Assembly (NCBI GenBank): GCA_021821305.1
Contig: JAKACP010000001.1
Location: forward strand, 641,526-705,525
Source: a bacterium
Lineage (GTDB): Bacteria; Patescibacteriota; Minisyncoccia; Moranbacterales; UBA1568
DNA: 64,000 bases
Direction of reading: 5' to 3'
Of the stretch, positions 1-64,000 are shown piece by piece. Positions within the stretch are counted from its first letter, which is position 1. Each line of letters starts with the position of its first letter. Under the pieces are notes generated by a model. The model was not told where the DNA came from. It was given only the letters and a program-made list of their open reading frames with translations, and did not search any database. The position numbers and the translations under genes were made by a program.

Positions 1-1
1 C

Positions 2-184
2 CGTGAGCGGCTCGGTGAGATACTCCTTGAGGCCGCGGGAGAACAAAAAGGGGATTTCCTCTGGCCGCTCCGCGTCGCGCTCTCCGGGAAGGAAAAATCC
101 CCGCCACCGCAGGATATCGCCTGGGTGATCGGCAAGGAGCCCTCGCTTTCACGCATCAAGACAGCCCTCGCGATCCTTTCATAA
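2..184 (+). CDS. gltX: glutamate--tRNA ligase, C-terminal fragment (5' end outside window)
   Basis: Frame-2 translation ...FLWPLRVALSGKEKSPPPQDIAWVIGKEPSLSRIKTALAILS* matches the conserved GluRS C-terminus (PLRVALTG...LGKE motif). TAA stop at 182-184. Confidence 0.5.
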   Translation, partial: RERLGEILLEAAGEQKGDFLWPLRVALSGKEKSPPPQDIAWVIGKEPSLSRIKTALAILS

Positions 185-404
185 GTATATATTGCGAAAC
201 ACACCGAAAACATCCCCATCCACGTCTTTTCCTAAAAGCAAAACCGAACCCTCTTCGCTCCTCCAAAAAATTCCCCTCATTCGACGGCATCCCGAGAGAA
301 TTTTTTCGGAGCGAAGGGATTCTCAAGCAGGTTGCTTCAGCGGAAAAGAGTGATGGGGATGTTTTCTTGCTTCTGTCTCGCTTCTCCCCGAAAAGGCGTT
401 TCCG

Positions 405-413
405 TGCTATACT
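405..413 (+). promoter_or_regulatory. extended -10 element (TGcTATACT) about 10 nt upstream of the M23 peptidase ATG; mRNA is probably leaderless or near-leaderless
   Basis: tgctatact at 405-413, ATG at 423. No Shine-Dalgarno sequence. Confidence 0.3.
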
Positions 414-422
414 GAAGCCGAT

Positions 423-1712
423 ATGGTCTCAAAAAACGGAAAGAAACACTTCCTCTTGTTTTTGGTCCTCGGAATCATCGTTTCCGGCGGGCTTTTCGTG
501 TTCCAGGCGACATTGCCCGTCGACGCGATCGAGCTGACCGCAGCCGAACAAGAGGCTATCGATGACCTTGCAAAGGAACGGAAGAAGAAAGAGCAGGAGA
601 AAAAAGCGGCTGAACAAATTGTCAATCTCAAGGCGAAGCAGGCTACCGGACTCGCCAGTCAGATCGCGACGATCGAGACGCAGGCACAGCGGCTCGAACG
701 GGAGATCCGGGAGAATGAGCAGGCGCTTTCGGACCTCGGCCGTGAGCTCAGCGACACCGAAGCGGGTATCTCGGAAAAGGAGCGCTTCATCCTCCGCGAG
801 AAACAGGTGCTCTCGGGCCTGGTGCGCGAATATCACGCGGCGACGTCGGACGGCGCCGGCATCCTGTTCGGAATCGGTGGAAACGACGAGGGACTCTTCA
901 TGAAACAGGAGGACTGGCTCAGCGAGACGAGCGGACGCATCGGCACCTTGCTCCGGAGTCTCGATGAGACGAAGCAAGCGCTCCTCGCCAGCAAGGAAAC
1001 CCTCACGAAGAAAAAAGTCGAGGTCGATACGCTCCAAGAACAGCTCGAACAGCGCAACGACTATCTGGCAGGATCGAGGCAAAGCAAGGCGACGCTCCTC
1101 GCCAAGACCCAGGCGGAACAGCAGAAATACGTGACACTCGTCCGGACACTCGAAGAGGAGCTGAAGGATCTCGAAAATGAGATCAACAATCTCGAGTCCG
1201 GGAAGATCAGCGCGCTCAACCTCGGGACAATCCCGAAGTATCAGAAGGGCCTGCTCGACTACCCCCTGAAGAAGTTCACCATCAACCAGAACTACGGCAT
1301 GACTTCGTATGCCAAGAGCGGCGCCTACGGAGGCGGCCCGCACAACGGCATCGACTTCGGTGCGAGCGGCGGAACACCCGTCTATGCCCCGATGGGAGGC
1401 AAGGTCACCGCGATCGGCAGTATGACCAAGAACGGGAAGTGGTACGGATACGGCCGCTGGATCGCGATCGACCATGGCAACGGTCTCGTGACCCTCTATG
1501 GGCACCTCTCCAAGCAGAATGTGAAGAAGGGCGAGAAAGTCGAAAAAGGCGAACAGATCGGCGCCGTGGGCAACACCGGATATTCGACCGGTCCGCATCT
1601 CCATTTCACAGTCTTCTCCTCCGACTCCTTCGAGGTCGTCCCATCGAGCAAGGTATCCGGGATATCCATTCCGATCGGCGCGTCCGTGAATCCGTCGAAG
1701 TACCTTCCGTAA
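423..1712 (+). CDS. M23 family metallopeptidase with N-terminal TM anchor and long coiled-coil (EnvC/NlpD-like murein hydrolase activator/endopeptidase)
   Basis: C-terminal HxxxD ... GxxGxSTGPHLHF M23 signature (GIDFGASGGTPVYAPMGGKV...GNTGYSTGPHLHFTVF). About 250 aa of heptad-rich coiled coil. N-terminal hydrophobic helix. Confidence 0.85.
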   Translation: MVSKNGKKHFLLFLVLGIIVSGGLFVFQATLPVDAIELTAAEQEAIDDLAKERKKKEQEKKAAEQIVNLKAKQATGLASQIATIETQAQRLEREIRENEQALSDLGRELSDTEAGISEKERFILREKQVLSGLVREYHAATSDGAGILFGIGGNDEGLFMKQEDWLSETSGRIGTLLRSLDETKQALLASKETLTKKKVEVDTLQEQLEQRNDYLAGSRQSKATLLAKTQAEQQKYVTLVRTLEEELKDLENEINNLESGKISALNLGTIPKYQKGLLDYPLKKFTINQNYGMTSYAKSGAYGGGPHNGIDFGASGGTPVYAPMGGKVTAIGSMTKNGKWYGYGRWIAIDHGNGLVTLYGHLSKQNVKKGEKVEKGEQIGAVGNTGYSTGPHLHFTVFSSDSFEVVPSSKVSGISIPIGASVNPSKYLP

Positions 1713-1783
1713 AAAGACAAAACACAAAACCCAGAACACAAAAAGACCAAAGACCACATCCATTTATCATTCCGATTTCCAGT

Positions 1784-3187
1784 ATGAATAACGAGAAAAA
1801 TCAGACAGGCATCATCGGGCTCGCCGCCATGGGCGCCAACCTCGCGATGAATTTCGCGGATCGGGGGTTCCGCACGGCGGTCTTCAACCGGTCTCCGGAG
1901 CGTACGGAAGCGCTCATCGGCGAATACGGCAGCGGCAAAGGTCTCGACCCGACCTACACGATCGAAACCTTCATCGCGTCGCTCGCCCGCCCGCGGAAAA
2001 TCATCCTCATGGTGCAGGCGGGGGAGGCCGTGGATCGGGTCATCGATTCGCTCCGCCCGCTCGTCGACCAAGGTGACATCATCGTCGACGGGGGCAACTC
2101 GTTCTTCCGCGACACGATACGGCGGGAAACGTCGCTCCGGCAAGCGGGCATCGAATTCGTCGGGCTCGGCGTGTCCGGCGGTGAGGAAGGCGCGCGCCGC
2201 GGACCGTCGCTCATGTTCGGCGGAAGCGAGGCGGCATGGGAAGCGCTTTCGCCCTATCTCCGTGCCATCGCCGCGAAAGACTTCTCCGGCGAACCGTGCG
2301 TCGCACGGCTCGGGGAGGGCGGCGCCGGACACTACGTCAAGATGGTGCACAACGGCATCGAGTACTCCGACATGCAGCTCATCGCGGAGTCATACTCGCT
2401 CATGAAAGACGCGCTCCGGTATCCGAACGATGCGATCGCCGACCGATTCCGCTTGTGGAACGAGGGGAGACTCGAATCCTTCCTCATCGAGATCTCCGAA
2501 CGGATATTCCGTGCCAAGGAACACGACGGCGGATACGTCGTCGACCGGATACTCGACAGCGCCGGATCGAAGGGAACGGGCAAGTGGACGGCGGAAGAGT
2601 CCCTCGAACTCGGCGAGCCGTCGTTTTCGCTCGCGGCATCGGTATTCGCGCGCTATGCCTCGGCGGCCAAGGAGCGCCGCGTCCGTATCGCGGAAGCCTA
2701 TCCGAAGCACGCACCGGAAAAAATCGCCTTCGATGCGGACGATATCGAACGTGCCCTCTACGCGGCCAAACTGCTCTCCTACGCCCAGGGCTACGCTCTC
2801 CTCGCGGAGGCATCGAAGACATACGGCTGGGATCTCGACTTCGCGGAAATATCCCGCATCTGGCAGGGCGGCTGTATCATCCGTGCCCGATTCCTCACCG
2901 ACATGGAACAGCTGTTCCGCGAACATCCGGAAGGCTCGGACATGCTGCTCTCCGACGGGGTGCGGGAGACCCTCGGGGCCGACCTACCGGCGCTCCGAGT
3001 AATCGTGGCCGAGGCGACGCTGGCTGGCATCGCCCTCCCGGGACTCTCCTCCTCGCTCTCCTATTTCGACTCCATGTCGAGCGCTTTGCTTCCCGCCAAT
3101 CTCATCCAAGCCCAGCGCGACCTATTCGGCGCGCATACGTTCCGGCGTACGGAGGGCGGGCCCGCCGAGCACTTCGACTGGCAGTAA
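1784..3187 (+). CDS. gnd: 6-phosphogluconate dehydrogenase (decarboxylating)
   Basis: N-terminal GIIGLAAMGANLAMNFADRGF Rossmann motif; GVSGGEEGARRGPSLMFGG; GHYVKMVHNGIEYSDMQLIAE. ATG at 1784 is in frame with track ORF 1439..3187, whose upstream part is read-through. Confidence 0.9.
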   Translation: MNNEKNQTGIIGLAAMGANLAMNFADRGFRTAVFNRSPERTEALIGEYGSGKGLDPTYTIETFIASLARPRKIILMVQAGEAVDRVIDSLRPLVDQGDIIVDGGNSFFRDTIRRETSLRQAGIEFVGLGVSGGEEGARRGPSLMFGGSEAAWEALSPYLRAIAAKDFSGEPCVARLGEGGAGHYVKMVHNGIEYSDMQLIAESYSLMKDALRYPNDAIADRFRLWNEGRLESFLIEISERIFRAKEHDGGYVVDRILDSAGSKGTGKWTAEESLELGEPSFSLAASVFARYASAAKERRVRIAEAYPKHAPEKIAFDADDIERALYAAKLLSYAQGYALLAEASKTYGWDLDFAEISRIWQGGCIIRARFLTDMEQLFREHPEGSDMLLSDGVRETLGADLPALRVIVAEATLAGIALPGLSSSLSYFDSMSSALLPANLIQAQRDLFGAHTFRRTEGGPAEHFDWQ

Positions 3188-3192
3188 AACCT

Positions 3193-3906
3193 ATGAACAT
3201 CCACCTCCAGACATCGGCGGATGACGCGAAACGCGCTCTCGCGGAAAGCCTCTCGGAGGAACTGCTTTCCTTGAAAGAGGAGGAGGTCCCGACGCTCCTC
3301 CTGTTTTCCGGAGGCTCCGCACTCGGCATACTCGACCTGCTCGACCCAGGGTGTCCCGGCGATCATCTGACGGTATCGCCGATCGACGAACGCTACGATC
3401 CGAGCGGGCATGACAGCAATTTCGCCGCCTTCACCGAGACGGATTTTTTTCGTGTCGCAGAAACGGCCAGAGTCCGCTTCATCGATACGCGCGTGCACCC
3501 GCAGCAGAGCCGGAACGACCTGGCTCGAGAGTTCAATCATGCACTCATGGAATGGATGACCGAGCACCCGGATGGACGAGTGCTCGCGATTCTCGGCATG
3601 GGACCCGACGGGCATACCGCCGGGATATTTCCCATGGAAGACGAGTCGGCTTTCCAGACGCTCTTCCTCGGGGAGCGGCTCGCCGTCGGCTACCTCGGTC
3701 CGGAATACGCGACCTGTCCGGAGCGGGTGACGGTCACAGCCTCGTTTCTCGCACGCGATATCGACCGGATATTCGTGTTTTTCTCCGGCGAGGAGAAGCG
3801 TGCCGTATGGAAGCGCATCACGGAGAACGAAATGCCGCTCCATATGCTTCCGGCCGGCATATTCCGAAGGCTTCCGGACGTGGAAATTTTCACCGATTTG
3901 CGGTAA
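3193..3906 (+). CDS. pgl: 6-phosphogluconolactonase (NagB/RpiA/CoA-transferase-like fold)
   Basis: 237 aa; LLLFSGGSALGILDLL ... ILGMGPDGHTAGIFP motif typical of 6PGL/DevB. Immediately downstream of gnd with a 5-nt gap. Confidence 0.7.
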   Translation: MNIHLQTSADDAKRALAESLSEELLSLKEEEVPTLLLFSGGSALGILDLLDPGCPGDHLTVSPIDERYDPSGHDSNFAAFTETDFFRVAETARVRFIDTRVHPQQSRNDLAREFNHALMEWMTEHPDGRVLAILGMGPDGHTAGIFPMEDESAFQTLFLGERLAVGYLGPEYATCPERVTVTASFLARDIDRIFVFFSGEEKRAVWKRITENEMPLHMLPAGIFRRLPDVEIFTDLR

Positions 3907-3959
3907 AATATCATCACGAGCCCCTTCCACACGACTAATCGCGATAACCACAAAACGCT

Positions 3960-4370
3960 ATGTCATTCTTCGGCTTCGGCCCCTCCCGGGGCGACAAGAC
4001 CATCATCCCGCGCGAGAAATTTCGCGGCACGGGCGACCACGGATATCAGACGAGCGATGCCATGGAACAGCTCATGAAGGACAAGGGAATCAAGGAGCTC
4101 CTGAATCGGCCCGACGAACGGCGAGCGTTCTTCAAGGAGATCGAGAAGCACGGCCATGACGTCCGCGGCCTCACGGTCAACGACATGCGCAAAGTACTCG
4201 GGTCGTTCCGATCCAAGTCCGGCGACTCGATCGACCGCATCGAGGCACGTAAGCTCGCCGACCGGCTCATCCCGTCCCTCTACAAGGGGGAGAAGCGATT
4301 CCTGTCCGATACACCGAAACCGGAGACGGAAACGCCCACGAAAAAACCGACCTCGCTCTTCCCGTTCTAA
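3960..4370 (+). CDS. hypothetical charged protein (136 aa)
   Basis: ATG start; fills the gap between pgl and the LamG gene; K/E/R-rich; no recognisable family. Confidence 0.4.
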   Translation: MSFFGFGPSRGDKTIIPREKFRGTGDHGYQTSDAMEQLMKDKGIKELLNRPDERRAFFKEIEKHGHDVRGLTVNDMRKVLGSFRSKSGDSIDRIEARKLADRLIPSLYKGEKRFLSDTPKPETETPTKKPTSLFPF

Positions 4371-4390
4371 GAATCAATTAGAAATTTTTC

Positions 4391-6607
4391 ATGTCGGGGA
4401 ATAACCATGCCCTTTTTCTCCACAGGGTATTTCAATACATAGGTATCATCGCCGTCTTCGCCGTCATGGGCGGCGGATATTGGTACTGGAAGAACGCACA
4501 GGCGGGCGCGACACTGAAGACAGCGGACAATCTGGGCCTCGTCGGCTACTGGTCCTTCAATGAGGGAACGGGGACACAGGCGGGCGACGCCTCGGGCCAG
4601 GAAAACACCGGCACCCTCACCAACGGTCCGACGTGGGTGGATGGGGCACGGGGGAAAGCCGTGAGTTTCGACGGGTTGGACGATGTCATAACCGCCGGGA
4701 GCGCTTCGAGCCTCGACGATATGGGGGCAAGGACGCTCTCGGCATGGATTTACCCCGAAAGCATGGGGGAGAGCTCGAAGGGACGCATCTTCGATAAGGC
4801 CGCGACGACTACTCCGACTTTGGGATGGATATTCAACATCGCGAACAATGAAGGGGATTATCAGATCGGATTCACTCACTCGGGTTCTACGGTGCTTTCC
4901 AGAAGATCCGTAGCGAATACGATCGTCCCGAACGTGTGGCAGCACGTACTTGTGACATGGGACGGTTCGACGACCGCCACGAACATACGCATCTACGTGA
5001 ATGGCACGGAAGTAAGCTATCAGACGACAAGTAACGGAGCCTCGCTGACCTCCGATGCCGCGCAAACCCTCAGGATCGGAAACTCCGCCGATGGAGCCCG
5101 CACGTTCGACGGATACATCGACGAGCCACGCATCTACGACCGCGTGCTTGGGGCGACCGAAATAGCCGACCTCTACGCCCTCGGCGCGACAAAATTCCAG
5201 GATACCCAATCGAATCAGCTGACGAACGGCCTCGTCGGCTACTGGCCCATGAACGGCCCCGACGTCTCCAGTACCACCGCCTACGACCGCTCCGGACAAG
5301 GGAATAACGGCACCCTCACCAACAGCCCGACTCCGACGATCGGCCGATCGGGGCAGGGAGTGAGCTTCGATGGGACGGACGATTACGTGAATGCCGGCAA
5401 CCGATCGATCATCGACGGTGCATCCGCGGCGTCCGTCTGTACATGGATGAAATACGACCCCACCTCCGTAACGGCGGACGCCTCGATAGTCTCGAAATGG
5501 ACGTCTTCCGGGGGGGGATGGCTCTTTTGGGTCGATGACGTCGGAGCTGTTTCCGGCAGAACCGATACGATATCGTTTTCCGTATCCACGACAGCTGCAG
5601 GCGGTACCGGAAGAGTCGAAGGGCCTACCGGTCTCGTGACTCCCGGATCCTGGGATTTCTACTGCGGTACGTTCCAGGGCGGATCGCACATCCGTCTCTA
5701 CAAGAACGGCTCCCTGGTGCAGGAAAACACCACGAGTATCGTTTCGAGCGTCGCATCCAATACCAGCAACATGTATCTTGCCAACAGCGCCGATCCCAGC
5801 TCCATAAAATACCTTGACGGCGTTCTCGACGAGCCCCGCATCTACAACCGAGCGCTCTCCGCCTCCGAGATTTCGGATCTCTACCAGCTCGGCAATCCGG
5901 ACAAAGTGAACTCCGAAGACTCGCAGGAGAATCAGTCCACCAGCGGACTCGTCGGCTACTGGCCCATGAACGGCCCCGACGTCTCCAGTACCACCGCCTA
6001 CGACCGCTCCGGACAAGGGAATAACGGCACCCTCACCAACGGTCCGACTCCGACGATCGGCAAGGTCGGCCAAGCACTCGATTTCAACGGAAGCACGAAC
6101 TATGTAGACCTCGGCATTCCATCATCGCTCAATCTCGCCTCGGCAAACAAATTCACGCTTTCCGCCTGGGTATATCCTACGTCTGCTCCGAACGGCGTTG
6201 GGGTGATCAGCGAAATGTATACCCCGACAAGTACGACGGTACAGTACGAGATCGGCTTCGACCAAAATCTAGGTGCTGTTACGGGATCAAAGCTTGCCGT
6301 CGGATTCTATGATGGCTCATGGCGTATCGTAAAGGATTCGGGCAATATCGAACTCAATCAGTGGGCATTTATTTCGGGAACCTGGGATGGCACGACACTT
6401 CGCCTCTACAAGAATGGAGTAGAAATCAATTCCTCGACTCCCGGAGGGTCCCTTCCATCGTCCAACTTCGATAAGGTCGTCATAGGAAAAAGGCATGACG
6501 TAGGAGGGCTGACAAACTTTTTTCCAGGAAAAATCGACGAGGTACGTATCTACAACCGTGCGCTCACAGCGGCGGAGATTTCCGCACTCTACTACGCCGG
6601 GCGGTGA
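4391..6607 (+). CDS. membrane-anchored surface protein with three LamG/concanavalin-A-like lectin domains
   Basis: N-terminal TM helix (IGIIAVFAVMGGGYWYW). Three repeats of LVGYW.FNEG.G....D.SG..N.GTL.NGPT...G..G.A..FDG.DD.....YDEPRIY, the LamG_3 pattern. Confidence 0.75.
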   Translation: MSGNNHALFLHRVFQYIGIIAVFAVMGGGYWYWKNAQAGATLKTADNLGLVGYWSFNEGTGTQAGDASGQENTGTLTNGPTWVDGARGKAVSFDGLDDVITAGSASSLDDMGARTLSAWIYPESMGESSKGRIFDKAATTTPTLGWIFNIANNEGDYQIGFTHSGSTVLSRRSVANTIVPNVWQHVLVTWDGSTTATNIRIYVNGTEVSYQTTSNGASLTSDAAQTLRIGNSADGARTFDGYIDEPRIYDRVLGATEIADLYALGATKFQDTQSNQLTNGLVGYWPMNGPDVSSTTAYDRSGQGNNGTLTNSPTPTIGRSGQGVSFDGTDDYVNAGNRSIIDGASAASVCTWMKYDPTSVTADASIVSKWTSSGGGWLFWVDDVGAVSGRTDTISFSVSTTAAGGTGRVEGPTGLVTPGSWDFYCGTFQGGSHIRLYKNGSLVQENTTSIVSSVASNTSNMYLANSADPSSIKYLDGVLDEPRIYNRALSASEISDLYQLGNPDKVNSEDSQENQSTSGLVGYWPMNGPDVSSTTAYDRSGQGNNGTLTNGPTPTIGKVGQALDFNGSTNYVDLGIPSSLNLASANKFTLSAWVYPTSAPNGVGVISEMYTPTSTTVQYEIGFDQNLGAVTGSKLAVGFYDGSWRIVKDSGNIELNQWAFISGTWDGTTLRLYKNGVEINSSTPGGSLPSSNFDKVVIGKRHDVGGLTNFFPGKIDEVRIYNRALTAAEISALYYAGR
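5231..5344 (+). repeat. intragenic direct repeat, copy 1 (114 nt) inside the LamG gene
   Basis: ctcgtcggctactggcccatgaacggccccgacgtctccagtaccaccgcctacgaccgctccggacaagggaataacggcaccctcaccaac...ccgactccgacgatcggc. Copy 2 at 5948-6061 differs at only 3 nt (agc vs ggt). Confidence 0.8.
5948..6061 (+). repeat. intragenic direct repeat, copy 2 (114 nt) inside the LamG gene
   Basis: 111/114 nt identical to 5231-5344. Covers the start of LamG domain 3. Confidence 0.8.
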
Positions 6608-6643
6608 TACGAATGGAAGGGGAGCCCAGGCATCCGTTTCAGC

Positions 6644-6672
6644 TTGACTTTGTCTCCCATACGGACTACGAT
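6644..6672 (+). promoter_or_regulatory. candidate sigma70 promoter (TTGACT-17-TACGAT) for the small ORF at 6707
   Basis: ttgact at 6644-6649, 17-nt spacer, tacgat at 6667-6672. Sits just after the LamG stop codon. Confidence 0.3.
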
Positions 6673-6706
6673 TCCCCTGTTCTTTTCACGAAGGGAGGAG
6701 GGGAGT

Positions 6707-6931
6707 ATGGACATCAAGGTACTCGGAGTAGACGGTAACTACGGTCTCGAAGGCGTACGGGCCGGGACCATCCTGTTCCAGTTCCTCCCGGAGGAACACG
6801 ATCTCGCGTTGCGGATTCTCGAGGCGATGCACAAGGCGTCGAATCACCACGAAGCGCGCACCGAAATCGAACGGCTCATGAGGATGATCAGCGAATCATC
6901 GACACATCCCGATCAAGCGATGATGAACTGA
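6707..6931 (+). CDS. hypothetical small protein (74 aa)
   Basis: ATG at 6707 is preceded by a strong SD (gaagggaggaggggagt-ATG). Track ORF 6644.. starts upstream without an SD. Product MDIKVLGVDGNYGLEGVRAG...; no recognisable family. Confidence 0.45.
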   Translation: MDIKVLGVDGNYGLEGVRAGTILFQFLPEEHDLALRILEAMHKASNHHEARTEIERLMRMISESSTHPDQAMMN

Positions 6932-6989
6932 GTCATTCATGATGGATGTCACACGGAGGTTTCCGAACGATCGGAAGCCTCTTTTTTTA

Positions 6990-7172
6990 GTAACTGTTCA
7001 AATTCTCATGTCGAGATGGAATTCGAAAATTTCGAGCGAAAATCATGAAAGTTGAGAAAGGCTACTATGGTAACCTGACGAGACTTGAATGGTTTGCAGC
7101 CGAAATTTTCGGATTCCAGCCGACAAGCGGAATCTTTTCTCTTACTTGTGCGGTGAGAATTTGAACAGTTAC
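6990..7172. mobile_element. MITE-like nonautonomous element: perfect 19-bp terminal inverted repeats (GTAACTGTTCAAATTCTCA) flanked by a TTA direct duplication
   Basis: 6990-7008 gtaactgttcaaattctca; 7154-7172 tgagaatttgaacagttac, an exact reverse complement. tta at 6987-6989 and 7173-7175. Inner inverted pair cgaaaatttcg (about 7026) and cgaaattttcg (about 7121). AT-rich, no ORF. Confidence 0.45.
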
Positions 7173-7672
7173 TTAGGCTCTATTTTGACGCAGGAGCGTT
7201 TTGAGTCACCTCAAGGGTACATCCGGCATCGTTTCCATCACGGCGACACGAAACTCCCCCAATCATTTTTCAAAAAACGGGGGAGGCACGGAGAAGGAGA
7301 AAACGGGAAGCCAGAACGTGAGACATTCATCATCCGTGATATCACGTATCGTCGCGCAGGATCCGCGAGAGATGGATCCCAGGGAGCGGGGTGCCGGCAC
7401 ACGGATATCATATCGGTCATCCATACAGAGACCCGATTTCGCGTCCAGATAAAAAAATATTACCGACAGGGGAGGCACGGCCTGATTTTTCAATAATGCT
7501 TTATCCGGAGTGTTTCGAAAGTATACAATGTCGCATAAGTTACATTTGACGACATGTTAACAATAACACTCGCCCGAGACAAGAGCTCCGAAAAAACGAT
7601 ACCGCTTTCTCCGAAACCGTCATTCCCCACCCAGCGGCTCCCGCTTCATTTCCGGGAATGGAAAAAAGGAAT

Positions 7673-7708
7673 AAAAAAAATCGGGAACGAAATATTCTTC
7701 GTTCCCGA
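7673..7708 (-). terminator. Rho-independent terminator of the GGDEF gene
   Basis: Perfect hairpin tcgggaacgaa-atattc-ttcgttcccga (7681-7708). On the minus strand it is followed by U8 (A-run 7673-7680). Confidence 0.6.
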
Positions 7709-7725
7709 TCACGACTGCCTGCCTG

Positions 7726-8613
7726 CTAGTCCCGATAGACGCTGACGCTATCCTTCCCCGACTGCTTGGCGTCATACATCGCCTTGTCGGCGTGTCCGAT
7801 CGCCCGATTGAGGGTCAGCGCGACCATGTCCGACGATAACCCGCCGGATTCCGGATGAAGGGTCATCAATGCCAGACCGATACTGGCGCTGACACGGATG
7901 GCGCCGTCCGCGCCCTTGATCAGGAACCGGGGGTCCTTGCGCATGTTCTCGCGGAGGTGGTCGGCCTGTTTCGCCGCGCCATCCACATCGGAGTGCGTCA
8001 TGACGACGACGAACTCGTCCCCTCCGACGCGCGCGATGAGGTCATTTTCCCGGGAGAACGTCTTCCGGAGCAACTCCGCGACATTGCGGAGCACTTCATC
8101 GCCCTTGTGATGTCCCCAGGTGTCATTGACCGGCTTGAAATTGTCCAGGTCGATGTATGCCACCGAACATGCGAGAGACTTCTCATGGACCGGCTGGCCG
8201 TCGTACCTCGCGTCGCGCCACAATGCCGATGCCATATGGGCGAGATGCCTGATGACACCGGGACGATTGAGGAGGCCGGACAGAGCGTCGTAGTCGACCA
8301 GGGTGGCCAGTCGACCGATTTCAGCCTTCTGGTCCTTATCCCTTTCCCCGAGAACGTCGATGGCCTTTTCCAGAGACGTGATGACCGATTGGCATTGAAG
8401 GATACGCGCCGTGCCATCCCGATACGCTTCCTCGGAAGCTCGCTTGTATTGGGCTGCTTGGCGGGCAAGCCGGATATTCTCCTCACGGATCTCGGCCACA
8501 CTTCTGCCGAGAAACAACGCGACGAGGCGACTGACCACATATTCACGGACTTTTCTGATCGACATTTCATCTCCTCCATACGTGAACGGTACTTCCCGAT
8601 CGTTACGCGTCAT
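7726..8613 (-). CDS. diguanylate cyclase (GGDEF domain) with N-terminal coiled-coil and no sensor domain
   Basis: RVGGDEFVVVM motif, the GGDEF active site; YIDLDNFKPVNDTWGHHKGD. True start is the ATG at 8613 (MTRNDREV...) with SD gaggag 8 nt upstream. The track start at 8643 is a TTG that lies only about 6 nt downstream of the predicted TSS of the promoter at 8657-8685. Confidence 0.85.
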   Translation of the reverse strand: MTRNDREVPFTYGGDEMSIRKVREYVVSRLVALFLGRSVAEIREENIRLARQAAQYKRASEEAYRDGTARILQCQSVITSLEKAIDVLGERDKDQKAEIGRLATLVDYDALSGLLNRPGVIRHLAHMASALWRDARYDGQPVHEKSLACSVAYIDLDNFKPVNDTWGHHKGDEVLRNVAELLRKTFSRENDLIARVGGDEFVVVMTHSDVDGAAKQADHLRENMRKDPRFLIKGADGAIRVSASIGLALMTLHPESGGLSSDMVALTLNRAIGHADKAMYDAKQSGKDSVSVYRD

Positions 8614-8656
8614 TTCAGCTCTCCTCTCGAAAAAAATTGTCAAAATACTTCAACAT

Positions 8657-8685
8657 ATTCTAGCATAAAATAAGAATAATGTCAA
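8657..8685 (-). promoter_or_regulatory. near-consensus sigma70 promoter (TTGACA-17-TAGAAT) for the GGDEF gene
   Basis: Minus-strand read: cctaTTGACAttattcttattttatgcTAGAATatg... The 17-nt spacer puts the TSS about 36 nt upstream of ATG 8613. Confidence 0.5.
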
Positions 8686-8773
8686 TAGGACGGAAGGGGC
8701 GCCGTTCTGGTACAATGAAAGCATTCCCCGGCCGGTTTTCATCCGGACGTTTCATTTCCGACGTTTCTCCCCT

Positions 8774-9934
8774 ATGCGTATCTCCTATTCCGCGCTCAGC
8801 ACCTATCAGACCTGTCCGCTCAAGTACAAGTACCAGAACGTGGACCATATCAAGGAGCCGAAATCCAAAGAGGCGGTATTCGGCACGCTCGTCCACTCGG
8901 TGATGCAGTACGTCCATTCCCCCGCCCTCATCCAGCCGTCGCTCGAGGACGCGCTCGATTTCTTCTCGCAGAACTGGAACGAGGAGGTCTGGGCGGACGA
9001 GCTCGAGGAGCGCGCGGCGTTCTCGCAGGGCGTGAAGATCATCCAGGACTACTACGCGAAAAACGATCCGGCGGATTTCACGATCGTCGACCTCGAGAGC
9101 CGATTCGCGATAGAGATCGGCGACGAGCGGACCGGCCAGCACATCATCGCCGGCGTGATCGACCGCATCGACAAGACGGCCGACGGGTACGAGATCATCG
9201 ACTACAAGACTTCCAAGAAAATGCCGTCGCAGGAGACGGTGGATACCAACCTCCAGCTCTCGATCTATCTCAAGGCCTTCCTCGCACGATACCCGAAGGA
9301 ACGCGCGAACCTCGACGATATCACCGTCTCGCTCTACTTCCTCAAACACGGCGCCAAGCTTTCCGCGAAACGGACCGAGGAACAGCTCGCCGAGCTCGAC
9401 CGGATCTTCCTCGACGTGATCGCCTCGATCGAAGCGGGCAAGTTCGATCCCGTGCTCTCGCCGCTGTGCGACTGGTGCGGATACCAGCGGATCTGCCCCC
9501 TGTGGAAACACAAATTCGCGGAGGAGCGGAAAATGGACTCCGCTGAGGCGCGGACCGTCATCGACGACTACATCGCCGCCAAGGAAGAGGCCGGAAGCGT
9601 GAAGCGCAGGCTCGCGGAACTCCAGGAACGCATATTCGCCTACATGGAATCCGAAGGCGTCGACCGGGTGTTCGGCGGCCGCGGTATCATCGGCAAATCG
9701 CTCCGCAAGACGTACAAATACGACGAGGCGAGACTGCGCGAGATCCTCGCGCCGATCGGCCGTCTCGACGATGTCATGAAGGTGGACGGCGTCGCGCTCA
9801 AGAAAGTCGCGGGCGAACTCCCCCTCGCCGTGAAGAAGGAGATCGAGGATGCCCGCGTCCTCGACAAGGAAAGCGTATCGCTCTCGGTCAAAAAAGGCTC
9901 CTTCTCCGAGGAGGACACCGATACCGAGGCATAA
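8774..9934 (+). CDS. PD-(D/E)XK nuclease (Cas4/RecB-family) with 4Fe-4S cysteine cluster and an extra ~140-aa helical C-terminal domain
   Basis: N-terminal Cys (LSTYQTCPLKYKY); catalytic D...D/E.K block (GVIDRID...IIDYKTSKK); QLSIYL (QxxxY); C-terminal CDWCGYQRICPLW tri-cysteine. No CRISPR array or cas genes nearby. Preceded by an extended -10 (tggtacaat, about 8707-8715). Confidence 0.75.
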   Translation: MRISYSALSTYQTCPLKYKYQNVDHIKEPKSKEAVFGTLVHSVMQYVHSPALIQPSLEDALDFFSQNWNEEVWADELEERAAFSQGVKIIQDYYAKNDPADFTIVDLESRFAIEIGDERTGQHIIAGVIDRIDKTADGYEIIDYKTSKKMPSQETVDTNLQLSIYLKAFLARYPKERANLDDITVSLYFLKHGAKLSAKRTEEQLAELDRIFLDVIASIEAGKFDPVLSPLCDWCGYQRICPLWKHKFAEERKMDSAEARTVIDDYIAAKEEAGSVKRRLAELQERIFAYMESEGVDRVFGGRGIIGKSLRKTYKYDEARLREILAPIGRLDDVMKVDGVALKKVAGELPLAVKKEIEDARVLDKESVSLSVKKGSFSEEDTDTEA

Positions 9935-9969
9935 AAAAACCGGAAGCGCATGTCGTGCCACTTCCGGAC

Positions 9970-10296
9970 TCAGAGCATCCCGATCTCAAAAAATCCCTCA
10001 TCGTCATCGCTATCGTCGAAGAGCTCGTACTTCGTCGTGACGGAACCGAAGATATTCCCGAGCCGATCGATGATCTGTCGTTCGTCCATATCGGCGGAAA
10101 AAGTACTGACCCCGCCGACCCTTTCGGAAACCGAAAAACCGCTCTTCTCCGAAAGGACGTAGAGGACGTCTTGCCTCAAGGCATAGAGCAGAGCCGCTCC
10201 CGGCGTCGATACGCAGACTGCGATATCGCATGTCCTTTTCGTTATCTTTTCGAGCGCGTTGCGCTTGTCGTCGGTCACGAGAATGTTCGCGGCCAT
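9970..10296 (-). CDS. hypothetical small acidic protein (108 aa)
   Basis: ATG start; convergent with the nuclease gene and upstream of the C39-like peptidase; acidic C-terminal tail (DDSDDDEGFFEIGML); no family recognised. Confidence 0.35.
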   Translation of the reverse strand: MAANILVTDDKRNALEKITKRTCDIAVCVSTPGAALLYALRQDVLYVLSEKSGFSVSERVGGVSTFSADMDERQIIDRLGNIFGSVTTKYELFDDSDDDEGFFEIGML

Positions 10297-10427
10297 GATA
10301 CTACCCTCCTTTCTCCGAAGATCGGATTTTCCCCTCGCTCGCGTGAAATGTCAAAGAACGGGCGAATCCCCGATAAGCCCATGATAGCACATCCGCTGGC
10401 TTCGTTCCCACATCCGCACTTCGCCGA

Positions 10428-11219
10428 TCAGCGGGAAATGACGATCGCCGATTTTCGGGCGGCCGATGTCCGCGGGAGGTGGTGTCCGGTCGGATAATCC
10501 GATATCGCGTCGAAGAGGACACCCTCGGCGTAGCGGAACGAGGCGCCGAGACGCGTGCCGGGATCGTTCGTCACGAATTCCCGGGTGTCGGCGTCATAGC
10601 CGATGATGACGAGCATGTGGTATATCGGTCCCGGCGGAGTATAGTGCGGATTGCCGAGTTCGCGGCCGTCGAACGGAGCGACGACGATATTCCCTTCGCG
10701 GATGGCGTCGCGGAGATCGTCGAGCGTCAGATCATGAAGCACGGATATGTTGTCCGACTTGAAGTATTCCCGGTACAGCGCCGCCGTGTCATCGGCCGAC
10801 GTGTCATACGCCTCCTCGCCGAAACGTTTCTCGGCGAGCGCGGAGATCGTTCGGATCTCCTGCTCGATTTCCGCTTTCGGCGGAAGCGTCGTCTCGGACG
10901 CCGCCCAGGCCGCCGCCATGATGAGCGAAGACTCCTCGCAGGCGTTCTGGAACACGGGGTCGCTCCACTGCGCGCTCGGTGCCTGCGGCGTGAACGGGAC
11001 GGTCTGGATGAGGGTCTCCGGGAGTTCCGCGTCCGACGGAATCGAAGCGGTTTTATCCGCTTCGGGCACCCGTGCCGGAAACGGCCCGACAGGATGGACT
11101 TCGGGTTCTCCCGTTTCAGAGTCCGAACGGCTCCCCCACTCGCCCGGGAAAAGGCCCGTCCAGGCCAAGACGCCTCCGAGCACCAGAACGGCGAATACGA
11201 TGGAAACGAGGTATTTCAT
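10428..11219 (-). CDS. secreted/membrane-anchored peptidase C39-like (papain-fold, Peptidase_C39_2/BtrH-like) domain protein
   Basis: N-terminal TM/signal; PQAPSAQWSDPVFQNACEESSLIMAAAW (Q/C catalytic region) and YHMLVIIGYDADTREFVTNDPG (His region), matching the C39_2 pattern. Confidence 0.6.
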   Translation of the reverse strand: MKYLVSIVFAVLVLGGVLAWTGLFPGEWGSRSDSETGEPEVHPVGPFPARVPEADKTASIPSDAELPETLIQTVPFTPQAPSAQWSDPVFQNACEESSLIMAAAWAASETTLPPKAEIEQEIRTISALAEKRFGEEAYDTSADDTAALYREYFKSDNISVLHDLTLDDLRDAIREGNIVVAPFDGRELGNPHYTPPGPIYHMLVIIGYDADTREFVTNDPGTRLGASFRYAEGVLFDAISDYPTGHHLPRTSAARKSAIVISR

Positions 11220-11377
11220 AGCGCGTCATTTTAGCATCAAAATGGACTGCTGTCACGGATCCTTGATTTCCCCCTGAATCTGTAATACAATCCTCGATGA
11301 GGATTTTTTCCTTGTTTTTGTTCTTTATTTTCTCCGTTAACTGTTCATTGTTGACTCGTAACTGAAATTGGGGAGTA

Positions 11378-11449
11378 GCCAAGCGGTAAGGCAGTGGGTT
11401 CTGGTCCCACGATGCGAAGGTTCGATCCCTTCCTCCCCAGCATTGACAA
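11378..11449 (+). tRNA. tRNA-Gln (anticodon CTG)
   Basis: Hand-folded cloverleaf: acceptor tggggag/ctcccca; D-arm with GG; anticodon stem gtggg/cccac with loop ttCTGgt; variable loop gatgc; T-arm gaagg-ttcgatc-ccttc; discriminator g. CCA is not encoded. Confidence 0.8.
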
Positions 11450-11503
11450 ATAACTCTATCCGTGGTTATTTATATTGGTTTGTTCTTTTTTCAGGAGGCT
11501 GCG

Positions 11504-11770
11504 ATGTTCAAGAGTATTTGTTCTTTTTTCAGCAAACGCCAAGCAAGAAGGCATGAAACGATCCTGCGGGCTCTGGAGGGTCAAGAGCTGAGCGGCGATC
11601 AGATCCATAAAAAAACAGGCATCTGGGCCGGACGTCTGTACCCCGACTTGCTCGATCTGGAGGAAAAAGGTGTCATCTCCTCCCGATGGAAGGAGCCGCT
11701 CTACCCGCTCCTCCCCGGCAAGCCGCGAAGAAGATTGTACAAGATCGTCGATACTCCCACGCGACATTGA
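11504..11770 (+). CDS. PadR-family winged-helix transcriptional regulator (88 aa)
   Basis: ILRALEGQELSGDQIHKKTGIWAGRLYPDLLDLEEKGVISSRWKE...PRRRLYKI matches the PadR signature. ATG at 11504 has a strong SD (aggagg, 5-nt spacer); the track start at 11462 is upstream of the SD. Confidence 0.6.
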   Translation: MFKSICSFFSKRQARRHETILRALEGQELSGDQIHKKTGIWAGRLYPDLLDLEEKGVISSRWKEPLYPLLPGKPRRRLYKIVDTPTRH

Positions 11771-11796
11771 AACTTCACACCACTTTGAAGATCGTA

Positions 11797-11828
11797 AGCG
11801 GTTTCCACGGAAGCCGCTTTTTATTTTC
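11797..11828 (+). terminator. Rho-independent terminator after the PadR gene; may act bidirectionally
   Basis: gcggtttcc-acg-gaagccgc stem followed by tttttatttt. Confidence 0.55.
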
Positions 11829-11850
11829 CCCCTGACTTCGCACGGCAGGA

Positions 11851-13122
11851 TCAGTGCCCGGCGGCGGAGGTTCCGGCGACGAAGCCGGTAGTCCAGCAGA
11901 GCTGAAGGCTATATCCGCCGGAAGGACGATCGATGTTGAGGATATCTCCGACGAGGTACAGGTTCGGATAGAGCCGCGACCGCATGTCCTTGAAGTCCAC
12001 TTCCGGAAGTGCGATTCCCCCGCTCGTCACGATCGCCTTGTCCTCGCCGAGGAGCCCCTCCACGGTCATGGGGAGATCTTTCAAGAGGCGTGCGAGCCCG
12101 AGGCGCTGTTCCCGGGTGACGCTGTGCACCGGCGTATCGGGATCGATGCCCGCGAGCCGCAAAGACACGGGAACGAGGAGCGGTACGATGATCCCCTCCA
12201 GACTGTTCTTTACCTGTCGGTTCTTCTGCAGAGCGAACGCCGCCAGTATCCGTTTGTCTATTTCACCGATATCCGACTGTGGGAAAAGGTCGACCGAAAC
12301 GGCCACCGGTCCCCCATGCAGCAGCTCGCCGATATTCCGACTCATGTTGAGCGCCAGGGGCCCGCTCAGCCCGAAGTGCGTGAAGAGGAGCTTCCCCCGC
12401 CGCGGCGGGCAAGCTCTCCTACCATCATGATTTTTCCCGTTCTGAAAGACCGAGAGTTTGGCGTCCGGAAAGCTCGCCCCCGAAAGCTCGTGCACCCACG
12501 CTTCGCGCACGCGGATCGGCACGAGCGACGCACGCGGCGTGACGATCGTATGACCGATCGCCTCGAGCCACCGGAACCCGTCACCGGTCGATCCGGTCTC
12601 CGGATGGGACTTGCCCCCGGTCGCGAGCACGTACGAACGCGCCCGCAGGATCTCCCCGTCCGTGAGGCGCACGCCGGCGACCGTTCCGTCCGAAACGTCC
12701 AGCCCGGCCACCTCCGCGCCGGACAACACGGTCACGCCGCCTTGGTCCATGTACCGCACGAGCGCGTCGAAGACGGATTGTGATCGGTCGCTCGCGGGAA
12801 ACACCCGTTTCTCGGCTTCGACCTTCGTCGGCATACCGAGCCCATGGAAGAAATCGATGGCGTCCTGCACGCCGAATCTCGAAAGCGGAGAGAAGAGGAA
12901 CTTCGCGGCATCGCCGAACTTCCGGAGGAAGATATTCCGGTCGAATTCCGCATTCGTTATGTTGGATCGGCCGCCGCCGGTGATGAGAAGCTTCTCGCCG
13001 AGAGAATCGTTCTTCTCGAGCAAGAGGACGCGCGCGCCGCACTCCGCCGCACGGCCGGCCGCCATCATGCCCGCGGGCCCTCCTCCGATTATCACCACGT
13101 CGTATTTCGTCGCTTGCGTCAT
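11851..13122 (-). CDS. FAD-dependent oxidoreductase, HI0933/YhiN (BaiN-like aminoacetone-oxidase family) flavoprotein
   Basis: KYDVVIIGGGPAGMMAAGRAAECGARVLLLEK dinucleotide-binding motif; ITGGGRSNITN; HFGLSGP. ATG at 13122 (MTQATKY...); the track start at 13158 is an upstream extension. Confidence 0.75.
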   Translation of the reverse strand: MTQATKYDVVIIGGGPAGMMAAGRAAECGARVLLLEKNDSLGEKLLITGGGRSNITNAEFDRNIFLRKFGDAAKFLFSPLSRFGVQDAIDFFHGLGMPTKVEAEKRVFPASDRSQSVFDALVRYMDQGGVTVLSGAEVAGLDVSDGTVAGVRLTDGEILRARSYVLATGGKSHPETGSTGDGFRWLEAIGHTIVTPRASLVPIRVREAWVHELSGASFPDAKLSVFQNGKNHDGRRACPPRRGKLLFTHFGLSGPLALNMSRNIGELLHGGPVAVSVDLFPQSDIGEIDKRILAAFALQKNRQVKNSLEGIIVPLLVPVSLRLAGIDPDTPVHSVTREQRLGLARLLKDLPMTVEGLLGEDKAIVTSGGIALPEVDFKDMRSRLYPNLYLVGDILNIDRPSGGYSLQLCWTTGFVAGTSAAGH

Positions 13123-13203
13123 ATGAAGGTATGAGATGAGAGCATGGGGTAATAACATGCTATAATGCGGAAAAAGTCAATTCTCATTCGTAAAAAAATC
13201 CAT

Positions 13204-13401
13204 ATGGACCAGGAGCTCGCGCAGAAACTCGAGGCACAGGATCGGAAGCTCGACGCGATATACGCGTCGGCCGAAAAGACGCGGAAATATTTCCTCTGGA
13301 CGCTCGTCGCCACGACCGTCATGTTCGTCCTCCCGCTCCTCGGTCTCATGATCGCTATCCCGTGGCTCTTCTCGACGCTCTCCGCGGCGTATCAGATCTA
13401 G
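13204..13401 (+). CDS. hypothetical small membrane protein (65 aa)
   Basis: Extended -10 tgctataat at 13158-13166 overlaps the track start at 13165, so the ATG at 13204 (MDQELAQK...) is the more likely start. One C-terminal TM helix. Confidence 0.3.
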   Translation: MDQELAQKLEAQDRKLDAIYASAEKTRKYFLWTLVATTVMFVLPLLGLMIAIPWLFSTLSAAYQI

Positions 13402-13423
13402 CCGCTCGTTCTTGGAACAGGGA

Positions 13424-13645
13424 TCAAACGATGACTTCCACCCGCTTGATACGGGAGGAGGCTCCGGAGACGATCGAGACGCACGACGGCGCGACATGGA
13501 AGTGCTTGGCGAGCGCCCGGAGCGTCGCCTCGTTGGCCTTGCCCTCCGAAGCCTGGGCTTTCACGGACACGAGCAAGGACCCGTCGAGCAACCGTTCGAC
13601 GCCTTCCTTCTTCGAGTTCGGCTTCACCTTGATGGAAACTCTCAT
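13424..13645 (-). CDS. DUF167 (YggU-like) family protein, 73 aa
   Basis: MRVSIKVKPNSKKEGVERLLDGSLLVSVKAQASEGKANEATLRALAKHFHV...IVSGASSRIKRVEV matches the DUF167 pattern. The start codon overlaps the ATPase stop (ATGA). Confidence 0.6.
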   Translation of the reverse strand: MRVSIKVKPNSKKEGVERLLDGSLLVSVKAQASEGKANEATLRALAKHFHVAPSCVSIVSGASSRIKRVEVIV

Positions 13646-16344
13646 ATCCTGATCTTGAACGAGCGATAGGTCAATTTGCGCAGTTCCTCGACGACCACGA
13701 TCGAGGAGGCGACGACCGCGATCATCCCCCAGTCGCGGAGCGCGAGCGGTGCGGTGCGGAGTATCTCCTGCATGAAGGGATGATATACCGCGAAGAGTTG
13801 GAGCGTGACGATGAGCGCGAGCGCCCCGAGGAGATACCGGTTGGAGAAAAGCGGCATGCGGAAGATGGAAACGTCCTCGCTGCGGCAGTTCCAGACGTTG
13901 AACCAGTGGAATACCGCAAGGGCGGTCAGCGATACCGTCCACGCCTTCTCGATCCCGCCGGGAAGGGCCTGGGAAAAGAGCCAGAGCGTCCCGAGCGCCA
14001 TCGGGAGCGCCATCACGGCCATGCGGATGACCGAATGCCGGTCGATGAGCGCGCGTCGGAACATCCGGCCCCTCCCCTCCCCTTCGAGGAGCCCGCGTTC
14101 CTTGGGTTCCATCGCGAGCGAGACATCAAGGAATCCATCGGCGACGAGATTGAGCCAGAGTATCTGCACCGCGAGGAGCGGCAAAGGGTACCCGAGGAGT
14201 ATCGCGAGCGTGATCGTCACGAGCTCGGCGACGTTGGTGGAAAACAGGAACAGCACGACCTTGCGGATCGCCCGATAGATGCTCCGCCCCTCCTCCATCG
14301 CCTTGAGGATATGTTCGAACCGGTCGTCGAGGAGAATCATGTCCGAGGCCTCCTTGGCCACATCGGTACCGATGCGCCCCATCGCCACACCGACATCGGC
14401 GGCGACGAGCGAGGGAGCGTCGTTGACCCCGTCGCCGGTCATGGCTATGACATCGCCGCGCTTCCGATACGCCTCCACGATTCGGAGCTTGTGCTCGGGA
14501 GTCACCCGCGCGAAGACGGATACACGACCGAGCCGCGAGACGATATCGTCCTCATCCATCCGCTCCACGTCCTCCCCGCTCAGGACATCGTCTCCGCTCC
14601 GGAAGATACCCGCCTCCCGCGCGATCGAGATCGCCGTCTCGCGGTTGTCGCCGGTGATCATCACGAGGTGCACCCCGGCACCGCGGACCGAAGACACCGC
14701 CTCGCGCACCCCGACGCGGAGCGCGTCTTTCATCGAGAAGAATCCGGCGAACACCATGTCCTCGGCGTCCTCTATCAGGATCGTCTCATGGTTCCCCTCC
14801 CGGAACGCCGCCGCGACGACACGCGACCCCGTTCTCGAAAGCGCCACGTACTCGTGTTCGAACCGTTTCCGTGCCTCGTCCGTGAGAGGCAGTGTCTCCC
14901 CGTCCCGGCGGAAATATCGCGACCGGGCGAGCACCGCTTCCGGCGCGCCGGTCATCGACATGAACCGGTCACCGTCGGAACCGTGAAGCGACACATGTAT
15001 CTTGGTCCGATAGTCGAACGGGATCTCCGCGATGCGCGGCAGTTCAGTCGCGATACGTTCCCTCGAAAAACCGACCTTCCGCGCGAAGACGAGCATCGCG
15101 CCTTCCGTCGGGTCGCCGCTGATGCGCCATTCGGAGGACGACTCGTCATAGACGAGGTTGGCTCCGGATGACAGGGCCGCGATCTTGCCGAGAAGAAGGA
15201 GTTCGGAGTGGTTCGCCGGATCGATTGTCCTGCCATCCTGTCGGATACCGCCTTCCGGGACGTATCCCGATCCGTCGATGTCGAATACCGTCCCCGGCAG
15301 GCAGACCTTCTCGATGATGATCTTGTTGCCGGTGATCGTGCCGGTCTTGTCGACCGCGAGCACCGTGATGCCCCCGAGCGCCTCCACGGCCTGCAGACGC
15401 TTCACGAGGACCTGGTGCCGGCTCATGCGCCACATACCGGTCGCGAGCACGATGGTGAGGACTATGGGAAGCCCCTCCGGGACGACGGCGACCGACAGCG
15501 AGACGACCGTGGCGAACATCTCCCCGACCGGCTTGCCCATGGACACGCCGAGGACGAAGATGAGCGCGCAGAAGATCGGCACGATGAGCGCGACCCCTCG
15601 TGCGAGCGACTTCACCTCCCGCTGGAGCGGTATCTCGGTATCGATCTCGGCGATCCGACCCGAAATGAGCCCGATCTCCGTCCGTTCCCCGGTCGCGACG
15701 ACGACCGCTTCCCCGCTTCCGCTCGCGACATGCGTCCCCCGGAACACCATATCGGACATATCCGATACGGAAATGCCGGCCTCGGCCAGCGTCTCGGCGT
15801 TCTTGTGCGTGGGCGCGGATTCGCCCGTCAGCGATGACTGCTCGACCCGGAGATTCCTCGCGGCGATGATCCGGGCGTCGGCGGGGACCTTCTCCCCCTC
15901 GTGGAGGAATATCACGTCCCCGGGAACGATATCCTCGTCGGAGAGGATCATCTCCCTGCCGCCGCGGAGCACCGTCGCCGTCCCGGTCGTGAACCGCTTG
16001 AGCGCCTGGAGCGTGTTCTTCGCACGGCCCTCCTGTATCGTTCCGACGACGGCGTTGAACACGAGTATGAAGAGGATGATGAACCCGTCGACGTGGTCCC
16101 CGCGGAAAAAGACGATGACGCTCGCGAGAAGGAGGATCGCTATGAGCGGACTCAGGAACTGCCGGAGAAAGAGGATGAAAACGCTCTCCGGAGGGTTCTC
16201 CGGGAGCCGATTCGGGCCGAACCGCTCCATAAGCAGGGCGGCCTCTTCCTGTGACAGTCCGTCCTCCCTCGTGTCGAGGATCCGGAACACCTCCGGAAGC
16301 GGCTTCGCATACCACGATATCTTTTCCGGATCGCTCATCCCCAT
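13642..16344 (-). CDS. cation-transporting P-type ATPase (type II, Ca2+/Mg2+-like)
   Basis: AVDKTGTITGNK phosphorylation motif, TGES, MITGDNRETA, GDGVNDAPSL hinge, 10 TM helices. Confidence 0.9.
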   Translation of the reverse strand: MGMSDPEKISWYAKPLPEVFRILDTREDGLSQEEAALLMERFGPNRLPENPPESVFILFLRQFLSPLIAILLLASVIVFFRGDHVDGFIILFILVFNAVVGTIQEGRAKNTLQALKRFTTGTATVLRGGREMILSDEDIVPGDVIFLHEGEKVPADARIIAARNLRVEQSSLTGESAPTHKNAETLAEAGISVSDMSDMVFRGTHVASGSGEAVVVATGERTEIGLISGRIAEIDTEIPLQREVKSLARGVALIVPIFCALIFVLGVSMGKPVGEMFATVVSLSVAVVPEGLPIVLTIVLATGMWRMSRHQVLVKRLQAVEALGGITVLAVDKTGTITGNKIIIEKVCLPGTVFDIDGSGYVPEGGIRQDGRTIDPANHSELLLLGKIAALSSGANLVYDESSSEWRISGDPTEGAMLVFARKVGFSRERIATELPRIAEIPFDYRTKIHVSLHGSDGDRFMSMTGAPEAVLARSRYFRRDGETLPLTDEARKRFEHEYVALSRTGSRVVAAAFREGNHETILIEDAEDMVFAGFFSMKDALRVGVREAVSSVRGAGVHLVMITGDNRETAISIAREAGIFRSGDDVLSGEDVERMDEDDIVSRLGRVSVFARVTPEHKLRIVEAYRKRGDVIAMTGDGVNDAPSLVAADVGVAMGRIGTDVAKEASDMILLDDRFEHILKAMEEGRSIYRAIRKVVLFLFSTNVAELVTITLAILLGYPLPLLAVQILWLNLVADGFLDVSLAMEPKERGLLEGEGRGRMFRRALIDRHSVIRMAVMALPMALGTLWLFSQALPGGIEKAWTVSLTALAVFHWFNVWNCRSEDVSIFRMPLFSNRYLLGALALIVTLQLFAVYHPFMQEILRTAPLALRDWGMIAVVASSIVVVEELRKLTYRSFKIRI

Positions 16345-16410
16345 ATTCGTGCCGTGATGTCGTTTTTGTTTATTGCCGAACGTAGTGCCGGTAAATCTGA
16401 CACATACCGG

Positions 16411-17613
16411 TTATTTTTTCCCGGAAAGGATCTCGTCCATCACATCCTCGTCGTCGCACTCATATCGGTTGTCCGGCGTATAGTACCGCTGTGCGGGACC
16501 GTAGCACCCGTCGTTGTCCACGTGGAGCCGCGCGAGATACGGGAGGAGGAACCCCATGTCCTGACCCGTGAAATATGAGTGGAGCCGGCGAAGGGTCGCC
16601 GCCCGGGTCTTCTCGTCCATTCTCGTGAAGATGCTCATGTCGTCGCCGATCTTGCCGCTCCAGTCGAGATGGAGGAACACGTTGCGCGCGTTCTTCGCAA
16701 ACCGATCATGCCAGAGAAGCCCCCAGCACCAGTCCCCCTCCTGTTTCCACCATCGGGAGAAACACGGACCGTTCTCGATATTGCCGCCCGGGTCGATACC
16801 GACCCCGCCTTCGATGAAATCGAACAGCCGCAGGTACTTCGGATCCGAGATATCGTTCGTCTGCGCGCCGATGAAGATCTCCATGCCGCGGATTGCCGCA
16901 TACTGCCGCATCTCGGCGATGATCTCCGGGACGACGGTCTCGGAGAGGTCGTTCGCATCCTGCAGGTAGATCTGCCCGAAAAGGAACACCTGGATATCGC
17001 GGTCCATGGCGGACCGGGTGATGAACCGAAGATACTTGCGGTACTCCTCCTTGGTGAAGCTCGGCTTGCAGGTGTGTTCTCCCCAGAAATTCTTTGATCC
17101 GTCCCGGCACATGTCGCCGAAATCGAAATGTCGATCCTCATCGGGATAGCGGTAGTTGCGCTTGGTGGCTATGGCTTCCGCGATGAACATGCCGGAGAGG
17201 AACCCTTCGCGGAGCTTCGCGCGGTTCGCGTCGATGTCTTCCCAGTTCGGCGGCTCGAGCCACGTCTCGATCGCGCGGGAAAGGTAGTAGCACTTGGACC
17301 GGTTCACGAGGTCGATCGTCTTTCCGTCCTTGGGGAAATCCCCGTTGAGGAGTCCGTCGGCGACGCATCCTTCGCGTTTCATCCGCTCCATGGACGGAGG
17401 CGGAGGAGGCGGAGGAAGCGGTTCCTTCTCCGGGACCGATTCCGCTATCGGAGCGGGAGCCTCGATCACCATAGGTTCGGGCGCCGGGACGGTTTCGGGA
17501 CTCTCCGCCTCATCGGAAAAGAAGACAAGAAACACGGAAAGTGCTCCCGTCGGAATGAAAACGAAAAAGGCGATCGGAATCTTTTTTCGAAAAAATTCGC
17601 TCATATCGCCCAT
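16411..17613 (-). CDS. hypothetical membrane-anchored extracytoplasmic protein with poly-Pro linker
   Basis: N-terminal TM, PPPPPPP linker, Cys/Trp-rich globular domain. No confident family; possibly TIM-barrel hydrolase-like. Confidence 0.5.
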   Translation of the reverse strand: MGDMSEFFRKKIPIAFFVFIPTGALSVFLVFFSDEAESPETVPAPEPMVIEAPAPIAESVPEKEPLPPPPPPPSMERMKREGCVADGLLNGDFPKDGKTIDLVNRSKCYYLSRAIETWLEPPNWEDIDANRAKLREGFLSGMFIAEAIATKRNYRYPDEDRHFDFGDMCRDGSKNFWGEHTCKPSFTKEEYRKYLRFITRSAMDRDIQVFLFGQIYLQDANDLSETVVPEIIAEMRQYAAIRGMEIFIGAQTNDISDPKYLRLFDFIEGGVGIDPGGNIENGPCFSRWWKQEGDWCWGLLWHDRFAKNARNVFLHLDWSGKIGDDMSIFTRMDEKTRAATLRRLHSYFTGQDMGFLLPYLARLHVDNDGCYGPAQRYYTPDNRYECDDEDVMDEILSGKK

Positions 17614-17640
17614 TGTAGCAGAAAAGCAACCCTCTGACTC
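17608..17640 (-). terminator. Rho-independent terminator after the DedA gene
   Basis: agcaaccctc-tgactc-gagggttgct hairpin; on the minus strand it is followed by uuuuc. Confidence 0.5.
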
Positions 17641-17665
17641 GAGGGTTGCTGTTCGAATGCCTTTT

Positions 17666-18301
17666 CTATGCCTTTTCCTGCTGTTCCGCGAGCTTTTTCT
17701 TCATTTCCTTGCGCTCCTGATAGAAGTGGATGAAACCCGGCAAGAACGAGAGTACGATGATGACGAGGACGATCGGGAGGAGATACTTGTCGACGTCATC
17801 CACGAGGTTGCCAAGGAAATATCCGAGCAGGATGAGCCCGGCGACCCAAAGCGCCGCTCCGGCGACATTGTACGCGAAGAATGTCCGGTACCGCATGTTC
17901 GCGACTCCGGCGAGTATCGGCGCGAACGTACGGACGATCGGCATGAACCGCGCGATCATGATCGTCTTGCCTCCGTATTTCTCGTAGAACCGCTGGGTCC
18001 GGACGATGTGCTCCTTCTTGAAGAGAAGCGAGTCCTCCTTGTTGAATATCCGCGGCCCGATGCGCCGGCCGAACTCGTATCCCGCCATGTTGCCCGTCAC
18101 CGCCGCGATGAATATGAGCAGGATGAGGATGAGGACGGAGAAAAATCCCTGTGAGGCGAGGAATCCCGCCACGAAGAGGAGGCTGTCGCCGGGCAGGAAG
18201 AATCCGAGGAAGAGTCCCGTCTCCGCGAACACGATCGCGAAGAGACCCGCGTACCCGACCGCCTTGATGAGCTCGATGAGATCGATGCCGAAGTATTCCA
18301 T
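17666..18301 (-). CDS. DedA/VTT-domain (SNARE-associated) membrane protein
   Basis: GLFLGFFLPGDSLLFVAGFLAS ... RFMPIVRTFAPILAGVANM is typical of the DedA family. Confidence 0.85.
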   Translation of the reverse strand: MEYFGIDLIELIKAVGYAGLFAIVFAETGLFLGFFLPGDSLLFVAGFLASQGFFSVLILILLIFIAAVTGNMAGYEFGRRIGPRIFNKEDSLLFKKEHIVRTQRFYEKYGGKTIMIARFMPIVRTFAPILAGVANMRYRTFFAYNVAGAALWVAGLILLGYFLGNLVDDVDKYLLPIVLVIIVLSFLPGFIHFYQERKEMKKKLAEQQEKA

Positions 18302-18320
18302 ATCAGATCGACTAAACGTA

Positions 18321-20423
18321 TTATACCCGCCGGAACTCGCGCTCCTTCAGCTCATTATACAACAGAATGGAGAGTTTCGGCGATATCATCTCGTTTTCGG
18401 TAAGATCGTCGAGCACGTGCTCCTCGGCCTTGAAGAGGCCGCGACGACCGAACGCCTCGTCGAGCGCCTCGAGGTCCTTGCGGTGCTCCGCGAAGACGGC
18501 ATCGCGTTTTTCAGCCGATCCGCGCTCGAATTCGCGATAAAGCGCGATCACCTTCTCGAAGGTCCGGCCATCGCCGAAGGACTCCGCTCCGCCCTGCGAG
18601 ACGAAAGACGAGAGATGCTTCACGACCTTCCGAGCGATGATATTCTGCGCGCGATACCGCATATACCGCTCTCTGACAGCCTCGCCGGGTTTTACCGGAC
18701 CGAGGAATAATCGTCTGAATATGCCCACGAACTGCTCGAACCAGTCCTCGGGAAACGCTTCGTCGAGCGAGAGAAGCTGTTCCTCGCCGCGCTCCACCCG
18801 CGTGTGCTGGACATGAAGTTTGGCGAGTATGCGTTTGTATACGGGCTCAGTGATCTCCTCATACCGGAACAGCACCCGGAGGAAATGCCGCTCGATGCCG
18901 AGCGCATAGGCGCGGAGCGCCTGTTCCGCGAGTCCCCGATCCGATTCGGAGAACTGCTCGCGGCAGTGCTGCTGGGCCAGGACGTATTCGGCATCATGTT
19001 CCGCCCGGAGCTTGCGATACACCTCCTCGTCGACATAGCGCTTTTCCATGAGACGGTCGAGTTTGGCGATGGCCTGGGCGTGGATGAGCGAGCGCGCCTG
19101 ATGGTACTGCGCTTCCTCGAGGGCATGGAGATTCCCCACGCGGAGCCGCTTCATGACCCCGCTCATCATCGTCGCCTTGATGAAGAGGGTGAAATAGATA
19201 CAACCGATCGTGAGCGCGGCGATGAACTCCTTGACCGAGAACGGGTATTCCCATCCCGGGATCGTCGCTCCGTCCGGGATGAGGAGCACCATCGTGACGG
19301 CGAGCGCGCCGCGCAGACTCCCCCAGGAGAGGAGGTGCTGCCAGGATTTCGGGATCTCGTCTTCCCCGGAAAAGCGGTTGAGAAGGGCGACGACCGGATA
19401 GATCGAGACGGCCCGGGCGGCCGCCACGACGACGATGACGATCGCGATCGGCAATACGAACTGAGCGAAATCGATGGAAAGCCCGGCGAAGAGGAGCCCC
19501 ATGAGGATGAATACGAGGGAATTCGCCACGAAGGCGAAATACCCCCAGAACTTCTCCATGTACTCCTCGACCCGCGGCGAGATCTTCGCTCGGCCATAGT
19601 TTCCGATGACCATGGCCGCCACCACGGTCGCGATGATGGACGAGAGTTTCGCCTCATGGCCGAAGATGACCAGATGCTCCGATACGACCTCCGAGAGGAG
19701 GAACGTGAAGTGCGCCGCGAGCATGGTGAGCGTGATCTCCACGTGCTCGTTGTCCTTGACCAGTCCGATGAGTTTCGAAAAGAAGATTCCCATGAGGAGA
19801 CCGAACATCACGCCGCCCGCCAGCATGAACGAAAACAGGAAGACGCCCTCCCCGACCGACTCCCAACCGGAAAATCCGGCGAGGAAGATCTCGAGCGCCA
19901 CGAGAAAGAGCGCGAACGATGTCCCGTCGTTGAAGAGGCTCTCCCCCTCGAACAGGAGCGAGAGTCTCCGCGGGGCGCCGAATTCCTTGAAAAGCGCGAG
20001 CACCGCGACCGGATCCGTCGCGGAGATGAGCGCGCCGAAGAGGAGCGCGACGATGAACGGCACGTCGAAGCCGATGAGCTGGAAACCGAAGTAGACGCCG
20101 ACCGCCACGACCGCGGTCGAGATGAGCAGGCTCGCCACCGACAGCCATCCGATCGAGCGGACATTCTCCGCGAATTCCCGGACGTTCATGTTGTACGCGG
20201 ACTCGAAGATGAGAATCGGGAGGAACACGAAGAACAGGAGTTCGGGCGTGAGCTCGAAGCTTCGGATGAACGAAAGCGCCGGGATGCTCGTGAGCGGGAC
20301 GAGAAGCGACCCGGCGAGGACGAGGAGCACCGTATAGGGCACGCGGATTTTCCGCGAGACAGCGAAGATACCGACCGAAATGAGAACGAGCGCGAAGAAC
20401 GCGAGAAAGACTTCGATGTGCAT
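18321..20423 (-). CDS. Na+/H+ antiporter, CPA1 (NhaP-type) with C-terminal cytoplasmic regulatory domain
   Basis: 12-13 TM helices with an ATDPVAVLALF motif and a long helical C-terminal tail. ATG at 20423 (MHIEVFL...). Confidence 0.8.
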   Translation of the reverse strand: MHIEVFLAFFALVLISVGIFAVSRKIRVPYTVLLVLAGSLLVPLTSIPALSFIRSFELTPELLFFVFLPILIFESAYNMNVREFAENVRSIGWLSVASLLISTAVVAVGVYFGFQLIGFDVPFIVALLFGALISATDPVAVLALFKEFGAPRRLSLLFEGESLFNDGTSFALFLVALEIFLAGFSGWESVGEGVFLFSFMLAGGVMFGLLMGIFFSKLIGLVKDNEHVEITLTMLAAHFTFLLSEVVSEHLVIFGHEAKLSSIIATVVAAMVIGNYGRAKISPRVEEYMEKFWGYFAFVANSLVFILMGLLFAGLSIDFAQFVLPIAIVIVVVAAARAVSIYPVVALLNRFSGEDEIPKSWQHLLSWGSLRGALAVTMVLLIPDGATIPGWEYPFSVKEFIAALTIGCIYFTLFIKATMMSGVMKRLRVGNLHALEEAQYHQARSLIHAQAIAKLDRLMEKRYVDEEVYRKLRAEHDAEYVLAQQHCREQFSESDRGLAEQALRAYALGIERHFLRVLFRYEEITEPVYKRILAKLHVQHTRVERGEEQLLSLDEAFPEDWFEQFVGIFRRLFLGPVKPGEAVRERYMRYRAQNIIARKVVKHLSSFVSQGGAESFGDGRTFEKVIALYREFERGSAEKRDAVFAEHRKDLEALDEAFGRRGLFKAEEHVLDDLTENEMISPKLSILLYNELKEREFRRV

Positions 20424-20542
20424 AAGAAAAACAGAAATACCGCGTCCCCCCGTATGGGTCCGGATTCTCGTATCATATGTGGATAAACGCCGGGTGCCCG
20501 GCAAAACATCGTAATCCTACTCCCGGCGTACATGCCTGTCAA

Positions 20543-20568
20543 CAAAAAACCCCGATCGAAATCGGGGT
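20543..20568 (-). terminator. Rho-independent terminator after rplL
   Basis: ccccgat-cgaaa-atcgggg perfect stem with an A6 run at 20544-20549, which gives U6 after the hairpin on the minus strand. Confidence 0.6.
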
Positions 20569-20590
20569 TTTCCGGACAGGATGTCCTGGC

Positions 20591-21004
<414 letters not shown>

Positions 21005-21052
21005 AACTTTACGTTAATTGCCTGATTATTATATCGAACACACCGATGGAAA

Positions 21053-21574
21053 CTACGCCTTCTTCTCGGCCACCGCGGAAAGCACCCGCACCAGACCGGA
21101 GAGATTCCCCGACAACGTCCGGACGAATCCGGCGATCGGCGCCTGGAGCGTCCCGGCGAGGGTACCGCGGAGCTCGTCCTTCGACGGAAGCTTCGCGAGC
21201 GCCTTCACCTCGGCCGCCGACAACGCCTTGCCTTCGAGCGCCCCGCCGACGATCGAGAGCTTCATGTCCTTGTTCGCCTTCACGTAATCCGCGATCGCCT
21301 TGGCCGCGGAGACCTCGTCGGTCGAGAACGCGACACCTACCTGTCCCTCGAGCTTCCGGGCATCGACCGCGATGCCGGCATCGGAGAGCGCGATGTTGAG
21401 GATGGTCTTCTTGAGGATCTGGAACCGCGAACCGCTCTTGCGGAGCTCGGCCCTGATCTCGGAAAGCTGCTTCACGGTCACGCCCTTGTAATCCGAGAAC
21501 ACCAGCGCCTTGGCTTCCTTGGCGCTCTCCGTGACCTGCTTGAGAAGCGATTCCTTTTCTGCTCGTTTCATCAT
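21053..21574 (-). CDS. rplJ: 50S ribosomal protein L10
   Basis: MMKRAEKESLLKQVTESAKEAKALVFSDYKGVTVKQLSEIRAELRKSG...; ATG-ATG at 21569-21574. Confidence 0.9.
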   Translation of the reverse strand: MMKRAEKESLLKQVTESAKEAKALVFSDYKGVTVKQLSEIRAELRKSGSRFQILKKTILNIALSDAGIAVDARKLEGQVGVAFSTDEVSAAKAIADYVKANKDMKLSIVGGALEGKALSAAEVKALAKLPSKDELRGTLAGTLQAPIAGFVRTLSGNLSGLVRVLSAVAEKKA

Positions 21575-21738
21575 ATGTTTCCGTACAAACAAAAAACTGC
21601 GGTTTCCCGCAGACAAAAGGAAGTCGGTCGACCTCCCGTTCCCTCGTGAGGACTTCCCTCCGATTCCTCTCGGAGCGCCTCATGTCTGCGGAAACGATAC
21701 TATGGGACTATTGTAAAATCCTTTCCGGCATCTGTCAA
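21575..21738 (-). promoter_or_regulatory. rplJ leader with an intrinsic terminator/attenuator hairpin about 15 nt upstream of the start codon (candidate L10-L12 autoregulatory leader)
   Basis: Hairpin ctgcgg-tttc-ccgcag at 21597-21612, followed on the minus strand by uuuuuu (21591-21596) and then the rplJ ATG. No room for a separate promoter, so readthrough is implied. Confidence 0.35.
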
Positions 21739-22161
21739 CTATGCCGCCTTCTCCTCGACCGGAGCTTCCGCGGGGACTTCCGCCGCGACCGTCTCCGCAA
21801 GAGCCTCTTCTTTCGCTTCCTCGGCGGGCGCTTCGGCGACAGGAGCCTCGGCAACCGGAGCTTCGGCTTCCGGAGCCGGCTCTTCCTTCGCCTTCGGCTT
21901 CTCCATCTTGATCGCGCGCTTCGCGTCCGTCAGGACCCCTTCTTTCACGAGAAGGTTGTGCACCGAGTCGGAGGGCTGTGCACCGAGACCGATCCAGTGA
22001 AGGATGCGCTCCTTCTTGAGCACGATCTGCTTCATGTGCGGCTCGTAAGAGCCGAGCATCTCGACGTGCTTGCGGCCCGGGGCGCGCCCCTTTTCCTGGA
22101 GCACGATGCGGAACGCGGCCTGGTTCTTTTTCCCGATGCGGTTGAATCGAATTGCGAGCAT
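21739..22161 (-). CDS. rpsP: 30S ribosomal protein S16 with Ala/Glu/Pro-rich C-terminal extension
   Basis: MLAIRFNRIGKKNQAAFRIVLQEKGRAPGRKHVEMLGSYEP matches S16. C-terminal AEAPV repeats. Confidence 0.85.
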   Translation of the reverse strand: MLAIRFNRIGKKNQAAFRIVLQEKGRAPGRKHVEMLGSYEPHMKQIVLKKERILHWIGLGAQPSDSVHNLLVKEGVLTDAKRAIKMEKPKAKEEPAPEAEAPVAEAPVAEAPAEEAKEEALAETVAAEVPAEAPVEEKAA

Positions 22162-22293
22162 AATATCTATGAGAGTATCAAAAAAAGCCTTGCCTTAGGC
22201 TGTCAGAAACCATCGTACCGTGGATCGGATGGATTGTCAACACCCCGTAAGACGGGAAACCGGCCGAAGCGAGCCATCCATTCCTGACCCCTG

Positions 22294-24627
22294 TCATTTC
22301 GCTTCCTTCCCGCGGACCTTCTCCGCCTCCTCGAGGTGGAGGGAGAGGATCTGGGAGACGCCGTCCTCACCCATGGTGACACCGTAGAGGAGCGACGCTT
22401 CGCGCATGGTCTGGCGGTTATGCGTGATGACGATGAACTGGGTCCGGTCCGAGAGCTCGCGGAGGACCTTGCCGAAACGCTTGGAGTTGGCCTCGTCGAG
22501 CGCGGCCTCGACCTCGTCGAGCACGGCGAACGGCGGCGGGTTGTGCGAGATGATCGCGAAGAGGAGCGCGAGCGACGTGAGCGACCGCTCCCCGCCGGAG
22601 AGCATGGAGAGGTTCGTGATCTTCTTTCCGGGCGGGCAGGCAGAGATGTCGATACCGGCCGTGACGGTCTCCCCTTCCGCTTCGACGTCGGCATCGGACT
22701 CCTCGGCTCCCTCCTCCGGTTGCTTGATCTTCGGCTTGGTCTTGATGAGTTCCGCCTTGCCGCCGTTGAAGATGAGGGAAAAATAGTGTTCGAACTTCGC
22801 GGCGATCTCGGTGAACGCGCGGGAGAATTCCTTCTCGATGCGCTCGTCCATCTCGGCGATGACCTCCTCGAGCGACACCATCGCGCGGCGCAGGTCCGCC
22901 GACTCGTTCGTGAGGAACTCGAACCGCTTGCTCGTTTCCTCGTACTCCTCTGCGACCATGGGGTCGATGGCGCCGATGCGTTCCGCCTCGCCCTTGAGCC
23001 GGGCGATGTCGCGCGTCAAGGTATCGCGGTCGCGGGGATTCCCGTCCCAGGACAGATCGCGCACGTCCATCGAGAGTTCGTCGCGCACCTCGCTTATGAG
23101 ATCCTCCTCGCGCACCTCGACGCGCGCCAGACGGATCTTGACCTCGTTCAACGCATCCTTGCGCGCCGACAGCTCGCGGTCCTTCTCGCGGAGCGCTTTT
23201 TCGATATGGAAATACCGTTCCCGGCTCTCGCGGCCCTTCTCACGTTCGGCGCGGGTCGCTTCCTCCTTCGCTCCGATATCCGTGAGAAGCGCTTCCATAC
23301 TCTGCGCGAGCGCGTCCTTTTCCGCACGGTACGCGGCGAGGCGCGCGTCGCTCTCGCGTTTCTCGTCTTCCGGTAGGGAGATGATCACCTTTTCGGTCAC
23401 CGTGCCCGCTTCGACTTTGGCATCGAGATCGACGAGCTCCTGATTGATCGCCCGGGCGAACTCGCGGAGATCCTGTATGTCCTCGAGCTTCTCCACGTTT
23501 CCGAGACGCTCCACGAGCGTGTTCTGGTTCGCGCGGACCCGATCGAGCGCATGCCTGATATAGCCGAGGTCGACGGGTATCGTCCGGATTTCCTCGCGAT
23601 CCTTCCGTTTTTCCTCCTCGACTTCGATCCGTCCGGAGAGGACCGCCGCATCGCGTTCGAACCCATGGAGCTTTTCGCGGAGCGCGTTCGCTTCCCGGAG
23701 AAGCTCCTCGGCCCGACCTCCCTCCTCGAGCGCGCCGGAAAGGGTGGCGACTTCCTCGCGAAGCGTGTCCGTCTCCCGCTCGAGCATGCCGGTCTCGCGC
23801 GCGAGGCGCTCGCGCTCCTCGGCGAGCCCGCCGCGCTCCGTCTGAAATGTCTGCCAGAGGAACCCGTAGAGTTCGATCTGTTTCGAGAGGAGTTTCTCGG
23901 ATATGTCCTTGCCCTGCGACGCGCGTTCGGCCTGGCGTTTCAATATGCGTAGGTGCGGTTCGATCTCCCGGATAAGCGTATCTGCCTGGGCGAGGTTTTC
24001 CCGCGTCGTCGCGAGCCTGCGGAGCGCGCGTTCCTTCTGGAGCTGGTACTGTTTGACGCCGGCCGCATCCTCGAACATCGATCGCCGTTCCGCCGGCGTG
24101 GCGGACAAGACGGCATCGCTCATGCCCTGGGTGATGACGGAGTAGCTGTCCTTGCCGATACCCGCCTTGGCGAGGAGATCGGCGATATCGAGCAGGCGGA
24201 CTTTCGCCCCGTTGATGAGGAACTCACTCTCCCCGCTCCGATGGAGTTTGCGGGTGATCGAGACCTCCTCGTATTCGATCGGGATCCGGTGGTCGCGATT
24301 TTCGAAAAAAAGCGTCACGGACGCGCTGCCGATCTTGGCCCGCTTGGCCGTCCCGGCGAAGATGACATCCTCGGATTTCTTCCCGCGGAGATTCTTGGTC
24401 GACTGCTCGCCGATCGCCCAGCGTATGGCGTCGGCCACGTTGGACTTGCCGGAGCCGTTCGGCCCGACGATGGCGGTGATCCCCCTGCCCGAAACGCTTC
24501 GCGTATCGATGCGGGCGGGCTTGGTCGCGACGGACCGATCCTTGGTGTCTCCCGGCGGCGAAAAATCAAGCACCGTCCGGCTGGCGAACGACTTGAATCC
24601 GGAAATTTCTATGCGGCGAAGAAACAT
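22294..24627 (-). CDS. smc: SMC-family chromosome segregation ATPase, unusually short (777 aa) with no recognisable hinge
   Basis: N-terminal head FLRRIEISGFKSFA...ITAIVGPNGSGKSNVADAIRWAIGEQSTKNLRG (Walker A); C-terminal LSGGERSLTSLALLFAI signature and FAVLDEVEAALD (Walker B). Only about 330 aa of coiled coil between the heads. rnc lies upstream, as in the Firmicute rnc-smc synteny. ATG at 24627. Confidence 0.75.
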   Translation of the reverse strand: MFLRRIEISGFKSFASRTVLDFSPPGDTKDRSVATKPARIDTRSVSGRGITAIVGPNGSGKSNVADAIRWAIGEQSTKNLRGKKSEDVIFAGTAKRAKIGSASVTLFFENRDHRIPIEYEEVSITRKLHRSGESEFLINGAKVRLLDIADLLAKAGIGKDSYSVITQGMSDAVLSATPAERRSMFEDAAGVKQYQLQKERALRRLATTRENLAQADTLIREIEPHLRILKRQAERASQGKDISEKLLSKQIELYGFLWQTFQTERGGLAEERERLARETGMLERETDTLREEVATLSGALEEGGRAEELLREANALREKLHGFERDAAVLSGRIEVEEEKRKDREEIRTIPVDLGYIRHALDRVRANQNTLVERLGNVEKLEDIQDLREFARAINQELVDLDAKVEAGTVTEKVIISLPEDEKRESDARLAAYRAEKDALAQSMEALLTDIGAKEEATRAEREKGRESRERYFHIEKALREKDRELSARKDALNEVKIRLARVEVREEDLISEVRDELSMDVRDLSWDGNPRDRDTLTRDIARLKGEAERIGAIDPMVAEEYEETSKRFEFLTNESADLRRAMVSLEEVIAEMDERIEKEFSRAFTEIAAKFEHYFSLIFNGGKAELIKTKPKIKQPEEGAEESDADVEAEGETVTAGIDISACPPGKKITNLSMLSGGERSLTSLALLFAIISHNPPPFAVLDEVEAALDEANSKRFGKVLRELSDRTQFIVITHNRQTMREASLLYGVTMGEDGVSQILSLHLEEAEKVRGKEAK

Positions 24628-24770
24628 AATTGGGTCAACAGACAAGAAAGGACAATGGGTATGCCCTTTCTTCCGATTTTCTCCAGTATATCGGATTCCG
24701 GACAAAAAGAAAAAGGCTCCGTTCGGAACCTTCAGGAACGCCCTGGAAATGACAGCGGTGATGCGGCCGT

Positions 24771-24953
24771 TTATCGACGTTTCGTGTCGATCCATCCGTC
24801 CAATTGACGCATCTGCCGCTCCGTGGCGGCGTCGGCGCGGGACATGATCACGAACACCTCCTCATCCAAAGACTTCAAATGATCCGGTTCCGTCACCGGA
24901 ATCCGCGAGACGAGCTCTCTCATCTCCTGCGCCAAATCACGATTTTCCGACAT
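24771..24953 (-). CDS. hypothetical small protein (60 aa) between rnc and smc
   Basis: ATG start; fills the rnc-smc spacer; no family. Confidence 0.25.
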   Translation of the reverse strand: MSENRDLAQEMRELVSRIPVTEPDHLKSLDEEVFVIMSRADAATERQMRQLDGWIDTKRR

Positions 24954-25026
24954 GATGCCTTCCCTCTTGAAAAGCCTACAAAGAACCAGGCGTATATATT
25001 ACACCACATCCTATCCGGAAGTCAAC

Positions 25027-25719
25027 CTACCAGCCTTTTTTCACGATAGCGGCCTCGGCGGCCGAGCGCTGGGATTCCTGTTTCGACAGGCCGGTCCCTT
25101 CCGCGACGAGTTCTTCGCCGAGGAACACTCCGGACACGAATTGGCGGTCATGATCCGGCCCCGATTCCTTGAGGATGCGGTAGCTCGGCGTGACGCCCAT
25201 CTTGGCCTGCGCCATTTCCTGGAAGCGGCTCTTCGGATCGGCATAGGAGCCGGATTCGATGACGTTCGGAAGCTCGGAGAGGATCTTTTCCGCGATGAAG
25301 GCCTTGGCGGCATCGTACCCCGAATCGAGGTAGAGGGCGCCGATCACGGACTCCATTGCGTTCGCGAGGAGCCACATGCGGGCGCGACCCATGTCCTTGG
25401 CCTCGCCCTTGCTCATGAGGAGATAGTCTCCGAGTCCCATGCGACCCGCGATAGCGGAGAGCATCTCGCCGTTGACGAGCGCCGCCCGGAAACTCGTCAG
25501 TTCCCCTTCCGGATTCGGGAAGTGGGCATAGAGATACTCCGTCACGACGAGCTCCAAGACCGCGTCCCCGAGAAACTCGAGCCGCTCGTTGTGCGCCAGC
25601 TTGTAGTCCCGATGCTCGTTGAGATAGGAGCGATGGGTGATAGCTTCTTGAAAAAGTTCGCGATTCCTCACCGGAATGCCAAGCTTTTTCGAAAAGCCCT
25701 CCGCGTCGAATATGTCCAT
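25027..25719 (-). CDS. rnc: ribonuclease III
   Basis: HRSYLNE...NERLEFLGDAVLELVVTEYLY RNase III signature plus C-terminal dsRBD (SYRILKESGPDHDRQFVSGVFLGEELVAEGTGLSKQESQRSAAEAAI). Confidence 0.9.
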   Translation of the reverse strand: MDIFDAEGFSKKLGIPVRNRELFQEAITHRSYLNEHRDYKLAHNERLEFLGDAVLELVVTEYLYAHFPNPEGELTSFRAALVNGEMLSAIAGRMGLGDYLLMSKGEAKDMGRARMWLLANAMESVIGALYLDSGYDAAKAFIAEKILSELPNVIESGSYADPKSRFQEMAQAKMGVTPSYRILKESGPDHDRQFVSGVFLGEELVAEGTGLSKQESQRSAAEAAIVKKGW

Positions 25720-25738
25720 ATCGAAAATATTTACATTC

Positions 25739-26302
25739 CTATTCCGTCGATTCGGGTTTTGTCTTTTTCACCTCTTTCTTGGCCTTCTTTTTCTCGGCCG
25801 GTTCGGCGTCTGCGGTCTCCTGCTCTTTTCTGATCTCCTCGATACGGGCCCTGCGCTTTTCCGACGAATCGTCCTTCATCGGCTCGCCCATCTCGCGATA
25901 TATCGTCCCGAGCACGCCGTTGACGAACTTCGGGGAGCTGTCGGATCCGAACGACTTCGCGAGCTCGATCGCCTCGTTGATCGCCACCTTGGGCGGCACC
26001 TCGTCGTAGTCCCCGAACAGGAGTTCGAAGATTCCGAGCCGCAGTATCGAGCGGTCGACGGACGCGATCTGGTCGAGCGGCCACTCGGGCGCGCACTTCT
26101 CGATCAGCTTGTCGATGGTGGCGCGTTCCTTGGCCGTTCCCTCCACGAGGCGGAGCGCAAAATGTTCGCCCTCGAGTCCGGGAGCGAATTCGACGAGATT
26201 CCGCTTGACGGTGTCCATCTCGGTACCCGGCTTGCATCCGGAAAAGTCCCACTCATAAAGCGCCTGCATCGCGACGGATCGCTGGAGGTGACGATTGGCC
26301 AT
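25739..26302 (-). CDS. nusB: transcription antitermination factor NusB with K/E-rich C-terminal tail
   Basis: [20 protein letters not shown]...[14 protein letters not shown] at 26302. Confidence 0.8.
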
Positions 26303-26353
26303 AGAGGAAAAGAACTTATTTTTTATGTCGTACAACGGAAAAAAGGCTTTTTA

Positions 26354-26563
26354 TCAAGCCTTTTTCTTTCCCTTCGCGAGCTTCGGAGCGGTCTTCCTGA
26401 GAATGGTCCGGCCGCGGTAATCCCCGCACTTCGGGCAGGCGCGATGGGAAATGACGGGGGCGCCGCATTTCTTGCACTCCTGGGTCTTGGTCGGCTTCAT
26501 CTCGAGTTCGCGGCGGGCGCGATCACGGCGTTCGGTCGTATGTCTCTGCTTCGGCAATGCCAT
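26354..26563 (-). CDS. rpmF: 50S ribosomal protein L32
   Basis: MALPKQRHTTERRDRARR...CKKCGAP...CPKCG zinc ribbon, typical of L32. Confidence 0.8.
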   Translation of the reverse strand: MALPKQRHTTERRDRARRELEMKPTKTQECKKCGAPVISHRACPKCGDYRGRTILRKTAPKLAKGKKKA

Positions 26564-26691
26564 AACGGTGCTATAAATCGGTTACAAGAGCGCGCATCAG
26601 CGCTTTCAGGGAGAAGAATACCATCGCCGCTCCGTTTTGGCAAGAGTGGGCGCGGCTTGCGTTGAAATCGGAAACGCGGAACAATGGAAAC

Positions 26692-27231
26692 ATGTCACAC
26701 CCCACCGCAATACGAGCCTTTTCCGACGACATCATATTCGGCGATGCCGAGTTCACTTCGCTCGATCCCGTGGAGGGCGAGATCCTCTCGCTCGCGCTCG
26801 TGAAACCCTCGGGCGAGGAATTTTCCGTCGAACTCGAGACTCCAGAAAACACGCCTGTCGATCCATGGGTCCGGGAACACGTCTTCCCTCATCTGTCCGG
26901 AGAAAAAGTCTCCCGCGAGGAGGCCTGCGAGCGGATCCGCACATTCGTCGGCGATTCGAACCCGTTCCTCGTGACCTATGTGAACCAGTTCGACGTCGTC
27001 TTCCTCCACAAGCTCTTCGGACTCAACCAGTGGCCGTTCCGCTGGCTCCCGCTCGATTTCGCGTCGATGCTCTTCTCGGCCGGATACGATCCCGAAAAAC
27101 TGTTCGATGCCGACAAAGCGCTCTCCCGTTCGCTCGACATCCCCCGCTCCGAGGCGCACCGGGTCCACGAGGCGCTCAACGACGCCCGCCTCCTCCGGGA
27201 TGTCTACCGGAAGCTTCTTGGGGGCCGCTAA
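26692..27231 (+). CDS. DEDDh-family 3'-5' exonuclease (DnaQ/RNase T/oligoribonuclease-like)
   Basis: Exo I GDAEFTSLD..EILS; Exo II YVNQFDVVFL; Exo III HEALNDARLL. ATG at 26692; the track start at 26662 is a TTG. Confidence 0.7.
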   Translation: MSHPTAIRAFSDDIIFGDAEFTSLDPVEGEILSLALVKPSGEEFSVELETPENTPVDPWVREHVFPHLSGEKVSREEACERIRTFVGDSNPFLVTYVNQFDVVFLHKLFGLNQWPFRWLPLDFASMLFSAGYDPEKLFDADKALSRSLDIPRSEAHRVHEALNDARLLRDVYRKLLGGR

Positions 27232-27947
27232 CGCTTCTTCCGCGAGAGCAGATTCCGGTTCACGTTCTCCGGAACCGAATAGAAGACCGGCTTGAAGCTC
27301 ATGCGGTGTATCGGACAGGCGCCGTGTTTGCGGAGCGCGTCCATATGCTCCTTGGTGCCGTAGCCCTTGTGTCGGACGAATCCGTAGACCGGATACGCCT
27401 CATCGTATTCGAGCATCATCCGGTCGCGGGTCACCTTGGCGACGATCGATGCGGCGGCGATGGACCGTACGAGCGCGTCGCCGTCGATGATCGCCTCCTG
27501 CGCCAGCGTCAGATTCGGGATCTTCATATTTCCGTCGACGAGGAGCAGCATGTCCTCCGTAGCGGCCCCCGTCTCCCGCTCCGCGCTGATCACCCGTTTC
27601 AGGTCGGCGACCGCCTCCTTCATGGCGAGAAACGTCGCCTCGAGGATATTCATCCGATCGATCGTCCCGGAATGGACGATGCCGGTGCCGACGAGGAAGT
27701 GTTCGCGCACGAACCCGTACATCTCGTCCCGCTTCTTTTCCGAAAGTGTCTTGGAATCCCGGATGAACCGGAATTGCTTCCGGATGTCCTCGGGCACGAC
27801 GAACCCCGCCTGGTCGCGATAGGCGGCCGCGACGGCGACCACCGGCCCGGCGAGCGGTCCGCGGCCCGCCTCGTCGATCCCGACGATGACGGTACGGATT
27901 CCTCGCTCACGGCAGGCCATTTCTTTTTGAAACGTCGGTTCTTGCAT
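27228..27947 (-). CDS. rnhB: ribonuclease HII
   Basis: IVGIDEAGRGPLAGPVVAVA, plus DSK and VLVDG motifs. ATG at 27947 (MQEPTFQ...); the track extension to 28151 has no support. Confidence 0.85.
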   Translation of the reverse strand: MQEPTFQKEMACRERGIRTVIVGIDEAGRGPLAGPVVAVAAAYRDQAGFVVPEDIRKQFRFIRDSKTLSEKKRDEMYGFVREHFLVGTGIVHSGTIDRMNILEATFLAMKEAVADLKRVISAERETGAATEDMLLLVDGNMKIPNLTLAQEAIIDGDALVRSIAAASIVAKVTRDRMMLEYDEAYPVYGFVRHKGYGTKEHMDALRKHGACPIHRMSFKPVFYSVPENVNRNLLSRKKR

Positions 27948-28000
27948 AGGTTTCCTTTTCAGTATAGACTGCGACGTTCTTTTCAAACAAGGAGGGAGAA

Positions 28001-28234
28001 ATGAGAAAGTCTCATGGAAGATGGTCGAGCGCTCGCTCCGACGCGAGATATTGGCTCTGCCGCTGCGATACCTGCACGGTGGTCTACGGACTGCTGAGAT
28101 CCGGATCGAGGCGCCTCCGGGAAGACATCGGCAAGGCGAAGTGCCCAGCATGCGGCACGCTCCTGGTCAGGACCCAGCGCATCAAAGGCGCGCCGGTATG
28201 CTTCATCACCCGAAAGGACGCGAGGCTCGCCTGA
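28001..28234 (+). CDS. small zinc-ribbon protein (77 aa), hypothetical
   Basis: Strong SD caaggagggagaa-ATG; CRCDTC...CPACG cysteine pairs; followed by an intrinsic terminator. Confidence 0.4.
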   Translation: MRKSHGRWSSARSDARYWLCRCDTCTVVYGLLRSGSRRLREDIGKAKCPACGTLLVRTQRIKGAPVCFITRKDARLA

Positions 28235-28245
28235 AACAAGACCCA

Positions 28246-28284
28246 TCCCGCCACCTGAATCATCAGGGGCGGGCTTTTTCTTTT
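28246..28284 (+). terminator. Rho-independent terminator after the zinc-ribbon ORF
   Basis: cccgccacctga-atca-tcaggggcggg stem, then ctttttctttt. Confidence 0.5.
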
Positions 28285-28508
28285 CCCAAGATGGCGGTAT
28301 ACTGGAGCCGTATCAAATATCCTTCCCCGCAGAACCCGAGGCGCGAGCCGGGATATGGGGGAAGAGACAATCCTATGACCCATTCCTTTCGAAAAAATCG
28401 AACGCCTTCTTGCCCATAAGCTCGGCGTTTTTTATTTTGTAGCATGGAACAAGCAGCAGACGGCATCGGTTCTCTTCCCCTGCTCCCTGCTCCCCGCTCC
28501 TTACTCCC

Positions 28509-31500
28509 ATGGCATTCGCCCACCTCCACGTCCACTCCCACTATTCCCTCCTCAATGCGCTCCCCAAGATCGATGACCTCGTCGCTGAGGCGCAGAAGTA
28601 CGGGATGGAGGCGCTCGCGCTCACCGACACGTCCAACCTCTACGGCGCGGTCGAATTCTACATCAAGGCGAAGTATGCCGGTATCAAACCGATCATCGGC
28701 GCCGAGCTCTACGTGGTCAAGGATCATACGAGCAAGACCCCGTCCATGGACGACCGTCCGCGGCACACCATCGTGCTGCTCGCGAAGAACGGGACCGGGT
28801 ACAAGAACCTGCTCAAGCTCGTCTCGCACGCCCAGCTCGACGGATTCTACTACAAGCCCCGTATCGACAAGGGTCTTCTCCGGAAATACGGCGAGGGGTT
28901 GATCGCGCTCTCGGGCAACATGACCGGCGAGATACCGGCGCACCTCATCTACGACAACGTCATCCAGGCCAAGGCCTCCGCGATCGAGTATCAGGAGATC
29001 TTCGGCGAGGGCAACTTCTACCTCGAGCTCGGCGCCAACGTCGACTACGAGAATCAGGCCAACGTGAACGAGGGACTCTATCAGATCCACTCGGAAACCG
29101 GCATCCCGCTCGTCGCCGGCGCCGACGTCTTCTACCTGCGTCCCGAGGACCGCGATACGCACGATATCCTTCTCTGCATCCAGAACAACCGGACGGTACA
29201 GGACGAGAGCCGGCCCAAGCTCACGCATCTCGATCTCTCGTTCCGGTCGCCGGAAGAGATGGAGCGCATCTTCAAGGATTTCCCGGACGCGATCGAAAAC
29301 ACCGCGAAGATCGCCGCGGCCTGCGACGTGGAGATCCACCTCGGCGAGACCCAGCTCCCCCACTTCGACGTGCCGGACGGCCTGTCCCCGGAGGCCTATC
29401 TCCGCACCCTCTGCGAGGAAGGCTTCGTCAGGCGCTACGGCGACGCGCCGATCTCCGACGAACAGCGCGAGCGCCTCGAATACGAGCTCGACATCATCGG
29501 CAAGACCGGATTCGCCTCCTACTTCCTCATCGTCCAGGACTTCGTCAACTGGGCGAAACGCGACGGCATCGTCGTCGGCCCGGGACGCGGCAGCGCCGCG
29601 GGATCGTTCGTCGCCTACCTCACCGGTATCACCGACCTCGACCCGATCAAGTACGACCTCCTCTTCGAACGCTTCCTGAATCCGGAGCGCATCTCGATGC
29701 CTGACGTCGATATGGACTTCGCCGACGACCGCCGCGACGACGTGCTCGACTACGTGCGGCAGAAATACGGTGCGGATCACGTGGCGCAGATCATCACGTT
29801 CGGGACGATGGCCGCCAAGGCGGCGATCCGCGACACCGGCCGCGCGCTCGGATTCCCCTACGCGTTCTGCGACCAGATCTCCAAGATGATCCCGATGTTC
29901 ACCTCGCTCGAAAAGGCGGTCGAGGAAGTGCCCGACCTCCGGAAGCTCTACGAGGAGAACCCGGACGCCAAGCGCGTCATCGACACCGCGAAGAAACTCG
30001 AGGGCAACGCCCGCCACGCGTCGGTGCACGCCTGCGGCGTCGTCGTGACCAAGGACCCGGTCGTCGAGTATTCCCCGCTCCAGCACGTCTCGGGCCACGG
30101 CGAGGGCATGGTGACCCAGTACGCCTCGTCGACCAAGATGAGCGTCGTCGAGAAGATCGGCCTCCTCAAGATGGACTTCCTCGGCCTGAAAAACCTCACC
30201 ATCATCCAGAACACCGTCCGGATCATCCGCGCGCTCGGGAAGTTCCCGGACCTGGCTGAACGGCTCGGCATCGATCCCGAATCGGCCTCGGCCTCCGACG
30301 TCATGGACCATATCCCGCTCGACGACGAGATGACCTACCGGCTCCTCCAGGAAGCCAAGACGACCGGCGTGTTCCAGCTCGAATCCGCGGGCATGAAACG
30401 GTATCTGAAACAGCTCCAGCCGACCGTCTTCGAGGATATCATCGCCATGGTCGCCCTCTATCGCCCGGGTCCCATGGAATACATCCCGGACTTCATCGAC
30501 GGCAAGCACGGCCGCAAGGAGGTGAAGTACCTCCATCCGAAACTCGAACCGATCCTCAAGACCACCTACGGCGTGGCCGTGTACCAAGAACAGCTCATGC
30601 AGATCGGTCGCGATCTCGCCGGATTCTCGCTCGGCGAGGCGGACGTGCTCCGCAAGGCGGTCGGCAAGAAGATCAAGGAACTCGTCGCCGAACAGCGCGA
30701 GAAATTCATTTCCCGCTCGGTCGAGAACGGCGTCCCGAAAAAGGTCGCCGAAAAGGTCTTCTCGTTCATCGAACCGTTCGCCGGCTACGGATTCAACCGC
30801 TCCCATGCCGCCTGCTACGCGCTCATCGGCTATCAGACCGCCTACCTCAAGGCGCACTACCCGGCGGAATTCATGGCAGCACTCCTCACGAGCGACCAGA
30901 GCGATACCGACCGCGTCGCCATCGAGATCGCCGAGAGCAAGCAGATGGGCGTCGAGACGCTCCCGCCTTCGGTCAACGAGAGTTTCGAGGCGTTCGCCGT
31001 GATCCCGGAAAAAGGCGGGGCCGATCGGATCCGTTTCGGTTTGAACGCGATCAAGAACGTCGGCCGTCCCGTCGCCGAGGAAATCGTCCGCCAGCGATCG
31101 GTAGGCGGGAAGTATACCGATCTCGAAAATTTTCTCGAACGTATCCAGGGCAAGGATCTCAACAAGAAATCCCTCGAGGCGCTCGCCAAGGTCGGCGCGC
31201 TCGATGAGTTCGGCGAACGCAACAGACTGCTCGAAAACATCGACGCGATACTCCTCCATTCGAAGAACATCGGCAAGATCCGCGACACCCACCAGGACAG
31301 CCTCTTCGGAGGGCTCACGCTCGAGGCGCCGAAGGTCCGCATGAAGGATGCCCGGGAATCGACGAAGAAGGAGCGGCTTTCGTGGGAAAAGGAACTGCTC
31401 GGCCTCTACGTCTCCGACCACCCGCTTACCGAGTACGTAGGCTACCTGGCCGAAGCGGCCACATCGGTGAAGGAGCTCGAGAAGCATCCCGACGACGCGC

Positions 31501-32048
31501 AGGTCCGCTTGGGCGGCATCATCGCCGCGGCCAAGAAGATCTATGCGAAAAACGGAAGCGAGATGTACTTCGTGACCCTCGAGAACATAGGCGGGCGCGT
31601 CGAGCTCATCGTCTTCCCGCGGGTGGCGGCGCAGACGGAGAATTTCTGGAAGGAGGATGAGATCGTCCTCGTCGAGGGAAAGGTCAACCGCAAGGACGGC
31701 GACGCGAAGATACTCGTCGATACCGCCCGGAAGCTCGATATGGACGAGGTGAACCGCTTCCGGTCCCTTCAGGCGACGAAAACGAAGCGCTCGGCCGATG
31801 CGGCGCAGGAGCGGGAAGAAAACGGACACGGGGAGGAAACGGCCCTCATCCTGCATCTCGATCCGGAAAAAGGGATGGCGGCGGTTGACGGAATCTCCAA
31901 AATCCTCGAGACTGCCCCGAAAGGGACCGCCCGCGTCTTCGTCTCGATCGGAACGGATCGAATCCGGACATCATTCGCGATTACGCCTGGCGAATCGATA
32001 CTGGAGCGATTAAAAAGTGTAGGAGGTGTGGAGCGAATAGAGTCATGA
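28509..32048 (+). CDS. dnaE: DNA polymerase III alpha subunit
   Basis: N-terminal PHP domain (FAHLHVHSHYSLLNA), palm/fingers motifs (GRGSAAGSFVAYLTGIT...PDVDMDF), OB-fold C-terminus; 1179 aa. Confidence 0.95.
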   Translation: MAFAHLHVHSHYSLLNALPKIDDLVAEAQKYGMEALALTDTSNLYGAVEFYIKAKYAGIKPIIGAELYVVKDHTSKTPSMDDRPRHTIVLLAKNGTGYKNLLKLVSHAQLDGFYYKPRIDKGLLRKYGEGLIALSGNMTGEIPAHLIYDNVIQAKASAIEYQEIFGEGNFYLELGANVDYENQANVNEGLYQIHSETGIPLVAGADVFYLRPEDRDTHDILLCIQNNRTVQDESRPKLTHLDLSFRSPEEMERIFKDFPDAIENTAKIAAACDVEIHLGETQLPHFDVPDGLSPEAYLRTLCEEGFVRRYGDAPISDEQRERLEYELDIIGKTGFASYFLIVQDFVNWAKRDGIVVGPGRGSAAGSFVAYLTGITDLDPIKYDLLFERFLNPERISMPDVDMDFADDRRDDVLDYVRQKYGADHVAQIITFGTMAAKAAIRDTGRALGFPYAFCDQISKMIPMFTSLEKAVEEVPDLRKLYEENPDAKRVIDTAKKLEGNARHASVHACGVVVTKDPVVEYSPLQHVSGHGEGMVTQYASSTKMSVVEKIGLLKMDFLGLKNLTIIQNTVRIIRALGKFPDLAERLGIDPESASASDVMDHIPLDDEMTYRLLQEAKTTGVFQLESAGMKRYLKQLQPTVFEDIIAMVALYRPGPMEYIPDFIDGKHGRKEVKYLHPKLEPILKTTYGVAVYQEQLMQIGRDLAGFSLGEADVLRKAVGKKIKELVAEQREKFISRSVENGVPKKVAEKVFSFIEPFAGYGFNRSHAACYALIGYQTAYLKAHYPAEFMAALLTSDQSDTDRVAIEIAESKQMGVETLPPSVNESFEAFAVIPEKGGADRIRFGLNAIKNVGRPVAEEIVRQRSVGGKYTDLENFLERIQGKDLNKKSLEALAKVGALDEFGERNRLLENIDAILLHSKNIGKIRDTHQDSLFGGLTLEAPKVRMKDARESTKKERLSWEKELLGLYVSDHPLTEYVGYLAEAATSVKELEKHPDDAQVRLGGIIAAAKKIYAKNGSEMYFVTLENIGGRVELIVFPRVAAQTENFWKEDEIVLVEGKVNRKDGDAKILVDTARKLDMDEVNRFRSLQATKTKRSADAAQEREENGHGEETALILHLDPEKGMAAVDGISKILETAPKGTARVFVSIGTDRIRTSFAITPGESILERLKSVGGVERIES

Positions 32049-32196
32049 AATCACAAAGCCCAGAACACAAACATCCAAACAAAGCACAACTTTCAAAACA
32101 CGGACATCAATTCCGTACGTTTGTGCTTTCATAGTTTGTGTCCTGTATTTTGTTTGGCATTTTGTGTTCTGAAATCTGTGTCTTTATCTTGAACGT

Positions 32197-33120
32197 ATGT
32201 TCGTCATCCTCGGCCCCACTTCTTCCGGAAAATCCGACTATGCCATACGGCTGGCCAAAAAGCTCGGAGGCGAGATCGTCTCCGTCGACTCGCGGCAGGT
32301 CTATCGCGGGATGGATATAGGAACCGGTAAAATCCCGAGGGATTTTACCGGAAATTACAAATTACAAATTACAAATACCAAACGACGGAATAAAGACTTA
32401 TTTTATTCCGAAGGAGTGCGGCATCATCTCCTCGACGTCGCGAGTCCGAAACGCGACTACAACGTGACGCACTTCCTCCGTGACGCGGAAAAGGCGATCG
32501 CGGACATCGAGCGGCGCGGCAAGGTCCCGATCCTCTGTGGCGGGACGGCGTTCTGGATCGAGGCGCTTCTTCTCGGGACATCGTTTCCCGAAGTGAAGCC
32601 GGATAAGAAACTGCGCGAACGGCTCGGAAAACTTTCCATCGAGGAACTTTTCAAAACGCTCGAAGAAAAAGACCCGGAGCGGGCCGCGACGATCGACCCT
32701 CGCAACAAGGTGCGCATCATCCGCGCCCTCGAGATCGTCGAGGCGCTCGGAAAAGTCCCGAGTATAAGATATGGGATACGAGATACGAGATACGAAAGTG
32801 CGAAAATTTTCGCACTTTCTCCACCGAAAGAAATCCTCCATGCCCGCATCGAAAAGAGACTCAAGGAAAGGCTTGAAAAAGGGATGATCGACGAAGTCAA
32901 ACGCCTCCGCGAGGAAGGCGTCTCATGGAAACGATTGGAGGGATTCGGCCTCGAGTACCGCTGGTGCGCACGATTTCTCCAGGGAAAGATCTCCCGCGAA
33001 GCGATGGAAGCGGAACTCCTGAAAGAGAGCGGACGCTACGCCAAGCGCCAGCTCACCTTCCTCCGCCGCCTCGAACGGAGCGGGCTCGGAATCGAATGGA
33101 TCACGGACATCCCCTCCTGA
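32197..33120 (+). CDS. miaA: tRNA dimethylallyltransferase
   Basis: VILGPTSSGKSDYAIRLA P-loop, SVDSRQVYRGMDIGTGKI, HHLLDV. Contains two AT-rich repeat/palindrome patches in frame. Confidence 0.85.
   Translation: MFVILGPTSSGKSDYAIRLAKKLGGEIVSVDSRQVYRGMDIGTGKIPRDFTGNYKLQITNTKRRNKDLFYSEGVRHHLLDVASPKRDYNVTHFLRDAEKAIADIERRGKVPILCGGTAFWIEALLLGTSFPEVKPDKKLRERLGKLSIEELFKTLEEKDPERAATIDPRNKVRIIRALEIVEALGKVPSIRYGIRDTRYESAKIFALSPPKEILHARIEKRLKERLEKGMIDEVKRLREEGVSWKRLEGFGLEYRWCARFLQGKISREAMEAELLKESGRYAKRQLTFLRRLERSGLGIEWITDIPS
32324..32376 (+). repeat. in-frame AT-rich patch in miaA: 13-bp perfect inverted repeat (ccggtaaaatccc/gggattttaccgg) followed by (aattaca)x3 heptamer tandem repeat
   Basis: Palindrome 32324-32351; heptamers 32353-32373; encodes GTGKIPRDFTGNYKLQITN. 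Confidence 0.8.
32775..32817 (+). repeat. in-frame AT-rich patch in miaA: (gatacga)x3 heptamer tandem repeat followed by a 22-bp perfect palindrome aagtgcgaaaattttcgcactt
   Basis: Heptamers 32775-32795; palindrome 32796-32817; encodes GIRDTRYESAKIFAL. Confidence 0.8.
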
Positions 33121-33150
33121 GGGCCTTCCCGGTATCCCACGGGATCGGTC

Positions 33151-34623
33151 CTAGTCGAGCTTCTTCTTCAGCAGTCCGGTCACCACATTCGGATTGGCCT
33201 TCCCCTTGGTTTCTTTCATGACGGCGCCGATGAGGAACTGGAACGCTTTCTGCTTCCCCTCCTTGAAATCGGCGACGGACTGGGCGTTCGCGGCAAGGAC
33301 GGTATCGATGATGGCGCCGAGCTCTCCCTCGTCGCTCACCTGGGCGAGATTGAGCCGCTCCACGACGTGTGACGGATCGTTGTCGCCCCCTTTGTACATC
33401 TCCTCGAGCACGGTCTGCGCGGCCGAGGAATTGATCTTCCCCGTCGCGGTGATCATGATGAACTCGGCGAAATTTTCCGGGGTGATCCTGATATGCCGGA
33501 TGTCCTCCCCGGTCTTGGAGAAGTGCCGGCGCAGTTCGGTGATCATGTAGTTGGCGGCGAGCTTGCAGGCCTTTTCGAACGGGATATCCGCTTCGTGCGC
33601 GTCGTCCTTTTCCTCGAGCTCGGACACGACCGCCTCATAGTAGGCGGCGAACTCGCGCTCGGCGGTGAGGAGCGCCGCATCGGATTCCGACACGCCGAAC
33701 GACTCCCGGAACCGTTTCGCCTTGGCATCGGGCAGTTCGGGAAGCGACCGACGGAGTTCCTCGACGGAGTTTTCGGTGAATTCGAACGGAGGGATATCGG
33801 GCTCGGGGAAATACCGGTAATCGTGGGCGGATTCCTTCTTGCGCTGGGAAACCGTGGCCTGCCGCCCTTCGTCCCAGCCGCGGGTCTCCTGGACGAGTTT
33901 CTCGCCCGAGTCGAGAGCCTCCGTCTGCCGTCTGATTTCATACTCGATGGCACCGGCGACCGACTTGAAAGAATTGAGGTTCTTGACCTCCACCTTCGTG
34001 CCGGAAAGCCTCTCCGTCCCTTCCGGGTGGAGCGAGATGTTCACTTCGCAGCGCATCTGTCCTTTTTCCATGTCGGCATCCGAGATGTCGAGGTAGCGGA
34101 GGATCTGCTGGAGCTTCTGGCAGAACAGCCTGGCGTCCTCGCCGCTGTCGATATCCGGCTCGGTCACGAGTTCCATCAAGGGCACGCCCGCGCGGTTGAG
34201 GTCGACGAGGGTATAATCCGCGCCGGCGGGGTGCGCCGATTTTCCCGTGTCCTCTTCCATGTGGATGCGGGTGATATCGACGGTCTTTCCCGGACGGATT
34301 TCGAGTTTCCCCTTCTCGCAGAAGGGTTCATCGTACTGGGAGATCTGATACCCCTTCGGAAGATCGGGATAGAAATAGTTCTTACGGTCGAATTTCGAGT
34401 GAAGCCGCAGCTCGCAGCCGAGCGCGAGACCCGTCCGCTGGACGGACTCGATCGCTTTCCGGTTCGGCGTGGGCAACGTCCCCGGCTGGCCGGTGCAGAC
34501 GGGGCAGATATGGATGTTCGGCTCCTTCTCGAGCCCGCGGCCGTTTTTGCACGCGCAGAACATCTTGGATTCGGTCTTGAGTTCGGCGTGGACTTCCATG
34601 CCGATGACTGGGAGGTATTTCAT
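33151..34623 (-). CDS. gatB: Asp-tRNA(Asn)/Glu-tRNA(Gln) amidotransferase subunit B
   Basis: MKYLPVIGMEVHAELKTESKMFCACKN...ICPVCTGQPGTLP. ATG at 34623; the track start at 34638 is a GTG. Confidence 0.9.
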   Translation of the reverse strand: MKYLPVIGMEVHAELKTESKMFCACKNGRGLEKEPNIHICPVCTGQPGTLPTPNRKAIESVQRTGLALGCELRLHSKFDRKNYFYPDLPKGYQISQYDEPFCEKGKLEIRPGKTVDITRIHMEEDTGKSAHPAGADYTLVDLNRAGVPLMELVTEPDIDSGEDARLFCQKLQQILRYLDISDADMEKGQMRCEVNISLHPEGTERLSGTKVEVKNLNSFKSVAGAIEYEIRRQTEALDSGEKLVQETRGWDEGRQATVSQRKKESAHDYRYFPEPDIPPFEFTENSVEELRRSLPELPDAKAKRFRESFGVSESDAALLTAEREFAAYYEAVVSELEEKDDAHEADIPFEKACKLAANYMITELRRHFSKTGEDIRHIRITPENFAEFIMITATGKINSSAAQTVLEEMYKGGDNDPSHVVERLNLAQVSDEGELGAIIDTVLAANAQSVADFKEGKQKAFQFLIGAVMKETKGKANPNVVTGLLKKKLD

Positions 34624-34672
34624 ATAGGGTAAGTACACGTATCACGGATGTCGGATGTCGGATGTCTCGGCA

Positions 34673-35095
34673 TCATTTCCCGCTGCTTCCGAATCCGCCG
34701 TCGCCGCGCTCGGAATCGGAGAGTCCCGCCGCTTCCGAAACTTCGGGCAAATCCACTTTCTGGATGAGCAGTTGGGCGATCTTGTCGCCGACGGCGATCG
34801 TGTGCGGTTCGTTCCCGAGGTTGGCGAGCACGACCTGGATTTCGCCCCGGTATCCCGCGTCGATCACGCCGCCCATCGTCTTCAGTCCCTTCTTCGCGGC
34901 CAGGCCCGACTTGTCCCAGACCAACCCCGCGTAGCCGAACGGGATCTCCATCGCAACCCCGGTCTTCACCACGAGCCGATCACCCGGCTGGATGGCGATC
35001 TCCTCGACAGAATAAAGGTCGAGCCCCGCATCACCCATCGTGGCGCGTGTCGGGAGCTTCGCTCCGGCATCGATTTTTTTCACCTTGAGTACCAT
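34673..35095 (-). CDS. dut: dUTP diphosphatase
   Basis: GDAGLDLYS...KSGLAAKKGL...GVIDAGYRGE...RGDGGFGSSG matches the dUTPase motifs. Confidence 0.9.
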   Translation of the reverse strand: MVLKVKKIDAGAKLPTRATMGDAGLDLYSVEEIAIQPGDRLVVKTGVAMEIPFGYAGLVWDKSGLAAKKGLKTMGGVIDAGYRGEIQVVLANLGNEPHTIAVGDKIAQLLIQKVDLPEVSEAAGLSDSERGDGGFGSSGK

Positions 35096-35098
35096 AGT

Positions 35099-35719
35099 TT
35101 ATTCCTTGTTCTTCCATACGGTCTTCCAGGGCCAGTGGAGTTTCCGTCCGCCCTTCGCTCCGGCCTCCCTGAAAACCCGATCCGCCTCCGCATACAGTTC
35201 GTCGAGCCCGGCGTTGTTCTCGATCAGGAAGTCGGCCCCGTCGAACAGCTTGCGTATCTCCAGCTCCGACTCGAGTTCGGAGTCGCGGAGAAATTCCTCA
35301 TACGTCTTGGTGCTGTCGTCCACGTTCTGCTTGCGTTCGGTGAGACGGGTATGCCGCTTCTTCTGATCCGCGCTGATGTAGAGGAGCCGGAACCCTGGAA
35401 GCGATTCGATACCCGCCACGTCCGACCGGCGCCGCACCCCGTCGATGACGATGAACTCCCGGGAATCGCGCTCGATCTCCTCGACGATCGCCTTGGCGAA
35501 TACGTCCTCCCCGAACGTCTTCCGGATCATGAGCGAGGCTTCGGCGAGATTCTTCCGGCTTTCCGGAATGTGCAGGCGATGCAGGATATCGCGGAGCACG
35601 TCCGAGAACCGGTACATCCCTGCGCCGTATTTCTTCTGATAGTAGCGGGCGATCGTGTCTTTCCCCGACGCTACTTCTCCCGCGATACCGAGAATGACTT
35701 TTTTTCCTTTCTGTTCCAT
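35099..35719 (-). CDS. P-loop nucleoside/nucleotide kinase family protein (dephospho-CoA-kinase/uridine-kinase-like)
   Basis: Walker A ILGIAGEVASGKDT; about 206 aa from ATG 35719 (MEQKGKK...). Exact specificity not resolved. Confidence 0.5.
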   Translation of the reverse strand: MEQKGKKVILGIAGEVASGKDTIARYYQKKYGAGMYRFSDVLRDILHRLHIPESRKNLAEASLMIRKTFGEDVFAKAIVEEIERDSREFIVIDGVRRRSDVAGIESLPGFRLLYISADQKKRHTRLTERKQNVDDSTKTYEEFLRDSELESELEIRKLFDGADFLIENNAGLDELYAEADRVFREAGAKGGRKLHWPWKTVWKNKE

Positions 35720-35822
35720 GGAGGTCGTTGTTGCGCGATTTATTCCGGGTACTCCCCGATTATACCACGAGTCCCGAGCCGCCTCAAAAGAAAAGCCCCG
35801 GACTTTCCGGGGCACCGTACGG

Positions 35823-36521
35823 CTACTGCAGGTTGACCCGGATGCCGGGACCCATGGTCGCCGCGAGCACGACCGATTTCACGAATTTCCCCTTCACGCC
35901 TTCGGGTTTCGACTTCTGCACCGTGTCGAAGAAGGTGTTGGCGTTCTCAAGGAGCGCCGCGGTATCGAACGAGAGCCGACCGATCACCTGATGGACGTTC
36001 CCGCCGTCATCGTTCTTGAAGCTGGCCTTCTTTCCCTTCGAAAGCATCTCCGTCGTCTCGGCGATCTTGGCCGTGACGGTCTCGTTCTTGGGGCTCGGCA
36101 TGAGACCCTTGGGACCGAGGATCTTGGCGACGGTCGCGAGCTTGGGCATCATGTCGGGCGTCGCGAGGAGGATATCGAACGCGGAACCGGGGATGATCTT
36201 CCCTTCCTTGATCTGGGCGATCAGATCCTCTCCGCCGACGAGCACGGCGCCCGCCGCTTCGGCCTCCTTTTCCTTGGCCTTGTCGGAGGTCACGACCGCG
36301 ACTTTCTTCATGCGGCCGGTCCCGTGCGGCAGGACGACGGTGGCGCGCACCTGCTGGTCGTTCTTCTTGGGCTCGATGTTGAGCTTGATATGCGCCTCGA
36401 CCGACTCATCGAATTTCGCGGACGCGTTGCCCTTGATCATCGCTATCGCTTCGGACAGCTCATACTCCTTCGTCATGTCGATTTTTTCCGCGATCGCGCG
36501 GTACTTCTTGCCGTGTTTCAT
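35823..36521 (-). CDS. rplA: 50S ribosomal protein L1
   Basis: MKHGKKYRAIAEKIDMTKEYELSEAIAMIK...VVLPHGTGR...ILGPKGLMPSPK. Confidence 0.9.
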   Translation of the reverse strand: MKHGKKYRAIAEKIDMTKEYELSEAIAMIKGNASAKFDESVEAHIKLNIEPKKNDQQVRATVVLPHGTGRMKKVAVVTSDKAKEKEAEAAGAVLVGGEDLIAQIKEGKIIPGSAFDILLATPDMMPKLATVAKILGPKGLMPSPKNETVTAKIAETTEMLSKGKKASFKNDDGGNVHQVIGRLSFDTAALLENANTFFDTVQKSKPEGVKGKFVKSVVLAATMGPGIRVNLQ

Positions 36522-36581
36522 ACGTTTGTCGTGGTACAGACGCCTTCGACTGCGCTCAGGCTCCCACAAATATTATGATGA

Positions 36582-36932
36582 TTATCTCTCTTCCAAAAGG
36601 AGACTGTTTTTCAGCTCTTCCAACTTTTCGATTTCTTCCTGGATAAGCTCCGAGGTGCCGACTTCCTTGGCGAGCTTGTTCTCGAGAAACCATTCATACC
36701 GATTTTTCAGCTGGTCGATTTCCCGCTCAAGCTGTTCGAATGCCTTGGAATAATCCTGCTCATCGATGGCATCGAGGACCTCATGAAGCCTGATCATCGA
36801 TTCTTCGTCGTATACGGTATTCTCTTCTTCCCCCTCCAAAGCCGTTTCAAAGTGCTTTTTCACGTCACTCCATACTTTTGCCTGTTCCTCGTCCGGCGTG
36901 ATTTCCGGGGCTTGGAACGATTCGAATGACAT
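36582..36932 (-). CDS. hypothetical highly acidic helical protein (116 aa) inserted between rplK and rplA
   Basis: ATG start; MSFESFQAPEITPDEEQAKVW...EEIEKLEELKNSLLLEER; about 30% D+E; no recognisable family. Confidence 0.45.
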   Translation of the reverse strand: MSFESFQAPEITPDEEQAKVWSDVKKHFETALEGEEENTVYDEESMIRLHEVLDAIDEQDYSKAFEQLEREIDQLKNRYEWFLENKLAKEVGTSELIQEEIEKLEELKNSLLLEER

Positions 36933-36962
36933 AGGTTCGTGTTTTCGGATGTTACCGCGAGG

Positions 36963-37388
36963 CTAGCCCTCCACCTTTATCCCCATCGAGCGAGCAGTGC
37001 CGGCGACGATCTTGGCTCCCGCCTCGATGTCGTTGGCGTTGAGATCCTCGAGCTTCTGCTCGGCGATCTTGCGCACCTGCTCCATGGTGACTTTCCCGAC
37101 CTTGTCCTTGAGCGGGTTCGCGGCGCCCTTGGCCACACCGGCCGCCTTCTTGAGGAGTTCCGCCGCCGGAGGGGTCTTGAGCACGAACGTGAACGTCCGG
37201 TCCTCGTAGACGGTGATTTCCGCCGGGATGACGTCGCCCATGTGATCCTTGGTCGCCTCGTTGAACTGCTGGCAGAATCCCTGGATATTGAGACCGTGCT
37301 GGCCGAGAGCGGGACCGACCGGCGGGGCCGGATTGGCCTTGCCGCCGACGATCTGCAGCTTGATGATTGCCTTGATTGCTTTTGCCAT
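36963..37388 (-). CDS. rplK: 50S ribosomal protein L11
   Basis: [43 protein letters not shown]; ATG at 37388. Confidence 0.9.
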
Positions 37389-37430
37389 AATCTTGATTTG
37401 CAATAATTTATCCGTCCGACGGAAGTCCGA

Positions 37431-37976
37431 TTACATTTTTCGTACCTGGAGAAAATCCAGCTCTACCGGCGTTTCGCGTCCGAAGAGGGATACGAGCACC
37501 TTGAGCTTGCCTTTCTCCTCGTCCACTTCCTCCACTTTCCCGTCGAAGTTCTTGAACGGTCCGTCGATGACCTGTACCGCTTCGCCCACCTTCACGTCCA
37601 CCTTGTATTTCGGTTCGGCGACGCCCATGCGCTTCTTGAGCCCCTCGATCTCCTTGGGGTCGACCGGAGTCGGCGTCGTGCCGAGACCGATGAAGCCGGT
37701 CACGTTCGGCGTATTGCGGACGACGTACCACGAGGCGTCGGTGACGATCATGTCGACGAGGACGTAGCCCGGATAGATGCGCTCCTCGACGACGACGCGC
37801 TTGCCGGCCTTGATCTTGATCTTCTTCTCCTTGGGAACGAGCACGTCGAAGATATAGTCCTGCATGTCCATCGACTCGATGCGCTGCTTGAGATTGCGGG
37901 ACACGTTGTCCTCGTATCCGGAGTACGTGTGGAGCACGTACCAGGCGCGTCCGTGATGCTGTGTCTGCTTCGCCAT
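37431..37976 (-). CDS. nusG: transcription termination/antitermination factor NusG
   Basis: [17 protein letters not shown] domain; C-terminal KOW ([45 protein letters not shown]). Confidence 0.9.
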
Positions 37977-38007
37977 AAGAAAAAAGGTGATGGTTGAGAA
38001 CCGGTTA

Positions 38008-38193
38008 TTATCGGAAAAGGAATCGTTCCGCGAGCAGGCTGAACACGTAGTCGAGACTTCCGAGAAATACCGCGGTCGCGGCCGAAATCCCGAGAACGAT
38101 CATCGTGTTCCGGAGCATCTGCTCCCTCGTCGGCCAGCTCACTTTCATGAGTTCGGCCTTCGCCTCCTTCAAAAACTGGATCGCTTGGTTCAT
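38008..38193 (-). CDS. secE: preprotein translocase subunit SecE
   Basis: 61 aa; [42 protein letters not shown]; immediately upstream of nusG. Confidence 0.8.
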
Positions 38194-38316
38194 ATTCCGC
38201 CCTTTTAAAAAAAGCCTTTCAGGGGCTTTTCAGATAGAGAATACCAGAAGTGGCCCGGGCTGTCAATCGCCGTGCGACCGGAGCGGGAATGGTGGCACGC
38301 GCCCGGCCGATACCGT

Positions 38317-38844
38317 TCAGAAGAGCTCCAATTCGTCGAAAAAACTCTTGTATCCGGCCAAAATGGAATCGGCTTCCTCGCGGGAAAGCGCGAAACTCGG
38401 GTCCCGGATGATGCGGTTGCGTATGTCATGCCCCGCGCGCAGCCGCTCGAGGGAGACGATCTGCCCCGGCCGCACCGCCTCGAGCCGCTCTTTCATGTTC
38501 GATCCGTCGTATCCGATACCGCCGAGCATCTCCTCGGCGATGACATCGGCCTCGAGTACGGCCACCTTGTATTGGGACGGGTTGCCGGTCTCGATACGGG
38601 CCATGACGGCATCCCAGCGTTTCGCGAATTTCGATGGCGTGATCATGGGGCGCCTGCTCCCGTAAATCGTCTTCTTGAGGTCCGACGGGATATCGCGGAG
38701 AAACAAGAGCAGGATGACATCGGCCAGGACGACCAGCGCGTACACGCCGAGAAAGACGGTGATCATGCCGAACAGCGCGGATGATCGCACCGATTCCCAG
38801 AGAGCCCCGATTATGACGATGAGAGAAGAGATGTCCCCTTGCAC
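38317..38844 (-). CDS. hypothetical membrane protein (about 175 aa)
   Basis: Two N-terminal TM helices and a soluble C-terminal domain. Start uncertain: GTG at 38844 or internal ATG at 38766. Confidence 0.4.
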   Translation of the reverse strand: MQGDISSLIVIIGALWESVRSSALFGMITVFLGVYALVVLADVILLLFLRDIPSDLKKTIYGSRRPMITPSKFAKRWDAVMARIETGNPSQYKVAVLEADVIAEEMLGGIGYDGSNMKERLEAVRPGQIVSLERLRAGHDIRNRIIRDPSFALSREEADSILAGYKSFFDELELF

Positions 38845-38890
38845 ACGGATTGTCGGTTACTGTTTCCCCGGATCGGAATCAAGAGACTGT

Positions 38891-39328
38891 TTAAAAGAGA
38901 TTTTCCTGCGCGACCTTCCCCATCGCCCGATCCATGGCCTCGTTGGCACACGCGTCGGCCACCGTATTCTTCTCGCGGCGCACGTGCACGAACCGGACTT
39001 CGGCGAAATCGAGCATCAGGTTCCAGACTTCCAGAAAGAGCGGCTGGAGCTTGGCATTCTCGATCTTGTACTCATGGTTGAGCTGTTTGCAGGCGAGCTC
39101 CGAATCCATCCGACACTCCACGGACGAGCGCTTCGCCCGATCCTTGCCGACAAGCGCCTTGATCTTTTTCAGGCCGAACACGATCGCGGCGTATTCCGCC
39201 TCGTTGTTCGTCCGTATGCCGAGCGGTTCACCGTATCGCTTCCCGAGCGTCTCGATATAGACGCCGAGAGCTGACGGCCCCGGATTCCCGCGCGATCCGC
39301 CGTCGCTGTACATCACTATCTGTTCCAT
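38891..39328 (-). CDS. rnhA: ribonuclease HI
   Basis: MYSDGGSRGNPGPSALGV...TNNEAEYAAIVFGL...VRREKNTVADACANEAMD carries the D-E-D-D catalytic motifs. ATG at 39328. Confidence 0.85.
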   Translation of the reverse strand: MEQIVMYSDGGSRGNPGPSALGVYIETLGKRYGEPLGIRTNNEAEYAAIVFGLKKIKALVGKDRAKRSSVECRMDSELACKQLNHEYKIENAKLQPLFLEVWNLMLDFAEVRFVHVRREKNTVADACANEAMDRAMGKVAQENLF

Positions 39329-39396
39329 GACCCGCAGTATACCCCTTTTCTCACTTTTTTTCAAAAAAAATCACCTGGAAATGATTCGCGGGTGAT

Positions 39397-39642
39397 TCAA
39401 GGCGGGAGTGTTATTTCCATTCCCAGGGAGCAACACAAATCCAAAGAACAGTGTGACAATTCGATGATCCGACGGGTCTCGAGCGTCTTGATATCGACGA
39501 TGGCTATCCGGACACCTTCCTTCCATACGGCCAGCACCTTTCCGATATGCCAGAGATACTCCGGCGGGTAAAGACTACCGATCACATGAGGCACCCGGAC
39601 CAGGACGGCTCTGCCTCTCTTCAAACCCGAAAAACGATGCAT
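39397..39642 (-). CDS. hypothetical small protein (81 aa) with consensus promoter and SD
   Basis: ATG 39642 preceded by SD aaggag (7-nt spacer) and a perfect TTGACA-17-TATAAT promoter; no family. Confidence 0.45.
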   Translation of the reverse strand: MHRFSGLKRGRAVLVRVPHVIGSLYPPEYLWHIGKVLAVWKEGVRIAIVDIKTLETRRIIELSHCSLDLCCSLGMEITLPP

Positions 39643-39675
39643 GTCCGACTCCTTTCCGACTTCAACTACTTTATT

Positions 39676-39704
39676 ATTATACTATAAAAATGAAAATATG
39701 TCAA
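39676..39704 (-). promoter_or_regulatory. perfect consensus sigma70 promoter (TTGACA-17-TATAAT) driving the 81-aa ORF and rnhA
   Basis: Minus-strand read: ggtatTGACAtattttcatttttatagTATAATaataaag...ggaaaggagtcggacATG. Confidence 0.55.
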
Positions 39705-39727
39705 TACCACAAAACTCCGGTTAGACG

Positions 39728-41443
39728 CTACTCGCTTTTCCGGATATCGATGAGCTTCAATTGCAGACTGACATTCCCGTTCCACTCGTTCTCATCGACT
39801 TGGAAGAGCACGTCTATCGCTTCTCCTTTTCCGAGATCCGGTATAGTCCCGGCCAGGGAGAATCCTATCGCGTCGAAGGATTTGCCGGCGGGCGCGGTGA
39901 GAAGGAACTTCAGATGCTTGCCGTCGGATCCGACCGGCCGTATCTCGGTCACGATCATACGCTCCATGAAAAAGACCGGCTCCGGGTTCCCCTCGCCGAA
40001 CGGAGCGAGCTTCCGTATGCCGCGCGCGAGATCGAGCGAGAGTTCCGTGGCGGAGACGCGCATGTCGGCGACGAGCTCGGGCTCGATGTCGGTCCCGACG
40101 AGCCGTTCCGCGACGATCGCTTCCAGACGGCGTTCGAGTTCCGGGAGGTGCTCGTTCCGGACCGTCAACCCGGCGGCCTGCGCATGTCCGCCGTATCGCT
40201 CGAGGAGGTCGGCGCACTGTTCGATGGCCTCGATGATGTTGACCTCGGGTATGCTCCGGAGCGACCCGCGGCTCTCGCGTTCGCCCTTGGTGAGCACGAT
40301 GACCGGCTTACGGAACTCGTTGGCGATACGGCCGGCCACGAGGCCGATGACCCCGAAGTGGAACCGCTCGTCGGCGGCGAACACGAGCTTCCTCTCTCCC
40401 GACCCGGCCGCGACCTCGCGTACCAGATTCGAGATCTCCTCGCTCACCTTCCGCCGGTCGGTATTGTGCGACTCAAGGGTGAGCGCGAGTTCCCGGGCCC
40501 GTTCGGCGTCGCTCTCGACGAGCAGATCATGCGCGATACGCGCGTGCGCCATGCGGCTCGCCGCGTTGATGCGCGGCGCGATATGGAAGGCGATGTCTCG
40601 CGCGACCGGCGTCTTCCCCTCCCGGATCGGCACCCGGCCGAGCGCGAACATTTCCTGGAAACCCACCCGCCGCGTCTTCGAGAGGACGACCAGCCCATAG
40701 GACACGATGACACGGTTCTCCCCCACGAGCGGCATGACGTCGGCCACGGTCCCGACGGCGGCCACGTCGAGCAGCCACTTGAGCTGACTCTTCTCCTCGG
40801 GGAAAAACGTCCCGTATATCGCCTGGAGAACCTTGAACGTCGTCCCCGCGCCGCAGAGCTCGCGGAACGGATACGCCTCCCCGGGCAGTTTCGGATTGAT
40901 GATGGCCGCCGCGTCCGGCAAGACCTCCGGCACGTGGTGGTGATCGATGACGATGACATCGATCCCCCGCTCCTTCGCGAGCGTTATCTCGGCGTGGTTC
41001 ATCATGCCGCAGTCGACGGTGAAGATGAGCGTCGCGCCCTCACTCTCGAAAAAATCCACCGCCTTGGCGCTCAGGCCGTGCCCTTCGGAATGCTTGTCGG
41101 GGATATAGACGGATACCGGAATACCGAGTTTCGAGAGTCCCTCGCGCATGAGGACCGACGAGGTGATCCCGTCGGCGTCGAAGTCGCCGAACACGCCCAC
41201 CGTCGCTCCGGAGACACGCGCCGTGCGCAGGCGCTCCATGACGTACGGCATGGCGGAAAATAAGAACGGGTCATGGAGATCCCGGTCGTAATCGGGAGCG
41301 AGAAACCGGTCCCGTTCCTCTTGTGTCACGATACCGCGGAGGGCGAGCAGACGGTCGAGAATGGGGGACAGTGTCGCCGCATCTCCCGAGGCGCCCTCGG
41401 ATCCGGAGGTATCGGATGATCGTATGTTCCAGCGGCGCATCAT
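39728..41443 (-). CDS. recJ: single-stranded-DNA-specific exonuclease RecJ
   Basis: DHH motifs (VGVFGDFDADGITS, VIDHHHVP) plus DHHA1 and OB domains. Confidence 0.9.
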   Translation of the reverse strand: MMRRWNIRSSDTSGSEGASGDAATLSPILDRLLALRGIVTQEERDRFLAPDYDRDLHDPFLFSAMPYVMERLRTARVSGATVGVFGDFDADGITSSVLMREGLSKLGIPVSVYIPDKHSEGHGLSAKAVDFFESEGATLIFTVDCGMMNHAEITLAKERGIDVIVIDHHHVPEVLPDAAAIINPKLPGEAYPFRELCGAGTTFKVLQAIYGTFFPEEKSQLKWLLDVAAVGTVADVMPLVGENRVIVSYGLVVLSKTRRVGFQEMFALGRVPIREGKTPVARDIAFHIAPRINAASRMAHARIAHDLLVESDAERARELALTLESHNTDRRKVSEEISNLVREVAAGSGERKLVFAADERFHFGVIGLVAGRIANEFRKPVIVLTKGERESRGSLRSIPEVNIIEAIEQCADLLERYGGHAQAAGLTVRNEHLPELERRLEAIVAERLVGTDIEPELVADMRVSATELSLDLARGIRKLAPFGEGNPEPVFFMERMIVTEIRPVGSDGKHLKFLLTAPAGKSFDAIGFSLAGTIPDLGKGEAIDVLFQVDENEWNGNVSLQLKLIDIRKSE

Positions 41444-41475
41444 ACTGTTCCGAATCGATATCGGTTTTTAAGAGT

Positions 41476-41520
41476 CTGTTCAATATTTCCCCTTATGTAT
41501 GCGGTGAGATATTGAACAGG
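41476..41520. repeat. inverted repeat/hairpin related to the MITE terminal repeats (ctgttcaatatttcccc ... ggtgagatattgaacag)
   Basis: Arms 41476-41492 and 41503-41520 with a 10-nt loop. The right arm gcggtgagatattgaacag is close to MITE right TIR gcggtgagaatttgaacag. Confidence 0.45.
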
Positions 41521-41579
41521 TTTTCTAAGCGTTTGAAAACGAGGTGCGGGCGCGCCGGGAGAGGGAGTCATTCGGAGCG

Positions 41580-42131
41580 TCAGATACAGACGATCTCGGC
41601 GTCGAACCGCCGGTTACGGGCGTCCTTTATCGTGAGTTTGATCGCGAGCTTCTCCCCGCCTTCCGAACAGAGGAAGTCACGGTTGAGACCGAGGTCGCTC
41701 GCGAGCTTCTGCGCGTCGAGTTCGACGGGGTTGGGGATGATGAGGTAGTCGGAGCTCGCCAGAAGCCCCCTGATGCGTCCGATGATGTCGTGCGGAGGGG
41801 TCATGGTCGTGACGAAGAAGTCCTTGACGCCCATCGCCCGCGCGCGTGTCTCATCCTCCTGCCGCCCGAGATGGGACAGGAACATGACGGGAACGCTCAT
41901 GGTATTGATATTCTTCTGCAGCGCTTCGGCGAGCATGAACCCGTCCATGCGGGGCATGATGATACCCGAAACGACGAGGTCCGGAACCGTCTGATTCACC
42001 TTTTCGAGCCCCTCGAGCCCATCACCCGCCTCGCGCACATCGAAACCGGCGGTACGGAGCAGATCGGCATAGAGAGTCCGTGTGTCCTCGTCGTCGTCGA
42101 CGAGCACGATGCTATACTGTGTTTTTTCCAT
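41580..42131 (-). CDS. atypical response-regulator receiver (REC) protein lacking the phospho-acceptor Asp, with a short C-terminal domain
   Basis: IVLVDDDEDTR acidic pocket, conserved S/T (FLSHLG) and K (MGVKDFF). Acceptor position reads PDLVVSGIIMP, G instead of D. ATG at 42131. Confidence 0.7.
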   Translation of the reverse strand: MEKTQYSIVLVDDDEDTRTLYADLLRTAGFDVREAGDGLEGLEKVNQTVPDLVVSGIIMPRMDGFMLAEALQKNINTMSVPVMFLSHLGRQEDETRARAMGVKDFFVTTMTPPHDIIGRIRGLLASSDYLIIPNPVELDAQKLASDLGLNRDFLCSEGGEKLAIKLTIKDARNRRFDAEIVCI

Positions 42132-42197
42132 AAGAAACGTTAGATTCGCCTTCCTCCGGATTATACGACAAATCGGCCCGTCCGCCAAACCGGACGG

Positions 42198-43271
42198 CTA
42201 TCGCTTTCCCGCCTTTCCGAGACGCTCGATGAGGCTCCGTTCCTCGGAGGAAAGCTTCTTCGGGACCGCCACCTTGACCGTGACCAGGTGGTCCCCGCTC
42301 CCCCAGCCGCGGAAATTCCTGAGTCCCTTACCCTTGATTCGGAACACTTCGCCCGGCTGGGTTCCGGCCGGGATCTTCATGCGGACCGGGCCATGCACCG
42401 TCTCGACGGAGATCGTGTCGCCGAGGGCCGCCTGCGCGAAACTGATGTCGACCGAGGAGAATATGTTGTCGCCGCGCCGCTCGAACGACTTGTGCGGCTT
42501 CACGTGCACCGTGACGAAGAGGTCTCCCGAAGGCATGCCGTGCCCGCCCGCCGCGCCCTTACCGGCAAGCGAGATGGTCTGGCCGTTCTCGATACCCTGC
42601 GGAATGTCGAACGAGATCTCCTCCTCGCCGACGGTCTTTCCGGCCCCTTTGCAGGCGGTGCATTCCTTGGCGTACCACTTCCCTTTTCCGGAACACTTCG
42701 GACACACGGCGGTCTGGGAGAACGTACCGAGAAAGCTCCGGACCGTCTTGGTGACCCGTCCGGATCCGCCGCAGGTCGGACAGGTTTCCTCCTTGGAACC
42801 GGGCTCGCCGCCCGTCCCCTGACATGCGGCACAGGTGATCGGCTTGCGGATCCGTATCGTCTTGCGCACTCCCGATACCATCTCGTCGAAGGATATCTCG
42901 ATGTCGGTTTCGATATCCATTCCCGCTTTCGGTCCGCGCGCACCGGCGGAAAATCCGCCGCCACCTCCGAAAAGATCGGAGAAAATGTCCTCGAATCCGT
43001 TCCCGCCGAACTGAAAATCATTGAAATCGAAACCGCCGAAGCCCTGCGCTCCGCCGGCCCCGTTCGGACCGGTACCGAACTGGTCGTATCGCCGGCGCTT
43101 CTCCGGGTCGGACAGCGTGCCGTAGGCCTCGTTGATCTCCTTGAACTTCGCCTCATCCCCGTGTTTCTTGTCCGGGTGGTGCTGATGGGCGAGCTTGCGG
43201 AACGCCTTCTTGATATCGTCCTGCGAGGCGTCCTTCGCCACCCCGAGGATCTCGTAATAATCTTTCGCCAT
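42198..43271 (-). CDS. dnaJ: molecular chaperone DnaJ
   Basis: J domain with HPD (HQHHPDKK), G/F-rich linker, four CxxCxGxG zinc-finger repeats. Confidence 0.9.
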
Positions 43272-43376
43272 AGTATCGTTCCATTATGCGGTCGCTCATA
43301 CCACTCTACCCGAAAACAAAAAAGTTGGCAATCGTCTTGTATGAGTGCCAATCTGATCCGGCCCGAGCGACCACCC

Positions 43377-44369
43377 TTATCGGAGCGTTTCCTGCTCGAC
43401 CGCGATACGGTCCACCGTGATCGTACCGGAACGGATGAAGAGGCGTATCATCCCGGCCGCAGCGGCTATCCAGAACCACTGGAGAAGTGACGCGACGGAA
43501 AGCACCGTGACGAAGAGCAGCAGACTGAGCACGAACGGCAGTACGCTCGCCGGAAGGTTCTGTTCGGCCTTTTTTCCTGAGAGGAACGCTATCGTCTTGT
43601 GCCGGAGCGCTTCGGAGAGCACGTCGGACATCTTTTCGTCGCCGGAAACGCTCCGACCGACAAGCGCGCCGATCTCCGCCCGACCGGCCGCAAGCGACAG
43701 CGCCGCCTCGAAGGACTGCGGTTGATCGGCGGGAGCGGCATCGCCGGTCGGGATCACCGACTGCGGCTCGGAAGGGCTCTCCTGGTCACGGACGCCCGCG
43801 AGGAACGCGTCGACGGTCGTCCCCTCATCGCGGATTTTTCCGAGTTCGGGATACACCGTACCGGCGATACGGAGCACGACATCCCCTCCTCCTTCGCCGA
43901 GGGAAAATCTCGGGACCAGATCCTGCCACGCGGAGCCCCTGATATACCCGTAGTATTCGCTCGCGACAAGCAGCGAAACGGCGAGCGAGAACGAGAACAT
44001 ACCGACGCCCATGCTCTTGCGGAACGCGAACCGGAGCCGCAACGACATATCCTCCCGGATGCGGCGCATCCCCGCAAGGAAAAGCCACGCCGCAAAGGCG
44101 ATGAACACGGCATGGACTATGGACGGGGCGAACGGGAAACTCGACAGGAGAAATGCCGACGCGAAGGCGATCCGCGCCGCTTTCTCGCGATACAATACGG
44201 CCACGAGGAGAAAACAGAGCGCGGCAAGTGAGAACCAGAGCGCCGGAAATGTCCAATTCCCGCCCGACGTCCCGACGACCGAGGCGACCGAGGCCCATCC
44301 GACAAGCGCGGACAAGGCGCCGATGACGCCGACCACCGCCTCGATTATCCCGCGAGAAGAGACATGCAT
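43377..44369 (-). CDS. hypothetical polytopic membrane protein
   Basis: Multiple TM helices at both ends; no family assigned. Confidence 0.45.
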   Translation of the reverse strand: MHVSSRGIIEAVVGVIGALSALVGWASVASVVGTSGGNWTFPALWFSLAALCFLLVAVLYREKAARIAFASAFLLSSFPFAPSIVHAVFIAFAAWLFLAGMRRIREDMSLRLRFAFRKSMGVGMFSFSLAVSLLVASEYYGYIRGSAWQDLVPRFSLGEGGGDVVLRIAGTVYPELGKIRDEGTTVDAFLAGVRDQESPSEPQSVIPTGDAAPADQPQSFEAALSLAAGRAEIGALVGRSVSGDEKMSDVLSEALRHKTIAFLSGKKAEQNLPASVLPFVLSLLLFVTVLSVASLLQWFWIAAAAGMIRLFIRSGTITVDRIAVEQETLR

Positions 44370-44391
44370 GCCGTTTCGATATTCATATGCG

Positions 44392-45456
44392 TTACAATCC
44401 GTGCCTGGCCTTGTTCGCCACGTGCTCCTCGAACGTCACCGAAAACACCGTTTCACCGGTTTCCGGATTGCTGAGGAAGTACCAATACGGATTCGGCGTC
44501 GGATTCGTGACCGCCCGTATCGACACCGCTCCGGGGTTGCTCACCGGCCCCGGCGGCAGTCCCTTGTACTTGTAAGTGTTATACGGGGAATCGATCGCGA
44601 TGTCGTCGAGCGAATGCTGTATCTTGGTCACGCCGAGCGCATAGCGTACCGTGGCATCGCTCTGAAGCGGCATACCGGCTTCGAGCCGACGGAGGAACAG
44701 GTCCGCGATCATGCGGCGGTCTTCCTCCGATTTCACTTCCGCCTCGAGTATGCTCGAGAGCGTGAGCGCATCGAGCCACTGCGCGCCGGTTTTTTCGGCG
44801 AACGTTGGTATTTCCGCCGTCTGCACCTGGAAATTCTCCAGCATTTTCACGACGATAGCTTCGGCGCCGAAAATCGGACTGAAGAAATAGGTATCGGGAA
44901 ACAGGACGCCTTCGAGCGACGCTTCTTCCGGAAGGTTGGCAAGGAACGGAAACCGCGTCCGCCACTCGGGAAGAGGATCGTTCACGAGTTCCAGGAATTC
45001 CGATCCGGGAAGCCCCCGCTCGCTAAGCCGGGCCGCCATCTCGGCGGCCGTCCACCCCTCGGGAAACGTCACCTTGATGCCCTTCTGTATCGTCTCCCCC
45101 CTCGAGAGCTTGCCGATGATCTCGGGGATCGTCATCGTCCCGCTCAGGAGGTACTCCCCGGCCTGAAGGGTTTTCCAGGACTCCTCATCCCAGAGGCGAT
45201 AGAGGAAGGCGTATTCGGAACGGATGATGCCCGCGGCGCGCAGGTCGGATGCGAGCGTAAACGCGTCCGTGCCTTTTTCGAACATGAACCGCACCTCGCC
45301 TTGTTCCCTCCCGCCCGCCTGATACGATTCGGAACGGATGAAGAAAAACGCCGCAAGGAGGAGCACGGCGAATGCGGCGACGGCCGAAAACAGGATGCGA
45401 GCGAGCGATCCGCGGGGTCTTTTTCCGATCCGTTGCTCCGGTTCAGGCGTGTCCAT
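44392..45456 (-). CDS. mltG: endolytic murein transglycosylase MltG (YceG-like)
   Basis: N-terminal TM; YceG signature LPPGPVSNPG...NPYWYF. ATG at 45456 (MDTPEPEQ...); the track start at 45471 is a TTG. Confidence 0.8.
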   Translation of the reverse strand: MDTPEPEQRIGKRPRGSLARILFSAVAAFAVLLLAAFFFIRSESYQAGGREQGEVRFMFEKGTDAFTLASDLRAAGIIRSEYAFLYRLWDEESWKTLQAGEYLLSGTMTIPEIIGKLSRGETIQKGIKVTFPEGWTAAEMAARLSERGLPGSEFLELVNDPLPEWRTRFPFLANLPEEASLEGVLFPDTYFFSPIFGAEAIVVKMLENFQVQTAEIPTFAEKTGAQWLDALTLSSILEAEVKSEEDRRMIADLFLRRLEAGMPLQSDATVRYALGVTKIQHSLDDIAIDSPYNTYKYKGLPPGPVSNPGAVSIRAVTNPTPNPYWYFLSNPETGETVFSVTFEEHVANKARHGL

Positions 45457-45467
45457 ACGATAATCCG

Positions 45468-46097
45468 TCAAAATATGGGCGATTTCTCGATGAGCGGAAC
45501 GAACAGGAAGCCGGGGAAACGCTCGACATAGTAATCGTCCTCGCCGCGCCGCTCGATATAGGCGAGCGAGTTATATATCGGGATGACCATTTTTCCGCCG
45601 ATCTTGAGCTGCGCCTTGAGGGTCTTGGGCACCTCTTCGACCGATGCAGACACGAGGATGCGGTCGTACGGCGCGAGCTCCGCATAGCCCTCGGCTCCGT
45701 CGCCGAGCACGCACTTCACACGTCCCATACTCACGTAGCCGAACTTGTCGATGTTCTTCTTGCCGAAATCGTAGAGCTCCGGTATCCGCTCGATGGCGAC
45801 CACTTTTCCGCCCTCCCCCACGATGCTCGCGAGGAGCGCCGACGACCAGCCTGAGCCGCTCCCGACGTCAAGCACGACGGATCCCGGCTTCGGATCGAGC
45901 AGTTCGAGCATCACCGCGACCGTGAGCGGCTGCGATATCGTCTGCCCGTACCCGATGGGGAGCGGGATATTAGTTTCGGCTTCCCCCTCGAATTCCGGCG
46001 GGACGAATTCTTCCCGGCGAACATGGTTGAACGCCTCGATCACGGGATCGGACTTCAGGTACCCCTGGGTGATAAGCGTGCTCAAAAGACGGCTCAT
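45468..46097 (-). CDS. pcm: protein-L-isoaspartate O-methyltransferase
   Basis: GYGQTISQPLTVAVMLELL, VLDVGSGSGWSSALLA SAM-binding motif. Confidence 0.85.
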   Translation of the reverse strand: MSRLLSTLITQGYLKSDPVIEAFNHVRREEFVPPEFEGEAETNIPLPIGYGQTISQPLTVAVMLELLDPKPGSVVLDVGSGSGWSSALLASIVGEGGKVVAIERIPELYDFGKKNIDKFGYVSMGRVKCVLGDGAEGYAELAPYDRILVSASVEEVPKTLKAQLKIGGKMVIPIYNSLAYIERRGEDDYYVERFPGFLFVPLIEKSPIF

Positions 46098-46125
46098 GGC
46101 AGGCAGCTGATAAGTGTATCGTTCA

Positions 46126-46566
46126 TTACTCCCCCATCACCTGGACGACGACATCGCGTTTGCGGGCGCCGTCGAACTCCACCACGAAGACGCTCTGCAG
46201 GTCGCTCAGGATGATCTTGCCGCGCTCGATGAGCAACGTCTCTCCGGCGCCGAGCAACAGCTGTTTGCAGTGCGAGTGACCGTTCGAGCGTCCGTCCGAC
46301 TTCGCTCCGCGCCGGAGTTCGAACAGATCGTGCGAATACTGGTCATCGACCGGGACGACCCGATAGAGGATGCGCATGAAATCCTGCAGTAGCAGGGGCT
46401 CGTTGTGGTTGATCGCGATGCCCATGGTCGTATGTGGCACGAAGACGGTCACCTGGCCCTCTCGCACCCCCGATCGCTCGACGATTTCCCCGACCCGGTC
46501 GGTGATGTCGACGAATTCGATCTGTGTCGTGGTTTCGAACTCGATCCGCTCGCGATGTATTTTCAT
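46126..46566 (-). CDS. YjbQ/UPF0047 family (secondary thiamine-phosphate synthase-like) protein
   Basis: TTMGIAINHNE...GHSHCKQLLLGAGETLLIE matches the UPF0047 pattern. Confidence 0.7.
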   Translation of the reverse strand: MKIHRERIEFETTTQIEFVDITDRVGEIVERSGVREGQVTVFVPHTTMGIAINHNEPLLLQDFMRILYRVVPVDDQYSHDLFELRRGAKSDGRSNGHSHCKQLLLGAGETLLIERGKIILSDLQSVFVVEFDGARKRDVVVQVMGE

Positions 46567-46590
46567 ATGTATGGTTCCCTCCCGGGAAGT

Positions 46591-46902
46591 TTAGAGGCCC
46601 GAGAGCTCTTCCTTGAGCTTGTCCTTCGACTGCACCCCCATCCATTCCTTCACGACCTTGCCTCCTTTGAAGACCTTGATCGTGGGAATCGACATGATTC
46701 CGTAGGCACTCGCCTTCTCCGGATTCTCGTCGACATTGAGCTTGCCGATCTTCACGGCCGGCATCTCCTCGGCGAGCGCGTCGATGACGGGACCCATCAT
46801 CTGACACGGCCCGCACCACGGGGCCCAGAAGTCCACGAGCACCGGTCTGTCGCCGGCAAGTACTTCGGCATCGAAATTGGCATCGGTGAATTGCATCGCC
46901 AT
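46591..46902 (-). CDS. trxA: thioredoxin
   Basis: [23 protein letters not shown] active site. ATG at 46902 (MAMQFTD...). Confidence 0.9.
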
Positions 46903-46928
46903 AGTATCTTTCGGCTCCGAAGTTCCAC

Positions 46929-47093
46929 CAGAGCCTGTTAAAAAAGTCCGTATTCTGCTGCAATACGAGAATTTCGGCTGCAAAATCCGGATATCTCGTC
47001 GGGTTACTCTCCGGGTAGCCCTTCTCCATCTCCGGATTTTTCGCTCGGAATTCTCGTATTTCGCGACGAAAGTGACTTTCTCAACAGGCTCTC
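46929..47093. repeat. long imperfect palindromic AT-rich element (about 165 bp) in the trxA upstream region, with nested arms
   Basis: Outer arms agagcctgttaaaaaagt (46929-46947) and actttctcaacaggctct (47075-47093). Inner arms tacgagaatttcg (46964-46976) and cggaattctcgta (47047-47059). Central ccggat-containing core. Confidence 0.4.
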
Positions 47094-47277
47094 ACGGACA
47101 TCGGAACGTTTCTTGAAAAATTATATCCCAATCATACCCCATCGGTACGGGTTCGTAAAGTTCGCGCCATCCCTCGGAAGTATCCGAAAAATACCGGGTA
47201 TCAGGAAAAAGAAAGACCGCTCTCAGGCGGCCTTTCCGCCGTATGGACCTGAGACTTTACGGAGTTGACGGATGTAC

Positions 47278-49068
47278 TCAGTTCCCCGGGGCCACTTCCT
47301 TCCAGTTGAAGTCGCAGGAGCGGCTACCTGCGCAGTTGTTCGTCCCACAGCCGTTCGCGTCGTTGAAAGTCTCTCCCTGACAGACATTCGGGGCGTTGGC
47401 ACAGTCCTTGATGCAGACGTTGGGGACGGAGAAGGTGACCGAGAGATCCGTTACGGCGGAATAGGAGACATTAACGACCTCGCTGTCGCCCGAGGCGGCA
47501 GTGTGCGCCTGGACCTGGCCTTTGACTGCGGTGAGGCCGACGGCATCATCGGGGCCGTTCGTGTCGCTGAACGTCGTGTCTTCATCGTCGGTCACGTCGC
47601 CCACTGCTTGGTCGCAGATGGCGGAGACATTGCGGCACAAGCGGAGATCGCGCGTCTCGTTCGGGCCGAGCGTGATGGTGCCCCCGCTGAAATTGACGCT
47701 TCCGCTGTCGCAAGAATTGAGGCAAAGCTTGAACGATTCCGCCTTCGGAGCCGAGCAATTCGCGTCATCAGGGGTATCAGGGAGACCGTCGGGACCGCCG
47801 CAGGCCCATTGGAACGCCGCCGCCCCGACATTATAAATCGCCGGATCGGAAGAAGGCGTACCGACCGAACAGAGATCCGCCGCTCCGGACGGAGCGTTGA
47901 CGGCGGAGACACCGTTCGCGGGACCGCAGACAGCCACCACCCCGACCGTAAAGCTCTGTGTCGGACTCGTCGCCACGTTTCCCGCCCCATCGGTCGCCAC
48001 GACGTAATACTCATGCGTCGACCCGGCCGGAAACGGGCCGGTCACCACGTTGCATAAAGCCGAGTTGGTATAGAAATACGGACAGGTTTTTACGAGCACT
48101 CCGTCGAGATATATCCTGATCTGCGTGATGCCGGCAAGGGCGTCGGTCGCGGCTCCGGTGATAGTCACCTGATCGCTCACGGAGGGAGTCGGGGGTGAGT
48201 GCGTAGTGGCCGCGGTGAACGCCGGTTCGGCGGTATCGAGCAGGAAGGGGAAGTTATATCCCGATCGTTGCCCCATAAGCACGTTCGGAGTGCTGAATCC
48301 CCCTCCCAAATTGTTATTCCCGTTGAGATTCAGATAATACATCCAGGTATAGACGCCATCGGGAAGGGTCTGCGCGGGCAGAGTCTTCGTCCCGGTTCCG
48401 CCGCTCACCGGCGCACCCGTTATCGGCTTCTTGACGACAACCTCTCCGGTAAACCAGTCGAGCACGAAGAGAAGCGCCCTCTGCACTCCGGTCGCTCCGT
48501 ACGTCGAAGGGAAGTCATTCAATACGATCTCGTAGGTCGGGCTCGCATTCAGGTACACGCCCGACGGATCCGTGTGGCGATAATCGAATCCGGGCTCGCT
48601 TTTCGGGCGAAGCCATACGGTGGTCTGTATCAGTTTCCCTCTCGGCACCGTCGGGGCGTCGACCGCATTCCACACGTACCCGCCATTGAAAGAATAGTAG
48701 GCTCCGCTGTTCGGGATGCTTATTTCCATGGCATCGGTATCGGGGTCGAAACAGACCGGTCCGATGGTGGAGACGCCTGAACCGTTCGCTTGGTCGACAA
48801 GATTATCGGATGCGTCATACACCTGGAAAGACGCGCTCGGAGGGGTGGCGAGACCGCCTGTTTCGAGATTTCGGATGATGAGCTCATGCTTCACTTTGTC
48901 CGCTCCGCAGCTCACGTCGTCACCGACGATCGCGGACGCCATCGTCATCCAGCCGGACTTATCGACGGCATCGGCCGCCGTCGGAGACAGGAACAGCACG
49001 GAAAGGGAGAACAGAACGGATGCCGATATCGACCGAAGCCAATGACCGATCAAGAAATGCTTTTCCAT
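47278..49068 (-). CDS. secreted cell-surface protein with Ig-like (Big) domain and Cys-rich C-terminal domain
   Basis: Signal peptide; Gly/Thr/Asn-rich beta-sandwich-like repeats; C-terminal 12-Cys region; no catalytic motifs. Confidence 0.5.
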   Translation of the reverse strand: MEKHFLIGHWLRSISASVLFSLSVLFLSPTAADAVDKSGWMTMASAIVGDDVSCGADKVKHELIIRNLETGGLATPPSASFQVYDASDNLVDQANGSGVSTIGPVCFDPDTDAMEISIPNSGAYYSFNGGYVWNAVDAPTVPRGKLIQTTVWLRPKSEPGFDYRHTDPSGVYLNASPTYEIVLNDFPSTYGATGVQRALLFVLDWFTGEVVVKKPITGAPVSGGTGTKTLPAQTLPDGVYTWMYYLNLNGNNNLGGGFSTPNVLMGQRSGYNFPFLLDTAEPAFTAATTHSPPTPSVSDQVTITGAATDALAGITQIRIYLDGVLVKTCPYFYTNSALCNVVTGPFPAGSTHEYYVVATDGAGNVATSPTQSFTVGVVAVCGPANGVSAVNAPSGAADLCSVGTPSSDPAIYNVGAAAFQWACGGPDGLPDTPDDANCSAPKAESFKLCLNSCDSGSVNFSGGTITLGPNETRDLRLCRNVSAICDQAVGDVTDDEDTTFSDTNGPDDAVGLTAVKGQVQAHTAASGDSEVVNVSYSAVTDLSVTFSVPNVCIKDCANAPNVCQGETFNDANGCGTNNCAGSRSCDFNWKEVAPGN

Positions 49069-49096
49069 ACGATCACATTAAATATAAATAAAGCGC

Positions 49097-49570
49097 CTAT
49101 TCGGCGCCGACCTCCGAATTGACGCGAGGGAATTCCTTCTGCCCAACGACCGCAAGCGACACGGCGGAAAAATCCGTCTGTTCCGTATCCGAAAGACCCT
49201 CCACTCGGAGCGACACCTTGTCCGAAGGCGCGAGCGTGTCCATGCTCGTCGCGGTCGCACTTCCCGTCGTTCCGTCGGAGGAAGGTATCGCTATCGAGTA
49301 GATCTTCCCATCCTTGTCGCTCAGCACGCGGATATAGGAATTCTCCATGTCGACCGCGACGACGACGCCGGTAAGCTCCTCTATCGGGGCCTTTTTCGTC
49401 TCATCCTCTGCCTGGGTGATCGGCGGTTTCATCCGCTCGGAAGCGGGAAAGGGTGCGACCCGGCTCATTTCGCTCACCGCGAGGAGAAGAACGAGGATCA
49501 GGGTGAGTCCGAGCGCCACGAGCGCGTACTTGAGAAGCTTCTCCTGCCTCGACGGTCGTTCGACGAACAT
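49097..49570 (-). CDS. hypothetical membrane-anchored protein
   Basis: One N-terminal TM and a Ser/Thr-rich ectodomain. Confidence 0.4.
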   Translation of the reverse strand: MFVERPSRQEKLLKYALVALGLTLILVLLLAVSEMSRVAPFPASERMKPPITQAEDETKKAPIEELTGVVVAVDMENSYIRVLSDKDGKIYSIAIPSSDGTTGSATATSMDTLAPSDKVSLRVEGLSDTEQTDFSAVSLAVVGQKEFPRVNSEVGAE

Positions 49571-49602
49571 ATTCGTTGATTTGTGTTTATACGATTATTA
49601 TA

Positions 49603-49632
49603 CCACATTTCGTAAAAAAAATGAACCCTTGT
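49603..49632 (-). terminator. Rho-independent terminator after lepA (bidirectional)
   Basis: gaaccctt-gtca-agggctc stem flanked by an A8 run (49603-49610) and tttcttg. Confidence 0.6.
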
Positions 49633-49639
49633 CAAGGGC

Positions 49640-51451
49640 TCATTTCTTGAGTATCGCGAGGAACGCCTCCGACGGTATCGAGACCCGGCCGCGACCGAGC
49701 GATTCCATCTTCTTTTTGCCCTTCTTCTGCTTTTCGAGCAGTTTTTTCTTGCGGGAAAAGTCCCCGCCGTAGAGCTTGCCCGTGACATCCTTGCGATACG
49801 CCGCGATCGTCTCGCGCGCGATGACCTTGCCGCCGATCGCCGCCTGGATCGCCACGGCGAAGTTCTGCCGCGGGATCACGTCCTTGAGCTTTTCCACGGT
49901 CCGCTTGCCCTCGTCATAGGCGCGGTCCTTGGGCACCATGCGGGAAAACGCATCGACGCGGTCGTTGGCGACGAGGATATCGAGCTTCACCACGTCGCTC
50001 GGCCGATACCCGATCGGCTCGTAGTTCATGGATGCGTAGCCCGACGAAGCGCTCTTGAGCTCGTCATGAAAATTGACGATGACTTCCATCAAGGGCGCCT
50101 CGAAGGAAAGCAGTACCCGATCCGCGTCCAGATATTCCGTATTCTTGTATTCCGCCCGTATCGACTGCGCGAGATTCATGATGCCACCGAGAAATTCGCC
50201 CGGCGCCACGATCGAAAGATCGACATAGGGTTCATAGATGCGCTCGATGCCGGCGGGATCCGGCATATCCACCGGCGAGTAGAGCGCGATGCGCTCGGAT
50301 GTGTCGCGCATCTCGAGCTCGTAGACGACCGACGGCGTCGTGATCGTCGGCTCCATGCCGAACTCACGCCGCAGACGCTCCTGGATGATCTCCATGTGGA
50401 GCAGTCCGAGGAATCCGCACCGGAACCCGCGGCCGAGCGCCTGGTTGGATTCCGGCTCGAAGGCGAACGCCGCATCGTTGAGCTTGAGCTTCTCGAGCGC
50501 GTCGCGCATGAGGCCGTACTCGTCGCCGTCGACCGGATAGAGGCTCGCGTAGACGACCGGCTTGATCTCCTTGTATCCGGGCAGCGGTAGGGCGGTCACC
50601 GTCTCGCGTTCGCGCGGCCGGAGCGTGATCGTATCGCCCACGCGGCAATACGAGACGTCCTTGAGCCCCGTGGCGATATATCCGATATCGCCCGCGGACA
50701 GCGCCGGACAGGCGACGAGCTTGGGCGAGAACGTCCCGACTTCGATCGCAAGGCTTTCCTGGCCCGTGCCGATCATCCGGATCGCCGTATCCCGGGATAC
50801 CGTGCCGTCCACCACCCGCGCGTACGCGACGACTCCCTTGTAGGTATCGTAGACCGAATCGAAGATGAGCGCGCGGAGCGGCTTATCGGGATCGCCTTTC
50901 GGCGCCGGCACCCGCTCGATCACCCGTTCGAGGACGTCCTTGACGCCGAGACCCGTTTTTCCCGATGCCTCGAGGATATCGCTCTCCTTGCAGCCGAGGA
51001 TGTGCACGATCTCCTTTTTCGTCTTCTCGACCTCGGCGTTCGGAAGGTCGATCTTGTTCACGACCGGGACGACCTCGAGCCCCTGGTCGATCGCGAGATA
51101 GAGGTTGGCGAGCGTCTGCGCCTGCACGCCCTTGGTCGCGTCGACGAGCAGGATCGCTCCTTCGACCGCGGCGAGCGATCGGGAGACCTCGTAGTGGAAG
51201 TCCACGTGTCCCGGCGTATCGATCAGGTTGAGCTCATAGTCCGTCCCGGCATAGGGATAGAGCATCTTCACCGGCTGCAGCTTGATCGTGATACCGCGCT
51301 CCCGCTCGAGGTCCATCTGATCGAGGAGCTGTTCCTTCATTTTCCGGCCCTCGACGGTATGCGTGAGCTCGATCAACCGGTCGGCCAGGGTCGATTTCCC
51401 GTGGTCGATATGCGCTATTATACAAAAATTTCTTATATTGGATTGATTCAT
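49640..51451 (-). CDS. lepA: translation elongation factor 4
   Basis: AHIDHGKST G1 motif, DTPGHVDF, NKID, and the LepA-specific C-terminal domain; 603 aa. Confidence 0.95.
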   Translation of the reverse strand: MNQSNIRNFCIIAHIDHGKSTLADRLIELTHTVEGRKMKEQLLDQMDLERERGITIKLQPVKMLYPYAGTDYELNLIDTPGHVDFHYEVSRSLAAVEGAILLVDATKGVQAQTLANLYLAIDQGLEVVPVVNKIDLPNAEVEKTKKEIVHILGCKESDILEASGKTGLGVKDVLERVIERVPAPKGDPDKPLRALIFDSVYDTYKGVVAYARVVDGTVSRDTAIRMIGTGQESLAIEVGTFSPKLVACPALSAGDIGYIATGLKDVSYCRVGDTITLRPRERETVTALPLPGYKEIKPVVYASLYPVDGDEYGLMRDALEKLKLNDAAFAFEPESNQALGRGFRCGFLGLLHMEIIQERLRREFGMEPTITTPSVVYELEMRDTSERIALYSPVDMPDPAGIERIYEPYVDLSIVAPGEFLGGIMNLAQSIRAEYKNTEYLDADRVLLSFEAPLMEVIVNFHDELKSASSGYASMNYEPIGYRPSDVVKLDILVANDRVDAFSRMVPKDRAYDEGKRTVEKLKDVIPRQNFAVAIQAAIGGKVIARETIAAYRKDVTGKLYGGDFSRKKKLLEKQKKGKKKMESLGRGRVSIPSEAFLAILKK

Positions 51452-51689
51452 GTTTCCGTGATATGGGCGACCTGCCCCGTGAAATCGCCAAAGCGATATT
51501 TTACGGGGTGATGCAGAAATTTCGGATATTGGCTTGATTCATAAGTATTTCAAGACTTTTCCAAGCCTAGCGCAAAAGATGAAAAAGCGGAAGCATCTAC
51601 GCATCCGTTCCTGTTTTGGAATTTGAAGTTTCGGATTTGTGATTTGTTTGGCTTTTGTGATTTGAAATTTGTCATTTCCGCGAAGCGGC

Positions 51690-53351
51690 TTACCATTCCC
51701 CTTTCTCCGGATGACCCTCGACGCTCGAGGCGACTTCCGGCTGTCGGAGCACCTTCCCGAGCACCCATCGCTTGAGCGATCGGAATTCCTCGATACGGAG
51801 CCACCAGCTCGCGATGAGGAAGGCCGCGAGACCGACCGAAACGCCGAAGAGGAGCTGGAGGAACACCTCCGCGAACGTGTCGAGCGGCGACGGTGCGAGG
51901 ATGAAGACCGATTTGGAAAGCTGGGCGATCGCCCCGGCGAATACCGTGGCGAGCACGATCCGCATGCTTCCGGAAAAAAGATCGGCGTCGTTCCATCCCG
52001 ATACCCGCTTGCGCAGGAAAAAGAGAAGGAGTGCGAAGTTGACGATGCTCCCCGCGGAAAAAGCCATCGCGAGCGCGTCGACGTCGAAGTAGGGAAGGAG
52101 GAGCGGCATGAGCGCGATGTGGACGGCCTCGGCCGCGAGCGCGATATAGAGAGGCGTCTTCGTATCCTGGATCGCGTAGAATCCGCGGGCGAAGAGCGGG
52201 ATGAGCCCCTGTGCGAAGAGACTCACCGACAGCCAGGCGAGAACGCCGAAGGTCGCGATGGTGTCCTCCCAGTCGAACTGCCCGGACCCGAGAATGACGC
52301 GGACGAACTGCGCGCGGAAGATGATGAGCAGCATCGATATCGGCACGACGAAGAAGAGGATCCTCCGCGCCGTGGCGGCCAAGGTCGAGAAAAAATCCCG
52401 ATCGTCCTTCTTGGAAGCGGCGAGCGAGAGCATCGGGAACGCGGCGAGCGAAAACGCGACCGCGAAGAGTCCGATCGGAATGCTCTGGATATTGGAAGCG
52501 AGCGTGAAGACCGCGAGACTTCCGGAAGCGAGCGAGGACGCGAATACCGTGGTGAGAAGGAGTCCGATCTGATTCGCCGCCATCCCGAGCGAACGCGGTA
52601 TCATAAGCATCGTCACGCGACGGACCATGGGGTCGAACGAGAGCTTTCGGCGGAACGCACTGAGCGGGAAGCCCGAGGAGCGGACCGCGGGGATCTGCAC
52701 GAGCATGTGGAGGAACGCACCCGCGACGACCCCCCATGCCAGTCCGGAGACGCCCATTTCCGGAACGAGAAAGATCACTCCGGCGATGATGCCGAGATTG
52801 TAGAATATCGGCGCGAACGAGTACGCGACGAACCGGCGGAACGAGACCAATACCCCTCCGAACACCGCGCTTATGCCGAGCAGTATGGGAGAGAGGAGCA
52901 TGATGCGAGTCAGCTCCGCTACTGCCGCCTGTTTGTCCGGGGAAAAGCCCGGCACGAGCACCGTGACAAGCCATGGCGCGACGGCGAACACCATGACCGA
53001 CAACGCGCCGAGGAGTATGATCATCCACTCGAGCATCCCGGTCGCGAGCTTCCATGCCTCTTTCTCCTTCCCTCGGGCGACAAGATCGGTGAAGACCGGG
53101 ACGAAAGCCGCCGAGAGCGCTCCCATGACGAGAAGATTGTAGAGGAGGTCGGGAATCCGGAAAGCCGCATAGTAGGCGTCGAGGACGTCGCCCGCGCCGA
53201 ATTGCGACGCGAGGAGCCGGTCGCGCAGGAACCCGAGGATCCGGCTCACGACGCCGGCGGCCGCGATGATGAACGCGGCGGCCGCGATCGTCTTGGCCGG
53301 CGCATTCGTCCATCCGTGAAGGGACCGCATGAGTTTCTTGAGGAGTGCCAT
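51690..53351 (-). CDS. murJ: lipid II flippase MurJ
   Basis: MviN/MurJ N-terminus VSRILGFLRDRLLASQFGAGDVLDAYYAAFRIPDLLYNLL; 14 TM helices. Confidence 0.85.
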   Translation of the reverse strand: MALLKKLMRSLHGWTNAPAKTIAAAAFIIAAAGVVSRILGFLRDRLLASQFGAGDVLDAYYAAFRIPDLLYNLLVMGALSAAFVPVFTDLVARGKEKEAWKLATGMLEWMIILLGALSVMVFAVAPWLVTVLVPGFSPDKQAAVAELTRIMLLSPILLGISAVFGGVLVSFRRFVAYSFAPIFYNLGIIAGVIFLVPEMGVSGLAWGVVAGAFLHMLVQIPAVRSSGFPLSAFRRKLSFDPMVRRVTMLMIPRSLGMAANQIGLLLTTVFASSLASGSLAVFTLASNIQSIPIGLFAVAFSLAAFPMLSLAASKKDDRDFFSTLAATARRILFFVVPISMLLIIFRAQFVRVILGSGQFDWEDTIATFGVLAWLSVSLFAQGLIPLFARGFYAIQDTKTPLYIALAAEAVHIALMPLLLPYFDVDALAMAFSAGSIVNFALLLFFLRKRVSGWNDADLFSGSMRIVLATVFAGAIAQLSKSVFILAPSPLDTFAEVFLQLLFGVSVGLAAFLIASWWLRIEEFRSLKRWVLGKVLRQPEVASSVEGHPEKGEW

Positions 53352-53373
53352 AAAGGTATCGGTATGAATCTGC

Positions 53374-55614
53374 CTATCGTCCGGTGAATACCGTCCCGAA
53401 AAAGACGTCGGTCGTCAGCCGTTTTTCGAACGAACGCTCGGTCTCGCCGGAAACCGCGTCGCCCGAGTCCCAGATGGGCGTGTAACTTTCCGGAAACGAG
53501 AGGGTGTGGCGGAGTCCGCTCCCGACGCTCCCGGATTGCTTCTGGAAGAGGAGCGAATAGGAAGCCGGCTCATCTTCGCGCGGATCCACGACGAACGGCA
53601 GGCGATAGACATACTCGACCGTGACGCTCTCGCCGGGACTCACGTAGACCCAGTTGCCGAACACCGTTTTCCCCGACTCGACGGAAATCCTCGTGCCGGT
53701 CTCATGTATCGTCGTCTCCCGTTCCTCGCGCTCGACATCCGGGTCGGGCCGGAACCCGAGCGCGTCATAATCGATCGGCGCTTTCGGGAATTCGTACGTA
53801 TGGCCCTTCGCGGACAGGAGCTCGGACCCTTCGGGCACGTAGACCCGCATATAATCCGAATTCACCTTGTTCCACCATTCATATGGCGTGTTTCCTCCCC
53901 TATGCTTCCGCGTAATCCGTATCGTGTCAAGCACCGATCCGTCCGCCTGTATGGCGGCCTTGTGTTCGATCGACTCGTCGATGACGCCGTCCGTCTTGTA
54001 ACCGTTGAGATTCGTATGCACGACGCTCGCGTAATCCCCCGACGTCCCGAGCAACCGTCCCGACCAGCCCGCCTTGTCGATCAGTCGCTCGACCTCGGCG
54101 TTCCTCGAATAGAGCAATATCTGGCGTTCGGACAATCCCTTCGACAGGCCGCCCACGATAGCGAGCACCGAGTCGGCGCTCTTCGTCTGGAACAGCCGCT
54201 CCAGGAGAAGCGGAGCCAGGTCCGAGAGGATTTTTTTCGGCTGATTGAGTTCCTTGTCATACTTCACCTCGACCTCTTCCTGGACGGCTTCCATGAAATT
54301 GTCCGCATCGATCGACACCCCGTACTCCGGAAGCTCGATGGGTCCGGTGAGCCGGAGGAGATCCTCGATGACCGAAGGCGTGAGCGTCACGACGCCATCG
54401 ACCGTCGGCCCGCCGGTCTTCTCGTAGAAAACGATCGCCTTTTCCGCCGAGGTCGGGAAATCCGGCCACCAGTTCGAATCATGCAGGCTCCACCCCGCGC
54501 TCACCTTCCGTATCGGTGCTGGCGGGATGATATCCTCCTTGAACTGTCCGTCGGGATTGAAGATGCCGTCGATGAAGAATTTCCGGACATGTCCGTGCGT
54601 CACTTCGAGGAGCCCGTAGCTCCCGATGAACCCGCCGGTCGGCCGGAGCTCGTGATTGTTCTGGAAGAGGAAGAGGTAGAGCCGCGGGCCGTTTTCCCCG
54701 AGCAGATCGCGGACCAGCCGTCCGTTTTCCCCGAACCCGGCGACCGCCGTCCGGACCGTCGGGAGATTGCTCCGCAGGAGCGCGAACGCTTCGCGCTTGT
54801 CCTCGGGGATGTCCGCCTCGTCGACGCGCGAAAAACTCTCCTCCGCGAGCGCAAGCTCTCGTGAGGCCGTCTTGGCGAATTCCTCGGCATCCGTCGCGAG
54901 CGAGAGAAACGACGTATCCGCCCCGGCAAGACCCGCCCCGGTCGCCCCCGGCTCGGGAAGCAACGCGAGCATCCCGCTCATCGCCTCGCCGGCCGCGGCG
55001 AGGTGCCGCGCTCCCTCGAGCGCGCCCTGTCCCGATGAGATCTTGGAAAGGCCGGGAAGGAATCTCGACGCCTTGGCGAGCTCGTTGCCGATGAACCCGA
55101 TCGCATCGGTCGCGTTCGCGAAGGATCGGTGCGCCGCCGAAAAATCGGCCGCGGAATCGGCGAACCGTGCGGACGAGAGATGCTCCACCGCCCGCATCGC
55201 CGCGGCGAGCCCGTCGGAGCTCTCGCCGAGCACCTCGCCGCGTATGGAGGATATCCGCTCCGCGCCGAGCACTCCCAGTCCGAGAAACAGCATGAGTATC
55301 GATGCGAACATGAGCGGACGGACATGCCTGATTCCTTCCGCAGGAGCCGGGGAAACGTGCGGCGGCGGCGGAGCGGCATGCTCCGTCAATCCGTCCCCCG
55401 CCAGAATGACATTCATGTCGGGCTGGCGCTCGGCGCGGGCGAGAAACTCATCGAGAGACAGGATCGGCTCCGCCCCGGTAGTGAACGGACGCGGCGAAAA
55501 GGCGGGAGCCGAAGCCGACTCCCCCCGGGCAGGAACGATCGGTCCGGGTGTCCGTCTCCGGACATCGGACATCCGCGGCGGATCAGCGGCTTTCGTTTTC
55601 GGAAAAGAATCCAT
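53374..55614 (-). CDS. large extracytoplasmic protein, DUF4012-like (RPTGGFIGSYG motif), associated with the cell-envelope polysaccharide locus
   Basis: N-terminal Pro-rich region, single TM, helical region, then a HELRPTGGFIGSYG block that I recall as DUF4012. The family assignment is from memory. Confidence 0.5.
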   Translation of the reverse strand: MDSFPKTKAADPPRMSDVRRRTPGPIVPARGESASAPAFSPRPFTTGAEPILSLDEFLARAERQPDMNVILAGDGLTEHAAPPPPHVSPAPAEGIRHVRPLMFASILMLFLGLGVLGAERISSIRGEVLGESSDGLAAAMRAVEHLSSARFADSAADFSAAHRSFANATDAIGFIGNELAKASRFLPGLSKISSGQGALEGARHLAAAGEAMSGMLALLPEPGATGAGLAGADTSFLSLATDAEEFAKTASRELALAEESFSRVDEADIPEDKREAFALLRSNLPTVRTAVAGFGENGRLVRDLLGENGPRLYLFLFQNNHELRPTGGFIGSYGLLEVTHGHVRKFFIDGIFNPDGQFKEDIIPPAPIRKVSAGWSLHDSNWWPDFPTSAEKAIVFYEKTGGPTVDGVVTLTPSVIEDLLRLTGPIELPEYGVSIDADNFMEAVQEEVEVKYDKELNQPKKILSDLAPLLLERLFQTKSADSVLAIVGGLSKGLSERQILLYSRNAEVERLIDKAGWSGRLLGTSGDYASVVHTNLNGYKTDGVIDESIEHKAAIQADGSVLDTIRITRKHRGGNTPYEWWNKVNSDYMRVYVPEGSELLSAKGHTYEFPKAPIDYDALGFRPDPDVEREERETTIHETGTRISVESGKTVFGNWVYVSPGESVTVEYVYRLPFVVDPREDEPASYSLLFQKQSGSVGSGLRHTLSFPESYTPIWDSGDAVSGETERSFEKRLTTDVFFGTVFTGR

Positions 55615-55623
55615 GATGATTCG

Positions 55624-56733
55624 CTAGTGGTGATACGCGGCGAGCGACGCCTTCGCCATATCTTCCCATCGGAATTTCGCGGCCTGAAGGCGTCCTTTCC
55701 GCGACAGGGTTTCCCGCAGCTCGGAATCGGAGAGAACCGCTTCGATCCGATCCGCGAACTCGTCCGGATTCTCCGGATCGGCATAGAGCGCGGCATCGTC
55801 GAGCACTTCCGGAAGCGATCCTCGGGACGAGGCGATGACCGGTGTCCCGAAACGCATCGCCTCGAGCGGAGGCAGTCCGAATCCCTCGTAGAGCGACGGG
55901 AACACGTATCCGACGGCGCCGCGATAGAGCGACGCGAGCTCGGGATCCGTCCGGTATCCGGCGAACACGATGTTCCGCACTCCCGAGTCCGTGACCGCGC
56001 GCGCGAGCCGCCGGTAGAAGAAATCCTCCTTCCCGACGAGCACGAAACGGATATCCGGAAACCGCCGCGCGAGAGCTACGAATATCTCGAGATTCTTATG
56101 CGGATACGCGTTTCCGACGTAGAGGAAGTACGGTGACAGTATATCACGGCTCGCGACTTCGGCGGCGCCTTCTTGCCTGCCGGATGATCCGTCACCGATC
56201 TCGCATCCCTCGTATGCGACGAGCACCTTGCCCTCGGCCGACGGATACTCGCGCACTATGTCCTTCTCCGTGAAATGCGATACCGTGATGATGGCACGCG
56301 CGCGACGCACCGCGGACGCTATCGTGAGCCGATAGGCGAGAAACTTCAGCCGATAGAGAAGCGGGGTCCGGGTCGTGTTCCGGACGGTCGGGTATCGGAG
56401 GAGGATGAGGTCGTGTATCGTCACCACGAACGGCCTCCGATAGAGGAGCGGCACGTTGAAGTGCGGGAAATGGACGAGATCGAGCCGATACCGGCGGAGG
56501 AGGAAGGGAAACAGGATCTGCTCGCCCCAGCCGTACCACGGATGATCCGCGAGCACCTTGCGGAACGATTCCGACTTCGGCACATACTCGTCGAAGTTCT
56601 CTTTTCGGAGAAAGATGAAGAACTCGTCTCCGGGCGGAGCGATCGTTTCGAGATGTTCGATGAGTTTTTCCGTATAGCGCCCCAGACCCTTGCCGACGGA
56701 TCCGTAGAAGCGCGCGTCGATACCGATCCTCAT
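55624..56733 (-). CDS. glycosyltransferase family 4 (GT-B, RfaG-like)
   Basis: [21 protein letters not shown]-x7-E motif region; Rossmann-like N-terminal domain. Confidence 0.8.
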
Positions 56734-57452
56734 GACGCTTTTTTCCCTATATGGTCCTTCCGCGGCGCCGGCGGCGAGAAGTGTTCCTTCTCGAGGAAGA
56801 AGAGGAGAAGCCCCTCCGTCGCGAACGCCTCGAACATCTCGCGATCCTCATGCCGGTTGACCGCCTTCGGGAACACGAGGTATGACGAATAGGGGCCGAT
56901 CGATTTCGGCGAGCGCGCGATCACGTAGCCGCCCTCCTCGCGGAACACCTGCTCCGAGGCGAGGAGCGTCTCGATCGGCATCGAAAAACATCCTTCGTCC
57001 TTCCCTTCGCGGATCTCCTTCTCCAACTTTTTCCGCCCGCGATCGATGATGCGCAGGGAGAACGAATCCGACTTGGAGAAGAGGAGGATGGCCTTCGCGA
57101 GCGACTGGTAGACGTTCTTCTTCTCCCCCTTCCGGAACAGCACGGCCGCATCGGGCAGATCGAGCACGAGGCTCATCATGAGGTCCATCTTCCGGTTCAC
57201 CTCCCCGATATACGAATATGAATCCGAGAGATCCCGCGTGATGTCGTGCCGCTCCCGCTGCAGCTGGAGCTTCTCGGAGAGATGACGGACAACCGCACGA
57301 TCCTTGGCGAAATAGATGAAATATCCGATGGCGCCGAAGAGGAAGATGACTATGGCCTCGACCGATTCTTCCGGAATATCGGAAAATTTCCCGCGGACCA
57401 GTTCCGGGGTGATCACCGCGAACCCGAACAGTATGAGGTATATCCAGTGCAT
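56730..57452 (-). CDS. hypothetical membrane protein; 4-nt overlap with the GT4 gene
   Basis: Two N-terminal TM helices and a cytoplasmic domain; no family. Confidence 0.45.
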   Translation of the reverse strand: MHWIYLILFGFAVITPELVRGKFSDIPEESVEAIVIFLFGAIGYFIYFAKDRAVVRHLSEKLQLQRERHDITRDLSDSYSYIGEVNRKMDLMMSLVLDLPDAAVLFRKGEKKNVYQSLAKAILLFSKSDSFSLRIIDRGRKKLEKEIREGKDEGCFSMPIETLLASEQVFREEGGYVIARSPKSIGPYSSYLVFPKAVNRHEDREMFEAFATEGLLLFFLEKEHFSPPAPRKDHIGKKAS

Positions 57453-57462
57453 AGTCCGTCCG

Positions 57463-58350
57463 CTACGATCGTGCGAGTGATTGCAGATAGATTCCGAGCT
57501 TGTGCTTCATCTCCGGGTGCCTCAGTCCGTAGTGTATCGTCGCGCGGAGGAACCCGAACTTGTCCCCGGTGTCGAGCCATTCGCCTTCGAGCATGCGCCC
57601 GTACATCGGCAGCCCCTTTCCGAGCATGATCTCGAACGCATCCGCGAGACGGATCTCGCCGGATTTCCCCGACTCCATCCCGGCGAGCGTCTCGAGCACG
57701 TCGCGCGTGATGATATATTTTCCGACCGCGACGGCCCGGCTCGGCGCGTCTTCCGGTTTCGGTTTCTCGACCATATGGTCCACCTTCCAATCCCGATCGC
57801 CTTTCCGCTCGCCGCCGATCACGCCGAACTTGGAGACATCCTCGAGAGGCACTTCCGAGAGCCCGATGATCGGCGCCTGGTATTCCTCGTAGGCCTCGAT
57901 GAGCTGGCGCGCCGCGGGCACCTCGCTGTCGTAGAGGCAGTCGCCGAACATGACGAGCACCGACTCGTCATCGTCCACGAGATGCGCCGCCTGGAGCAGA
58001 GCGTGTCCGTCGCCGAGCGGCACCGGCTGACGCACGTAGGAGAACTTGGCGAGACTCGAGATGTTCTTCACCACTTCCAGGAGCTCATGCTTGTTCTTCT
58101 CGACGAGCGTCGTCTCGAGCTCGTAGGACACGTCGAAGTGATCCTCGATCGCCCGCTTGCCCCGTCCCGTCACGAAGATGATCTCCTCGATGCCGGAGGC
58201 GACCGCCTCCTCGACGAGGTACTGCACGACCGGCTTGTCCACGACCGGGAGCATTTCCTTGGGCTGTGCCTTGGTCGCCGGGAGGAACCGTGTCCCGAAA
58301 CCCGCTACCGGAAAAATCGCCTTCTTCACCTTCCGTCCCGTATAGTCCAT
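57463..58350 (-). CDS. galU: UTP--glucose-1-phosphate uridylyltransferase
   Basis: KKAIFPVAGFGTRFLPATKAQPKEMLPVVDKP; VEKP motif. Confidence 0.9.
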   Translation of the reverse strand: MDYTGRKVKKAIFPVAGFGTRFLPATKAQPKEMLPVVDKPVVQYLVEEAVASGIEEIIFVTGRGKRAIEDHFDVSYELETTLVEKNKHELLEVVKNISSLAKFSYVRQPVPLGDGHALLQAAHLVDDDESVLVMFGDCLYDSEVPAARQLIEAYEEYQAPIIGLSEVPLEDVSKFGVIGGERKGDRDWKVDHMVEKPKPEDAPSRAVAVGKYIITRDVLETLAGMESGKSGEIRLADAFEIMLGKGLPMYGRMLEGEWLDTGDKFGFLRATIHYGLRHPEMKHKLGIYLQSLARS

Positions 58351-58412
58351 ATGGTTCCGTTTTCAATGATTCGTATGGCGCCATTCTAACAGGAAAACTC
58401 CCCCCAAGACAG

Positions 58413-58446
58413 TTGACGTAATCAATTAATAATGATATAATATAAT
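58413..58446 (+). promoter_or_regulatory. perfect consensus sigma70 promoter TTGACG-17-TATAAT on the plus strand, pointing antisense into rfbA
   Basis: ttgacg at 58413-58418, 17-nt spacer, tataat at 58436-58441, and a second overlapping tataat at 58441-58446. Confidence 0.4.
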
Positions 58447-58460
58447 TTGTATACGACGCA

Positions 58461-58494
58461 GAAAAACCGCCACGAGGGCGGTTTTCGTTTTTCG
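58461..58494. terminator. bidirectional Rho-independent terminator (end of the rfbC-B-D-A operon)
   Basis: aaaaa-ccgccacgagggcgg-ttttcgttttt: GC stem with A-run and T-run flanks. Confidence 0.6.
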
Positions 58495-58503
58495 AAGGCG
58501 CAC

Positions 58504-59298
58504 TTACTTCCGAAGCGAGACGAGCCGCTTGAACTCAGCGTTGAAATCGGCGAGCGCCTCGTTGATCCGCGGGTCGAAGCGGCTCCGGAAATCGTGCTCC
58601 CGCACATATGCGCTCGCCGCAAAAAGCGATTCGTGCGTGCCGGTATCGAAATAGGCGCCTTCGATCACCCGCACGTCGAGCATCCCGCGTTTCAGATAAT
58701 ACTGATGTATGTCGGTGATCTCGAGTTCGCCGCGCTCCGACAGCTCAAGCCCCTTCGCGACCTCGACGACACTCGACTCGAATATGTAGACACCGGGAAT
58801 GGCGAACATGCTCTTCGGCGAGCTCGGCTTTTCCTCGATCGAGATCGCTTTCCCGTCCGCATCGAACTCCACCACCCCGAACCGTTCCGGATCCGGGACT
58901 TCCTTGGCGAAGATTCGGCCGCCTTTTTCGAAGCTCCGGATCGCCTCGGTGAAATCATCCTCGAAGATGTTGTCCCCGAGTACGAGCGTCGTCGCTTCCC
59001 CATCGATGAAATCCTCCGCCAGGATGAACGCTTCCGCGAGACCGCGAGGCGACTTCTGCACGATGAACGAGAGGTTGATGCCGAACTTCCGGAACATCGA
59101 TCCGAGCAGATTCAAGAAATGCCCCGAATGATCCGGCGCGACGATGATGAGGATATCCGTGATCCCTGCCTGGATGAGCGTGTTGAGCGGATAGAAGATC
59201 ATCGGTCGGTCATACACCGGCAGGAGCTGCTTCGACGTGACGGCTGTCAGCGGCAGGAGCCGCGTGCCGGTCCCGCCGGCGAGAATGATGCCTTTCAT
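58504..59298 (-). CDS. rfbA: glucose-1-phosphate thymidylyltransferase
   Basis: MKGIILAGGTGTRLLPLTAVTSKQLLPVYDRPMIFYPL. Confidence 0.85.
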   Translation of the reverse strand: MKGIILAGGTGTRLLPLTAVTSKQLLPVYDRPMIFYPLNTLIQAGITDILIIVAPDHSGHFLNLLGSMFRKFGINLSFIVQKSPRGLAEAFILAEDFIDGEATTLVLGDNIFEDDFTEAIRSFEKGGRIFAKEVPDPERFGVVEFDADGKAISIEEKPSSPKSMFAIPGVYIFESSVVEVAKGLELSERGELEITDIHQYYLKRGMLDVRVIEGAYFDTGTHESLFAASAYVREHDFRSRFDPRINEALADFNAEFKRLVSLRK

Positions 59299-59316
59299 AG
59301 GAAAACGATTTATGAG

Positions 59317-60264
59317 TTATCGCGCCTCGTTCGCGTGACCGGATCCGAGGAATTCCTCGAGCGCCTCGGTGTACGGGCGGAGCGGCAGGAATCTGGTGTT
59401 GAGGAGTGCCGAGCACTTCGGACGTCTGGCCGGTCGCGGGAACGTATCGGCTGCGACCGGCTTCACGGTCACATCCATGCCAGCCACCTTGAAAAGCTCC
59501 TGCGCAGCCTCGTACCAGGTCGCCGCGCCTTCGTTGACGATGTGATAGATACCGGAGGGCGAGCCGCTCTGCTCGAGCACTTTGCTCGCGAGCGCGAGGT
59601 CCGGCGCGTAGGTGAAACAACTTTTCTCGTCATCGACGACCGTCACCTCTTTCTTATCCTGAGCGACCTCGAGCATCTTCTCAAAGAAACTCTTCTTTCC
59701 GATCGCCGATGCCGCCGGCTTGCCGAAGAGCTTCGAGAGGCGGATGAGATAGAATGTCCCTCCGACGGACTGCACGGCTCTTTCCCCTCGCAGCTTGCTC
59801 TCGCCATAGCGCGAGATGGGATTAGGGACCGATGTCTCATCATACCCGGGAGAGGACGATCCGGCGCCGCAACATCCTCCGCCGCAACATCCTGTCTTCA
59901 CCTTGTTTTCTTCCAGATCCCCGTCGAACACGTAGTCCGTCGAGTAGTGGATGAGGGCCGCGTCCATATCCTTCGCGAGACGCGCCAGGAACCCGGGTAC
60001 CTCGGCGTTGAGAAGCACCGCCTTGCGGTATTCGTCCTCGTCCTCCTCGCACTGATCGACGGCGTTGTACGCCACGGCGTTTACGATGAGCGCAGGCGCG
60101 AATCCGCGGATCTTCCGCTCGGCGGCGGCGAAGTCCGTGACGTCGATATCCTCATAGTCCCACGCCGCGACCTCGTAGCCCTCGTCCTCGCGATACGTAC
60201 GCGCGAGCTCCTGCCCGAGCATCCCCTTGGCCCCGAGGATCAGGACCTTTCTCTTACTTTCCAT
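59317..60264 (-). CDS. rfbD: dTDP-4-dehydrorhamnose reductase with a Cys/Gly-rich insertion
   Basis: [15 protein letters not shown] Rossmann; YSTDYVFDG; YGESKLRGE (YxxxK). Insertion [15 protein letters not shown]. Start assigned to the ATG at 60264; the ATG at 60276 and the GTG at 60285 are also possible. Confidence 0.8.
59865..59894 (-). repeat. perfect-but-one 15-bp tandem duplication inside rfbD, encoding GCCGG-GCCGA
   Basis: Plus strand: cgccgcaacatcctc | cgccgcaacatcctg. Confidence 0.8.
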
Positions 60265-61258
60265 ATTGCCGTTCATAATAGTCACGATACTCGCCGGATT
60301 TCACGCGCTTCCACCAGTCCTCGTTGTCCCGGTACCACGCCACGGTCTTTCGCAACCCTTCCTCGAGATCGACCGACGGCTCCCAGCCGAGTTCGTTTCT
60401 TATCTTCGAGAAATCGATGGCGTAGCGTCGGTCATGGCCGGGGCGGTCCTTCACGTATTCGATGCGGTCCTCGCCCTCGCCGAGGATCTCGAGCAGTTTC
60501 TTCACGATCCAGATATTCGGACGCTCCCCGTTGCCGCCGATGCAGTAGGTCTCGCCGATCGTCCCGCGCTCGAGGATGTCCGCGATCGCGCGGCAGTGAT
60601 CCTCGACATGAAGCCAGTCGCGGACCTGCAGTCCGTCGCCGTACACGGGCACCGTGCCTCCTTCGAGGAGGTTCGTGATCGCGAGCGGGATCAGTTTTTC
60701 CGGAAAGTGGTACGGCCCGTAATTGTTCGAGCAGTTCGAGATGGTCACGGGCAGTCCGTAGGTCTCATGATAGGCCCGGACGAGATGGTCCGACGATGCC
60801 TTGGAGGCGCTGTACGGGCTCCGCGGATCGTAGGGGGTATGTTCGTCGAACGGCGCGTCGCCCTGTCCGAGCGAACCGAAGACCTCGTCGGTCGAGACAT
60901 GGTGGAACCGCTTGAGGCCGTTCTTGCGGGCCGCTTCGAGGAGCACATAGGTGCCGATGACGTTCGTCCGGATGAACGCCTCGGGATCGAGGATGGAGCG
61001 GTCCACGTGCGACTCCGCCGCGAAGTGGATCACCGCGTCCGCCTCGGCGACGAGCGGGTCCACTGTGCCGGCATCCGTGATGTCGCCTTTCACGAACCGG
61101 TATCGGCCGTCCCCTTCCCAGCGTTTCACGTTCTCGAGATTCCCCGCGTACGTGAGAAGATCGAGGTTGACGACCTCGTGCTCCGGATATTTCAGCAAGA
61201 TATGATGAATAAAATTGGAGCCTATAAAACCAGCTCCTCCGGTTACAAGTATTTTCAT
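60254..61258 (-). CDS. rfbB: dTDP-glucose 4,6-dehydratase
   Basis: [19 protein letters not shown]; [15 protein letters not shown] (YxxxK). Confidence 0.9.
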
Positions 61259-61323
61259 AGGCTTATTTTTTTCTTAATTCGATCCGACCCGCCGGTGACG
61301 AGCAGTTTCATAGTGTCTGATGT

Positions 61324-61872
61324 TTAAAAACGGAATACGGACCCGACCGCCGCGAGAAGCGGCTGTGCCTTGTCCTTTTCGGAGACGATATACGTCCCTT
61401 TCGGCCACGCGATCCCGATCGCCGGATCGTCATACCGGACGCCGCCGTCATGGTCCGGCGCATAGACGTTCGTGCACTTGTACTGGAACATGGTGTCGTC
61501 CTCGAGCGCGAGGAACCCGTGCGCGAACCCGGCCGGGATCCAGAACTGCCGGTGGTTCTCCGCCGACAGCTCCACCGATACGTATTTCCCGAACGAAGAC
61601 GACCCTCCCCGGAGATCGACCGCGACATCGAATACGCGTCCGCGGAGGACCTGCACGAGCTTGCCCTGCGCATAGGGCGGCGATTGGAAGTGGAGCCCGC
61701 GCAAGACGCCCTTCTTCGAGACCGAGAGATTGTCCTGCACGAACGCGGCCGGGATCCCCGCTTCCTCATACCGCTTCGCGTTGTAGGTCTCTATGAAAAA
61801 CCCGCGCTCATCCGAGAATGTTTTCGGTTCGATGATGAGTAGTCCCTCGATGTCCGTCCTGATGATGTCCAT
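61324..61872 (-). CDS. rfbC: dTDP-4-dehydrorhamnose 3,5-epimerase
   Basis: ERGFFIETY...LRGLHFQ...QGKLVQVLRGRVFDVAVDLR cupin motifs. Confidence 0.9.
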   Translation of the reverse strand: MDIIRTDIEGLLIIEPKTFSDERGFFIETYNAKRYEEAGIPAAFVQDNLSVSKKGVLRGLHFQSPPYAQGKLVQVLRGRVFDVAVDLRGGSSSFGKYVSVELSAENHRQFWIPAGFAHGFLALEDDTMFQYKCTNVYAPDHDGGVRYDDPAIGIAWPKGTYIVSEKDKAQPLLAAVGSVFRF

Positions 61873-61894
61873 AGCGATCGATATGATCCGTTGA

Positions 61895-63136
61895 TTATGC
61901 GATCGGGAATTCCCGACACGACGCCTTCACCTCCCGCTTCGCCCGCGCCGCGACCGACGTATCCCCTCCGGAACGCAGTACCTCGTCGATCCATCCCGCG
62001 ATGCGTCGCATTTCCGGTGCCCGCATCCCGCGCGTCGTCGCGGCCGGGACACCGAGACGGATACCCGACGGATCCGACGGCCCCCTCGGATCGTCCGGGA
62101 CGACGTTCTTGTTCACCGAGATGCCGATCCCGTCGAGCAGATCCTGCGCCGTGCGGCCGGATATGCCGTACGAGGCGACGGTATCGATGAGGAGCATGTG
62201 GTTGTCCGTCCCGCCGAAGACGGGCACGACCCCGCGTGCGCGGAACTCCTTCTCGAGCGCCTTCGCGTTCGAGAGGATCCGCTTCGCGTATGTCCGGAAT
62301 CCCGGTGTCGCGGCTTCGCCGAAGGCGACCGCTTTGGCCGCGATCGTATGCATATGCGGCCCACCCTGGGTTCCCGGAAACACCGCCTTGTCTATCCGAT
62401 CGGCGAACGCCTCCGTGGAAAGGATGAGCCCTCCGCGGGGTCCGCGGAGCGTCTTGTGCGTCGTCGCCGTCACGATATCGAAAAAAGGCACGGGTGACAG
62501 AAGTGCACGCCCGGCGACGAGTCCCGCGATATGAGCCATGTCCATCATCGGCACCGCGCCTGCCTTCCTCGCGATCGCGGCGAACCGTTCATAGTCGATG
62601 GTCCGCGTGTAGGAAGAGAATCCGGCGAGCATGAGTTTCGGCTTCTCCTTGTTCGCGAGCCGTTCGAGTTTCGCGTAATCGATACTTCCGTCCGCCTCCG
62701 TCTTGTAATGCGCGAAACGATAGATCTTCGCGGGAAGCGTCACCGAGGCGCCGTGCGTGAGATGCCCGCCGTGGGAGAGATCCATCCCGAGCACGGTATC
62801 GCCGGGATTCAGCACGGCCATGTACGCGGCGAGATTCGCCGCGGCGCCCGAGTGCGGCTGGACGTTGGCGTGCTCCGCCCCGAAGAGCGCCTTCGCGCGG
62901 TCGATCGCGAGGCTCTCGATCGCATCCGTCCACTCCTGTCCCCCGTAGTACCGCTTGCCCGGATACCCTTCCGCATACTTGTTCGAGAGCACGGACCCGA
63001 GCGCCTCGAAAACCGCTTGGGATACGTAGTTCTCCGAAGCGATCATCTCGAGACCGTCTTGTTGCCGTTTCGCTTCGCCGCGCAGGATGCGGGCGACGTC
63101 CGGGTCGGTTTTCCTGAGAGGGTTCATATATGCCAT
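61895..63136 (-). CDS. glyA: serine hydroxymethyltransferase
   Basis: IASENYVSQAVFEALGSVLSNKYAEGYPGKRYYGG, SHGGHLTHG, TTHKTLRGPRGG (PLP lysine). ATG at 63136. Confidence 0.9.
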   Translation of the reverse strand: MAYMNPLRKTDPDVARILRGEAKRQQDGLEMIASENYVSQAVFEALGSVLSNKYAEGYPGKRYYGGQEWTDAIESLAIDRAKALFGAEHANVQPHSGAAANLAAYMAVLNPGDTVLGMDLSHGGHLTHGASVTLPAKIYRFAHYKTEADGSIDYAKLERLANKEKPKLMLAGFSSYTRTIDYERFAAIARKAGAVPMMDMAHIAGLVAGRALLSPVPFFDIVTATTHKTLRGPRGGLILSTEAFADRIDKAVFPGTQGGPHMHTIAAKAVAFGEAATPGFRTYAKRILSNAKALEKEFRARGVVPVFGGTDNHMLLIDTVASYGISGRTAQDLLDGIGISVNKNVVPDDPRGPSDPSGIRLGVPAATTRGMRAPEMRRIAGWIDEVLRSGGDTSVAARAKREVKASCREFPIA

Positions 63137-63214
63137 TTTCCCCTGAATCATACCTTCTGTCAAAACGAAAGCCGCCCTGACGGGAGTCGGGGCGGCCGTA
63201 TGGTACACGTATGA

Positions 63215-63607
63215 TCAGATCCGGATGTCGTTCATCACGTCATCGAGGGTCTTCTTCGGTTCCTCCGCTCGGGGAGCCGGTTCCGCGGGTGCCATCGGTT
63301 CGGACGTCTGCGGGGCCTCCGTCGGCTGCGCCTCGCGCCGCTCGCCGCGGGTCGATCCTTCCGGTTCGTTGATCTTGAGGTTCACGCGGGCATTGTTCTT
63401 GGCACCGATCACGCGCAGGAGCGTGCGGAGCGCCTTGGCGGTCATTCCTTCGCGTCCGATCACCATGCCCATATCTTCCTGATGCACGTCGAGGGTGATG
63501 AGCACGCCCATCTCGTCTATCTTCCGTTCCACCTTGACCGATTCCGGATGATCGACGAGCGCCTTCACCACGTATTCGATGAACTCTTGATCCCTGTTTT
63601 CTGACAT
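63215..63607 (-). CDS. khpA: KH-domain RNA-binding protein KhpA (YlqC/UPF0109-like) with Pro/Ala/Glu-rich tail
   Basis: FIEYVVKALVDHPESVKVE...DMGMVIGREGMTAKALRTLLRVIGA KH fold with GxxG. Confidence 0.7.
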   Translation of the reverse strand: MSENRDQEFIEYVVKALVDHPESVKVERKIDEMGVLITLDVHQEDMGMVIGREGMTAKALRTLLRVIGAKNNARVNLKINEPEGSTRGERREAQPTEAPQTSEPMAPAEPAPRAEEPKKTLDDVMNDIRI

Positions 63608-63686
63608 ACGGTTGGTACTGATTAACCGAATTATCCTGAATAAGCTCAGGCGCCTTCATTGTATGAAGAAGTCTCCTGACTGTCAA

Positions 63687-64000
63687 TCACGCCCGCGCCG
63701 CCTCCCGGACCGATTTCGCGAAGAAATACCCGATGGCGAGTATCGTGACCGAAGGCGCCAGGAAGACCGGGACATGGGCTCCGAACCCTTCCGCGATCAT
63801 GATCGTCCCGAGGGCGAGTATCGAGTACATCGCCCCGTTCTTGAGGAACTTGTACCGCTTCACCCGCTCGATGTTGGCGATCGTCAGTTGCCGCACCATG
63901 ATCGCGCCGAAGCCGTTTCCGATGAGGATGAGCGGGACGGAAAAGGTGAACGCGAACGCCCCGAGGACGCCGTCTATGGAGAACGACAGGTCGATGACCT
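63687..64000 (-). CDS. integral membrane protein, C-terminal part (TerC/DUF475-like?); 5' end outside window
   Basis: Frame continues to the window edge: ...DLSFSIDGVLGAFAFTFSVPLILIGNGFGAIMVRQLTIANIERVKRYKFLKNGAMYSILALGTIMI. Confidence 0.35.
   Translation of the reverse strand, partial: VIDLSFSIDGVLGAFAFTFSVPLILIGNGFGAIMVRQLTIANIERVKRYKFLKNGAMYSILALGTIMIAEGFGAHVPVFLAPSVTILAIGYFFAKSVREAARA

Follow-up and report, generated by a model that had tools for sequence, protein, structure and literature searches.

REPINs are non-coding intergenic hairpin doublets that show compensatory changes, persist for long periods in a lineage, are associated with RAYT and make no target duplication. For two other kinds of dispersed hairpin repeat that are imperfect palindromes over their whole length, ERIC/IRU and the Rickettsia palindromic elements, we know of no clear target duplications or defined junctions with terminal inverted repeats (TIRs) and a target-site duplication. 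A 3-nt cut at TWA is also a signature of the IS5-family subgroups related to PIF/Harbinger, and a plain DNA transposon moved by DDE-type cut-and-paste needs neither a strand-specific fold nor a conserved internal loop. Harbinger elements, which are related to IS5, make 3-bp duplications (PMC12730594). MITEs range in size from ~50 to 800 bp (PMC11602168); they are AT-rich, give stable stem-loop transcripts and carry promoters (PMC10969869). Correia elements have ~26-bp TIRs with promoter elements in their ends, and in their paired-TIR transcripts the TIR stems are cut by RNase III; hairpin repeats of the ERIC/IRU and Rickettsia kind can change mRNA stability (PMC10969869). The main text of a survey of MITEs in 183,232 prokaryotic genomes is silent on the CPR/Patescibacteria phyla (PMC11602168). 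In the searchable literature we found no description of the family reported here, or of MITEs in CPR bacteria, and the element family is previously undescribed.

The locus lies in a 64-kb stretch of DNA that was analysed at its full length of 64,000 nucleotides (the window; Table 1). The element is 183–185 bp long and contains no ORF, and nearly all of its 185 nt are self-complementary. The TIR 19-mer GTAACTGTTCAAATTCTCA occurs with 0 mismatches on the plus strand at the left end and on the minus strand at the right end, and nowhere else in the 64-kb window at ≤3 mismatches (shuffles expect 0.00 matches). The perfect 19-bp TIRs of the preliminary description are exact, and the inverted repeat is really 20 nt long (6989–7008/7154–7173, 100% complementary). 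The left TIR sequence is identical in copies of at least four different organisms; the right TIR holds an outward-facing TTGAAC (7162–7167), a −35-like hexamer that each end of the element carries and that can complete a promoter. The nested inverted pair, the AT-richness, the lack of an ORF and the convergent gap of the same description were all seen as well: cgaaaatttcg and cgaaattttcg lie at 7024–7034 and 7103–7113 within a 49-nt imperfect inner palindrome, the GC content is 41% (vs 53–66% in the window), and the element stands between convergent genes, a 74-aa ORF upstream and a minus-strand GGDEF gene downstream. Copy 1, as we call this element, begins right after the terminator of the 74-aa gene, at the end of its T-tract; its plus orientation is that of the strand with the best fold, which carries the G·U pairs.

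Table 1 Positions in the window of the element, its parts, its other copies and the empty allele.
Feature	Position	Strand	Remarks
Full element (copy 1)	6989..7173	+	model R1, 191 bits, E 5e-45
Left TTA of the target-site duplication	6987..6989	.	end of the upstream terminator's T-tract
Right TTA of the target-site duplication	7173..7175	.	
Intrinsic terminator of the upstream 74-aa gene	6955..6988	+	hairpin 6955-6982 plus T-tract
Left TIR, GTAACTGTTCAAATTCTCA	6990..7008	.	5' arm of helix 1 (6989-7009)
Right TIR	7154..7172	.	3' arm of helix 1 (7153-7173)
Helix 2, 5' arm	7010..7033	+	pairs with 7102-7124
Helix 2, 3' arm	7102..7124	+	
Conserved internal loop and helix 3, 5' side	7034..7043	+	GA-GCGAA-AAT
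Conserved helix 3 and internal loop, 3' side	7093..7101	+	TTTGC-AGCC
Apical hairpin domain, then conserved motif	7050..7085	+	motif GACRAG
Asymmetric 3' bulge	7125..7152	+	AAGCGG ... variable U-rich ... GCG
Copy 2, diverged full copy in the trxA 5' untranslated region	46930..47092	-	82 bits, E 3e-18
Copy 3, 54-nt mini-derivative	41471..41524	+	22.6 bits, E 0.0015
Empty allele of the polymorphic site, dnaJ stop to response-regulator start	42131..42200	-	

We compared copy 1 with a related contig (L124), in which this locus lacks the element and has one TTA only. The PD-(D/E)XK neighbour is 93% identical, the gene order is the same, and the terminator of the 74-aa gene is also conserved; the empty site reads ...GCCTCTTTTTTTA|TGCCTCCTATTTTCACGC... 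(also given as ...GCCTCTTTTTTTA|TGCCTCCTATTTTCACGCAAGAGCGTTTTGA...), with the downstream sequence directly after the terminator. Once GTAAC...GTTAC and one TTA are removed, the window is collinear with L124 across the junction. An empty locus with a single TTA identifies copy 1 as a true insertion with a 3-bp duplication, as the TTA on both sides had been read in the preliminary description. A second filled/empty pair was obtained from L002 (...GAATAC TAA [element TAA] CACAT ATG) and L123 (...GAATAC TAA CCATC ATG), where a polyprenyl synthase gene with a TAA stop is followed by the uppS ATG and the insertion lies exactly at the stop; tblastn among the loci compared gave no further empty sites. 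These results clearly indicate that the element is a real insertion of a non-coding MITE that duplicated its TTA target.

The flanks of ten copies all have the form T-N-A/T-N-A, with an identical middle base in seven; perfect flanking repeats are present in five of the ten, and every one of these is TTA or TAA. In three copies the duplicated triplet is a stop codon (rpsU in L014, polyprenyl synthase in L002 and ABC-F in L007b), and the target of copy 1 is the last TTA of the terminator T-tract. Since duplication at a stop codon regenerates the stop, the gene survives, and stop-regenerating insertion suits a compact genome. The earlier wording "recently mobilised" is not supported for copy 1: it is fixed across the four sampled strains, with the same model score in L039–L041, and its closest relatives share only 76–80% identity.

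Between the element and the GGDEF terminator, ~500 nt of the window (7175–7679) hold no called gene and have no Rfam match. This gene-free stretch 3' of the element contains a hairpin, CTCCCCC-N18-GGGGGAG (7252–7288), that is conserved in L124, and the motifs ATTTTTCAAAAA and ACGGGGGAGGCACGG recur in it with their order swapped, at 7265–7291 and 7466–7496.

Strain polymorphism was observed at the junction of dnaJ and a response-regulator gene. The site is filled by a 184-nt copy in L038 and in L025+L037, and is empty in the window, L035 and L036, where only 66 nt separate the two genes. Over 7.6 kb, L025 and the window share 99.24% identity, and L025 then diverges, exactly after the dnaJ stop, into the element. 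The allele lengths fit a 3-bp duplication, and 4–5 bases beside the element differ between the alleles, with a substitution cluster at window 42190–42200 vs L038 755–770 and 945–960 (GCCGTCC vs ATTCTCA/TCC). The difference may have arisen by gain, by loss that left a scar or by import of an allele, and the site is not a clean insertion. Two further differences were seen at this site: dnaJ ends in TAG in one allele and in TAA in the other, and the empty allele has a perfect hairpin, CCGTCCG...CGGACGG, which the filled allele lacks. The end of L025 (7656–7752) and the start of L037 (1–114), both from the same sample's Logan assembly, lie inside the same copy, which indicates that the repeat breaks short-read assemblies.

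We then searched for the exact TIR in one genome per species and in metagenome records (185,579 genomes and 241 million records). In the genome scan, one match was a homologous element of 154 nt (L002, a Candidatus Moraniibacteriota MAG), and the three remaining matches were single and consistent with chance; the metagenome scan returned paired-TIR elements on L007, L008, L014 and L016. Blastn then added two sequences in the window, a diverged second copy (near 47000) and a short relative (near 41500), as well as another copy on L007. A covariance model, R1, built from seven full copies detected the three copies listed in Table 1 and nothing else in the window, and it matched five other Moranbacteria contigs; there are thus three copies within 64 kb, and a fourth site is filled in other strains. 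Counting copies, as proposed in the preliminary description, therefore gave two more in the window and seven full ones on other Moranbacteria contigs or strains (two on L007, and one each on L008, L014, L016, L002 and L038). These copies, the empty site, the second filled/empty pair and the strain polymorphism support its reading of the element as a MITE.

Copy 2 has a rewritten terminal stem (AGAGCCTGTTGAGAAAGTC) in which pairing is kept, and the terminal stem of L007b is likewise rewritten and still paired. Copy 3, first noticed as a TIR variant at 41476–41520, is a real 54-nt mini-copy that consists of the terminal stem and the 3' bulge only; it lies between the recJ start and the end of a response-regulator gene, and every strain has it. 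Inside the element, the copies are pairwise 57–83% identical, except for one pair at 92%, and those within the window species are no closer to one another than to copies elsewhere. The best matches of LepA, UppS and PD-(D/E)XK are named Moranbacteria or Moraniibacteriota, which makes the organism a Moranbacterium. Among viral contigs, no family members were found by three pattern scans and a model search over 78 loci, the model giving no match in 689 kb of unrelated viral DNA, and blastn against plasmids and phages gave chance matches only. Relatives at 84–90% LepA identity, and others, have no copy in ~180 kb, so the family is patchy. Single TIR matches on L001, L003–L006, L009–L013, L015 and L017–L024 were set aside as chance or coding, with no model match. 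So far, the family has been seen only in Candidatus Moranbacteria/Moraniibacteriota (Patescibacteria/CPR).

The RNA fold of copy 1 has a minimum free energy of −82.8 kcal/mol on the plus strand (z −10) vs −71.1 kcal/mol on the minus strand, and the same (sense) strand folds better in all ten copies. The terminal stem is an uninterrupted 25 bp. Helix 2 shows compensatory changes in 15 of its 22 pairs across copies, and the block formed by the internal loop and helix 3, which contains an invariant G·U pair, is the best conserved of the family (mean pairwise identity 0.87 vs 0.62 in helix 2). The apical domain has covarying pairs, e.g., GGCUAC/GUAACC vs GGAAUAUC/GAUAUUCC, and is deleted in the L002 copy. 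The asymmetric 3' bulge, which is kept in the mini-copy and lost in copy 2, makes the element polar.

Structure counts were taken from a model-fitted alignment of nine related copies, on the favoured strand as chosen after seeing the folds. Of the alignment cells, 95.2% form standard pairs, and both partners have changed in 33 of 65 pairs; none of 500 shuffles reached any of the pairing measures, and sliding the partners by 1–3 columns lowered pairing to 31–49%. RNAalifold on a plain MAFFT alignment agrees, with 29 of 64 pairs compensatory. On one strand, G·U accounts for 43 cells in 20 columns vs 5 cells in 5 columns for A·C; a two-sided binomial test of 20 vs 5 columns gives ~0.004, for a strand that was picked after seeing the folds. 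The orientation of the copies to their flanking genes is mixed (~6 sense, 3 antisense, 1 unclear), so read-through transcription cannot expose the favoured strand at every copy. From the retained pairing, the G·U excess and the conserved loop, we infer that the hairpin has been selected as a single strand, and comparison of the copies thus points to selection on a single-stranded form of the element.

We also compared the element with known RNA and promoter classes. A search of the whole window with Rfam 15 at the gathering score returned only tRNA-Gln, and two local scans at permissive E-values, one of them up to E 10 on both strands, gave nothing relevant to the element. A 6S RNA was rejected, as the unpaired region is one-sided and the element multi-copy. 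A hammerhead was likewise rejected: copy 1 has CUGACGA and GAAA, but the U is not conserved (mostly CCGACGA), and Rfam is silent. A promoter scan gave no sigma-70 promoter of the element's own; GACA...TAYATA in the 3' bulge resembles a promoter by eye, with spacing and hexamers that are inconsistent between copies, and was discarded. An IHF-like site is found in copy 1 only.

The best explanation of these data is, with high probability, a non-autonomous MITE with a TWA duplication, IS5/Harbinger-like, that carries a selected hairpin. Four other explanations were weighed against it. The element could be a structured RNA gene that is mobile, with the hairpin RNA as its functional product (e.g., a regulator, a protein sponge or an RNA for its own propagation), and the TIRs and the target duplication would serve only to spread that gene. 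The strong covariation and the polar fold speak for this, as do the position of the best-conserved block, which is an internal loop with an invariant G·U and not the TIR, and the finding that copies in one genome are no closer mutually than to those of other species; furthermore, constraint from transposase binding alone would not preserve pairing in the rewritten stems of copy 2 and L007b. The genomic setting fits such a gene poorly, however: the element has no conserved promoter or terminator at its flanks, copy 1 follows immediately on the terminator of another gene, and a third of the copies lie antisense to the genes beside them. With no Rfam match, with the apical domain or the 3' bulge missing from retained copies (L002, copy 2 and the mini-copy) and with close relatives lacking the family altogether, we regard an RNA gene as possible but doubtful. 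The structured RNA that the preliminary description had offered as its fallback does not make a clean alternative, since the element combines mobility with selection for a strand-specific fold. The compensatory changes could instead be a by-product of arm-to-arm gene conversion or hairpin-templated repair, without structural selection. Concerted evolution of inverted repeats is a known phenomenon, and the element is palindromic over almost its whole length; nevertheless, this explanation leaves the excess of G·U columns over A·C columns (20:5), the conserved asymmetric bulge and the conserved non-complementary loop unaccounted for, and we consider it improbable.

Movement as single-stranded DNA by a hairpin-recognising HUH/Y1 transposase (RAYT/TnpA), as in REPINs or IS200/IS605, would suit the strand-specific conservation of the hairpin with its tolerance of G·T, an orientation that is independent of transcription, and the fact that no DDE transposase was found. 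To our knowledge, HUH elements (IS200/IS605, RAYT) make no target duplication, whereas two empty/filled pairs show clean 3-bp duplications here; the ends are true TIRs and not separate subterminal hairpins or short REP units, and no Y1 transposase occurs in any fetched locus, which together make such a mobiliser highly improbable. In favour of a fixed, immobile hairpin that acts as a cis-regulatory element or terminator of the local genes are the very stable fold and the position of copy 1 in a convergent gap beside a terminator. No U-tract follows the hairpin, however, and the element recurs elsewhere, at loci that are unrelated and in further species; the empty orthologous sites and dispersed copies refute this reading, for which we see next to no chance.

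For the MITE itself, the mobiliser was sought in several ways. Pfam tables, covering about two thirds of the 64 kb, and a scan of the unannotated ORFs of the rest gave no transposase, Y1/HUH enzyme or reverse transcriptase, in line with the earlier observation that the window lacks a transposase. None is listed in the fetched flanks of other copies or of relatives, which are small parts of each genome. The search for an autonomous partner that the preliminary description had suggested gave none in these loci or in the exact-TIR scans, which returned short elements or single chance matches only, with no TIR pair 1–2 kb apart; by design, such scans miss a partner with diverged TIRs. Mobilisation of the IS5/PIF-Harbinger kind is suggested by the TWA duplication. 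A DDE-type transposase, supplied in trans, would bind the 20-bp TIRs and make a 3-nt staggered cut at T-W-A. The element would be read through from neighbouring genes, and this transcript is the likeliest single-stranded form to be under selection, its uninterrupted 25-bp stem being a potential RNase III substrate. The other candidate would be a single-stranded DNA state during mobilisation; given the mixed orientation and the conserved loop, a role at the level of the DNA or of the element is possible. An RNase III gene is present in the window.

The conserved hairpin and loop point to constraint beyond transposase binding. We tentatively propose, as a possibility that we rate well short of probable, that the element is a mobile, polar, structured module in which the single-strand fold and the GA/GCGAA...UUUGC/AGCC loop are functional, either as a host or element RNA or as a recognition structure. 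Such a module may act as RNA, e.g., by taking a signal for protein binding or processing to new genes, or it may serve in single-stranded form as the signal for a mobilising enzyme in CPR.

We investigated the consequences of insertion for neighbouring genes at trxA; such effects on the host depend on the position of the copy. Copy 2 lies 24 nt before the trxA ATG, and a promoter-like TTTACG-17-TATGAT lies upstream of it at 47159–47131, so the trxA mRNA should carry a 163-nt hairpin. On L016 (7369–7432), the TTGAAC of the right TIR stands exactly 17 nt from a TATAAT before trxA; judging from this spacing, the element may supply the −35 and give a hybrid promoter for trxA, and copies of the family could in this manner rewire promoters. 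Orthology of the two trxA-upstream copies was rejected, as one copy has the promoter −10 upstream of it and the other has it downstream; the closer relatives L027 and L029 have no copy upstream of trxA, and the copies in the window and L016 are independent insertions. Upstream of trxA, L029 (13990–14110) and L027 (14085–14180) contain other GC-rich palindromes, e.g., TCATCCCGGCCTCCGAGCCGGGAT ... GGATCCCGGGTCAAGCCCGGGATGGCA, which may belong to a different repeat family. L027 also carries, a few kb from the trxA cluster, a diversity-generating retroelement (19175–21812; bAvd and a reverse transcriptase fragment) that is absent from the matching part of the window.

The sequence upstream of tRNA-Gln, which had been taken for another variant of the TIR, was rejected as a family copy. 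It shares a 10-nt identity with the TIR, TAACTGTTCA at 11338–11347 (0.03 expected by chance, so rarer than chance), with no partner arm and no model match, and in a relative the corresponding position before tRNA-Gln has a sequence that is similar but not identical. Just upstream of the tRNA (11337–11364), the TIR-like TTAACTGTTCA is followed 10 nt further on by GTAACTG, again with no model match. In L124, the 5' half of the tRNA is partly duplicated in the region upstream of tRNA-Gln (10180–10330; TTGGGGAGTAGCC ... CAAGCGGTAAGGCAGG); a 31-nt GC-rich insert splits the duplicate, and the intact tRNA comes after it.

In the small, gene-dense genomes of CPR/Patescibacteria, this family shows how a transposon can persist, namely by insertion at TAA/TTA, in terminator T-tracts or at stop codons, which the 3-bp duplication restores. 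The family is, in addition, a compact case of a DNA transposon that keeps a strand-specific, covarying hairpin with a conserved loop over long divergence.

Among described systems, the element shows, apart from an identified parent, the features by which prokaryotic MITEs are recognised: their size, the lack of coding capacity, TIRs of at least 10–15 bp, a filled/empty duplication, dispersed copies (three in 64 kb) and strain polymorphism, the latter at a dnaJ junction with extra substitutions. With Tourist-type MITEs (PIF/Harbinger, IS5) it shares small size, AT-richness, non-coding sequence, TIRs, a 3-bp TTA/TAA duplication and intergenic location; it differs from them in having no identified cognate transposase or sequence-related IS, in its CPR host and in that the whole element is a covarying hairpin. 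Like Correia elements (CREE, Neisseria), it belongs to the 100–200-bp class, lies next to genes and has no known active transposase, and the TTGAAC in its TIR, its 25-bp terminal stem and the RNase III gene in the window may be further parallels. Correia elements, however, duplicate TA and occur in hundreds of near-identical copies, whereas this family duplicates TWA and has few, deeply diverged copies (60–80% identity) with compensatory changes. With ERIC/IRU and the Rickettsia palindromic elements it has in common that they are dispersed intergenic repeats of ~120–190 nt with long RNA hairpins, and it differs from these in that its insertion junctions have been demonstrated. With REPINs it shares a non-coding, intergenic hairpin with compensatory change and long persistence in a lineage, and differs in its 3-bp duplication and in the lack of a RAYT in the fetched loci. 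Derivation from IS200/IS605 was rejected on account of the true TIRs and duplications and of 5' flanks that share only T-N-A, with no fixed tetranucleotide. An integron attC site (RYYYAAC ... GTTRRRY) was rejected as well, since the ends TAGTAAC ... GTTACTT fit only TAAC/GTTA and the copies stand singly among housekeeping genes, not in cassette arrays. By this comparison, the closest systems in behaviour are Tourist-type MITEs for the duplication, and Correia and ERIC elements for hairpin transcripts, promoter parts and the lack of a known transposase.

Follow-up and report, generated by a model that had tools for sequence, protein, structure and literature searches.

Heptamer arrays and host-derived palindromes in two variable loops of a moranbacterial MiaA

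Heptameric simple sequence repeats (SSRs) are over-represented in many bacteria and, in one account (PMC4692102, citing Mrazek 2007), are linked to a hypothesis of polymerase-footprint slippage; examples include the cyanobacterial STRR heptamers and the GGGNATC repeats of Xanthomonas and Nostoc. In neuO of E. coli K1, a heptanucleotide repeat of 3–53 units, most commonly 20, leaves the gene out of frame in 66% of genomes and gives measurable heterogeneity within a culture (PMC13001214). Rickettsia palindromic elements (RPEs) are dispersed multi-copy families of ~150 bp, each with its own conserved peptide (PMC10969869). Template switching, finally, can both generate and maintain perfect hairpins (PMC8794818). 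Here we describe a miaA gene that shares features with each of these systems and compare it with them. The gene lies in a window of 64 kb, by which we mean the whole stretch of DNA that was analysed.

The open reading frame is a full-length MiaA, or IPP transferase. It belongs to the Pfam IPPT family (PF01715; 5.9e-61; 206.7 bits, where the curated cut-off is 23.6; profile positions 1–242 of 243), contains the P-loop GPTSSGKS (GPTxxGKS) and retains the invariant columns. Its named homologs are MiaA proteins of Candidatus Moranbacteria, and matches to MiaA structures in the PDB reach 1.7e-44. The gene contains two modules, Site 1 after GTGK(I/V)PRD and Site 2 after LGKVP, both of them in MiaA loops (Table 1). 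Among 30 MiaA relatives these two sites are hypervariable: the insert can be missing altogether or reach several tens of residues, and some inserts are heptamer-derived peptides with a 7-residue periodicity.

Table 1. Coordinates of miaA and of the features within its two modules (window numbering).
Feature	Position	Strand	Description
miaA (tRNA dimethylallyltransferase)	32197–33120	+	Intact 307-aa ORF; host of both modules
Hairpin 1 (Site 1)	32324–32351	+	CCGGTAAAATCCC-GA-GGGATTTTACCGG; perfect 13-bp inverted repeat, arms 32324–32336 and 32339–32351
Site 1 heptamer array	32352–32382	+	TRF: (AAATTAC)x3.6, 100% matches to 32376; degenerate continuation to 32382
Hairpin 2 (Site 1)	32386–32410	+	CGGAATAAA-gacttat-TTTATTCCG; 9 bp, 7-nt loop
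Weak hairpin, Site 2 5' edge	32755–32777	+	GTCCCG, from the conserved K-V-P codons, opposite TGGGAT in the first repeat units; imperfect, low confidence
Site 2 heptamer array	32767–32795	+	TRF: (AGATACG)x4.1; translated RYGIRDTRY
Hairpin 3 (Site 2)	32794–32819	+	GAAAGTGCGAAAA/TTTTCGCACTTTC; perfect 26-nt palindrome, spacer 0

The Site 1 patch is an in-frame insertion that adds about 20 residues to a loop which solved MiaA structures show to be short. An in-frame insertion in such a loop had been proposed in the first-pass annotation and is borne out by alignment with Staphylococcus epidermidis MiaA (3d3q), in which a 20-residue gap faces residues ~50–69, and close relatives that have no array carry 11–13 codons fewer at this position. 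The patch (32340–32409) has a GC content of 29% against 59% for the remainder of miaA, at or below the range of intergenic spacers (29–61%, mostly 37–55%), and its heptamer array is of the same kind as the AT-rich intergenic heptamer arrays nearby. Orthologs do not carry the same residues in GC-rich codons, and the patch is therefore not a chance drop in GC. It is stop-free, and the region that houses it is permissive, as judged by the 3d3q gap and by low pLDDT. The predicted MiaA structure (mean pLDDT 74.7) derives from a shallow 30-sequence alignment; pLDDT falls below 50 at residues 33–87, conserved flanking residues included, and is 57 at residues 191–200, such that around both sites the model shows only its own low confidence.

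Site 1 consists of two hairpins that enclose a heptamer array. A 106-nt segment that spans it is predicted to fold at −29.3 kcal/mol (shuffles, −13.9±2.8 kcal/mol; z=−5.6; 0 of 200 shuffles as good), with the array unpaired between the stems. The 5' arm of hairpin 1 is made up of the conserved codons Thr43-Gly44-Lys45-Ile46-Pro47 and its 3' arm opens the variable loop with the residues (R)DFTG. The earlier description of hairpin 1 had its position and the full complementarity of its arms right, but the spacer is 2 nt (GA), not 3; the tandem heptamers, the second hairpin and the in-frame translation, in which the array reads NYKLQITNTK, are all as it had them. In hairpin 2 the arrangement of arms is reversed, the 5' arm (RNK) lying within the insert and the 3' arm being the conserved codons of F-Y-S-E. 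The loop of hairpin 2 (GACUUAU) has neither U33 nor an A36-A37-A38 pattern, and mimicry of a tRNA anticodon loop was rejected on inspection.

Site 2 (32755–32819) was missed in the first pass. Its minimum-free-energy fold (32750–32835) has a z-score of −4.2, and its array brings no net gain in length over solved MiaA structures. In nine of ten close relatives four units of an AGATACA/G-type repeat occupy the same aligned length; the array is perfect in L162 (x4.4) and in L166 (x4.1). The 5' arm of hairpin 3 (ESAK) closes the variable loop, while its 3' arm coincides with the conserved β-strand codons I-F-A-L-S. This 3' arm reads att ttc gca ctt tct, where L161, L162, L166, L168 and L171 have atc atc gcN ctc Nat. 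The result is a cluster of five to six changes relative to the outgroups. In the conserved strand they bring about I→F and D/N→S, and each of them adds complementarity to the neighbouring 13 nt. Judged from the aligned sequences, a single reverse-complement copy of those 13 nt would account for every one of them, the signature expected of a template switch.

Hairpins of this kind are concentrated in miaA. The window contains eight perfect hairpins (stem of at least 9, loop of at most 10), three of which fall inside miaA, a gene of 924 nt (Poisson P=2.4e-4), and are the only intragenic ones, a concentration that simple permissiveness does not obviously explain. Each of the three pairs an arm of conserved codons with an arm in variable insert across a spacer of 0–7 nt, and the conserved-codon arms are also present in relatives that have no insert. 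Because one arm of each consists of conserved MiaA codons (TGKIP, FYSE and IFALS), the palindromes arose locally, out of host sequence. They represent inverted duplications of what lies beside them and not terminal repeats brought in from elsewhere.

Arrays of period 7 are likewise overabundant, whether compared with other periods or with shuffles. The window holds five (at least 2.8 copies each) where composition-preserving shuffles give 0.13; in close relatives 20 of 27 tandem arrays have this period, and across 158 other loci, mostly of the candidate phyla radiation (CPR), there are 67 period-7 arrays and at most 19 of any other period. In distant CPR lineages (37–52% identity) the miaA arrays cluster at the same two loops, without flanking hairpins. 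Neighbouring genes furnish 24 further cases of heptamer arrays within open reading frames and the phenomenon is therefore general, at a density of 0.039 per kb in the other long open reading frames of the same loci compared with 0.103 per kb in miaA (~2.6-fold), an enrichment that weighs against the neutral reading favoured below. These arrays share with bacterial heptameric SSRs, as portrayed in PMC4692102, the dominance of the 7-nt class, variation of unit sequence and length among close relatives and the occurrence of some inverted array pairs. Whereas the SSRs described there are intergenic and G-rich, the miaA arrays are short, A/T-rich and in frame in a housekeeping enzyme; they also differ in recurring at one pair of protein loops throughout a radiation of phylum rank and in having host-derived flanking palindromes.

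Loop sequences are mosaic among lineages, and the heptamers at Site 1 differ or are missing among relatives that are 75–100% identical. L161, L162 and L165 have the same Site 1 array as the window; in its place L166 and L168 have (AAGATAC)x4.3 and L167 has (AATTTCT)x4.3, while L169 and L170 have no array at all. Despite these differences the flanks of close relatives are 96–100% identical. The boundaries of Site 1 repeatedly bear hairpins, in registers that differ among lineages, as in L171, where the hairpin 2 boundary carries ATGCCTTC/GAAGGCAT in another register. Scans of genome and metagenome contigs for further relatives returned none that is close (best 69% and 49%, respectively).

The modules look like tolerated replication-error DNA, not a switch or a mobile element, and the explanation that we consider probable is a mutational one, in which slippage adds heptamers, template switching adds palindromes, and selection retains only what preserves the frame. 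In Moranbacteria and in other CPR, unconstrained AT-rich DNA of intergenic character would fill two MiaA loops that are hypervariable and structurally permissive. Slipped-strand synthesis, if it strongly favours 7-nt units in these genomes, would seed short heptamer arrays and turn them over. Beside the arrays, short fold-back events could copy the reverse complement of adjacent conserved codons into the loop, leaving perfect hairpins with one host-coding arm that the same process may later re-perfect. Purifying selection on MiaA would eliminate variants that shift the frame or introduce a stop, and we propose that only in-frame, stop-free versions are seen because the others are removed in this way. 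The surviving inserts, presumably neutral, would be translated into a flexible polar loop, and the loop cassettes may be shuffled by homologous recombination between co-existing lineages.

The copying step in this scheme follows the pattern of template-switch, or quasi-palindrome, correction (PMC8794818). In all three hairpins one arm reads as a reverse-complement copy of its immediate neighbour, and at hairpin 3 the clustered, multi-base difference from the outgroups fits one copy event; perfect stems and apparently compensatory changes are shared features as well. Whereas that work treated the process mainly in RNA genes, the putative miaA case lies in a protein-coding loop and would have rewritten amino acids, two of them in a conserved strand.

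It is unlikely, though worth weighing, that the succession of hairpin, unpaired A-rich array and hairpin is instead a cis-acting structure under selection, a functional RNA or DNA element kept in the clade; such an element might act as a point of entry for an endonuclease, governing the half-life of miaA mRNA, or as a translational pause. Covariation in hairpin 1 is the principal argument for it. Across relatives 87.5% of cells in this hairpin are paired and four pairs have changed on both sides (for example, pair 9–28 is U-A, A-U or C-G and pair 13–24 is A-U or G-C), a score that none of 500 shuffles matched and to which slid controls came nowhere near, in a small sample of eight distinct but related rows. 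L171 has AAGGTCT/AGACCTT at this position. That double-sided changes are kept in the eight distinct sequences and in L171 is what selection on structure would produce; template switching, however, imitates compensatory change (PMC8794818), and A-C mismatches are as frequent as G-U pairs in hairpin 1, which leaves no RNA-specific signature. The recurrence of the same stem, unpaired array and stem at both sites, and the confinement of the window's intragenic perfect hairpins to miaA, also speak for selection on structure. So does the comparison of the window with L161, in which Site 1 is the stretch of highest nucleotide conservation (92% identity over 96 nt, 96% in the best 15-codon windows and 74% in the rest of the gene); neutral DNA would not be expected to behave in this way without a recent recombination patch. 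Yet hairpins 2 and 3 decay in relatives without compensation, hairpin 2 retaining 7 of 9 pairs in L161 and hairpin 3 retaining 11 of 13 in both L165 and L169, and distant CPR lineages have arrays without the flanking hairpins. Counting further against a selected structure, a search of Rfam (E≤1) over 31900–33250 gave only two sub-threshold chance matches, and a promoter and terminator scan placed no sigma-70-like and no terminator-like site at the modules.

A bolder version of this idea, in which the stem, unpaired heptamer array and stem form a device conserved in the clade, either a low-frequency frameshift switch or a control at the level of the mRNA, coupled to a CPR-specific replication signature that writes loops, strikes us as decidedly unlikely.

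Phase variation, as suggested in the first-pass annotation, would make miaA a contingency locus in which gain or loss of a 7-nt unit shifts the frame and toggles i6A37 modification of tRNA, in the manner of neuO. The repeats do lie within the coding sequence (32352–32376 and 32767–32795) with a unit that is not divisible by three, for which neuO is the precedent (PMC13001214); as in neuO, they encode a peptide of 7-residue period and keep the frame only at certain copy numbers. Site 2 also turns over at the level of units in near-identical strains. Only four differences separate the window from L163 over 6,924 nt, and two of the four, at positions 32779 and 32781, are linked and convert one heptamer unit to the sequence of the adjacent one; in both L163 and L164, unit 2 has become a copy of unit 1. 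This sole array change leaves the length as it was, and the window, L163 and L164, which are independent near-identical assemblies, have identical array lengths. Copy number at Site 1 is moreover the same in four relatives at 75–90% nucleotide identity. Unlike the tracts of neuO, those of miaA comprise only 3.6–4.4 units, are constant among the relatives examined and are always in frame. That no out-of-frame allele occurs among the relatives is weak negative evidence, because the homologs were found as intact proteins and their ascertainment is biased accordingly; in neuO such alleles are the majority. We therefore hold a phase-variable miaA to be improbable.

Acquisition of the insert from an RPE or a MITE-like mobile palindromic element is very improbable, although genuine in-frame palindromic elements are present at these two loops in relatives: L161 has at Site 2 an element of ~85 nt (GTCATTGCGAG...CTCGCGATGAC; −33 kcal/mol), and several homologs have inserts of the CHPELVEGS/CHPGLDPGS type. 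RPEs are a precedent for in-frame colonization of housekeeping genes (PMC10969869), and the miaA insert resembles them and intragenic MITEs as hairpin-capable DNA that resides in frame in a permissive surface region where the fold accommodates it. The heptamer units also form long arrays elsewhere in metagenomes; a translated search with perfect arrays found these only in short 'hypothetical' open reading frames that have no Pfam domains, and did not find the miaA arrays within other real genes. Unlike an RPE, however, the miaA insert is ~70 nt of microsatellite and local inverted copies of host codons, and it is single-copy within the 64-kb window. Its hairpin arms are host codons, not termini owned by an element. 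A search of the window with the hairpin arms and the array, allowing up to two to three mismatches, gave self-matches and chance-level matches only, and no target-site duplication is evident at the insert. The MITE-like intergenic family of the window (6989–7173 and 41476–41519) is unrelated to the miaA modules in sequence. The palindromic insert of L161 itself matched only itself by blastn against all collected loci. The variable region of a diversity-generating retroelement (DGR) was also considered and rejected, the 64-kb window having no near-identical template repeat of the array or the insert.

Ribosomal bypassing of the T4 gene 60 type, from a GGA codon at the end of hairpin 1 (codon 52) to the matching GGA codon 73 beyond the insert, would yield a canonical loop length but was rejected as exceedingly improbable, since no stop codon comes after the take-off site, the reading frame runs uninterrupted through the insert in the window and, at differing lengths, in all relatives, and the landing codon is not conserved (GGC or GGT in L161, L167 and L168).

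What the locus means depends on which of these explanations applies. Were hairpin 1 selected, it would be a rare conserved nucleic-acid structure that dictates the amino acids of an enzyme, Lys-Ile going with Asp-Phe and Lys-Val with Asp-Leu. A conserved device would tune i6A37 in tRNA, and hence the decoding of UNN codons, in bacteria of reduced genome; in its broader form, housekeeping proteins would systematically gain new peptide loops through heptamer slippage and fold-back copying, which would then drive innovation in loops. Heptamer repeats dominate the tandem arrays of CPR and lie in frame in genes, a pattern of which we found no description in the literature searched, and low-GC patches of this kind in CPR genes should not be taken for frameshifts, introns or mobile elements in annotation. 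If slippage and fold-back copying into permissive loops is the correct reading, MiaA would provide a natural example of how a protein loop grows, by a microsatellite and fold-back copies of codons that are translated and then reshuffled by recombination.

The miaA gene, a full-length open reading frame, lies between dnaE and a convergent gatB, and the source-given name of its homologues in Candidatus Moranbacteria and Patescibacteria is MiaA. Nucleotides 32340–32409 of the gene have 29% GC, against 59% in its remainder and 59.5% in the window. The inverted repeat, heptamer array and second hairpin reported here by the first-pass annotation are all present, at a variable loop termed Site 1; what that account overlooked is a second module of like design in another loop, Site 2. 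The observation as a whole is confirmed and extended. The Site 1 segment is predicted to fold as RNA into a stem, an unpaired array and a stem (−29.3 kcal/mol, z = −5.6). The clustering exceeds chance and is peculiar to miaA within the window. Eight perfect hairpins (stem ≥9, loop ≤10) occur in the whole window, five of them intergenic and terminator-like and the remaining three all within miaA (Poisson P = 2.4e-4). Heptamer-period arrays with 2.8 copies or more total 5, compared with 0.13 in composition-preserving shuffles, those not in miaA being intergenic or in 5′ leaders.

Positions of miaA, its two modules and other features in the window
Feature	Position	Strand	Description
miaA	32197–33120	+	Pfam IPPT, 5.9e-61, profile positions 1–242 of 243
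dnaE	28509–32048
gatB	33151–34638
Hairpin 1 (Site 1)	32324–32336 / 32339–32351	+	13-bp perfect inverted repeat, 2-nt spacer
Site 1 array	32352–32376	+	(AAATTAC)×3.6
Hairpin 2 (Site 1)	32386–32410	+	9 bp, CGGAATAAA/TTTATTCCG
Site 2 weak stem	32755–32777	+
Site 2 array	32767–32795	+	(AGATACG)×4.1
Hairpin 3 (Site 2)	32794–32819	+	Perfect 26-nt palindrome without spacer
dnaE–miaA spacer	32045–32187		143-nt imperfect palindrome, 44-nt arms 73% complementary
Intergenic array	51600–51690		Degenerate heptamers, GATTTGT/ATTTGAA type
MITE-like element	6989–7173		185 nt; perfect 20-bp terminal inverted repeats AGTAACTGTTCAAATTCTCA / TGAGAATTTGAACAGTTACT; contains 49-nt imperfect palindrome
Shorter related copy	41476–41519		CTGTTCAATATTTCCCC / GGTGAGATATTGAACAG
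Region without convincing ORF	6932–7725		794 nt, 47% GC; edge is a 12-bp terminator-like hairpin (7680–7709)
tRNA-Gln (CTG)	11369–11441		Inside 631-nt intergenic region with AT-rich repeats

When the window protein is aligned with the solved structure 3d3q of MiaA, its residues ~50–69 face a gap of 20 residues, and Site 2 shows zero net length change. Among 30 relatives (62–100% identity), two hypervariable sites follow GTGK(I/V)PRD and LGKVP, with inserts of none to several tens of residues at both. The gap and the length-variable loop bear out the suggestion that the Site 1 patch is an insertion. Some insert peptides have 7-residue periodicity (NYKLQITNTK, RYKIQDTRYK, ISNSQFLIS, SHKSQVESHKS) and are translated heptamer arrays, and inserts such as CHPELVEGS, CHPGLDPGS and RHCEESSTKQS... 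are translated palindromic elements; CHPELVEGS/CHPGLDPGS-type inserts occupy one or both loops in homologues P0018, P0022, P0024, P0025 and P0029. An AlphaFold model from a shallow alignment has low confidence around the two sites, with pLDDT <50 for residues 33–87, conserved flanks included, and 57 for residues 191–200.

The miaA loci of eleven relatives were obtained; ten (L161–L170) were codon-aligned and L171 was inspected apart. At Site 1, (AAATTAC)×3.6 occurs in the window and L161–L165, (AAGATAC)×4.3 in L166 and L168, where it has the unit and frame of the Site 2 array in other relatives, and a degenerate (AATTTCT)×4.3 in L167. A tandem array was not detected at Site 1 of L169 or L170, which are 11–13 codons shorter there than the window, L169 retaining one AGATAC remnant only. 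Site 2 holds four AGATACA/G-type units of equal aligned length in 9 of 10 relatives. Sharp mosaic identity blocks appear between the window and L162, L165 and L166; with L162, codons 1–135 are 100% identical and those thereafter ~70%. These blocks indicate frequent homologous recombination between co-existing lineages. Both Site 1 flanks of the window are 96–100% identical to those of L166 and the arrays between them differ, which in a mosaic gene indicates that loop 'cassettes' are swapped by recombination.

One arm of each hairpin contains conserved codons (T-G-K-I-P in the 5′ arm of hairpin 1, F-Y-S-E in the 3′ arm of hairpin 2, the strand I-F-A-L-S in the 3′ arm of hairpin 3), and the partner arm lies within the variable insert. 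In the window, L163, L164, L165 and L169 the sequence of the 3′ arm of hairpin 3 is att ttc gca ctt tct; at this position L161, L162, L166, L168 and L171 have atc atc gcN ctc Nat. These versions differ by 5–6 clustered changes, two non-synonymous, every one of which adds complementarity to the neighbouring 13 nt; such a cluster would be the expected footprint of one template-switch event (PMC8794818). Pairing has decayed to 11/13 in L165 and L169, suggesting no maintenance there. We consider that the patch probably has a mutational origin. Heptamer slippage would let arrays accumulate in two permissive MiaA loops and template switching would build up palindromes in them, with the products filtered for reading frame and the variants shuffled by recombination.

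Across 158 other miaA loci, the majority from Patescibacteria, tandem arrays have a period of 7 far more often than any other (67 arrays; ≤19 for any other period), and in lineages 37–52% identical the arrays within miaA lie again at residues ~49–64 and ~169–214. Heptamer-array density is 0.103 per kb in miaA, about 2.6-fold above the 0.039 per kb of other long ORFs, and 0.277 per kb outside long ORFs; in-frame arrays are hence not unique to miaA. A heptamer excess is known in bacteria, mostly intergenic, and has tentatively been put down to polymerase-footprint slippage (PMC4692102). Our literature search found no paper connecting the candidate phyla radiation (CPR) with simple sequence repeats.

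Heptamers also occur elsewhere. Some 400 short metagenomic 'hypothetical proteins' (46–130 aa; P0121–P0240) without Pfam domains are translated long (AAATTAC)n/(AGATACA)n-type arrays, so many environmental genomes contain long arrays of these same units, mis-annotated as genes. The arms of the dnaE–miaA spacer combine A-rich heptamer-like units (ACAAAGC, CCAGAAC, ACAAACA...) with T-rich complements; the spacer is only ~30 nt in L166 and L168, and (TTTGTGT)×12 and (TTGAAAA)×8 stand immediately 5′ of the miaA start in L167 and L169. The intergenic array in the table is the nearest window match to the miaA AAATTAC array (2–3 mismatches, minus strand) and has the motif TTTGTTTGGCWTTTTGTG in common with spacer positions 32149–32180. 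Among arrays at 28478–28508, 34645–34666 and 1712–1756, (CCCTGCT)×4.4 adjoins the dnaE ATG; (CGGATGT)×3.1, unchanged in L163, occupies most of the 34-nt spacer from a dUTPase-like gene to the gatB start; and (AAAACAC)×4.6 with (AAAGACC)×2 follows an ORF ending at 1712.

The main rival to mutational origin is a selected hairpin–array–hairpin element, which we regard as unlikely; it owes this standing to the high nucleotide conservation of Site 1 between the window and L161 and to covariation in hairpin 1. This hairpin is present in every close relative, with changes in both arms among them: CCGGTAAAATCCC / GGGATTTTACCGG in the window, L162–L165 and L167 (12/13 paired in L165), CCGGAAAAATCCC / GGGATTTTTCCGG in L161, AAAAGTCCC / GGGACC(T/C)TT in L166 and L168 (12/13 and 11/13 pairs), CAAGGTCGC / GCGACCTTG in L169, CCGGCAA / TTGCCGG in L170 and AAGGTCT / AGACCTT in L171. 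Over eight distinct sequences, 87.5% of cells are paired and four pairs have changed on both sides; the covariation score, 0.253, compares with 0.116 in shuffles (reached by 0/500), slid controls scoring far lower. In effect, the choice of synonymous K-(I/V) codons sets F or L two residues past the invariant D. The covariation could reflect selection on structure or repeated template-switch 'repair' of a pre-existing palindrome; A–C mismatches are as common as G–U pairs, and there is thus no RNA-specific signature. In distant CPR lineages arrays are present and hairpins were not found.

Phase variation and a mobile element are both less likely than mutational origin or selection. A switch by heptamer gain or loss, as originally proposed, is unlikely, except perhaps at low frequency: array lengths are identical in three independent assemblies of essentially one strain (window, L163 and L164). 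The arrays are mutationally active at unit level, since among 4 differences in 6924 positions between the window and L163, those at 32779 and 32781 jointly convert heptamer unit 2 to a copy of unit 1 with length kept; outcomes in consensus sequences are frame-preserving only. The tracts are short (3.6–4.4 units) and constant, unlike neuO, which has 3–53 units, is out of frame in 66% of genomes and varies measurably within a culture (PMC13001214). The other original proposal, an inserted mobile palindromic element, fares slightly worse still, for although genuine palindromic elements lie in frame at these loops in relatives, the arms of the window insert are host-derived, without further copies in the window, and the window's actual MITE-like family is unrelated to them in sequence. 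Translational bypass of the insert was rejected on the codon alignment of relatives.

The miaA patch, for which we favour mutational origin, is a fresh instance of sequence behaviour whose kinds are already known. Site 2 of L161, a relative 75% identical in nucleotides, carries an in-frame ~85-nt palindromic element (L161 positions 3583–3708; GTCATTGCGAG...CTCGCGATGAC, −33 kcal/mol) translated as GRHCEESSTKQSRNSWIATSFDKNQKTRDD. In-frame elements of this kind show that MiaA loops tolerate palindromic DNA, in the way that Rickettsia proteins take up Rickettsia palindromic elements (RPEs; PMC10969869). The palindromic inserts of L161 and other homologues may represent an RPE-like colonisation of CPR proteins.

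Follow-up and report, generated by a model that had tools for sequence, protein, structure and literature searches.

Few gene neighbourhoods in bacteria are as stable as that of rplK and rplA, which encode the ribosomal proteins L11 and L1, and the control that L1 exerts over the pair is a textbook example of autogenous regulation. In Firmicutes, ribosomal protein genes are known to enclose a gene of another kind, prp/ysxB, which lies between rplU (L21) and rpmA (L27) and serves one of them. Its product Prp is a cysteine protease whose substrate is the N-terminus of L27, and it is conserved wherever L27 carries the extension. In eukaryotes, acidic escorts of ribosomal proteins, such as Tsr2 for eS26 and the TPR protein Acl4 for uL4, shield basic RNA-binding surfaces. 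We know of no bacterial example of such a dedicated acidic escort.

According to Fu et al. (2013, PMC3616713), the mRNA that L1 binds folds into a stem broken by an asymmetric internal loop or bulge, in which a G-A pair can form and an A stays unpaired. The site is found directly before rplA in Cyanobacteria, Actinobacteria and Chloroflexi, and before rplK in Proteobacteria (PMC3616713). In CPR bacteria, the uL1/H78/Der region is evolutionarily labile, and both the ribosomes and their L1-stalk region are unusual (PMC12641178). Our search of the literature found no published description of a gene between rplK and rplA.

Here we analyse such a gene in a stretch of Patescibacteria DNA of 64,000 nucleotides, the whole of which is called the window below. 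What we find is a known operon and regulatory arrangement carrying an uncharacterised protein family. The locus adds this family, together with a putative and unannotated L1 operator, to CPR biology. By analogy, prp/ysxB appears to be the nearest precedent. In both cases a small, lineage-restricted gene sits between adjacent ribosomal protein genes with which it is, or is predicted to be, co-expressed. They differ in that the protein described here has no catalytic motif and that its gene evolves fast and is patchy among close relatives.

The acidic-protein gene and its probable transcription unit

The gene and its operon neighbours are all encoded on the minus strand. In the order of transcription, the features are:

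38238 to 38266, minus strand: sigma-70-like promoter match upstream of secE, TTGACA-17-TATTCT with a TG extension (consensus match only)
38008 to 38193, minus strand: secE, first gene in the unit (ORF list; Pfam SecE on orthologues)
37431 to 37976, minus strand: nusG, upstream gene in the unit (ORF list; Pfam NusG/KOW on orthologues of identical length)
36963 to 37388, minus strand: rplK, upstream neighbour (L11, 141 residues; Pfam PF03946 Ribosomal_L11_N and PF00298 Ribosomal_L11, E about 4e-29)
36933 to 36962, minus strand: A-rich spacer of 30 nt from the rplK stop to the ATG of the ORF, ending in AACCU that abuts the ATG
36582 to 36932, minus strand: ORF for the acidic protein, ATG start, TAA stop, 116 residues; the coding part of the inserted cassette
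35823 to 36521, minus strand: rplA, downstream neighbour (L1, 232 residues; Pfam PF00687 Ribosomal_L1, E 3e-51)
35795 to 35813, minus strand: strong intrinsic terminator, 8-bp stem with seven G-C pairs and a T-run, 10 nt past the rplA stop (consensus match only)

The ORF occurs once in the window. Its product contains 34 Asp and Glu among 116 residues (29%) and 13 Lys and Arg, which gives a net charge of −21 and a pI of 4.27. The initial annotation had described an acidic ORF of 116 residues starting with ATG between rplK and rplA; the ORF itself and the Pfam matches of both neighbours bear this out. The spacers that it had given, 30 nt before the ORF and 60 nt from the ORF stop to the rplA ATG, are exact. 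No Shine–Dalgarno-like GGAGG is found in the 30-nt spacer. The A-rich stretch and the AACCU before the ATG are common to the clade of the window, and at the other loci that bear the ORF the spacer measures 16–36 nt. The true start of rplA is the ATG at 36521, which is backed by the N-terminus MKHGKKY kept in relatives. An upstream TTG at 36569 would read through the RNA element described in the following section.

A promoter-like site precedes secE, a terminator follows rplA, and the coding strand shows no terminator-like site from rplK over the ORF to rplA; co-transcription is therefore likely. Accordingly, secE, nusG, rplK, the ORF and rplA very probably form one transcription unit, as far as signals in the sequence can tell. 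Co-expression of the ORF with translation genes, which had been claimed from its position, is thus plausible.

Several lines of evidence show that the ORF is a gene. A search of 5.8 billion proteins recovers four relatives at 50–67% identity. A profile search against 1.84 billion cluster representatives extends the family to about 20 clusters (at 50% identity) of 106–140 residues, and a second profile search adds further members, one of which is named by NCBI as Patescibacteria group bacterium. Wherever the contig of a lineage reaches far enough, we scored the position of the gene. Orthologues occupy the slot between rplK and rplA in seven other lineages (L001, L005, L006, L013, L019, L016 and L017). 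All of them are intact, with 112–118 residues and 28–67% amino acid identity to the ORF of the window; L016 and L017 are the distant members (28–29%). The net charge is between −15 and −23 across all orthologues. An alignment of 23 family members reveals a conserved N-terminal tail MSFE..E..PD.E, the motif V..YF in helix 1, D(Y/F)..A.EYLE.EI spanning helices 2 and 3, and a C-terminal L.DSL.L.EK. In pairwise comparisons, dN/dS of the ORF is mostly 0.04–0.24, and nonsynonymous changes are well below synonymous ones in most pairs.

These results bear on the reading that the ORF is spurious and merely part of an enlarged L1 leader. That reading could draw on the G+C content of the ORF region (0.48) and its GC3 (0.61), both below those of the neighbours, and on the ORF having no family annotation. 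Against it stand a reading frame that every lineage examined has kept intact and with conserved termini, a substitution pattern of the coding type, and homologues elsewhere in other genomes. Furthermore, the L1 leader element itself is a separate RNA of 39 nt downstream of the ORF. The checks that the initial annotation had proposed, namely conservation in relatives, Ka/Ks and synteny, find the ORF conserved in its slot and a coding signature present, and the spurious-ORF reading is therefore rejected; we regard it as hardly credible. The ORF is very probably a real, co-transcribed accessory gene.

A candidate L1 operator directly before rplA

The 60-nt spacer between the ORF and rplA contains the following element, which was spotted by eye and by comparative analysis:

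36530 to 36568, minus strand: L1 operator-like RNA of 39 nt, UGUGGGAGCCUGAGCGCAGUCGAAGGCGUCUGUACCACG

Its outer helix pairs UGUGG with CCACG; a GA bulge and an inner hairpin that varies follow, and the 3′ strand is GUCUGUA. The pattern GTGGGAG-N(6-36)-ACCAC matches once in the 64-kb window and not before rplK. The arms GUGGGAG...UACCAC match the L1 site in H76–78 of 23S rRNA, with E. coli rrlH as the reference, since the window contains no 23S rRNA gene: the operator of the window reads GUGGGAGCC...GUCUGUACCAC where E. coli rrlH 23S rRNA reads GGUGGGAGGC...GAAAUACCACC, and the arms of the E. coli 23S L1 site are GGUGGGAG...AAAUACCACC.

The element is present in all 11 loci compared, both with and without the ORF, and its 3′ end lies 9–13 nt before the AUG of rplA (9 nt in the window). 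In the RNAalifold consensus, (U/C)GUGG pairs with CCACG in an outer helix, which is followed by a GA bulged out on the 5′ side and by an inner helix; the 3′ strand ends in UA. Over the 11 loci, 97.7% of the cells are paired, a count that leans towards structure since the alignment was trimmed by hand, and the pairing collapses in slid controls. Four pairs show compensatory double changes (one of them is C-G, U-A or A-U depending on the locus), and the covariation score exceeds that of all 500 shuffles. Between 35700 and 38300, no Rfam leader or riboswitch family is found, either at gathering thresholds or at a permissive E ≤ 10.

To our knowledge, an L1 element has so far not been described for Patescibacteria. 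The present one resembles the known L1 leader (PMC3616713) in its bulged stem with a potential G-A pair, in its mimicry of 23S H76–78 and in its position directly upstream of rplA. It differs in that a protein-coding gene stands between rplK and the element and in that no Rfam model matches it. We assign the RNA at 36530 to 36568 as an L1 operator with good confidence. Judged by its sequence and pairing, the RNA is of a known class and stands in a known position; its occurrence in Patescibacteria is new.

The operator also locates the insertion. In all eight loci with the ORF, the distance from the ORF stop to the operator is 10–19 nt, and in the three loci without it the rplK stop is 52–108 nt from the operator. 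The cassette would thus have entered downstream of the rplK stop and upstream of an operator already in place, leaving L1 feedback on rplA untouched and the ORF outside that control. A foreign gene could be tolerated inside the rplK–rplA pair without breaking the feedback because the operator sits directly before rplA here. The initial annotation had stated that L11 and L1 are co-regulated through an L1-binding mRNA site. A candidate for such a site is indeed present; the location of L1 sites is not always before rplK, and in this locus it is directly before rplA. A disruption of the co-regulation by the ORF, which that statement implied, is not supported, as the L1-site RNA stands directly before rplA whether or not a lineage has the ORF, and downstream of the ORF where there is one.

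Predicted fold and class of the protein

An AlphaFold2 model built from five sequences contains helices at residues 15–33, 43–57, 61–83, 86–91 and 93–115 (pLDDT 79.5, pTM 0.73). With 23 sequences the same helices are obtained at lower confidence (pLDDT 73, pTM 0.52). The prediction amounts to a four-helix bundle of generic type, and the model, having helices only, agrees with the all-helical character and the roughly 30% of acidic residues noted earlier for this ORF. Fold searches return generic four-helix bundles only. No significant family match is found for the ORF and the 23 members in Pfam, NCBIfam, PHROGs or PADLOC, and a search of PDB sequences with the family profile gives no significant match either. 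By these searches, the ORF belongs to no described protein family and represents a new one.

The hairpin of helices 2 and 3 resembles a TPR unit: its local similarity is to repeats of the TPR_12 type and to a designed binder that is TPR-like. Beyond the family, a protein with TPR_12 repeats and this binder are the only weak matches. None of the 23 members matches a Pfam TPR model at E ≤ 0.1, and we do not classify the protein as a TPR repeat protein. Four further assignments were considered. An identity with bL12 (L7/L12) is ruled out: the ORF has no Pfam L12 match, and the window contains the canonical gene elsewhere, so the ORF is no replacement for L12.

20657 to 20956, minus strand: canonical rplL, 53% identical to E. 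coli L12

Avd proteins, the family of 23S rRNA intervening-sequence proteins (PF05635), are basic binders of RNA or DNA, and in this they differ from the ORF product with its charge of −21. There is no Pfam match to this family, and its structures (PDB 2rld, 4dwl, 8ub7) score no better than hundreds of unrelated bundles, de novo designs included, so that this class is not adopted. A DNA mimic of the Ocr or ArdA kind is not recognised, with no structural similarity to a known mimic and no carriage by phages or mobile elements. For an anti-phage defence or immunity class, PADLOC yields only scattered matches of single members at E > 0.003. The neighbours in the 10 contexts seen are housekeeping or unknown genes, and this class is not assigned. 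Of the classes that the initial annotation had suggested (DNA mimic, anti-sigma-type adaptor, ribosome-associated factor), none is directly backed by the family and fold searches.

The polar residues that the family conserves best are those of the N-terminal tail, which is disordered, and those with which the last helix ends. Following the topology of an up-down bundle, the N-tail (MSFE..PD.E) and the end of the C-terminal helix (L.DSL.L.EK) should meet at one pole.

Distribution, evolution and possible function

The ORF family is found only in Patescibacteria, mostly in Candidatus Moranbacteria, and the closest named homologues of the L1 of the window come from Candidatus Moranbacteria/Moraniibacteriota. 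In three Moranbacteria relatives the ORF is absent and rplK and rplA are adjacent, with no remnant of the ORF detected by tblastn. These are L021 (GCA_018061645.1; L1 78% identical to that of the window, rplK–rplA spacer of 98 nt as called), L022 (complete 1.2-Mb genome CP064975.1; 67%, 158 nt as called) and L023 (71%, 81 nt as called). A neighbour-joining tree of NusG, L11 and L1 contains two clades with the ORF, one of the window, L001 and L019 and the other of L006, L016 and L017. The three lineages without the ORF fall between them. Two family members are located outside the ribosomal operon: P0021 (L014) adjoins a DUF1428 gene, and P0012 (L024) has a TPR protein and cell-wall and repair genes as neighbours. 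A wider survey of contexts in the metagenome collection yielded one locus. No relatives of the ORF are found in viral contigs (IMG/VR).

The identities of the ORF and of its flanking genes do not run in parallel:

Window and L001: L11 100%, L1 97%, ORF 50% identity
Window and L019: L11 93%, L1 87%, ORF 60% identity
Window and L006: L11 82%, L1 63%, ORF 66% identity
L006 and L016: L11 89%, L1 78%, ORF 35% identity

The ranks of ORF identity are inverted relative to those of the flanking genes. Between the window and L001, DNA identity is 93–100% in rplK and rplA and 43–67% over most of the ORF, and the drop starts at the rplK stop and ends at the rplA start. In the same pair, dN is 0.40–0.58 for the ORF and 0.00–0.13 in ten neighbouring genes; dN/dS of the ORF depends on the method and ranges from 0.10 to 1.0. 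We conclude from these comparisons that the gene evolves very fast at the protein level.

The sharp drop at the borders first suggested an allele replacement between the window and L001. The synonymous differences of the ORF at conserved codons (0.34) temper this idea, as they equal those of its non-ribosomal neighbours. Among codons for the same amino acid, 34% differ in the ORF, 15–16% in ribosomal protein genes, and 32–39% in RecJ, RNase H and a neighbour of 175 residues. The other intergenic spacers are as divergent between the two genomes as the ORF region. The case for replacement therefore comes from the rank incongruence and the patchiness, and not from saturated synonymous sites. GC3 of the ORF is 0.61 compared with 0.77–0.87 in the neighbours; as this deficit recurs in every lineage, it is an ambiguous marker of lateral transfer. 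Given the synonymous differences at the level of neighbours, the universal GC3 deficit and the method-dependent dN/dS, bursts of rapid evolution could explain part of the incongruence. A search around the ORF for a duplicated target site or for repeats on its flanks gave short matches at chance level only, and no inverted repeats. For the inverted ranks and the patchiness together, we lean slightly towards lateral exchange of the cassette between lineages, by recombination in the conserved flanks, as the better explanation.

Nine columns of L11, L1 and NusG track the presence of the ORF, among them L11 G84/A86 versus K84/E86 and L1 P50 versus A50. Splits that are no clades give 8–9 such columns too, and the number is not significant. 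With 100% identity in L11, 97% in L1 and 50% in the ORF between the window and L001, there is no sign of co-evolution of the ORF with either protein. Together with the unrelated neighbourhoods of the two homologues outside the operon, this speaks against a translation-linked role.

The absence from close relatives, the incongruence with the flanks and the two members outside the operon make the ORF an accessory gene, not one with a core ribosomal role. Our best overall explanation combines an accessory cassette, an intact L1 operator and a translation-associated adaptor, and we put it forward tentatively. In this explanation, the cassette would have been inserted into the rplK–rplA spacer of some Candidatus Moranbacteria (Patescibacteria/CPR), in a few lineages only, and may pass from one lineage to another when the flanking genes, which are highly conserved, recombine. 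The ORF would be translated at roughly L11-like levels. Ribosomes terminating at its stop would abut the operator, which may couple ORF translation to the initiation of rplA. The product would be soluble and strongly acidic, a bundle of four helices whose central hairpin is TPR-like, and it would be a dispensable accessory factor and not a core ribosomal protein. It could act as an adaptor or escort whose conserved pole and acidic surface bind a basic partner of the translation apparatus, and a free ribosomal protein or an RNA-binding surface is a candidate for this partner. Such shielding is the mode of Tsr2 and Acl4, which are likewise small, acidic and helical or TPR-like; no sequence relationship or specific fold relationship between them and the ORF protein was found. 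The translation-associated binding function taken by itself is possible but doubtful, with operon position as the one line of evidence that points to it.

Much of the evolutionary evidence would also fit a passenger related to conflict, that is, an immunity, antitoxin-like or decoy protein that guards, for example, a translation component against a toxin or an effector of phages and uses the operon, which is strongly and constitutively expressed, as an expression platform only. Patchiness among close relatives, the very fast amino acid evolution seen between the window and L001 (dN of 0.40–0.58 for the ORF versus 0–0.13 in neighbours), a phylogeny incongruent with the flanks, an atypical GC3 and family members in unrelated contexts all agree with it. 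In being small, acidic and helical, the protein is like many mimics and immunity proteins. In the 10 contexts seen, however, the ORF has no gene for a toxin, a nuclease or defence beside it, and there is neither a PADLOC or PHROG match nor a relative on a viral contig. The precise slot is moreover kept although the ORFs are only about 28% identical, which would be unusual for orphan immunity genes. We consider this reading unlikely. Bolder still, and decidedly unlikely in our view, is a mobile accessory translation factor that evolves fast and is swapped through rplK/rplA recombination. With the ribosome or unbound L11 or L1 as its docking site, this acidic protein could, for example, be a shield or decoy against toxins or phage effectors directed at the ribosome, or else a stalk-region protein peculiar to these lineages; translation of the ORF would in addition gate the L1 operator. 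Such a factor would be a conflict-driven part, laterally swapped, of one of the best conserved operons of bacteria.

The short and constant distance of 10–19 nt from the ORF stop to the operator in all eight ORF-bearing loci, versus 52–108 nt from the rplK stop in those without the ORF, can be read in another way together with the very fast divergence of the protein sequence. The ORF could be mainly cis-acting, its translation opening the operator or allowing re-initiation at rplA and so replacing the rplK–rplA coupling, with the peptide itself secondary. This is difficult to reconcile with motifs and length conserved over 23 members down to about 25% identity, with dN/dS below 1 and with stand-alone homologues outside any ribosomal operon. 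In addition, about 115 codons are unnecessary for a coupling device, and we regard a mainly cis-acting role as improbable. Highly improbable is a nucleic-acid mimic of the Ocr/ArdA type that sequesters a DNA- or RNA-binding enzyme, for example a restriction enzyme or RNA polymerase. Its attraction is the all-helical protein of 116 residues with 34 acidic ones, as phage T7 Ocr has a similar length, acidic content and helical character. The ORF differs from Ocr and other DNA mimics in having no structural or sequence match to them and no association with phages.

For the tentatively preferred adaptor, the meaning of the locus depends on the partner. If the protein binds the translation machinery, it would be a rare accessory partner of the ribosome that is laterally exchanged and fast-evolving. 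If it does not, the gene would be one more hypothetical gene specific to a lineage, remarkable only for its place. Of practical use is the operator motif itself: in several relatives, rplA as predicted by gene callers runs on into the operator, and the motif can therefore be used for start-codon correction.

An L1 operator-like RNA ahead of rplA

All 11 Moranbacteria loci carry an L1 operator-like RNA directly 5' of rplA, and covariation across these loci backs the element. Five examples are given below, where L-numbers are relatives' loci compared with the window.

L1 operator-like RNA in the window and in relatives
Window, 36530..36568, minus strand: GUGGGAG, a hairpin and UACCAC, directly 5' of rplA
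L001, 5359-5395
L021, 2952-2993
L022, 2948-2992
L023, 2984-3028

In sequence, the GUGGGAG-hairpin-UACCAC arrangement mimics helices H76-78 of the 23S rRNA. No Rfam model covers the element. In the single lineage of L019 (5368-5440), the inner hairpin is enlarged by an extra long stem (AAUCCGU...GCGGAUU) to give a 58-nt element, with the GUGGGA and UACCAC arms retained.

The gene-caller start of rplA lies at a TTG or GTG within or 5' of the operator in several relatives, with rplA called from position 894 in L013, 2735 in L016, 1644 in L017 and 3001 in L023. Such early starts place 6-16 spurious residues ahead of the conserved M(K/S/Y)(H/R)GK start, and L1 database matches of 239-252 aa are further cases. 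The TTG at 36569 in the window would give the same spurious extension.

Spacers and ribosomal gene layout

The nusG-rplK spacer is 42 nt long in the window (37389..37430) versus 99 nt in L001 (4456-4554). The two spacers are unalignable, and their flanking proteins are 99-100% identical. Very fast turnover of the intergenic spacers is general in this secE-nusG-rplK-ORF-rplA operon. On the 3' side of rplA the window carries a predicted terminator, and next come genes for an AAA_17 kinase-like protein and a dUTPase. The gene rplL lies elsewhere in the window:

20657..20956, minus strand: rplL (L7/L12), 53% identity to E. coli

Its distance to rplKA is about 15 kb, and therefore the L10-L12 genes are unlinked from the L11-L1 genes in this genome.

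L11 and L1 residues and the acidic ORF

At L11 residues 84 and 86 (37131..37139, minus strand), the lineages bearing the acidic ORF between rplK and rplA share AAG(V/I)(A/T)K, whereas AAK(T/I/V)EK occurs at this site in the three lineages that lack the ORF. Similarly, around L1 residue 50 the former have (E/N)PKK and the latter (N/S)AKK. This split conflicts with the NusG+L11+L1 tree, and could reflect either co-transferred flank sequence or co-adaptation. As a control, other non-clade splits of the nine genomes yield similar counts of discriminating columns, and the split is thus not significant.

Other small or hypothetical genes upstream

Two genes without a Pfam family are found upstream:

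39397..39642, minus strand: 81-aa ORF between RecJ and RNase H
38317..38844, minus strand: 175-aa hypothetical protein, directly 5' of secE

With a GC3 of 0.62 versus about 0.8 in its neighbours, the 81-aa ORF is as atypical as the acidic ORF and may be another accessory small gene; counterparts of 81-84 aa are found in L008 and L019, and none is called in L001. The 175-aa protein, whose N-terminal half is hydrophobic, is conserved at 175-179 aa in the Moranbacteria relatives L001, L016, L019, L021 and L023, a set that includes both carriers of the acidic ORF and lineages that lack it.
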